From contig RBZT01000618.1 in NCBI GenBank assembly GCA_003693705.1, forward strand, positions 1 through 48,691: a stretch of 48,691 nucleotides of DNA, given 5' to 3'. A program made the position numbers and the translations under genes. This DNA is from Polymyxa betae A26-41 (lineage: Eukaryota; Protista; Endomyxa: Phytomyxea). The notes under the pieces are model-generated. The model did not search any database and was not told the origin of the DNA. It saw only the letters and a list, made by a program, of their open reading frames with translations. Every line of letters starts with the position of its first letter. The stretch's first letter is position 1. This document shows, piece after piece, positions 1 to 48,691 of this stretch.

Positions 1-259
1 GTATAATGACGACTTCCGTCGTTCGCTGACGGACTCTTCATTGGAAAACATTCTGCAGTGTCGACACATGTTGCTCCAAAATGAAATCTCCACAATATCT
101 TTCCATATCCGGCCTATTTACTTTGATTTGAATACAAATTAGGGCTATTTTAAGGCAAATGACTGTTTTGACTAATTTCATTTCGAAATAATGACTAAAT
201 TACGGAAAATTAGCTAAATTAGTCATTAGACTATTTTTATGAGGCCTGATTATGTGTTA

Positions 260-530
260 TAAAATGTATTTTGCGTTTGGGCGGTGTGCGTGATTTTGTT
301 TTGGTTTTGAATTTTAATTTTTAACCAAAAATGTAATTGGGTGTTTTTTGGGAAATGGAAAATTGGGGATGGGGTGATTATATTTTTTGGGATGGGCGGG
401 TATGGTATGGGAGTGATATTTTTGGAAAATGGTTTTTGACAATGACAAGGGGGGTTTTTTGGGGTTAGGGTTGATATTTTTGAAATCGGTTTTTGGAAAA
501 TGACAAAACGGATTTTTGGGGGAAAGAAAT
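260..530. repeat. G/T-skewed low-complexity tract with an imperfect ~60-bp tandem duplication and one telomere-like GGGTTAGGGTT
   Basis: The plus strand is almost devoid of C. The unit TGATATTTTT..GAAA(A)T..GGTTTTTG..AATGACAA occurs twice (~413-448, ~472-506), and GGGGTTAGGGTT sits at 461-472. Confidence 0.5.
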
Positions 531-1269
531 ATACACCTTCTTTTTTCGCAGCAATACGATCAGAAACCCAACTGGATTCAAAAGAAGCGATAAGTTGTAA
601 ACGACCAGATCGGCAAATTCAGCAATGAGCCGATAACGAAATTCTGATCTTGTTTACAGATGAATTTGTTAAGAGCAGGTAATTGTGTTGGAAAGTGGCT
701 GCCAACCAAATCATCCAGCTTGGTTTGGTTCGTTCTGAATGGCGTGCGAAAGAATATGGATCGACAGCTTGAAGATGCGATCTTTGACATCGGGCGGCGG
801 ATTTCGAGGGCGATCCTGGGTCGAGTGTTAACGTGGCTCTGCCGGCGAAGGATCCTTTTCGGGCGGAAGTCTTCTGGTTTGCTATGAGGTCGATAGCATT
901 GAGGAGATACGGTTAGGGTTTTAAGTTTGGTATTTATGGGAGCGCGTTTTGGAGTTTTTTGGCATTGTATCTGCATTCGACGGTATTTGGAATATGGATT
1001 CAAAATCAGAATGGTAAGAGCATCTCCAGCGTGGAGCTAAACTGCGAGCTAACGCTAATTTTGGCTCAGAATTTTGCCCCACCGCAGAGCTAAGAGCTAT
1101 CTAAAATTAAAATTGCGGGGGTGCGCAAGCTATCCCAACTGAAATAGCTCCCGAATCTAACTGCAGATCTAGCTGCATTTCTTTCTATTTTTTGAGAAAA
1201 TCTCCAATAAAATCTGCGAAACCGACCGCGCTTTGATTTGAAAAACTAAAGGGATACCGATACGTAACC

Positions 1270-1776
1270 ATTGGGAAGGGAAAGGCTTGGACGTCGGAGG
1301 AAGACATGTTCCTCACCAGATCCATAGTTTCCGTCAGCCACGATCCACTGACAGGAGCCGATCAATAGGCGAAGCAATACTGGGAAAAGGTTTTTGATCA
1401 GTTTAAAAAGTTTGCCAGCGAAACCGGAAGAACTGCTTGCGCTTTAATGAATCGTTGGAAAAAGGATCTGCAGCCGTCTCTCAATGCCTTCTGCGGCCAT
1501 TACAACACCGCCAAAGCGACACAAGAGTCAGGAAAAGAAGAAGAAGATTATATTCTCAAAGCAATGGCGCTTCATGAAGCTGCAGAAAAGACGAAATTTC
1601 AATTTCGTATTATTTGGGAATACCTGAGGGTTAGCGTACCAAAATTTGAAGATACGATAGTCTGCACAGGAACTCCCTCTTTAACATCGCGAATGAAGCG
1701 TCACCGTCCTGACGATCCAACACACTACCCCTCAACCTGTCTTTACTCCAAGATCGACGGGGATTTTTTACAATAG
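1270..1776 (+). pseudogene. Harbinger ORF1 Myb/SANT-like DNA-binding protein, disrupted
   Basis: The frame reads GKAWTSEEDMFL..SHDPLTGADQ*AKQYWEKV..RTACALMNRW..FCGHY..ESG..D..A..F..IWEYL..PKF, the typical Pong/Harbinger ORF1 pattern. There is an in-frame TAG at 1366-1368, ATT at the probable start, and a truncated C-terminus. Confidence 0.85.
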
Positions 1777-2767
1777 CGAATCGCTGTTGAAGAACCCCAA
1801 ATGCTCGTTCAATATCTTTCCGACATGCCTCCTGCATTGTCGAAAAGAACTGACGAGCACTGCCCTGCGGATCAGGAATACTTTTGACGAAAACGGGCCA
1901 ATTTGGATAGATGCCGTCAGCAAGCCAATAAGGAAGATTGTAGACCGAGCCGTTAATTTCGAACTCGGCATTGTGTGCAGTTTCATCCAACAGAGCATGC
2001 AGCAATGGAGACCGCTGCAGAACATTGATGTCGTTCAATGATCCTGGCATACCGAAAAAGGCATGCCAAAACCAAAGGTCATAGGACACAGCGGCCTCGA
2101 GAACAATGCAAGTTCCTTTGATGCCTCGGTATGATCCTTGCCAAGCTCTCGGGCAGTTCTTCCATTTCCAATTATATCAGTCGATCGATCCAACCATTCC
2201 TGGAAATCCCCGCTTAGCGTTTTCCTGCATTATTCTTTGGAGGTCTTCGACAGTTGGAGAACGAAGGTACTCGTCGCCGAATTTTCCAATAATTGCTTTA
2301 CAGAACCGGTCAAGGCATTCGCTAGCTGTAGATTCCCCGATTCTGACATATTCATCAACAGCGTCGTAGGCGCATCCATACGCCAGAATTCGTATCGCTG
2401 CTACAGCTTTTTGTAATGTTGACAGTCCAGGTTCCCCAAGAGCGTTCTTCTTTTCTTGAAAGTAATCATCGTACTCTCGTATTCCAGCCGTTATTCGCAG
2501 AAACAATGCTCGACGCATTCGAAAACGACGACGAAAGAGTCTTGCACCATAAACAGGTCGTTCAGCAAAGTAATCCATATAAATACGCCGATGACCCTCA
2601 GCGAAACCACGGTCGTTATTGGGAGCTCGTCCAATAACAGATCCGCCGAAATTAGGCTCCTCTTCGCTGTCGCTAGATTCTAGATCAGCGAGAAGGAATT
2701 CCTCTATATCATCGTCCATCACAGCCTGCTGACGGGCGCGGAACATTACGTCTTCAATGAACGTCAT
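1631..2767 (-). pseudogene. Harbinger DDE transposase (HARBI1/Plant_tran-like), disrupted
   Basis: ORFs 2177-2767 and 1631-2089 are in the same frame. Motifs: FRRRFRMRR, GFPGMVGSID*YNWKWKNCP (TGA at the conserved Cys), GSLNDINVL, WLADGIYP, RKDIERAFGVLQ. The expected C-terminal CxILHN motif is missing. Confidence 0.93.
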
Positions 2768-2938
2768 GATTTATTATAGAAATTGTATAGATGCAATGCA
2801 GCAGCGAAGCTGATGTACATAGATAGCTTTTTCAACGCGGTGAACTAATCGCGAATAGCTCAGAGCTAAAATTCTCCGCCGCGCAAAAATCCGCATTAAT
2901 AGCTTTTGCTTTAGCTCCCAGCGGTGGAGTTGCTCTAA

Positions 2939-3539
2939 GACCCTGGTTCAAGTAAATAGACCCCGTGGCGCAATTGATGCTTCCACCAATCAGATTGCGA
3001 GTTGGTCTATTTCCAGATCTATTACGGAATATGATCTCCGTGGGGTTCGTTTCTGAAATAGACTTCTATTCCAGGTCAAGAATACGCAATAAAATTGCAT
3101 TTTTTTCATGGATCCGATGGTTGCTGAAGCTGTTACAGGGGGTCTGGTGGTTTCATTAACGACCCTAGCGGCTGGAATGATTGCAGCATGAACCCTGGTT
3201 CAGGTGTCGGTTTCAGTGACAGGAGGGGATCATTGGCTGGGCACACGTTGATATCAGCTCGGAGTTCGTTTGCACAGGCTAGATTTCGGCAATTACAATT
3301 GGAAAACTACAACGAAGCTACACTGGAAGCAAGGTAACTATTACGAACGAAGAACAGGAAAGTGAATCTTATACGTAAAGAGTTATTGCAACAAACTGCG
3401 CCCTTTCAGTACAGACGCAGAATTTGTTGCGGCACTCACGCAAAAACTGTTCATCTATTTCTTGATATATTGATGGGCGATTTACTTTGGCCGCAATTTC
3501 TGAAATTGTCCGAGGCGTCTATTTACTTGAACCAGGGTC
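2939..3539. mobile_element. Non-autonomous Harbinger-type element/MITE (element E2, 601 bp)
   Basis: Perfect 23-bp TIRs GACCCTGGTTCAAGTAAATAGAC (2939-2961 and 3517-3539), flanked by TAA at 2936-2938 and 3540-3542. No recognisable coding content. Confidence 0.9.
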
Positions 3540-3542
3540 TAA

Positions 3543-3839
3543 GAGCATCCACACCGCGCCCTTCTATTCACGAAGTTAAGCTACGGTAAGATAGCAATAG
3601 AATAGCAAAAAATTGCCGCTGCGCACAGTTCTATTCCGAAGTTTAAAATAGATCGACGCTATTTTCCCCTCGATCGTCGCTAAAATCTTTCTATCGGGTT
3701 CTTAGGCAAAACCGAAAATACAACTGCGGATAGTTAACTTAATCCCCGCGGTGTGAGAATTCGGTTCTATTCTATTTTACGCGGATTATTTCTGCTCTGA
3801 ATAGATTTGGACGAATAGATTTGCGCGATGTGGATGCTC
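3543..3839. mobile_element. Tourist-like MITE (element E3, 297 bp)
   Basis: TIRs GAGCATCCACACCGCGCCCTTCTATTC / revcomp GAGCATCCACATCGCGCAAATCTATTC (23 of 27 identical). TAA at 3540-3542 and 3840-3842. Internal CTATT/AATAG repeats. Confidence 0.92.
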
Positions 3840-4045
3840 TAAGAACGGGTGTTTTACACGAATAAATTCAGTAAATAAATCCGCCAAGTCTGGCCATTGC
3901 TCCAAGTCTCTAAATGTGTATTCGCAAAAAGCCAGTGAGATTTAATCTCGATCGGAAAGCAAGCCAGTTGATGTTAGCGTTGGAAAATAGCAAGGTCCAA
4001 AAAGAAGGGGTAACCCCAACTCAATGAAATTCAAAAATACACAAA

Positions 4046-4116
4046 TGCGCCGTCCGGGAATCGAACCCGGGACAACTCGTTGGCAACGAGCTATTATACC
4101 ACTTAACCAACAGCGC
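4046..4116 (-). tRNA. tRNA-Gly(GCC)
   Basis: GCGCTGTTGGTTAAGTGGTATAATAGCTCG-TTGCCAA-CGAGTTGTCCCGGGTTCGATTCCCGGACGGCGCA: 7-bp acceptor stem, GCC anticodon, GTTCGATTC T-loop, and a T5 Pol III terminator just downstream. Confidence 0.97.
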
Positions 4117-4382
4117 TTTCAGATGAGAAATACAGCAATTAATGCTCTTAATCTGGTCTGACAATTCAGGTTTGTCGGTCTTAACCACTTGTCCTCTACG
4201 CTCCTACAGTACCTGCTGCAATCAAAGGTAAAGGCGCAGGAGAATGCAGTGAGTGACTGTATGGGCATAACCCTCTATGATATCAGCCAAGCCTATTCTA
4301 GACGGTAACCTCACTGTATATCCAGAATTTCTGCATAACAGCTGACATCGTTCTATCTCCAGGCTCTTACAATCACTCTACA

Positions 4383-5306
4383 ATGATGTTCACGATCTCC
4401 TTGCTCCTTTTGAGCACGCTGTCCAGCGCCGTTGTTCGCAACTGCCAAGAAAATGTCGTGATCGCCATCGACCAGACCCCAGAGAACACGGTTGTCGAGG
4501 CCTACAACCTGAATGGATTCTATACATTCGCCGAGGGGCCATCGCTTGACCAGCTGGTCGTAGTGAATCGTCGACCAGCGACGCCGGCTCAATGCGATCA
4601 GTTCCTGCAAGCCTTCAATATCGAACCGGACCGTCTAAGGCCCAACTGCCTGAACGACACCCAGATCGGGTTGAACGTGTGCGAGGGCCAGCGTGGTCTG
4701 GACGACTATGACGCCCCCCTGACTTACGCCAAGATCTGCAACACGGATGCGATGTTCTACCTCCGGATCGAAGGCAGCGTCTATCGGCGCGTTCTGACGA
4801 TCTATCAGAACGTCAACGAGTTCCAGGCGACTCCTGAAGCGCAGGTCGCACTCGTGCCGGACGCCGCACGCATCCTGCTGGCTAAAACGACGTGTCGATC
4901 GAATTCAACGTCGCCCGCAACCTCCGCGCCTTCGTCTGGGTTGCCATCAGTGAGCCCGAGACCATCGCCGCCGGCAACGGCCTATCCGGCGACGCCGGTG
5001 AACGTGACGGCCTCGACGCCGCCGGTGAATGTGACAACCTCGATGCCGCCGGTGAACGTGACGGCCTCGATGCCGCCGCTGAATGTGACGGCCTCGATGC
5101 CGCCGCTGAATGTGACGGCCTCGATGCCGCCGGTGAATGCGACCACTCCGTTGCCGTCGAATGTGACGACCCCAAAGCCGACATCGAACACGTCGGATGA
5201 CGATTTGTCGGGTATTATAGATGATGTGGATCAGAACGGTGCCGCTCAGCATGCCATGCCGATATTTACTGCCGCATTCATAAGCTTGGGCTTATTGCTG
5301 CTATAA
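4383..5306 (+). CDS. Secreted, probably GPI-anchored mucin-like surface glycoprotein (307 aa)
   Basis: Intronless GC-rich ORF with an N-terminal signal peptide (MMFTISLLLLSTLSSA), a Cys-containing globular part, an S/T/P stalk with repeats, and a C-terminal NGA + spacer + hydrophobic tail (IFTAAFISLGLLLL). Confidence 0.85.
   Translation: MMFTISLLLLSTLSSAVVRNCQENVVIAIDQTPENTVVEAYNLNGFYTFAEGPSLDQLVVVNRRPATPAQCDQFLQAFNIEPDRLRPNCLNDTQIGLNVCEGQRGLDDYDAPLTYAKICNTDAMFYLRIEGSVYRRVLTIYQNVNEFQATPEAQVALVPDAARILLAKTTCRSNSTSPATSAPSSGLPSVSPRPSPPATAYPATPVNVTASTPPVNVTTSMPPVNVTASMPPLNVTASMPPLNVTASMPPVNATTPLPSNVTTPKPTSNTSDDDLSGIIDDVDQNGAAQHAMPIFTAAFISLGLLLL
4995..5156 (+). repeat. 27-bp coding tandem repeat, ~6 units of P(V/L)NVTASMP
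   Basis: Unit CCG(G/C)TGAA(C/T)GTGACGGCCTCGATGCCG. Each unit encodes an N-x-T sequon. Confidence 0.95.
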
Positions 5307-6679
5307 TCCATACTTAATATTGCTTGTAAAATATTGTCTGAAACCTCTACATGCGTATAATGCAATCGATCAAATGATAATAAATCAGATTTTGCATTGT
5401 CGTTGAGCTACCTTATAAATTCAGTTTTCTTTTATGGATTTCTCATCGCATTCTATACCGGTTTCACCATATCAGATAGTTTCATTTTTATCATCGACGA
5501 TAATGGCTGTTGCACCACCGGTTTCGCTATTGCTTTTTCAACGTCAAAAACAACGCTATTCGCAAAATCGATAAAACACAGACCACTTCTCTCTAGAGAG
5601 ACCTTGCACATTGAAATTTCTCAATGTCTGTTGAAATCTGGATTGCTGAAGATCTTTGCTCGACAGTTTCTCCAGACGAAAAAAAAATGATTCAATTGGA
5701 ACTTGGAACAAATGCATGAAACGGCCGAGAGGCTGTCATGCAAATTTACCAGTATGTCGACATCAGTTAAAATCGTCTCAAGCATACGCACTCTGGAGGA
5801 CATTTTATGCAGACCTCCGCGCAGTTTTAGTTTCACAGTCGCGCAGTAAACAATTGTTTGACGCTGTTATAATCGAGACTCAGACACTTCGATATTCTGT
5901 CATCTGTTCGTCCCAAGTGTACGGCATTTTGTTTTTACTTTTTTTAACTTACTGCGCAATTCTTTTTCTGCGACACTGCTGAGCGAAGAAAATCTGCGCA
6001 TCCATCAAATGACTGATTGGAAGATTGTGAGGGCGGTTCCCTTCTCTTGATTGTTGATGGGCCGTTTTCTCACTCACGTTCGAAGGTCGTCTATGGGCAA
6101 TGTCTTAAAGGTGCGAATGTGGCGCCATGCTATGGGGATTATGGCGGCAAACCACCCGAGCCTGCACCATACTGCAATCGCTATTGAGCGACAGACTCGC
6201 GTCAAACGGCGCCGCCTAGATGACGGCTGCAATGGTTTTCTGAAAGCTCGCTGTCTGGACGCCGCCTGTACATTCTCCTATGAAGATATTCCTCAACCAA
6301 AGGCACCGCCGGTTCCGCCAGCTCGTGCTCTGCCGCCTGATATCCCTTGTCGATGCATGAAGAGATCGAGACTTTGTGGTCGACGTCCATGCGAAGTTCG
6401 TCTTGCTAATAATTCTATGTTTGTAGCGTTTTGTTGGATTTTTTCGTTCTTAATTCATGTAGGCTGTGCAAAGAGATTCAAAATCGACTTTCACCCGGTC
6501 GATGGCTGACCAGCGAGATCGGTAAAACTTGATATTTTTTTCTCAAAGTTTCTGATTGAAAAATTTTAGTTAACTCGTACTTGCATCTGGTCTGTTCGTC
6601 ATTATCTGGCCATGTTGCGGCTGCATCGAGTTTCATGCTGACCTCGTTAATGTCGGCGAGTGGCGGCGACGGCGTTCGC

Positions 6680-7102
6680 GGGCATCGTTGGACGAAATAC
6701 GTCGATTGGAACACCACCCGGTTGTTGTTGATTCCGATACATTTGGAGTCACGAGCACACTGGCTGCTGGCAGTCGCTAATCTAACGACCCATTCTATTA
6801 TGGAGCTGGATCCATTACCTCCAAGAGCGTTGGGCCCGGCGAATTATCTGGTCTGCCTGCGAGATTATATGAAAGAGGAGATGTCCATGAAGATGAGCGA
6901 TGATCGGGAATGGGCGATTCAGCAGTGGCCGACGAAGGTGCCGAAGCAAGCGAACGGCGACGATTGCGGCGTGTTTGTCTGCGAGTTCGCAAGGCGGATT
7001 GTGGATCGGCAGGACGTGGCGTCAATTGATCCAAGAAGAATGAATGAGGTCAGAAGACGAATTTGTCGCGAACTGCTGTCTGTCAAATTAAATAATCGAT
7101 AA
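6680..7102 (+). pseudogene. Ulp1/SENP-family (C48) SUMO protease, C-terminal part only; probably transposon-borne
   Basis: RWTKYVD..LLIPIH..AHWLLAV..ELD..PKQANGDDCGVFVC contains the His/Asp/Gln/Cys catalytic motifs. The upstream W-L-N-D..INFY segment is not visible in frame. Confidence 0.75.
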
Positions 7103-7200
7103 CATCTTTTACTATGAAATCAGCTGGACAGATTCGCAGAAGAGTTCTTGCCATCATCTCATTGGCGTCTTAATAACCCTCTCTCTCTCTCGCCTTCTAG

Positions 7201-16934
<9,734 letters not shown>

Positions 16935-17062
16935 CAAGTGTATGTGAACATTCATTGAGTGCAGCAATGAATCGATCGGCTCGCCTGTGTTTAAGGTAGC
17001 CGAACTACGTAGAGCCATACTGGCCCGCGCTTTGGATGACTATACAAAGGCAAGTGGGTGTA

Positions 17063-17386
17063 TTAGTTGCCGAGGAGAAACCAGATCAGGAAGGCGATGA
17101 TGGAAGCGATTAAGATGGATAGGATGATGGTGGTCTTGACAGATTTGCACCACATTCGTCGATTGACCTGTTTGGTCTTCTTCTGAAAGGTGGCAGCGTG
17201 TGCATTCAATCGCTCGGCCTTGTTGTCCAGCTGGTCCAGCTGATCGCCACGCTGCAGCGTCTTCTCGATATTGTCTTTCATGACATTCTGAAAAGAATCT
17301 TATCGAAAAGACTGTTAGTTGGCTTCGGGAATTACCTTGGTCCGTTCGATCTCGACACGGATCTCATCTTGCTTGTTCATGGCCAT
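17063..17386 (-). CDS. Synaptobrevin/VAMP R-SNARE (brevin, ~91 aa), paralog 1
   Basis: Exons 17386-17336 and 17287-17063. VMKDNIEKTLQRGDQLDQL R-SNARE motif followed by a C-terminal TM helix. Confidence 0.95.
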
Positions 17387-17473
17387 GTTTTGAGATATTA
17401 GTTGCGTTTGATGTTAAAACAACGGTTAAATTGGTGAATGACGGGACGGCTGAATTGGAAATTGGGTTCAGCT

Positions 17474-17484
17474 CGTGACTCAAT
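17474..17484. promoter_or_regulatory. CGTGACTCAAT (AP-1/GCN4-like TGACTCA) upstream of VAMP paralog 1
   Basis: An identical 11-mer lies at a similar distance upstream of both VAMP start codons. Confidence 0.45.
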
Positions 17485-18210
17485 CTCGATCAATGGGCCC
17501 AGACTGATCTTTCCTAAAATTGAATCAATCCTTAGGCATCGTGTGTATTCAATCCTGATCATTGATTTCCAGTTACATTAACTGCTAAACGTTGTATTAT
17601 TTAGACTGATTCCAATTATGCGAATCGATGCGATCCAAAACCCCATTAGTTGTTTCCATATCAACTGGAATCGCTAAATCGTTGCGGCCGTCCAGAATTA
17701 TAGAGATCAGGAAAATCTTTCTAGTTATGGGTAAGGCGGCTGTCTCGCTTTATGACCTTTGTCATGACAACTCCAATGCCAGTGAGAATCGAAGTTGAAG
17801 TCGCGTCGAAAATTAATCCGATTGCTGTTTTGAGGCACAGCGATTGATTCCCTGGCACTGTACAGCTTGAATGCTGTCTGGCGCCGGGGTGCACTATCGT
17901 TGTTGCCTCTCGAATTGCGATTCAACGTCTATTCCATACCTCCAGCTTCCGAACAGCCGCTAGGTTACAATTTCTTCGACTCAATCGGCACATGATTTCA
18001 TTGATAAAGTCGACTAGATGGCGATTAGCAGAAATCGGGTGGCGCTGGCTGGCCTCTTGGCGATGACTACGCCGGCTTCGGCGACAATGCGTTGCGCACC
18101 GGCTAAGAATGTGTGGCGCTCGGTGCACAAGCGCCATCGCCGAGGCTATTGGCTGCCGTCTCAGGGGCGTATGTCTCCGTATTCTGGCATTTTACTGGAC
18201 CGGCTTGAAG

Positions 18211-18588
18211 ATGGATAACATCCCGCGCGTTCCGAATGAGCGCCCTCGTATTCTGTACAATTGGCGTCCGCGTATGATGGCGACAGTTCGCGGCGCCCTG
18301 TCCCAGACCATGGTATGCGGTCGTGCTGACTCAGAGAACGGCTGACGCCCAATGTAGACGTTCCCATTGCTGTATATCATGGCAGCGACGATTATGGGCG
18401 GGGCAGCGTTCACCCTTCAGACGAATTTATGGAACCCGGAAGGCACCTGGCAGAAAGGTCGTCGCATGCGTATGATCCTGAACGAAGACGATGCGAAACT
18501 TGGTGAATGGTATATTCATAAGCACTATCGTCAATACTTCGTCCAGCGACAGAAGAAGCTTTGGGATATGATGGGCATCCCACATTAG
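18211..18588 (+). CDS. B12D/NDUFA4(MLRQ)-like small mitochondrial membrane protein
   Basis: Exons 18211-18312 and 18358-18588. TFPLL + TM + NLWNPEG..KGRR..LN..GEWY..H.R matches the B12D family pattern. Confidence 0.75.
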
Positions 18589-18729
18589 TAATAAGACGAT
18601 CCTAATAAACAAAGGCACTATCTAGTTCGAACAATTTCAACCAACAGTTTATATTGGACAGATGCCAGAGGATGATATTAAATGAGGGGTGCTGCTGTTC
18701 AGATTCATGAACATAAGACGACGATTGGT

Positions 18730-19311
18730 TTAGGACCGGGGCGTGAAAGCGCCAGCTAAGAAGAGGATCAAAAGCAAAAGCAAGACGACGATCAGGAACA
18801 AGGCGATCGAATTACGCCACGACTGCCAGCCTAAGCATGCCATTGTAAGCGACTCGGGTCGTTCAGATAAGAAGCGAAAACAGCACAGAGCTGTAAGAAA
18901 AAAAGCAATGGCAGAATGATCGAAAAGAATGGGCATCTTAGAAATGCAAAATATTGGTAATAATATAGTACGAATCCAAAATTATAAACCTGCAATAAGC
19001 ATTTAGCGAAACTGTCAGAAAACTATAGAAAAAGGTGAAATGAGAAAACTGCAGAGCGTACAATAAGCTCGTTTAGCCTGTCCAGTCTTCTTCTTAAAGG
19101 TCTGAGCCTGCGAATTCAATCGGTCAGCTTTGGCCTCCATCTCATCGAGCTGGTCGCCACGATCCAGCGTCGCCTCGATGTTCTTCTTCATAACATTCTA
19201 GGAGCAGGTCAGGGAGGAGCTCAGCAAGGTCAGCCTGAAAAAACTGACCTTGGTCTTATCAATTTCGATTTGGATGTCTTCCATCTTGGTACGGTTCGAT
19301 GTCGCCGCCAT
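18730..19311 (-). CDS. Synaptobrevin/VAMP R-SNARE (brevin), paralog 2, three exons
   Basis: MAATSNRTKMEDIQIEIDKTK|NVMKKNIEATLDRGDQLDEM..AY|CWQSWRNS + TM. The first intron is at the same position as in paralog 1. The second intron spans 19061-18831. Confidence 0.92.
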
Positions 19312-19390
19312 TGAAGCCAATCAGTGAATGAAGACGCTGCCAGTACAAGTAGAGCTCAACAAATAGTCGAAACGCACTTTATATTTTTTG

Positions 19391-19401
19391 CGTGACTCAA
19401 T
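19391..19401. promoter_or_regulatory. CGTGACTCAAT (AP-1/GCN4-like) upstream of VAMP paralog 2
   Basis: Same 11-mer as 17474-17484, ~80 bp upstream of the ATG. Confidence 0.45.
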
Positions 19402-19623
19402 ATACGGGCTGCGCCACTACTCTCTGTGACGCACTAAAAACTGCGCCACTGACAACTTTGCAGAGCCTTTCACAGTACCGATGATCGGGGTTCGTACGAC
19501 CGAACAATATCTGGGATATGGTGTCAGACAAAACTCACTTCCAGAATCATCCAGATCCGGTTTTTTTTTATCATCGGACGTCGCCAAATGGTTTCTCGTT
19601 TTTCAGAAAATTTCGACAAATTG

Positions 19624-20337
19624 TTAAAATAGATTCGCTGCTTTCTTTCTTCGATTCTGGACGCGTTTCAGTTTCAAGCTGCGAATCTGTAGAGTCAGCT
19701 CCTGCAATTTCTTCTCGATCTCGTCGATCTCCTGATCGTACGGATCTTCATCATCATCGTCCTCATCATCAGCTAGCGGATGATGATGGGCCACAGCCCG
19801 GCTCCGTACTGGCTCCGGGATCGTGGCGATCGCCCGTGGTCCATCGGTCATGCGATCACCGCGTTGCAACCGCTTTAACAGATCGTCTTTAATGGATCGC
19901 TCCGTGTCGAGGTCGTTGGCCGAGTTCGATGCATTGGACGTATACGACTCGATCATCTGCTTGAAGAGATCGAGATCACGACCGATGAATGTTGGCCCTT
20001 TCCAGGTCTTCTGCCGTTTCTTTCCGAATTCTTTCCATTGTAGTGTGATCTTATCACCAGATCTTATCTCAATAAAGTCCATCGGCATTGCTGTGCACGA
20101 TGATGCACCTGATCGATCTGCAGTACCTTTTAATGATAGCGATGGGCCTGAATATTTGCTCGTGCTTTTCTCTAGAAACCCTAAAACCCTAGTATCCAGC
20201 CCTCGTCCTGGTTTATCAAAGATTCTTGATCATATCAGCCCTGCGGTCATCCATTGATGTCTGCGCTGCACCAATCTGGTGATCTTGTGCAAGCTCTCAA
20301 AGCTTAAAGAAAAGTCGAGCGACAAATTAGGCGCCAT
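19624..20337 (-). CDS. Orphan protein with chromodomain-like segment, acidic tract and C-terminal coiled coil; one in-frame TGA near the 5' end
   Basis: The ATG at 20337 is in frame with ORF 19624-20088 apart from a TGA at 20230-20232. Contains ITLQWKEF..KTW..DL..MIESY, DDEDDDDED and a heptad EIDEIEKKLQELTLQIRSLKL. Confidence 0.45.
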
Positions 20338-20800
20338 TTCCAGTTGTGGTCTTCAATGTTAAATACACTAAAATGTCCATTGAATAATTCCATTACTGAT
20401 ACTGAACCAATTAAAAATTGATACCATCATGAAACTTGATCAGATTACCTCTCCTTGGACGACTTCATGTAAAATACCAAATCTATCATTCTTTCCTATT
20501 GGATCGTTTTGCCTTTGCCTAACCATCATTAAGGTTGAATTTGTCATTTCCATGGGCACAACTTTGGCCCCGACCGGCTTTCCAACGCTCATGTCTGTTC
20601 GCTACAGCAAGAAATCGATCAGAATCAGATAGATGCCCCGAATATATGATTCGATGCATGACGCAATCGTGATGCAAAAATGGATGAAATGCAAACAATC
20701 AATGAAGCGACAGGCGATTGTAGTGAATAAATCAGGAAAATGGATGATTTTATAGAGAGAGATGTATTTGAATACATTCGGATGAGAAGATAAAACCTGT

Positions 20801-23310
20801 TTAAGATCGATGATGTATTCGATGGTAATCGCCTTCAACACGTTCTATGGCGATTCTGTTTGGACGCGATCGTTCATTCGAGCAAGGAGTAGATCGATGG
20901 CGGTGACGACAACAGTGGCGCCAACAACCCTTTTGAAGATGGTCTGCCATCCATTCATCGGTGACATCTTCTTCAACACCTGAACGATGATCAGAGCGCT
21001 CATCGCCTTCGACACGTTTAACGACAATCCCATCATCGTATGAACACGAAAAGTCCAGGCTCTATCAGACACGATTAATTTCATAGAACGGCAGAGATGA
21101 GCCCAACCTCGTATCTGAGAATATAATCCTGATGGATCTGAACACCGAATACGAGCAATACGAACATGGTGATATTCATCGTCATGATGATGGAGAGAAC
21201 TTCATAACACCAAGTAGAGTATAGGCAGCCATACAAACAACAGATATCGGTACAGCAGTCAATAAACGATCGTGGTTCGATGGACGAATGGAGCGGAATA
21301 GGAGCGGCAGGAAGGTGATGGAGGCGATGGTGGAGGCGGCCATAACAGCAGCACGCCATGATTGTAGACCCGTTAATGCAGTGAATCCTGTAATAAATCA
21401 TCGTGAGGCAGTATGACCGCATCGTGTTCCAATCTGCATGATGATATATCCGTCTGCATATAGATCATGAGATGGATATTCAGTATGAAGTGACATAATA
21501 TTGAATGTATTGATACTACAGGATATTATACCATGAATACAGGCTATGGATAACCAGGTGATTGATATCAGGCCCGGATTAATATGATGACCACTCTGTA
21601 ATAGAGTTAGAATGAGGTTAGATAGAGCCAGACCATACAGCTGGATTGTGAACATCTTCAGACCACCGAACTTGTAGATGATCCGCCTGCGAATAACGAG
21701 AACAATGCCATCATTAAGGTATTGGATGAAGAGATCATACTGAACAGTTCAATTGATAGACCCCGGGCTCCTATCAGATCACATTAGCAGCAAAGCGTTT
21801 CTTGAACTTCGTGATTTAAAAGCGAAAACATCATCAGATTCACAACAATAAAAAAGCATTCAAAATTTGGAGCGTTTGAAAGGGCTAGGGTTAGGGTTTG
21901 TGAGACGTTCTTGTAGCAGTTTTGGGTTTCATTAATGTTGCTGGAGATCGAGCTAATAGAAATCCTACAGATGCGATTGCCATATTGAATGCGAATGAAT
22001 ATTTCATTAATGATAATGGCGCCTTCCTATAATCAATTTGTACAATATCCTGATTACAGGTTTTATCAGATACAATCTGGACTGAGTCCGTCTCAGATTC
22101 AGGATTGTTACAAATGGGTTCAATAGATCCATCTTTGGTACAGCTCAGTATCTAGTCCTTCTGCCAATCAGAACGCATAGAGACCGAGCTTGGGCTGTTG
22201 ATTCGGGCGAGAGACGGGTTCAACTGGGTTGCGATCGCATCGTTGGCTTTTGATAGAGATGAAAGTGATGGTGTAGTTATAAGAGGGTTGAATATGATAG
22301 TAGAGAAGCCAGAACTACTGGTTGATGGCAATTGTATGGTGATAGGCAATCCCAGTATGACCGAGGAATACATTATAGACATAGAGCAGGTTCTCTGTCA
22401 AGATGATTGACAACAGGAGGACGACGTAGTGGTTCAACGTGCAGTCCGTAGGTCCGTGACGGACTCCTCGCATGATTTCTGTAACTGTATAAAATGACAG
22501 TTCGGTCGGAACAAAGTCCGAATACAACACCAGATGGGATCAGATTCTCCTCGAACTTCCCGATCGCGCTTCTCAATTGAGAGATTTCCATCGCCTACAG
22601 GATGTGCTTTGGAATGGCGCCGTTTGGACGAAGTATTATCAATAGATGTGTTCATGAATTCCAGACGTCCAGATTGTATTCACCCGTCTTTTTCAGAAAC
22701 AATGCTTGAAATGATGAGTCTCAATACTGCTTGATCAAATTGCGTATATCTCAGGGGTCAAGGCATTATGCATATCAGGGCTATTAATGGTGCTATACTG
22801 CCACTGGGGTTAGGGTTTCGTTATTAGCATCGCCCTTTCCATGACAATCTATATCTTGGACGATGTGAAGCCGTACTATATCAACAATGAGCTTAGCAAC
22901 GGGTTTCTCGAGGTATTCCTTTCTCGAAATGATCACGATCATATTACAGGCTGATGCTGAATATATCGTCAGATGATGTTCTCGGGATTATCAGAAAGAG
23001 TCCCGTTGACCTAAACGCCTTTTTGTCCATGGCATTGTGCGACACCCCGATTTCAATCGAGTGCTGTTGGTGTTGCAGCTCGTATAACCGATGCTGCATG
23101 GCATGGCGGCGGGGCCAGTACGCCTTCATTGAACCGCATACGTAGATGAATCGATCAAGAGATTCTACAGGCGCCGTTTTAAACCCACTGGTAATACTGG
23201 ACAAATTGAACCCATCGACGTCATGCTCATAGATAGATATCATGATGTGATTTATTTCCAATAGATTAATATAATATTCAATATGGTATGAAGACAGTGA
23301 AATCCTGACC
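20801..23310 (-). CDS. Intron-rich orphan membrane protein (large N-terminal region, ~2 TM segments, charged tail); 5' part uncertain
   Basis: Short GT-AG introns join phase-compatible exons from ~21885 to 20801: ..FFIVVNLMMFSLLNHE|EPGVYQLNCS|ADHLQVRWSEDVHNPA|SGHH..|GFTAL..TFLPLLF..VV|FLSIIMTM..LRYE|SLDF..HRS*. The upstream exons (22-23.3 kb) could not be fully phased. Confidence 0.45.
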
Positions 23311-23707
23311 TGTGTATACCATCAAAAATCCTTAAATGAATTCAAAGTATCATTTGCTGGATTGCCGCAAAACCCATCATAAAATCTCAAATCAATAGTA
23401 CGATTCGGATAGAGCTACGATTACGTAAATGTTGTCTCAAGATTTTACAAAAACAGAGTATTTAAGTCATATAATTTCATTTAAGTTAAGGCCGCCTTAA
23501 CCTGAATAAAGACAGAAAAAGGCCCCAAATGCTCATGGTGTTCAAGATCAGCGATTCCCTCAGGCGAAAGAGGCCTCAAAACATCACTAATAGACTGAAC
23601 GACGAGTTTCAGCAATTGAAGCTCTGCGTTATGTTCAGAAATCGCTATCAATTGTACTGGCAAATTTTGGTATCTATTAATAGTTTAACGAGGTCTGGGT
23701 TAAGCAG

Positions 23708-23750
23708 ACCCATAGGCACGGGACGGTACGACCGTCCCGTGCCTATGGGT
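23708..23750. repeat. Perfect 20-bp inverted repeat with 3-nt loop
   Basis: ACCCATAGGCACGGGACGGT-ACG-ACCGTCCCGTGCCTATGGGT. Confidence 0.97.
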
Positions 23751-23772
23751 TGCAGTAGTATTGGGATCTTAA

Positions 23773-23844
23773 AGGGTGGGGGGGGGGCACTGCCGTTACA
23801 GTATCAGAGGGTGGGGGGCACTGCCGTTACAGTATCAGAGGGTG
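23773..23844 (+). repeat. G-rich direct tandem repeat (2 units plus a partial unit)
   Basis: AGGGT-G10/G6-CACTGCCGTTACAGTATCAG twice, then AGGGTG. Confidence 0.95.
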
Positions 23845-23991
23845 ACCTCTGACTAATGTTACCGGCAAACACTTGGGGGACTATAACAGGGGGCAGGACC
23901 CATTCAGTCAGGAGGTCCCAGGCGGGGTGAGGGCGGGGGTCGTGCGGGTCGTGCTGGCCCCCGCCTCCTGAGGGGATCACCATACAGCTTG

Positions 23992-26860
23992 ATGGTGCCG
24001 TATCTGGGTTTATGGATGCTGATTATGAGCCTGAACAATACCGAATTTGATCATCAGCTGCCATCCACGTCCGGGGACGTCCCGGGGCTCGGTGCCTTCG
24101 CCAAGCTCCTCGACGACAACGATTTCGAGGGCGTCGGACGCGCTCTGGGCCCACGACGCAGCGCCAATACGCTGGCGGCCCTGATCCAGTACGCCCTCCA
24201 TCGTCCATCGCCTTTATGTCGTTACTGAGCGATCTGCATCAGTACATCAAAGTATGATGAAGATGTTCAGATTCAGCTGATGGAGGAGATCGTGCGTCTG
24301 ACCGAGGCCAACGCCATACCCGCGGGCCGGTACGCCCAGCTGATGTTCGGCGTGATCGGGGAGGCCCGAATCGGGACACGACGGGTCCGCCCCGAACTGT
24401 TCGAGATCACGGCCCGGGCCCTGGCCCAGTACGACGACGACCCGGACGGGGCGGCGAATCAGTACGAGCCGCCGATGGAGGTCGTGATGCAACTGATCTC
24501 GGAGATCGAGACCACGACCAGATTGAATCCACAGATCTGGTCTGATCTCTCAACAGCGTATGAGAAAAGATCTGCCAATATGTCACGACGATCACGAGAA
24601 TATACATTGTTCTATACGCTCAGAAATAGGTCGGTCGTACTGGATCCCTGATGGATTTTATACTGATATGTTTGTAGGGGTGCTCTGAGTACAGTTTCAG
24701 ATGATGAGAGACTGATTGGATGGCGGAGGTGGTTAGTACGAGATATAGCTGCTGATATTGATAATCGTATTATGTTTATTATACGTCATTATCTAACAAC
24801 ACGTGATGATACATGTATATATATAGATATATCTGTATTAATAGATGATCTATGTATATCACATTTACATCAATTAATAGATACACTTGTATATACATGG
24901 TATATTATACATCATATCTCTATACTGTATTATATATATCATCATCTCACATGTATTTATGTTACAGGCATGTAACGGACCTCAACAAACCCATCGCCAC
25001 CGTACTGCCCCGAGCCATCGCCCATATCGCTGCAGTCGCCGATTACCCCCTGGAGCGGATCGTATCACGTCTCACACAATCGGCTGCGTAACCAACACTC
25101 AACCACTCTCTCTGTCTCTCTCTGATTGCTGATATTTGGCGGTCGTACAGGCCTGCGCTGCCGCACGCGGACCATTTCTATCAGCTGCTGTTGGGCATCC
25201 TGCGGGTCGACGACTTCCCGATTAGCGCCGATGTCGTCGCCCAGCTTCTGCAGCTCGATGTGCAACGATCCGGGAACGTGCTGCCGACCGTACTGGACCG
25301 CGTCTTCGGCGACCTCCCGCTGGACATGTTCGCGCCCGCCCTCCTGGCCCGGCACGACCTCGATGCCGTCCTGGACCGTCTGTCGGACGCATTCGTTGAC
25401 CGCCTTCGTGCTGCCAGTATGGAGTATTTAGATGCTGCTTGGTGGTCTCGATCCTTTCGCTATCAGAATATCGTCAATCTCCAACAATGCGCATTCAACA
25501 TAGAGACGTTCCTGGATTCATTGCCCATTCGTACCAACACAATTCGTGGTGCGATCATGATCGATCTGGCTTTGATCGAACCCGAATTCGGTCTGGATCA
25601 GATCGCCAGATTCATTCACGACCCGACCAATTGTGTCCTTCTAAGACCCCCGAATAAGTTGGATGTATCCATATGGGATTGGGTCATGATTTAACTCTTG
25701 TTATAGATTGAGTGTAATACGAGAACATATTCGTTATCAATGGTCTATGGAGATTGTCACATTGCTTCATACAAATCAGATCAGTGGCAGCGATATTCTT
25801 CAGCACTTTCAACATGGCGATCTTAATTCGTACATGCACAAGCTATTAAATGATTGGAATTTAATATTACCACCCCTATCCGATTCCAGCAAAAATGACT
25901 TTTATTTGACGACGATATGGTCTTTGTTAACTCTGGTCGATCTCAACGCTAATCTGAACACATTCAACTCGCTATGTTCTTGGTCCTCTCTCAGAATCTC
26001 TACTCTCATTGCAGAATGGTATTCGTCACGATCTTTCAGGATTTATTTCGCTGTTCATCTCTGTGTTGTATGTTGATTTTGCTCTGTTGTTTTCAACTGT
26101 GTTATCATCGTGCTGAAATCATGATTTGGCAGGGCTTCGGGCAAAAGTTTGAGACATGAACCAATTGATACAGTGATTTGGCAGCTGCTGTCGTTAGCGA
26201 CCCCAATCGATGATCGTCGGGCACAAAACATTTTTATATTGGCGGCGGAATCGGTCTGGTTTTGCATTGGGCGCTATAAATCGATCAGGGATGTGACGAT
26301 TCGGCGAATGTTGGAAGTGGTCCTGGACCATCCCATGATGTTGATAGTGAATATTGATAGAACATTGCAAAAGGTGATGAGACTCAGAAGTGTGCAGATG
26401 ATCCTGCATGAATCTATTGCAATCGCTCTATTCAAGGTTCCATCAATTCGTGATTCATTAGAGACATCTATTCCCGAGATTGTACAATTAGTGATTGATT
26501 TAATGCCGATGGAACCCAAGGTCAGCACATATCTTGCATTAGATGAACCTGTGGCCAATCGAGTCTTCGACAAATATCTATCTTGCTATGAATTCGGTAT
26601 GCAAGTGATTCATAATCGTCAAATGGATCTTGATGAAGATTGTCATTCAGAGGTAGATTTGGTATTTTTTGTATGACATCAAATTGATCATGATTTAGGA
26701 TGAACCTTGCTGCTCTATCTGCTTAAATCGACTCGATCTTGGATTGATTGAATCACTAAGACCCTGCAATCATCGATTTCATAGATGGTGTATTAAACCA
26801 TGGACAGAACATAGCAGTCATTGTCCATATTGTAGATCTGATATAACTCGTTCGGATTGA
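23992..26860 (+). CDS. Multi-exon protein with possible signal peptide, helical body and C-terminal RING-H2 finger (E3 ubiquitin ligase)
   Basis: The last exon (26699-26860) reads CSICLNRL..RPCNHRFHRWCIKPW..HCPYCR, a C3H2C3 finger. The 5' exons are joined by phase-compatible short introns. N-terminus MVPYLGLWMLIMSL. Confidence 0.75.
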
Positions 26861-28837
26861 AGCGGATCACGTTGATGTTGAGTTGGTTGCCTGCTGCACC
26901 TTAACAGTCAATTTCAAATAATGATTCGTTGAATTTCATCATCAGAACATGTTTAATTGTATGATTAAAATGCTATATAATCTAGCACAAGTTTCTGGTG
27001 GCATTCGATTTCATGATCGTTACAGAATATGATACATACGACAGGCATACCAATGAACAGCCTACGCTTGGTTATGGGCTCTTTGGATATGGATTCACCT
27101 GCAAAGAGATACGAAAACCGATTAGAGCCATATCATCGTAAAATTTCTACTCAATAAGGAGATCTCGGGATATCTACCGAATTTAATTCTTCTGCTCAGC
27201 ATCGATATCTTATCTCCGGCAACAGCAGACACTCGCACCAACAAGCTGAGCACTAATCGTACTATCCCATATCTGCACACGATATCCGGGAGCGAATACG
27301 TTCTACAAATATTTCACCTCGGCGGTCTACAGTGCTGTAAAAGCTATTCGACGCTAGATTATAGTCGATTTTTGGGAATGGCGAGGTTTTCATGAATCTG
27401 AACCGAACGTTGGAATCGAAGGCATGTGGCAGGCAGCACTTGAATTGAACGATAACATTCGTAATTAAAGGGACGATTGTCATCGTCAAACACGGGAAAA
27501 ATGGCGCGCAGTCAATTAGTAGAGCGAAGGTCAATCAAAGGTCAATCTATATTTTCCCATCTTTCCATAAGTCAGGGCAATAATCAACTAATAAAAAATT
27601 GTATTTTTCACACATTGTGTGAATTCACATTGGTACATTGTAACGCTTATTTTCATCCCAAAAAACGTTAGGGGACAGGTGGACCCCCAGCACATTATTA
27701 TGCAGTCGAAGATGAGGATGGTAAAGACGCGCCAAAACTAGTCTATAAATAGACGGCGAGCATAATGGAAAGAATCTAATTTGCAACAATTTCATTTGGG
27801 TCTTTTCCATCATAACACTTTATTGACTGTTATTATAAGCATATACTCGATTATGGCTACTCAATAAACGTCTGCAGCCAGTGACCAACAACAGATGCGA
27901 TTTCTGGATGCTCAGATTAATAACTGGTATCGACATCGATCTCAGAAACGAATTGATTCTTGGTGATCCGGACCCAGGGCGGTCGTCTTTATGAAGTTAA
28001 AACTGCTTCTAACTAGTTTCGCACCCAGTCTATAATAATTCTGATTATCCTTCGCTGATGGAATTTCCCTCTTTCCTCGATGTTGCGCCATCGATATACA
28101 AGATCTCAACTTCCAACCGAACTGTGATAGAGACGTCCTCCAGGAGCCCTATTCTCTGCATTCTATTATCTCTCTCGGGTTCTGTTATTTTTGTGAATAA
28201 TTCCAGCTAAGTTTTGAATGTTGTTGGATTATGTTATGGTCAAATACTTTACTATTGGGATTCTAATGCAGAGCATCAGGAGACACCTCATGTAATTCGA
28301 ATTCAAAGCAGATTACATGCATGATATTCTGAATCCTTTTGTACCAAGTCATTTCCTTCAGTTCCAGTGGCTAACAACTTCGCTTATCACTCGATATTTG
28401 CATTCATATGGAGAATGGATGTTATACTCGGGGTGTTCGATTTATTGTTGCTGGGTCGGAATACTGAAAGTCGTCATTGTCACCATCCTAATATCGACCC
28501 AATGGTGAATGGTTTCAAGAAGTTCAAGAAAGTCGTTCAAGTTGATTACAGATCCGACCAGATATCGGTAATGAGTATATACACTGATTCAACACCTCAT
28601 GTTCTATCATCACGATTGAAGTCAGTATTCACTTAACGAATGCATCGACTCGATCAAGTTTGAATGCATCACCTAAGAAATAATTAGTGTACCAAGATAC
28701 TCAATTTTGTTAGTATTGTGAAATTCCACACAATGATAGAAGTTATGGACACTCAGGTTCGCTTATGTTTGGTATTACTGTCTTAAATCTGCATAAAAAA
28801 TTTCCCAAAATGTTTCCATTTCGATAATTTGCGGGAA

Positions 28838-29836
28838 ATGGTTGACATCAAACCCAATATCAATGTTAGGCCCGATGTGAAGCCAAACATCAGCAGACTG
28901 AGATCCGATATGATGCCGAATATCGCCAGGGTACCGGTCGTTATCAAGCCAGATATTAGCCGGCCTGCATCCAATGCAAATGTTAGAAAACCTATAGCGA
29001 CTGTTGATAGGAATAGACCAAAGAAAACCAGGAAAGTGAAAAAGAAGCGAAAAAAGGATCCGAATGCTCCTCCTCGCCCTGCATCTGCATTTATTAGGTT
29101 CTCACAAGCCAATAGAGAGAGAATAATTCGGGAAAACCCAGAAGCAACTTTCGGTAGGAGTTCCGTTTTTTTACAGTTGATATTTTTAAAGTCTCATTGC
29201 TACGTTTGTTTATTATTTGTCCAGCAAGGTAATGCTCTTTATGTAGCTCAGATCGGGAGATTAATGGGAGAAGCCTGGAAGCAAACCTCTGCGGAAGAGC
29301 AGATGCGGTATTACGTGCAAGAAGCAAATGCACGAGAGATCTATGAACAAAGGCTAGGACGGCCAACGAATGTGAATGCGCTTCAAAATGGAAAGACAGA
29401 AATGTGTGCAGGTAATCAGACTTCTTGCAATATTTTTCCTGAACGAATGCATCATTAGATCTATGCGATTCGGCTGTTGGAGCTTCAAATAAAGCTCGTC
29501 CAGCCCCTTCTGATGCTCCATCTGTTGCGAAAAACGAAAACGACATTGAGCCTGCACTGAAAAAAATAGATCTCGATTCTCAGATTGTCCAACAAGATAT
29601 TCATTTAGAAAACCACAACGACATCGCATGCAGTAAGCTACATGTTGCTGAACGATTGCAAGTTTGACGAGCGTTGCTAAACAGGCGCTACATTTGAGCC
29701 AAACCACGATCTTAAGCCGATCAGCTCAGAGTTGAGTCAAAACCAGATTGCTACAGCAATTTTGGCCAACGAACCCACCCAGGACGCAGATCACCCAAAG
29801 TTGCTGGATGTCATTGATCTCACAAACGACGATTAA
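28838..29836 (+). CDS. HMG-box protein (NHP6/HMGB-like box), multi-exon
   Basis: KKDPNAPPRPASAFIRFSQANRERIIRENPEATF|AQIGRLMGEAWK. Spliced exons end in LLDVIDLTNDD* (TAA 29834-29836). Confidence 0.88.
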
Positions 29837-30244
29837 TTATCAATAATGGGTTTATATCCAAGTATTCTTTTTCTAAACCTTTCATCTCGAAATTCAGCAG
29901 ATTCGCCGTCTCATCAACCTGGTGTTGTTTTCACCAGAATGGCACATCTTTCGAAATCCTTCCTAGTTGGATTTGCATCACGTTTAAGCATAACACTGAT
30001 GGATGTCATTCTGGAAAGAACTATCCCAAAAAACACAGATCTGTCTGATGTAGGATTGGAGTCTCCTAACATCTGAATCTGAATGTGTGATATCATGGCC
30101 CCATGCAGATCCCATTACCCCATCACCCCATGCGAACCCCATCACCCCATGCTTGTCTGTGCTCTGTCAGAGTGTTTGACGTTTCACTTGACTGTCATTT
30201 CATGACAAGGTACACCATATCGATCTTTTAGTTTCGAGGTCGTC

Positions 30245-32560
30245 ATGTATGCAGGAGACGTCCAGGAGTCGCGTCACCTGTTCGCCTCGAAATCAGAGTA
30301 TGAGGCGCTAATTACACGCCAGACTTCGTTCCCGGCAGTTTCACCTGGTCGTCGGCGTACGGACCGCTTGTCACTCTGGCAGACGTTCGCGTATGCTCTA
30401 CCGGCTTTGGCTTTAGCAGCTCAGTACCTGCCGACTCACATCCATGTGTTCAAATTCTACACTGATGTAATGCTGGTGCCGGCTGGCACTCTTGCTATAG
30501 GGACGGCATTAGCACGAGCTGCTGATTGTATTATCGATCCCATTATTGGATGGATTAGTGATAATACCAGTATGAACTTAATTTTATTTGAGAATCAGCC
30601 CTTCTTTATGAAAGGTTGAGACATTTCAGCGTTTTAATGACCGTTTTCAGATTCGTCGTATGGTCGTCGGAAGCCGTATATAGCATTGTCGTTGCCTGTT
30701 AATGCAATGTGCTACTATCTGCTTTTCACACCTTCGCCTTCAATAAAGCCACGGGCTGCTGCTACCTGGTTCACATTTTTCTTCTTTGTCTATCTTGCCG
30801 TGCCTTTAGCGCTTCCATATTCCAGTCTTGGGCCCGAGCTGACTTCGGATAATAAGACCCGGATTAAAGTACGATTTAGCTGTTTGTTGGTTTTTGTGGT
30901 TGCAAACTGACACGAGCAGATGTACGTGATGGTTGAGATTCTGGACAAAACTGGCATCGTTCTCGCATCCTTGCTGCCAACTTTGCTTCTGAAGACCTAC
31001 AACGACAATGTTAGGGAAGCGTTTTCTCAAACGGCCTTCATCATTTGCGTTATCACTATTATGACGTTCTCCGTCCTGCTAGTGTTTGTCGAGGAACCTC
31101 AACGCCGGATTCAAGACCCTCGACAGGTGGCTTTCTGCCTACCTGTGTAAAATTTTAACATTCTTGAAATCAGGTCAAATCATCACAGTTTGTTCCTGGG
31201 ATACGTCGCGCGATGAGAAACATGCCGTATCGGCAACTTATCTATGCTGCTTCAATTGGCACAATCAGTCATGCTATTACCAATGTGATATTCAACTATT
31301 ACATTGCATGCGTGATTCAGGTGCTGTAGCAGAACATTAAAGTATTCGTGCATGTAATCCTATTTTAGGTCAAAGATCCGGAGAGGTTTGTCGGATATGC
31401 TCTCTGTTTCTTTTTTGTTCCTTCGGCTTTGTCATTACCAATCTGGCACGGGCTCGCTCACATTCTGGATACTCGAAGGGCTTGGCTTTTTGGTACGTCG
31501 TTGGTTATGTATTGATCATGTTCTAATGCACACCAGGATGGATCTTGCATGTTCCCATCTGTATCGGTATGTTCTTTCTTGAGAAGGGCGACGAAACTCT
31601 ATTCTTCATTTTGACCGCGCTGATGGGGGCATCATACGGCAGCCTATTCTTATGCAAAGCGATGGTTTCGGATGCCATCGATTACGATGAAGTGAGTGAA
31701 TTCAGGCAATAACCACATTCGCTGATTGTTGCTTTAGTTGCGAACAGGCTCGCGATCCGAAGGTCAGCTGATAGCTTGGATTACTTTGATACCGAAACTG
31801 GCCGTTATTCCAGCATCTTCGCTACCTCTCGTAGTCCTACAATATACAGGTCATACCATCTGCTGACCGTCGTTTTTTTTCAATTTCCTGTAGGCTATGC
31901 TCCAAACAAACAGAAGCAGAATGAAAGCGTGACAATGGCTTTACGCGTAATGACAAGTTTCGTTCCAGCAGTGCTGTCAACATTGGCCTTCGTATTCGCT
32001 TATAGATATCCTATCACTGGAGAGGTTCAAGAGCGGTGAGTAAATTGAACCATTCGAATCACATTAGTCTGAGATCTGTTCCCAGAATTCAGCGGATGAT
32101 TGCTGCTGATCGGAATCACCATGCTGACGATAGCGTTGCTATAGACCCGATCACCGGCAATCCGTTTGTTAAGCAGCATGCCTTCGCTATGGACATGGAC
32201 CATTTCTCAATAGAAGGTTGGATCCTTTGGCTTCGGTTTCACCAATGATGTTCATGCATGTGATTAGAGCTAAACATTCTGGCTGTCGAAGGTGGATGGG
32301 GCACAGTTCGCCGGCGGATTCTCTTCTCATTGTTGTTATGGATCCTCATAATGATTGGTTCGATAGCGCTGGCGGTCGCTAATCTGACAGAATTAACAAC
32401 AGTGCTATCTACAACTTCTGCATCTGTTTGCGTACTGCTAATGGCGTACCACTGTTTTCGGCTTCGGGCCCTGTACGAATTCGACGACCAGACCCACATC
32501 TCGCTGAAATCTGATATCAATCACCTTCGTCGGATCCGTAGTCAATCTATCATGAAATAG
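30245..32560 (+). CDS. MFS transporter, GPH/MFS_2 (MelB/MFSD2-like) family, multi-exon
   Basis: DCIIDPIIGWISDNT, YGRRKPY, PYSSLGPELTSD..R, MVSDAIDYDE|LRTGSRSEG, plus multiple TM helices. Confidence 0.9.
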
Positions 32561-32652
32561 TGTAGATATGAGTTTTAATTATAAATTAATTTGTAATATA
32601 TCTCGAAATCCCAAACTAATTTTTAAAGCCACGTGACAGTGAATTTTATCCA

Positions 32653-33552
32653 TCATTTATTTATTATCAAGTGTCTAACAATATCATCGACAACAATGCC
32701 TCCAAACTTTGTCCTGGATGGATTCGTAACCAAGATATCCAGATGGCCAACAATTGGACGTGATGGTGTATAGACACAGCGGCGCCATCCCAAGGCGTCA
32801 AGTCGTGTCCTCATTAACTCTTCTGATTCATCCAGATCACATCCAAGTCCTGCTTGGTTCTGGTCATTGATGTCAACTTCCATCAGAAGCGCATCGGTCC
32901 CTTTAAAGATGGCGGCGCGGTAGGGATTATAACGACATATAGCAGCGGTCGGGAATGCAACCGACATGTCGTATCGAGAGCAAGCATACGCGAGCCTACG
33001 ATGAAACAATCGTAGAGCCTCGAGATGATCATCATCAGTCATTCGAATTAATAAAGGATCTTCTCCGTCCAAAAGGAACAGCTCCTGTCCGGTCATTCCA
33101 GCACAGATTCTGGCAACAAAGCAGCCCAGGTTCATCAAGGGAAGCCCAAATATCATCCGGCCATGATGTCTTGAGCCAAGATGGGGTGTAGCAACGGTCA
33201 CGAAAGAGATAGGCTGAAGAGTATTAGGGATGATTCCGTTCTGGTAAAGAAGATAGGAAAGACGCCGAGCAACGAGTCCACCCAGAGATTGCCCAATAAT
33301 AGAGATATATTTCGCATTCGGATGATATTGCAGCTGTTCGGTTAGGAAGTCGTACACCCTCTCGGACTGAGACCCGATACCGGTATGTGTTAAACCCAGG
33401 TTGACAGGAGGCATTAAGATCGTGACATCACTGCCATAATATTGTCGAATAGCAGTGGCCGTACATTCCAGATCGTGCATATGGCCATGTAGCCCATGTA
33501 ATAGAACAACAATATGCTGGGCCAGCATGATTTGCTGCGCGTCCAGATTCAT
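32653..33552 (-). CDS. DUF676 putative serine esterase/lipase, copy A
   Basis: VVLLHGLHG, ISIIGQSLGGLVAR, VATPHLGS, TGQELFL, D..V..TA. Intronless. Confidence 0.9.
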   Translation of the reverse strand: MNLDAQQIMLAQHIVVLLHGLHGHMHDLECTATAIRQYYGSDVTILMPPVNLGLTHTGIGSQSERVYDFLTEQLQYHPNAKYISIIGQSLGGLVARRLSYLLYQNGIIPNTLQPISFVTVATPHLGSRHHGRMIFGLPLMNLGCFVARICAGMTGQELFLLDGEDPLLIRMTDDDHLEALRLFHRRLAYACSRYDMSVAFPTAAICRYNPYRAAIFKGTDALLMEVDINDQNQAGLGCDLDESEELMRTRLDALGWRRCVYTPSRPIVGHLDILVTNPSRTKFGGIVVDDIVRHLIINK

Positions 33553-34339
33553 ACCAGCAGACAGTCGCTGTTGTTACAAAGTCTCATCCAGGCAGGAAAC
33601 GCGGCGCAATTCTCAAGGAAGTCCGCAACAGAGCACATTTCGGTGGGCGTGCAGCCCCATCCCCGTTCCCGCTACAAATATCTTGAAAGCAGATCGCCCT
33701 TACGGTACGGCAGTACCGGAAGCCATGCGAACGTACCGCTCGTAGACCTGGATGGATTCTGTGATTCCGCACCAATGATTTAAGCGATGTGTGAGGACAG
33801 TGACCTGTTCCTCTTCGAGCTGAGGAACCAGACTCATCGAGGCACCAATATCGGCATTGCAGTGCTGTCTGCGCATGCTCACTCAAGGCAATCACCACTA
33901 TGCACAATTTCATTGTGAAAGGCATGTGTGCTCCTCTACTGGAATGCAGTATGGATGAAGACTTCCAATTAATAGGACATGCTTGAAAATTTTGTTGGAA
34001 GGAGTTTGTGAGATTATCATACAGAAAGATAGAACTGTGAATAACTTAATGTCTTGATGATAAATTCTCAAATAAAACAGATACAGCGTCGTGATCTGGA
34101 TCAAGTGTTTCGTTTCAGGAAAACCACGAACACACTCCTCTCAGGGCCTTTCTTCAGGGCGGGAGCGGCTGCTCGCTTGCTTGAATCTTTGAACTCGATG
34201 CAAACCCAACAGTTTGTACAACGCCGCCGTTTATACATCGCTGATCCCGACCTGATGCAGTGTTGCTGCTGCTCTGCAAATACAAACAACCAATGGAGAC
34301 CTCTTGAACGTGCAGAATTGAGACTCGGTATGTATGCAT

Positions 34340-35218
34340 TTAGACAATATTTAAACATTGAACAATATCATTAATTACAACAGCTCCATGTTCAGCTCTA
34401 GATGAACTTGTCACCATTATCTCAAAATGACCAAAGAATCTTTTCGTGGGTGTGAATACAACCCGACGCCATTCCAATGTATCCAGACGAGATCGGATCG
34501 CTTCTTCTTCTGCATCCAGGCTAGATTGGATCCCTTTCTGACCATCATCCAGGAACTCAATCAACGATCCTGGAGCGCTCTGATGAAATGTGTTCAGGCG
34601 ACAGATGGCGGCCGTCGTGAACCCGACCGATAGATCATGTCGCGAGCAGGCGTAAGCGATTCGATGTCGGAACTGTCGTAGAGCATCGAGATGATCATCA
34701 TTCGTCATTTGGATCAGTAATGAATCGGGCCCATCTGATAAGAACAGCTGTCTGCCAGTTTGGCCAAGAAAGACGCCAGCAACAATAGCAGCGAATGAAG
34801 TGAAATGAACGCCAAAACCAAGTCGAGAATGATGTCTGGAACCAAGGTTAGGAGTAGCGACTGTTATCAAAGAGATTGGTGTGAGACGATTTGGAATGAT
34901 TTTGTTCTGATAGAGCAGATATGATAGATGACGAGCTATAAGACCCCCTAAAGAGAATCCAATAATCGAGATGTATTTAGCATTCTGATAGCTGTTCAGC
35001 TGTTCGATCAAATAATCGTAAAGACGTTGTGATTGTGATCCGATGCCAGAATGTGTTAATCCATGATTGATAGTTGGTGATAGAACAATGACATGTTGAT
35101 CATAACGAGTTCGAATGGCATTGGCAGCGTACTCCAGATCGGCAACGGTTCCATTCACCCCATGAACTAACAGAACAATATAATGACCGATAAACTGATC
35201 CGAATTGTCGTTATGCAT
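34340..35218 (-). CDS. DUF676 putative serine esterase/lipase, copy B
   Basis: VLLVHGVNG, ISIIGFSLGGLIAR, VATPNLGS, TGRQLFL. Colinear paralog of copy A. Confidence 0.9.
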   Translation of the reverse strand: MHNDNSDQFIGHYIVLLVHGVNGTVADLEYAANAIRTRYDQHVIVLSPTINHGLTHSGIGSQSQRLYDYLIEQLNSYQNAKYISIIGFSLGGLIARHLSYLLYQNKIIPNRLTPISLITVATPNLGSRHHSRLGFGVHFTSFAAIVAGVFLGQTGRQLFLSDGPDSLLIQMTNDDHLDALRQFRHRIAYACSRHDLSVGFTTAAICRLNTFHQSAPGSLIEFLDDGQKGIQSSLDAEEEAIRSRLDTLEWRRVVFTPTKRFFGHFEIMVTSSSRAEHGAVVINDIVQCLNIV

Positions 35219-35305
35219 TGACAGTAAAATTTGTAATCAAAAGAGAAACGGAAGTCGCTATCAGCCTGTAACAGTTATCATGACCTCATGATTGATCCAA
35301 TCATC

Positions 35306-37615
35306 TTAATCTAATGTCACGCACTGTTTTCTGCGTGAAAGGTTTTTCCAAAAATCCAGATTCTTTTGCCGTTCGGCTTTACCTGTAAAATCCAAGAGTG
35401 CACTGCAGCGATTCGGGTGCATGACTACTTCGATGCTGTTTAACGATTTGGGGGGCTGGTACTGAATAGGTACATAGCTGAAATTGATGGATGTTTCGAT
35501 ACGGCCGCGTTGAGAGCATGCATCTCGTTCAGTGACGCCTTTCATGTAAATAATCTTGAATTTGAAAAAGAGCAGCGTAAAAATGCTGGCTGTTAAGTCA
35601 AGGGCATATGGCACTTTACCTAAGGGGAATTCAGAATAGAAAATACTTGGCCTGGCGTTCAGCATTCTTTTAAATTACGAATATTGAAAATGGCGCATAT
35701 GAAGGCGATTGAATGTTAAAGGGCTTATTAGCGAAGTCCAGTTTAAAGCTGAAGCAAGTGTATCCATCATGCATATGTCGTGGCGAACAGTTTACTCTTA
35801 TGGTGTATCTCAACAGTATACTACACATTGCTGGGCTTGTCGATCCGCAAAAGAAACAGAAAAATGGAGAATATGTTGCTAAAATGTTGGCTAATGGACA
35901 TGCATTTGTATATGTAGATATAGAAATAAGGTTGATAACAGCCTTGAACGGTCGTCAGAATAAATGTACAGAAAGCGTTACTAATCTCGTGGCGGTTCTT
36001 TATAATCGGGCAGAAGTTCCTGCATAATAACATTGCTGTAAAAGCTTCATCAATAAATCGTCTGGAATCAAAAACACAAACATTCAGCCAACCTTTGATG
36101 GACATTTTCACTAAGTTCAACGACACGGTTCTTGATTGACTGAAGCGCCTCCAAACTAGTCGCTTGCTGGGCATCCACAAGCTTTCCGACGATCTGCTCT
36201 AAAGTAGCAACACGTTCGGTAAGAGATGACAAAACCTATTGGAGTTCAGAAACGACTTTAGAGGCGGGCGTCGTTCATGAAGTACCTCGTGGAACTGGCT
36301 CACATCAACATTGTTGCTGGAGCTATTCACGACAGATGGCGACGATAACGACAACGATGGACGTCCACGTTTGGCAGGTGTGAATGTTCCATCAGGTCGC
36401 ATAGTCATATTACGAATCGGAGTTAAATGTTGTAAGAATCGCATATAACATGCACGTAAGGCAGTGGGCGTTACTTCCAGATTCAGCTGAGCGGCAGCTT
36501 GTACCCAGATATCATTCATGCTCGTAGCTGTTGATGATAGATCTTGAACTGCTTGGAACAGAGCGTACAGATCGACGGGTTCTAAACAAAAAAGATTTCG
36601 GAATCATTAACAGGACAAAGCAAATTCAGAAACATTGTGAACGAAAGCTTGGCATGCAAGCAGCGAGACAAGTTGTAAACCTGCACAGAAACAAGTCTCA
36701 AATTCTTACGCTTTAAGGGTCCAATTTTAGGGAACGACCTGGTCAATTGACCTTTCTGTAAAAGCTTGTTCTGTAGCGTCTTGTACCATTCCTTCCTCTC
36801 ATCATTTTCGATGAATGGTTTCGGGACGATCCAGAATATGGATTCCACAGACGGATGACTATTTGGTTCGTCATTATCTGTGTTCGATACACGATCAGTA
36901 AGTATAAAAGATATTGTTATAGCAACATACCCTGGAACGAATACGTTCTGGATTGTTGGGGGAGTTGTGGCAATATTGATTGAATCTTTTTCAGATCTTC
37001 CTGCTGTTGCAGCTCTTGTTCTGGAGTTGGTAGTGATAATCTCCGATAAGGGATAATACGATGTAGCTTCGAGCCCCAATAATCGTCTTCTTCATCACAG
37101 CCCTGATCCGAACATGTCCATTGTGATGAAAGTTCATTGATCGATCCAACAATCTGTCGCCATTTACGACATCGATCACACTGAACTAGAGGCGGCCTGG
37201 CCTTCGTCATAGGCAGATCGGCAGCATGTAAGGTAGGTAACTGATGTGATGATGGTCGTACTGCCTTCCGAGGTAACGGAGGAGGAGGAACTGAGAACTC
37301 TTCGATCGTGATGCCATCGACGTCGACAACTTTATCAGGGACGGCCTTGACAGGTTCAGGTTCATCAACAGCATCAGCTTCGTCATTGATATTTTCAACC
37401 ATCTTAATGTCAGCTGGTTCGTTAGGTGTGTCGAAAACGCTGTCAGCGACTCCTTCGAAAACGCTCTGGGGATTGTCGAAAATGCTTTCTCCGACAAAGG
37501 CGCTGGCGAACTTCGCTGCGTAAACAGGATCGGAAGTATGTCGCTGAGCGTGATGCGCCTGAACTATGCTGGCAGCAACGGCCCAATCCGGTGTAGTATT
37601 GTCCAGATCGGCCAT
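35306..37615 (-). CDS. Chromatin protein with CW-type zinc finger, ARID domain and AT-hook; 3' end uncertain
   Basis: VQCDRCRKWR..WTC..C (zf-CW). Spliced PKIGPLK|QPVDLYALFQAV..IWVQAAAQL..ALRACYMRFL (ARID). KRGRP (AT-hook). Confidence 0.8.
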
Positions 37616-38040
37616 GCTAGCAGTTTAATCAGGAGTCTGATTAAATAAAAAGAAATGAGAAATTGATGGATTTTGTTTGAAGACAGTTGATCATCGACCA
37701 TAGACAAAGATTGCGACACTGCGCACTTTATTCTCATGGCTATTTCACATTTTGCATTAGAAGTCGTGGGCGAGCAGAGACTCCCGATAATCCTTGATTT
37801 CCAATAAAAGTTATAAATAGGTTCATTTCGCATGAAGGCAATGATACTGGTGAGGACCTGGCTGTAGCAATTCTTGGATAAATTCACGTCATCGTAATTG
37901 ATTAAGTAAACGAAGGGATATCTGCAACATATTTATTGATGCTTGCATACTGGCATGTCAGCAAATAGAGAATTTCTACTTTAAAAAAATCCCAACCTGT
38001 AAGCTACAGAGAACTATCTCCAACAACAGTAAAGCGCCAC

Positions 38041-38335
38041 GACTTCGGTCATACTGTCCGTCCGAATCAATCACCCTGAATCTGATGGTAAACCAGGGGA
38101 TTCTTGCTGGTATAATTAGCAGGGTTATAATGGGCAGAATCTTCGAGGAGACTTTTGCTTACAGCTCTGCCGCCAATGGCCTGCGTCGTTCAGCCGACCT
38201 CGACCCAAGGACGGATCCCCCGGGGGGGGGGCAGTACGGGCGGGCTGCGCCCTCTTCCGGATCTAAATCATTGCTGAAAGCACGGCCGACCCGCCAACCG
38301 CCCATCATCGACCAGCGCGGACCAGCATTCCCACC
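38041..38335 (+). ncRNA. Candidate structured non-coding RNA or structured 5' leader, family not recognised
   Basis: C(UUCG)G hairpin, several stems with G-U wobbles that only pair on the + strand, a possible pseudoknot and a long-range closing helix (see findings). Confidence 0.35.
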
Positions 38336-38341
38336 TTAGCC

Positions 38342-38856
38342 ATGGACCAGCACATGTTACAGCGTGTCCAAGAGGCGTATCAGACAGAATATAATAATTT
38401 CCAGTCATTCGCAGCACCATTACAGGCTCTGGCAAAATCCAAGGCCCAATATCTAGCTCAAATACAAGAGACAACCGATGTTCTTAATGAGTTTGAAATC
38501 ACATTTATTCTATCAACACATAGTAATTGAATTTTTATCAGGCTAAACCTAGTAAAGGACGAATCTGATGGCAATGTCTATAAAATGTATGGTCCTGTTC
38601 TTGTGAAACAGGTTAGCTTAAGGACCTCCCATTGCTGCCTTTTTCTAAGAGATTTCAGGATCTGGATGAGGCTAAGACGAACGTAAGAACGAGGTTGGGA
38701 TTCATGCAGGAACAGCTCGATAAAATCGACAAGGACATCACCTCGAAACAGGCTGAAATGGATAAATCTAAGCAGAAGATGGCACAGATTCAAACATTGT
38801 TTAACAACGCCACGAACGAGTTAAAAGCTCGGGCTGCCGAACAACAGAAGGCGTAA
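38342..38856 (+). CDS. PFDN6: Prefoldin subunit 6, three exons
   Basis: VLNE|LNLVKDESDGNVYKMYGPVLVKQ|DLDEAKTNVRTRLGFM. Confidence 0.92.
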
Positions 38857-39192
38857 TAAAACCCGGCAGAAGGCGTTATTTGTTTATTGGCACTCAAGAT
38901 CGTTTTTTTACATTGGACTGAACGGTTTCTTGCACTGACCTGTTGATAGCGACAATGTGATCATTAGGTACTGTGCGATCAGTCGTAATCGAATTGTTGT
39001 GGTACTTCACAGCATCATTCGGGTTCTGTTTCCTGTCATCTGAAACCGATTAGCGATTCGATTGAGGCTGATTAGATTCTAGTCGTCGAGACCTCCATAT
39101 CGGTCGACTTTGCATTCATCGAGTATTATTCCTCGTTACCATCCAGGTCTGGAAGGGGAGTCCTCCTCAAAAGACGTTGAAATCGACTTCAC

Positions 39193-40633
39193 ATGGCTAG
39201 CAAGTTCTCGTTCTGGCCATTGAAGACGAAGAAATCGCCCAAAGCGAAGAAGTCCTCCAATCTTGTTGCTGATCCAACAGATATGCTGAAACCTGATGCG
39301 GAACCTTCGATCTCGTCGTCGTCAATGTCATTATCAAGTTTGACCATTGCTGAAGAGGTAATTAATTGATTTTATTTCTAATTTCAACTATGACCAGTTT
39401 TATGATGGCACATGACCTAATGATCGTCTCCCAATCATGAAAATATCTTTCCAAACTCGGCTGGATTTTTCGCTAAATGGAACTTTTGGCGCTGGTTTCC
39501 GACTTTTTCGAACTAATGAGTAAACACCTGACACAGCGCCCTTTCCGATCTGTTGGAAGCGCGACACAAACCGGGTTTGTGGCATTCAATCCAGGCAAGA
39601 TCAATCAGGATCGACACGTCTGTCTCGTGGATTTTGGTGGCAGCCCTCATCATGCCATCTTTGCTGTGTATGTATCAAGAGATTTTATCTGTTTTACCAG
39701 TCTGATAATCGAATGTAGGTTCGATGGTCATGGAGCTAGCGGCCATGACGTCAGCGAATTCGTTGCTCGGGTTTTACCATTGAATCTGATCGGGCTGGTC
39801 AGCGATTGTGATATTCATGAATGCCTTCGGTCGGGATTCCTTCAAACGGTGACGACATTAAGCCGCTGTGAATAACGAATGCTGACCTAATCGACAGGCA
39901 GATGCCCTAGAAAGCAACAGGAAGATCAATTCAGCATTCTCTGGGACGACCGCTGTCTTAACATACTTGACAAAAGAGTTTATTTTTACTGCCAATGCCG
40001 GTGATTCACGGGCTGTTTTGGGCCGAATCGAACCAGATGGATTGCTTTCAGCTCTCCCTCTAAGTAAGGATCAGAAACCTGACAGGGAAGATGAGAAAGC
40101 CAGGTTCGATCGCTGTTGCGATCAGATTCGCAATGCTGATGGCCTTTCTAGGATCCTCCGTAATCGAGGTCGGGTACAACCTTGCCGGGGAACGTTGGGA
40201 GAGCCGATTGGACCACCCCGTATATGGCTTCCGAATCAGGATGTCCCGGGGCTCGCCATGACCAGGTCGTTTGGTGATACGATAGCCAAATCCATTGGTG
40301 TGAATGCAGAACCTGAAGTATGGAATTTGTTGGGACTTTCTATATAACGAATTTATGAAAGCATTTGACAGGTTGAAAAGATCCCACGACATAAAAGCGA
40401 TAGATATCTGATTGTAGCATCTGATGGAGTTTGGGAGTTTATTTCCAGTCAGGTTAGTATGTTGAATTCGTTAGCAGAAATGCTGACCGATATCTTAGGA
40501 AGCGGTCGAGATCGTTAGCAAATGCGCGTCTGCTCCAGAGGCATGCTTAGCCTTACAAAAGGAAAGCATTAAAAGATGGAAAGCTGAAGAGGATGTTATA
40601 GACGACATCACATCGATTGTCGTGTTTTTATGA
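39193..40633 (+). CDS. Protein phosphatase 2C (PPM family), multi-exon
   Basis: KINQD, FDGHG, SGTT, ANAGDSRAVL, GLAMTRSFGD, IVASDGVWEF, DDITSIVVF. Confidence 0.95.
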
Positions 40634-40798
40634 GACGCCTTAAGCCCGGAACCTCCATCCCGTTAAAGTTTCTCCTTCAGTTTTAGAGCCCAGAAGTTCG
40701 GTGTTACTATTATTAAATATTTAGTTCGAATTTTGTGAACTCTGAAGGTAGTCTAAGCGCTAATGTGATCATTACCGCATCAGCAGAAACGGGCATGT

Positions 40799-42166
40799 TT
40801 AATCTGCCTTCCTTATATTGTCTGGGATTGTCAGTCCGATATAGGCAACACCGAGTTCGAACGAATCGATTGGCCAATAAGCCAACCTAGGCTTAAGATC
40901 CGGTCTCTCCTTCAATGCCACATAATAGGCTAGATTCAGGGTCAGTTTCAAGATACAGCTAGGAAGTAGGAATGCAACAAAACGTAGGATGTAGAAACAT
41001 GCTGATAGAATATATCGAGCAATAACGACCAAGTGGATAGTGCGAGATTAAATAGCAACCGCTGGCGCGTTTACAACAGGTAAATGCATTCCAAAACCGA
41101 TCGACAAAACACTTACCGCCGATGACGACCCCGGTATAAGATGCAATTGAGATTAAGATATGCCATAATGCATGGAATTGTGGATAAGGAATTGTTAGGA
41201 ATTGGGTCCAAAGCTCGCAGAAGATACGATCATTGACCCAGCATGTCAAAGCGAGGAGCCAACTAAAAGTTCCATTATGATATAAGATGATATGACCATG
41301 TAAATACTTACAGGAATGCCGACAAAAATATCTGACGAACACATCGCCAATCATTTGTCGAAATAGCGAAATGGAAAATGAAAGACTGTCAATTCAGCAA
41401 GCACAAACGTAAGTTGTGACATCAATTGCAGAAGCAAACTATCTTAAATCTGTGCTTTTGCAAAGAAACCCGTTTAAATAAATGACTTACAAGAGCAGGA
41501 AGTGATCCAAAAAACAAAATAAACGCGTTCAGTATCGGAGCAACGAACATGAGCGACGACGAGAATATGGTTGCAAGGACCACGGCCAGCTTCAGGCGAA
41601 GTCTAGACCGACGAAATATACAATAATCCAGAGATTGTGTTGGTATAGCTAATGGTACACAAGCAGCCATTGCCCAAAGAATAGCCATTTCATCAATTAG
41701 CTGTCCTGAGGAAAAGCAACGCTCAGTGTTGACGTATGTTTTTAGCAACAGGCTTACCGGAATAGCTTAATGTTGCATGAAAATAACCAGATCCGATCCC
41801 CACAACTGCCAGCAAAACCCAAACCTGAATGTCATCAAAAGGGAATCTCGGGAGATGAAGAAATTTGCCAAAACTGACTATATTAATATCGCTGTTAATA
41901 TGCTTGCTGAAAGGCCTTGATAAGTAGATATGAAATAGCGGAATGAAGACCAGCAATACGTTTGACAAGGTATTGAAATATTCCTGAAACAAGCTCGATA
42001 AATGTGTTAGAAATCGTTAACCGAGATCTCACTGCAATATACCTAAAAGCTGTCAAGTCCCCAACAGTCTTCACACAAGACCCACTCACTGCGAATATTC
42101 GTAATTCTGTTCGCACCAATCGACCTCTGACGTGTTTCGTCCCCAGATCTGGGCGGTGCTCTTCAT
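40799..42166 (-). CDS. Alkaline ceramidase (CREST family), multi-exon
   Basis: TSEVDWCEQNY, EYFNTLSN, GSGYFHATLS, QLIDE, HALWH. Confidence 0.93.
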
Positions 42167-42378
42167 TATCCGTATCGAGGCTTTTCGGTATGAACGCCTC
42201 TCGGAGGCAACAATTAGATTTCGAAATGATAAACAGGGTGACTCCTGAAACCTTATTTTGTGCCCGCAGATAGAAGGCTGCAATCATATGAGCAGTAACG
42301 TTACTGTCACTTGCATGTCTCACTATCAGGCAGACCTCTATTTACATCACTTCATAACAACAATCCTGCTATACGTCC

Positions 42379-43562
42379 ATGACAGATTCAAAGCAGATTC
42401 CAGTAGCGTCAGATGATAGCTATGGGCAGCTGATTCAGGCGTTAGATGAAGACTTAGATCAGGATTTCAGATCCAATGAATCTCCGGAAAACATCGAAGG
42501 CACCCCCGACACCGAAAACGCTTTGATCCAGGAAATGATTCCTGGGTTCGAAATTGGCGGTGCCGTTGATTTAGCTTTGAACCAGCTAAAATCAACAGTG
42601 AAGGTGCAGATTTGTGCACATTTTTTATGCTTGGCAGAGCCTTAGACCTAGTAGGGCCAGTTTGAACTGTTCCGTAATCAAGTTGTGGGGGCTTCCGAAC
42701 AGACGGTAGCAAGAATGACGAGCCAGCAACAAACAGAAATGCAAGATGCAAATATGAAGATCCAACAACTTAAAGAATTAGCGGCCAAGTTGCAGTTGTG
42801 CTACGATAGATCTGAAAACAGGGATGAACATCGTGTTTCAACGATGATTTTATTGGCTACTAAATGGGTAATGCCACAAATTCCTGTATTTCCATGTACT
42901 AATTGAACCTTCAAGCGCTCGGTTACGACAATGTCTCACAGCCTTCATATTTGGCTACAAGCTTACCGAAAACGTAAGCGTCTACAGTTTCTGGAATCCA
43001 CTTTTTCTGTACCTAAACACAATCGGACTTTAAAACGGAAATCGTTGAGATTATGGAAGAGGTCTTTAAATCGAATCCAGAAAGATAAACGAGAAGTAAA
43101 ATTCGCAGTTTCAGTCATCTTTCTGGTAATGAACAGCTTTTTAACAGGAATTATTCAAATCTCAACTAGATTTAGTATCAAGAAAATTGGTCACGACCTA
43201 TGAAGCCAATTTAGACGTCGTAAACGTTGCTTGCATTCGCTAAGTAGCATTTCTGATTTGAACAGTTGCGAGCTGAGCTTGTTGAAGCTAAGCGGCAAAT
43301 AGCGATGCTTGTTCAAAACAAGGATAAGATGGAAAGAGAAATGAAGCAAGCATTCCTTCGTTCAGTATGTAAGAAGAATCTTCATCTTTCACTTACTGAA
43401 AGGTCTGATTAATTCCTCCTAGCTGTTCTCAATCTGGAAGCGATGTCCATGTTCAACTCTCAGGTCGGAGAAGGCGAATCTCATGCGATGTCATGCGACG
43501 ATATCGAGCCACGAACCCAAATCCCTCAATCGCTACCAAACAATAAACTTAATCGGAACTAA
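42379..43562 (+). CDS. POC5: Centrosomal protein POC5 homolog, multi-exon
   Basis: Coiled coil, Sfi1-like W-containing segments, and C-terminal MEREMKQAFLRS..VLNLEAMSMF matching the POC5 motif MKKAFMRGVCALNLEAM. Confidence 0.75.
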
Positions 43563-43801
43563 CATCCTGTCAATTTGAATTATCAGGCACGTTTGTCGGA
43601 TTGATTGAATTGATCCAGTTTCAAACACATCATCTTGCTGCATTCATTCCGAACCTGATCGTGAGTCATGTTCCGTTCAGTGATCCGGCACTGTTCAGAT
43701 CCACGACAAGCTGTCGCCACTGATGACGTGGCTCATAATTCAATTACGACTCTAAAACGCATCAGAACTCATTTTAGAAAACCCCACGAACCAAGTTCAG
43801 C

Positions 43802-45274
43802 ATGCCTGCCCCTTCTACTAACCAGATCCAGCGTAATGTCACCATCGACGACACAGAATCAGGACACCAGACCCGTCGTGACTCGTCGTCTGATGAAGAA
43901 TGGCAAGCAGGCGCTCAGACTACTCAGAGCTCTGAGACCCGACAAGCCATCGCTAAGAAGATGAAGCAGATCAACACAGCTGCTGCCGAAGCTAAGAATG
44001 CCGCCCTTGAGAAGAAAGAGGTTACATTTGCGAACGGCATGGAGAAGAAAAATGATGCCCAAGCGAAGATGCAAGACAGGCTAAAAAGCGCTACAGAAGC
44101 GGCTTCTCAAAAGGCCGAAAAATCAAAGCAGCTTATGGGTAAGGCAGAGAAAGCTTTGGAAATTAAATCTGAAGCGGTCTCTAAAGCCGAAGAAACCAAG
44201 GCCGTCAATGCTAAGGTCGAGGAGCAGAAACAGAAAGCAATGGAGGTGAAACAGGCCGTGGCTGCCAAAGCCCAGGACGTTAAGCAGGAGGCTATACAAA
44301 AGAAAGAAGCAGCCATTGCTAAAGCCGAAGAGACTAAGAAGATGATGGAATCTAAAGCAGCTGAAGCACAGAAGACCATCAAGGAACAGAAAGAGGCAGC
44401 TCTCGAGATGAAAGAAAAATCTATTGAGAAGGCGAAAGAAACCAAAAAGGTGGTCGACGCCAAGGTCGCCGAAGCCAAGGCAGCAGTAATGGAACAGAAG
44501 AAGGCTATGGAGAAATCGGCAAACGAGCTGCAGAGCACGATCAAGAACCAGAAGGAAGCGATTGCTCAATCTGCCGCCGAAGTGTCGGAGCAAGTCCATG
44601 GCGCCTATAACGATATCAGCGGCGCTTTGGCTCCTGTCATCAGTGCTGGATCTGAAATGAGAAAGCGTATGCCCCGTAAACGTGTGATGGTGGCTGGTCT
44701 GGGTGTTGCTGCTGCTGCTGCTGCTGGTATCGGCTACTGGGTCTACAAGACCTATTATGCTGATGGATCCGAAAGCGTCGATCTGGTCGCTGAAGATGCT
44801 GGTTCTTCGTCATGGACTTTGTCGTCTTGGTTCGGATCAAGCGGTGAATCGCAAAGCGCTGCAACTGCTGCCGAAGCACCACAGACTGGCTTGTTAAGCT
44901 CCTGGTTAGGAACTAACCCTACCTCAACTACAACAGGAGATGCTGGTGCTGTCAGCGACGAAGCTACAACCCTGCTGTCAAGCGTCGCGAGCTTGTTGGA
45001 TACCGAGAAGGCGGCCGAGGCTCTAACGAATGTCCCGGAAATTGCAGAAGCAGCTGCAGGAGCCGCCATGAAAACAGTCGAGGAGGTCTTGAATAATGAG
45101 GAAGTCCAGACTGCTCTGCGAGGAATTACTCGAGGTGTGTTCAGTTTGGAACCGTTTGCTGATCTCATCGACTGACTTTATGACTCAGAGTTCTTCACTC
45201 AACTTGATGTCTTGACTGGAATCTTCGCTGAGCAACAAAAGGGCATTATGACATACCTGAGCGGACGAAAATAA
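43802..45274 (+). CDS. K/E/A-rich LEA-like coiled-coil protein with one TM segment
   Basis: Long amphipathic KAEE/AK repeats and a TM segment VMVAGLGVAAAAAAGIGYWVY. A probable terminal 54-nt intron (45135-45188) extends the frame to TAA at 45274. Confidence 0.75.
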
Positions 45275-45375
45275 CCATCTTCACAGACTTTGGGTCGGTC
45301 TAGAAAGCTTAAATACAGTTTTTAGACCAATTATTCGATAAATTCGTAGTGGACCCTAGAGATAAGATTCGTAGC

Positions 45376-47329
45376 TCAGTTTATATCAGCATTCACGATG
45401 TAGGCGATAACTTTATGCGATAAGACTGAAAGTTGATTCTAACCGAATTGCAAAATCCATTTAAAAAACTACCTTTTAACGATTGTATTGAGCCGGATTA
45501 GAACCTTGGTCCCTATAGATTGACAGTACAAGATTTGCAAAATACACTGCTGGTGGGCAATTTTCTACATGCTTCTCGATAAGCTCCCAGAGCCGACCCG
45601 ATTTTGGAATCATTGCGAGCTCGTTCGGAGCCGCATGCGATGACAGATCAGCTAAAATACGCCATTGGGTGTGCACATCAGCGCAAGACGGAGATGGCTG
45701 TTCCGGAAAGATGTGATCAAAATTAGGAGCCATGATTGCATACAGTTTTCGATATGAGTCAAACCAAGCTGCAAGGTCGTTAGCAGCAGGCATCGGATGT
45801 GATCTTAACATATGCCCAACTTTGCAAAAGCAAAGAATAAGAACAGAACCAGCCAATGATCTAACGGCACATTAGAAAGAGGAAGAAGAGATAAATAACG
45901 GCCTCGACCTAGCAATTTGAAATACATTTTCAGTATTATGAGAGCTGCTTAGAAACAGGATCAGCAAGCTGATGATTTGTGTAGGCGACCAATGTTCCAA
46001 GTGCTTTTCCAGCACGGTGCCAAATTGCGCATCGATGGAAGAGAAATCAGTTGGGCATGCAAATAGCGCCATACGCGCCATCATGACATGCACGATCAGA
46101 TATACCTAAGCGCGACGTTCATATATGAAAAAACTGAACAAAACAAAAAACTTAATTACCTGTTCTGGCTGTAAACACATCAAGGAGCGGAGAATCAGGT
46201 TTCGTCCTTTAGACAAGTTCCCGTATTTGAAGATCTGAAGATATTTAGACTGGAGTGAGGAGAAATGGTATCAGGTACAATATGGTTCTGGTCAGGAGGA
46301 GGCACAGGAAACTCCTGTGAGATAGGTACACCGTTCGCATCTACAATCTCGTTGATTCCCAAATGTTCAAGTAGGCGTTTTCCAAGTTTCACTCTGATAC
46401 ATCAGAAATAAGTGCCAGGAAGTATTGAACCGCAAACTGATTACCTTTGCAAATTCAGCATTCGCTGATTAGCTGCTTCTTGAGCAGAAGTCGACGGGAA
46501 TGATAGCAGCAAATTATCAACATCCTCGACATCCATAATACATCGAATTCCCTCCTCAATAAGATAATGCAACGAGAACCGAGCGAACATAAATCTTCTC
46601 GGCCCACCGATAGCGCTGAGGTGGGACGGCGACTTCATAATTGGCGATTTCGGGTCCTCAGATGACTTCGAAGAACCCTATTCGGAACCGATTAGCATTG
46701 ATATCTTAGAACCCATTATAGATCATACAGAAAGATGCAAGAGTGTTCGAGGCTTCCGGAATGTGCCGAGAGCAACACGACCCAGCGTTCCTTCTGGCAA
46801 GATTGGCGTCCCATCAGCATTCCTAAACCGATTGACAACCATCGGTCCTGAAATTTCGATTCCTGGAAGGCCGACGCCCTTCCACGGTCCACCTTGGCGG
46901 GCCGTATACACTTGATAGTAGAAATCATCGTCCATAGGGTTTTTGGTCTGCAGCGATTGCAGCGAATGGCGAATGACAACAGAAATTTCAGCATGCGACA
47001 TGAACTTAAACCGTTCTTTCGGTAAAGGAATATAAACAGATTTGAAATATGGTCGCTCAGTCTTCTCTTTTTCTTTCTTTTCTGATCCATCTATCGCTGA
47101 TTGGATAGCTTGTACAATCAACTACCAAAATCATACCTATAGATTGCGGCGAGGACGGGCTCGACTCGTGATTTGCTACAGCGCTATCATCGGTTTTCGA
47201 TTCGACGACGGGCTCGACAGCAGATGCATCAGAGACATCGAGTGTCCCAAAAACTGATGTCAGTATGCCCTCGAAATCCATCTCCAGAGCATCATCATCA
47301 TTGTACGACGGGCCAGACAGGCCATTCAT
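45376..47329 (-). CDS. PAT1: Pat1 mRNA decapping activator homolog, multi-exon; ends approximate
   Basis: FMSHAEISVVIRHSLQSL..NPMDDDFYYQVY and LGRVALGTFRKPRTLL match Pat1 middle-domain motifs. Confidence 0.8.
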
Positions 47330-47459
47330 GGATGGGCTTTAGAATTGCCTCAATATAGTCCAGCTGTTAAACAAAAGTGACTGACCTCGTTAGTTAATCG
47401 GAGGGACGAGATGGTCTGCGCAACTATCTCATTTATATGTAATCTAACAGGATCTTTTA

Positions 47460-48374
47460 TTATGGCTCATTCCTTCCATTTTGTATCAGGATATCGTATT
47501 CGCGTTCATCGCCAATCTCTCGCGCTTTCAAGCTCATATCAGTTAGGGTTTTGAGATTTTTGGCAATTTTGGACGCCACCAAGATCACATTGCCATTCCT
47601 GCCCAATTCGCTGACGCCAAATTCATAGAAGAAACTGTTAATAGTTCCAAGTGAACGCGTCACTCGATCTTTGTGTCCTTCTGGCATGAAAACATTCGAT
47701 ATGAACATCCCGTCGATGTTTAAAACGCGATGAATGTTCTGCATATATTCGCGGTCGTATATGAATCCAGGTACATCAGCATCGTCATACATGTCTTCGA
47801 TGACAACGTCAAATTGCTCTGACCGCTTAGATTTCAGAAACTCTTCGGCGCTTTGCTGAACATAGCGAACATGAACTCCATCGTCCGGCTGAACAAATTG
47901 TCGAACAATTCGAAGTGAATCTGGGCTGATATCAACAGCTGTCAATTTGCAGTCACGAATACGTGTGATAGCCAATGCTGGAACCGATCCACCTCCTAGA
48001 CCTAACAAAAGTATATTCCGACGTCCGAACTTTTTCAGTATTTGCAAAATTCGTTCGATATATGGTGATCTGGAGATGCGATGCTTCAGGTCGAGATAGC
48101 TTTGCACTACCAATCCATCCGAATCATCTGTCTGCGTAGCAAGAACAGCAAATATCGATGGATTGAGCTTAGAACGGATAGCTGTAAGCTGAGGTCCGCA
48201 ATAGACACACTCGAAGCCTTCCGGAGGAGGTCGGCAATCGTTAGCTGAGTTTAGATATTGCCAAGCAGCAATCGATACGGCTACTGAACAGAAAGTGGAC
48301 AGAATTAGAATACGACCGGCTTGGCTGACTGATGACGGCGCCTGCGATCGTTGGAGTGACTGCGACGTCGCCAT
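47460..48374 (-). CDS. Class I SAM-dependent methyltransferase, spermidine-synthase-like, with N-terminal TM anchor
   Basis: ILLLGLGGGSV (motif I), AVDISP, FDVVIED, L..DGMFISN. Intronless, 304 aa. Confidence 0.85.
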   Translation of the reverse strand: MATSQSLQRSQAPSSVSQAGRILILSTFCSVAVSIAAWQYLNSANDCRPPPEGFECVYCGPQLTAIRSKLNPSIFAVLATQTDDSDGLVVQSYLDLKHRISRSPYIERILQILKKFGRRNILLLGLGGGSVPALAITRIRDCKLTAVDISPDSLRIVRQFVQPDDGVHVRYVQQSAEEFLKSKRSEQFDVVIEDMYDDADVPGFIYDREYMQNIHRVLNIDGMFISNVFMPEGHKDRVTRSLGTINSFFYEFGVSELGRNGNVILVASKIAKNLKTLTDMSLKAREIGDEREYDILIQNGRNEP

Positions 48375-48691
48375 CTGACAAATGACGGCCCGAGCATCGA
48401 TTTCTGGAACGAAAAAACGGAATCTAAAATGCGAATAATCACTGTCATTATTCCATTTTTAGAGCAAGTGCACCGCGCACAATTATCATTATCATTATCA
48501 ATAAAGTAATGATGAATTTAATGATTGCGACATCCACCGGTAACCTTTAAACATTATCCCAGGCATCACAATTTAATGAATCATTAAACCGCGCATTAAA
48601 TCTGATCGTCGATTTGATATTGTAGAATCGCACCATGCAGACGACAGAGATCGGTGACATCGCGGCTCGTCGGAAAGGCAAACAGCCAGGA

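Follow-up and report, generated by a model that had tools for sequence, protein, structure and literature searches.

Three PIF/Harbinger elements docked end to end in the Polymyxa betae A26-41 genome, and the recurrence of insertion at resident element ends

Three PIF/Harbinger elements (E1, E2 and E3) were found to abut one another in contig RBZT01000618.1 of Polymyxa betae A26-41, within a stretch of 48,691 nucleotides that is referred to here as the window. Docking of this kind was seen elsewhere in the genome far more often than expected by chance, and its cause lies beyond a short sequence preference. The explanation that we favour, with a probability of about 0.7, is that the stack arose by three separate insertions, that docking is recurrent across TIR families, and that the boundary of a resident end is a strongly favoured target by a route other than a short motif. 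According to this explanation, one original TAA (AGAATGG-TAA-GAACGGG) would have been entered by the three elements in separate cut-and-paste events, each of which would have duplicated the TAA. The two later elements would have integrated exactly in a TAA copy that abuts the end of a resident element, and the outcome would be a train without nesting in which neighbours are separated by a single TAA.

Direct reading of the sequence confirmed the order of elements that had been proposed in an earlier note on this DNA, with coordinates that were exact to the base (Table 1). The stack reads AGAATGG-TAA-(GAGCATC...GTTGCTC)-TAA-(GACCCTGG...CCAGGGTC)-TAA-(GAGCATCC...GGATGCTC)-TAA-GAACGGG. As had been claimed, neighbours had one TAA in common, with neither nesting nor spacer, the junction triplets were CTC-TAA-GAC, GTC-TAA-GAG and CTC-TAA-GAA, and removal of E2 from the stack would give CTCTAAGAG.

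Table 1. Features of the stack, with positions in the window
Feature	Position	Strand	Details
TAA, first target duplication copy	1015-1017		Left genomic flank ...AGAATGG; direct reading
E1, decayed PIF/Harbinger element, 1918 bp	1018-2935	-	A-type TIRs 1018-1031 and 2922-2935
E1 second-ORF remnant, stop-interrupted	1230-1776	+	Myb/SANT-like motif (W-x2-EED) at start, by eye
E1 transposase remnants, frameshift-broken	1631-2767	-	Two ORFs, 2177-2767 and 1631-2089; Pfam
TAA common to E1 and E2	2936-2938		Direct reading
E2, non-autonomous element, 601 bp	2939-3539		Perfect 23-bp B-type TIRs 2939-2961 and 3517-3539
TAA common to E2 and E3	3540-3542		Direct reading
E3, MITE, 297 bp	3543-3839		A-type TIRs 3543-3559 and 3823-3839
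TAA, last target duplication copy	3840-3842		Right genomic flank GAACGGG...; direct reading

The boundaries of E1, E2 and E3 were independently confirmed, since solo members of each family at other loci stopped at the same bases and were flanked by TTA or TAA. The 3-bp TTA/TAA duplication beside the TIRs, which is a PIF/Harbinger trait, was present for all three elements. TIR identity was 23/23 for E2, 16/17 for E3 and 12/14 for E1, and the arms of E2 and of E3 were recovered by an inverted-repeat scan. When A- and B-type ends were gathered, 85 of 116 were TWA-flanked, with TTA and TAA equally frequent. The earlier description of three distinct TIRs held for E2, which differs (GACCCTGGTTCAAGTAAATAGAC), and failed for E1 and E3, which have the A-type start GAGCAWC..CA.CG in common; this start had 108 matches in the genome versus 8 in the control.

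E1 encodes the remains of a Harbinger-type DDE transposase. Its minus-strand ORFs matched the Pfam families Plant_tran (PF04827, E 6.8e-49) and DDE_Tnp_4, and atlas neighbours carry Plant_tran/DUF8418. E1 lacks approximately 810 bp that are found in its 98%-identical sibling (G000:C967:15303-17964). No Pfam match was obtained for the 109-aa piece of the second ORF or for the 116-aa version of the sibling.

The two shorter elements had the features of Tourist-like, non-autonomous relatives. E2 was derived by deletion from a 2.46-kb Harbinger element (C571:18763-21220) that encodes a DDE_Tnp_4 transposase, and both of its arms match that element; no family match was found across its 601 bp. It is short and non-coding, carries the ends of a transposase-bearing relative and is multi-copy, with at least 15 termini genome-wide. 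Likewise, E3 met the description of a Tourist-like MITE, being short, non-coding and multi-copy with TWA duplications, and having a TIR start in common with E1-type elements. Five full-length copies of the E3 family were found, at 76-85% identity. The order and the independence of the insertion events at the stack locus are inferred. E3 is probably the oldest resident, with E1 and E2 as later arrivals; the nearest copies of E1 (C967) and E2 (C699) were each 98% identical, and the nearest copy of E3 was only 85% identical.

Shared-TWA junctions also were present elsewhere in the genome. The right end of the closest copy of E1 reads ..GTTGCTC-TTA-GGGGGTATCAAAG (C967), and this neighbouring terminus had 87 genome matches versus 1 in the control. 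At C873 the junction reads ..CCAAACGGGCCC-TAA-GACCCTGG, with a terminus that had 28 genome matches versus 1 in the control, and at C197 it reads ..GATGCTC-TTA-GGCCATTTTTAGGCC, with a motif that had 30 genome matches versus 0 in the control. C686 and C934/C85 are probable further junctions of this kind. The shared-TWA junctions involve five TIR types, for two of which the flanks were read and for three of which the census used coordinates alone; the D motif in the census may be something other than a transposon terminus. No homotypic stacks (A/A, C/C or E/E) were detected by the flank census or by coordinates, a result that was not significant given that about 1.6 were expected among 6 junctions. 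In the other stacks, the distal ends of the neighbouring elements were not found or were degenerate, and in several of these stacks the neighbours may be truncated.

The count of end-to-end stacks against random expectation, which the earlier note had proposed as a check, gave at least five docked insertions compared to 0.02-0.66 by chance (P <= 6e-4 with the most generous set of assumptions). If sites were chosen at random among about 791,000 TWA sites, a single locus with two base-exact abutments would be expected at a rate of approximately 1e-5 or less per genome. In the favoured explanation, end docking is a recurrent property of TTA/TAA-targeting elements in the P. betae A26-41 genome that crosses TIR families. 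Because it does so without a short motif, the junction of a resident Harbinger end with its duplication would be a strongly favoured target; this boundary would most likely be bound, nicked or bent by transposase, which would leave it readily usable by a further integration complex.

Four other accounts of the stack were weighed. That E1, E2 and E3 form a composite unit, or that the stack is an assembly artefact, is very improbable, even though the stack lies 1 kb from the contig end in a repeat-rich stretch. The composite transposon was ruled out, since each family is also found by itself at other loci of the 27-Mb genome, where its ends and TTA/TAA duplications are the same, and there was no second locus at which the three were found together, as the earlier note had recognised a composite unit would require. 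With respect to an artefact, both flanks were unique in the assembly, a 3-nt overlap cannot mislead an assembler, and three of the four stack junctions were bridged exactly, with no differences, by contigs of independent public runs: flank/E1 (517-1062, plus 517-1149 in a run that bears the label of a different organism), E2/E3 (3513-3716) and E3/flank (3769-4072). No bridging piece for the E1/E2 junction was present among the public-run contigs listed. Neither an empty nor a partly filled allele was found in the assembly, and no element-skipping joint was seen in four public runs, the contigs of which are short and break at repeats. The extended consensus of PIF/Harbinger targets is CWCTTAGWG, and the earlier note had accordingly attributed docking to sequence preference alone: GAG/GAC TIR starts and the TAA would rebuild a near-ideal palindromic CTC-TWA-GAG target that draws later elements. 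Several observations fit this model. All TIR types begin with G, so that a weak C-TWA-G core is regenerated; C at -1 or G at +1 was enriched approximately twofold (31/78, p=1.4e-5; 26/71 without the stack flanks); E2-type solo insertions hinted at TC at -2/-1 (3/12); and an extended 9-bp target preference has been described for plant PIF/Harbinger elements (PMC2836001, PMC6327408). However, the 78 unique solo half-sites did not show the predicted CTC/CWC and GAG/GWG preference. Only C at -1 was enriched (40% versus 19%), positions -2 and -3 were flat, and CTC and CWC were present at 1 and 5 of the 78 half-sites, respectively, against a background of 1.0% for CTC; a CTC flank was seen at just one of about 100 GAGCAWC-type ends. 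When scored with an empirical position matrix, the TIR-built targets reached only 0.2-1.9 times the average TWA site, and CTC-TAA-GAG, as formed by the end of E1 and the start of E3, reached 0.38 times. There were 123 CTCTWAGAG sites in the genome, with only one A-type end at one of them, and transposon-derived sites would make up approximately 1% of the roughly 30,000 TWAGAG half-sites expected across the genome by base composition. In addition, the neighbours in the other stacks begin with GGGGG, GGCC or GGGCC, not with GAG/GAC. On the basis of the flanks, the matrix scores and the CTCTWAGAG sites, a CTC/GAG logo was rejected. The regenerated G of the weak core is far too little, and the enrichment of docked junctions is therefore not explained by the ends. 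The self-regenerating model is largely refuted in this genome, and as the cause of the stack we consider it highly unlikely; three independent, non-nested elements, exact docking and above-chance recurrence stand from the earlier note, and its proposed sequence cause does not.

An intrinsically hot site, at which an unusually good original target was re-used while one genomic half-site survived beside the TAA, is an unlikely alternative that drew some support from the reconstructed empty site, which scored at the 98th percentile and 7 times the average when its own flanks were excluded from the matrix. One genomic half-site would be retained throughout in four of the six possible orders of insertion, and PIF is on record as having inserted six times independently at a single maize site (Walker et al. 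1997, as cited in PMC1925063). Nevertheless, a 7-fold advantage falls short by four to five orders of magnitude, docking of the same kind was seen at no fewer than four further loci, the flanks of which are unrelated, and tRNA proximity, a possible regional cue, was at background level. End-joining capture was judged to be similarly doubtful. In such a pathway transposase would cut one resident end, and an element excised elsewhere with compatible 3-nt TWA overhangs would be ligated in, which could occur between any Harbinger pair. Elements of the superfamily excise precisely in nearly all cases (109 of 110 events; PMC2836001), a precision that would imply complementary 3-nt ends, and capture would account for both the base-exact junctions and the indifference to TIR family. 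The pathway is wholly inferential, however, and sequence cannot separate it from true integration into TWA.

A tRNA-Gly gene was located 204 bp from the stack and a tRNA-Asp gene 108 bp from the sibling of E1. Targeting of tRNA genes was rejected, since a tRNA was present within 1.5 kb at only 4 of about 65 loci, which equals the window's own density and, with 63 of 1372 genome-wide tRNA candidates scored, supports no claim of enrichment.

Returning to insertion at resident ends, a broader proposal can be put forward tentatively, with somewhat less than even expectation: that the PIF/Harbinger integration machinery specifically targets the 3-nt duplication at any resident Harbinger end of any TIR family, recognizing a transposase-bound, nicked or bent boundary and not the base sequence. 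Docking would then be harmless and would build growing trains, as a eukaryotic counterpart of IS30 end-targeting. If resident ends are indeed strong targets, the superfamily would have a built-in safe landing in compact genomes, MITE multimers would be explained without a sequence consensus, and transposon annotation would be biased, as a train could be mistaken for one large or chimeric element.

Adjacent MITE multimers in plants are already known. Tourist/PIF multimers, formed by adjacent or nested insertions, have been described in maize, rice and mosquito (Jiang and Wessler 2001, as summarised in PMC5172404). As far as that summary describes them, they belong to the same superfamily, use TTA/TAA targets and form non-random clusters by independent insertions, with MITEs favouring landing in or beside MITEs; compared to the multimers as summarised there, docking in P. 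betae was base-exact at the resident end, involved five TIR types, took place in a 27-Mb genome where copies are few, and was measured against the logo of solo insertions. The microsatellite-associated Mutator-like MITE clusters of pineapple (PMC8449440) likewise consist of non-nested, independent adjacent insertions and are not mobile as clusters, but there a (TA)n microsatellite target lies between the elements, whereas here there is one 3-nt duplication with neither spacer nor microsatellite. At the PIF site of the maize r gene, in keeping with the 9-bp PIF/mPing target (PMC2836001; Walker et al. 1997, via PMC1925063), one TWA was re-used by different elements of the superfamily; in the account given by these sources an extended sequence preference explains the re-use, whereas in P. 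betae the preference was weak (only C at -1) and did not explain docking. In IS30 a transposon end is a hot insertion target that yields abutted elements (PMC9333248). That system is bacterial, moves by copy-out-paste-in and targets its own family, so the likeness is one of behaviour only and not of membership.

Direct reading of the sequence gave the order AGAATGG-TAA-E1-TAA-E2-TAA-E3-TAA-GAACGGG, which matched the layout and junction triplets described in the earlier note. The window is contig C835 of the eukaryotic assembly (G000; 27.1 Mb, 1001 contigs). The inverted-repeat scan picked up the arms of E2 and E3, and showed the right end of E1 and the left end of E3 to be mutual inverted complements. 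An A-type TIR start, GAGCAWC..CA.CG (108 genome matches, compared to 8 for the reversed control), was common to E1 and E3. The TIR of E2 differed from this type and was designated B-type (GACCCTGGTTCAAGTAAATAGAC; 15 termini). The three TIRs had been described as distinct; this was correct for E2 but not for E1 compared to E3, since these two elements share a TIR start.

Two minus-strand ORFs in E1 matched Plant_tran (E 6.8e-49) and DDE_Tnp_4, with a frameshift between them, and a plus-strand ORF was broken by a stop. The closest copy of E1, on contig C967, was 98% identical on both arms, approximately 810 bp longer and likewise decayed. Both arms of E2 matched a 2.46-kb element at C571 that carried a 283-aa DDE_Tnp_4 ORF, a relationship that marks E2 as a non-autonomous derivative. 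E3 was a MITE whose nearest copies were 76-85% identical.

The possibility that E1, E2 and E3 formed one composite unit was ruled out, because each family was also found alone elsewhere in the genome with the same end bases and TTA or TAA flanks. The left and right flanks of the stack were each unique in the assembly. Contigs from public runs spanned the flank-E1, E2-E3 and E3-flank junctions with zero differences; no bridging piece for the E1-E2 junction was found among those listed. No joint that skipped an element was detected in these contigs, but they are of short length and end at repeats, so that little can be drawn from the lack of empty alleles. In run X11, whose label names another organism, the exact flank-E1 junction was present and depth was almost absent over the E1 interior, E3 and the right flank, which may reflect either a locus that is structured differently or a gap left by filtering.

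Coordinates of the stack and of related features
Feature	Location	Details
Multi-copy repeat	window 444-587	approximately sevenfold read depth; each of the four runs has several contigs that branch at 472, 504 and 540
Run X11, exact flank-E1 junction	window 517-1149
Run X11, almost no depth	window 1150-4331	E1 interior, E3 and right flank (3843-4331)
E1	window 1018-2935	TIR identity 12/14
E2	window 2939-3539	TIR identity 23/23
E3	window 3543-3839	297 bp; TIR identity 16/17
tRNA-Gly(GCC)	window 4046-4116 (-)	204 bp from stack
tRNA-Asp	locus L024 1320-1393	108 bp from C967 sibling of E1
tRNA-Leu	locus L070 1324-1411	90 bp from another A-type end
Closest copy of E1	G000:C967:15303-17964
Nested A-type element (L144)	G000:C952:1-144	at TAA inside B-like TIR, ..TGGTTCAAG-TAA-GAGCATC; nested, not end-to-end
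Nested A-type element (L084/L085)	G000:C187:5192-6058	607-bp element (5313-5919) within 867-bp element with C-type-like ends
Head-to-head A-type TIRs (L065/L066)	G000:C29:6700-6750	..GGAGATGCTC directly followed by GAGCATCTCC..; no target duplication between
Chimeric stretch (L005 723-1730)	G000:C920:103913-104920	C-type terminus after TTA, E1-like ORF fragment, then E2-like 3' half and B-type terminus before TAA

Other stacks were sought by comparing each flank with all loci taken from the assembly and then reading the junctions. Across a single TTA or TAA (TWA), the right end of the C967 copy of E1 adjoined a C-type terminus, GGGGGTATCAAAG (87 genome matches, compared to 1 for the control; mostly MITEs of 100-145 bp). 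At C873 an E2-like element adjoined an E-type terminus, CCAAACGGGCCC, across a single TWA (28 matches compared to 1, including one 326-bp inverted pair), and at C197 an A-type end adjoined the D motif, GGCCATTTTTAGGCC, in the same way (30 matches compared to 0), with TTA before the motif in every readable case. The D motif is not necessarily a terminus and may instead be a target or a satellite; it also occurred as outward-facing pairs around 0.3-1.7-kb units (C242, C243, C807, C149, C667, C781 and C85). Two further shared-TWA junctions are probable: C686, with a neighbouring terminus that has two genome matches, and C934/C85, with a single TTA between an A-type end and a 28-nt fragment of the D motif. 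The flanks of C-, D- and E-type ends were those within the loci taken, adjacency among these types was judged from coordinates, and the neighbouring elements in stacks outside the window may be truncated. Besides the stacks, near-terminal nested cases were found at C952 and C187. The head-to-head TIRs at C29, one like the left and the other like the right end of E1, resemble a circle junction or tandem dimer.

End-to-end stacks sharing one TWA were more frequent than chance would predict. Given approximately 791,000 TWA sites, 60-130 insertions, 265-1,000 TWAs next to a transposon and a fourfold bonus for sequence, 0.02-0.66 docked insertions (exactly into the TWA beside a resident end) were expected, compared to at least five firm junctions observed (P = 3e-11 to 6e-4).

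The cause proposed in the earlier note was that element ends rebuild a near-ideal CTC-TAA-GAG target; the target of maize PIF is reportedly the palindrome CWCTTAGWG (credited to Zhang et al., 2001). Flanks on the outer side of every listed A-type terminus and of the B-type termini, after removal of duplicates and of the window's own junctions, gave 78 unique TWA half-sites, which were compared with the 2,598 TWA half-sites of the window. The sole enriched position was -1, where C was present in 31 of 78 (background 19%, p = 1.4e-5) and in 26 of 71 once transposon-end flanks and the window's own flanks were also removed (p = 3e-4). G was depleted at -8, and positions -2 and -3 were flat. No CTC or CWC preference was seen in these solo half-sites (CTC 1/78, background 1.0%; CWC 5/78). 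In a position matrix from solo sites, targets built from TIR ends scored 0.2-1.9 times the average TWA site, and CTC-TAA-GAG from the E1 end and E3 start scored 0.38. Only 1 of approximately 100 A-type ends lay at a CTCTWAGAG site. This sequence occurred 123 times in the genome, compared to 441 for the reversed control and approximately 218 expected from base composition. Transposons made only about 1% of the approximately 30,000 TWAGAG half-sites expected by base composition; if half-sites were preferred, each docked insertion should therefore be matched by hundreds of solo ones. The CTC/GAG explanation thus fails in this genome, where element ends restore no more than the G in a weak core, C-TWA-G. 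The reconstructed empty site, scored with its own flanks left out of the matrix, fell at the 98th percentile (7 times average): a good original site, not an extraordinary one. Proximity to tRNA genes was not above the density of the window at large, the genome-wide tRNA list being partly scored, and supplied no regional cue.

Judged by divergence from nearest copies, E3 (85% identity) was probably the oldest resident, and E1 and E2, which both have a sibling at 98% identity, probably arrived later; the orders E2 then E1 and E1 then E2 are inseparable. Each insertion would have duplicated TAA, which would account for four identical TAAs in one orientation. Since elements of five TIR types dock to the exact base, and short sequence does not explain this, we infer that the boundary between a resident end and its duplication is itself the target. 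A transposase bound there might recruit or position another integration complex, or a nicked or bent boundary might be an easy substrate. Alternatively, an excised element could be captured by ligation to a resident end that had been cleaved on a single side; the 3-nt ends would be compatible, judging by near-always precise excision (109/110 events, PMC2836001).

Established features of the superfamily are a preference for extended targets, of 9 bp in plants and 15 bp in vertebrates, a requirement for two proteins, and excision that is precise (PMC2836001, PMC6327408). Adjacent stacking of transposons and MITEs is already known, and the stack in the window is a further example. Tourist elements form adjacent and nested multimers, to which over 10% of 6,600 MITEs in rice belonged (Jiang and Wessler 2001, relayed in PMC5172404), non-nested clusters of pineapple Mutator-like MITEs arose by adjacent insertion explained by a (TA)n target (PMC8449440), and bacterial IS30 is a known case of end-targeting (PMC9333248). 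To the known multimers the window's stack adds a single 3-nt duplication shared between neighbours, and docking in this genome adds the involvement of five TIR families and a local insertion logo that is insufficient to account for the stacking.
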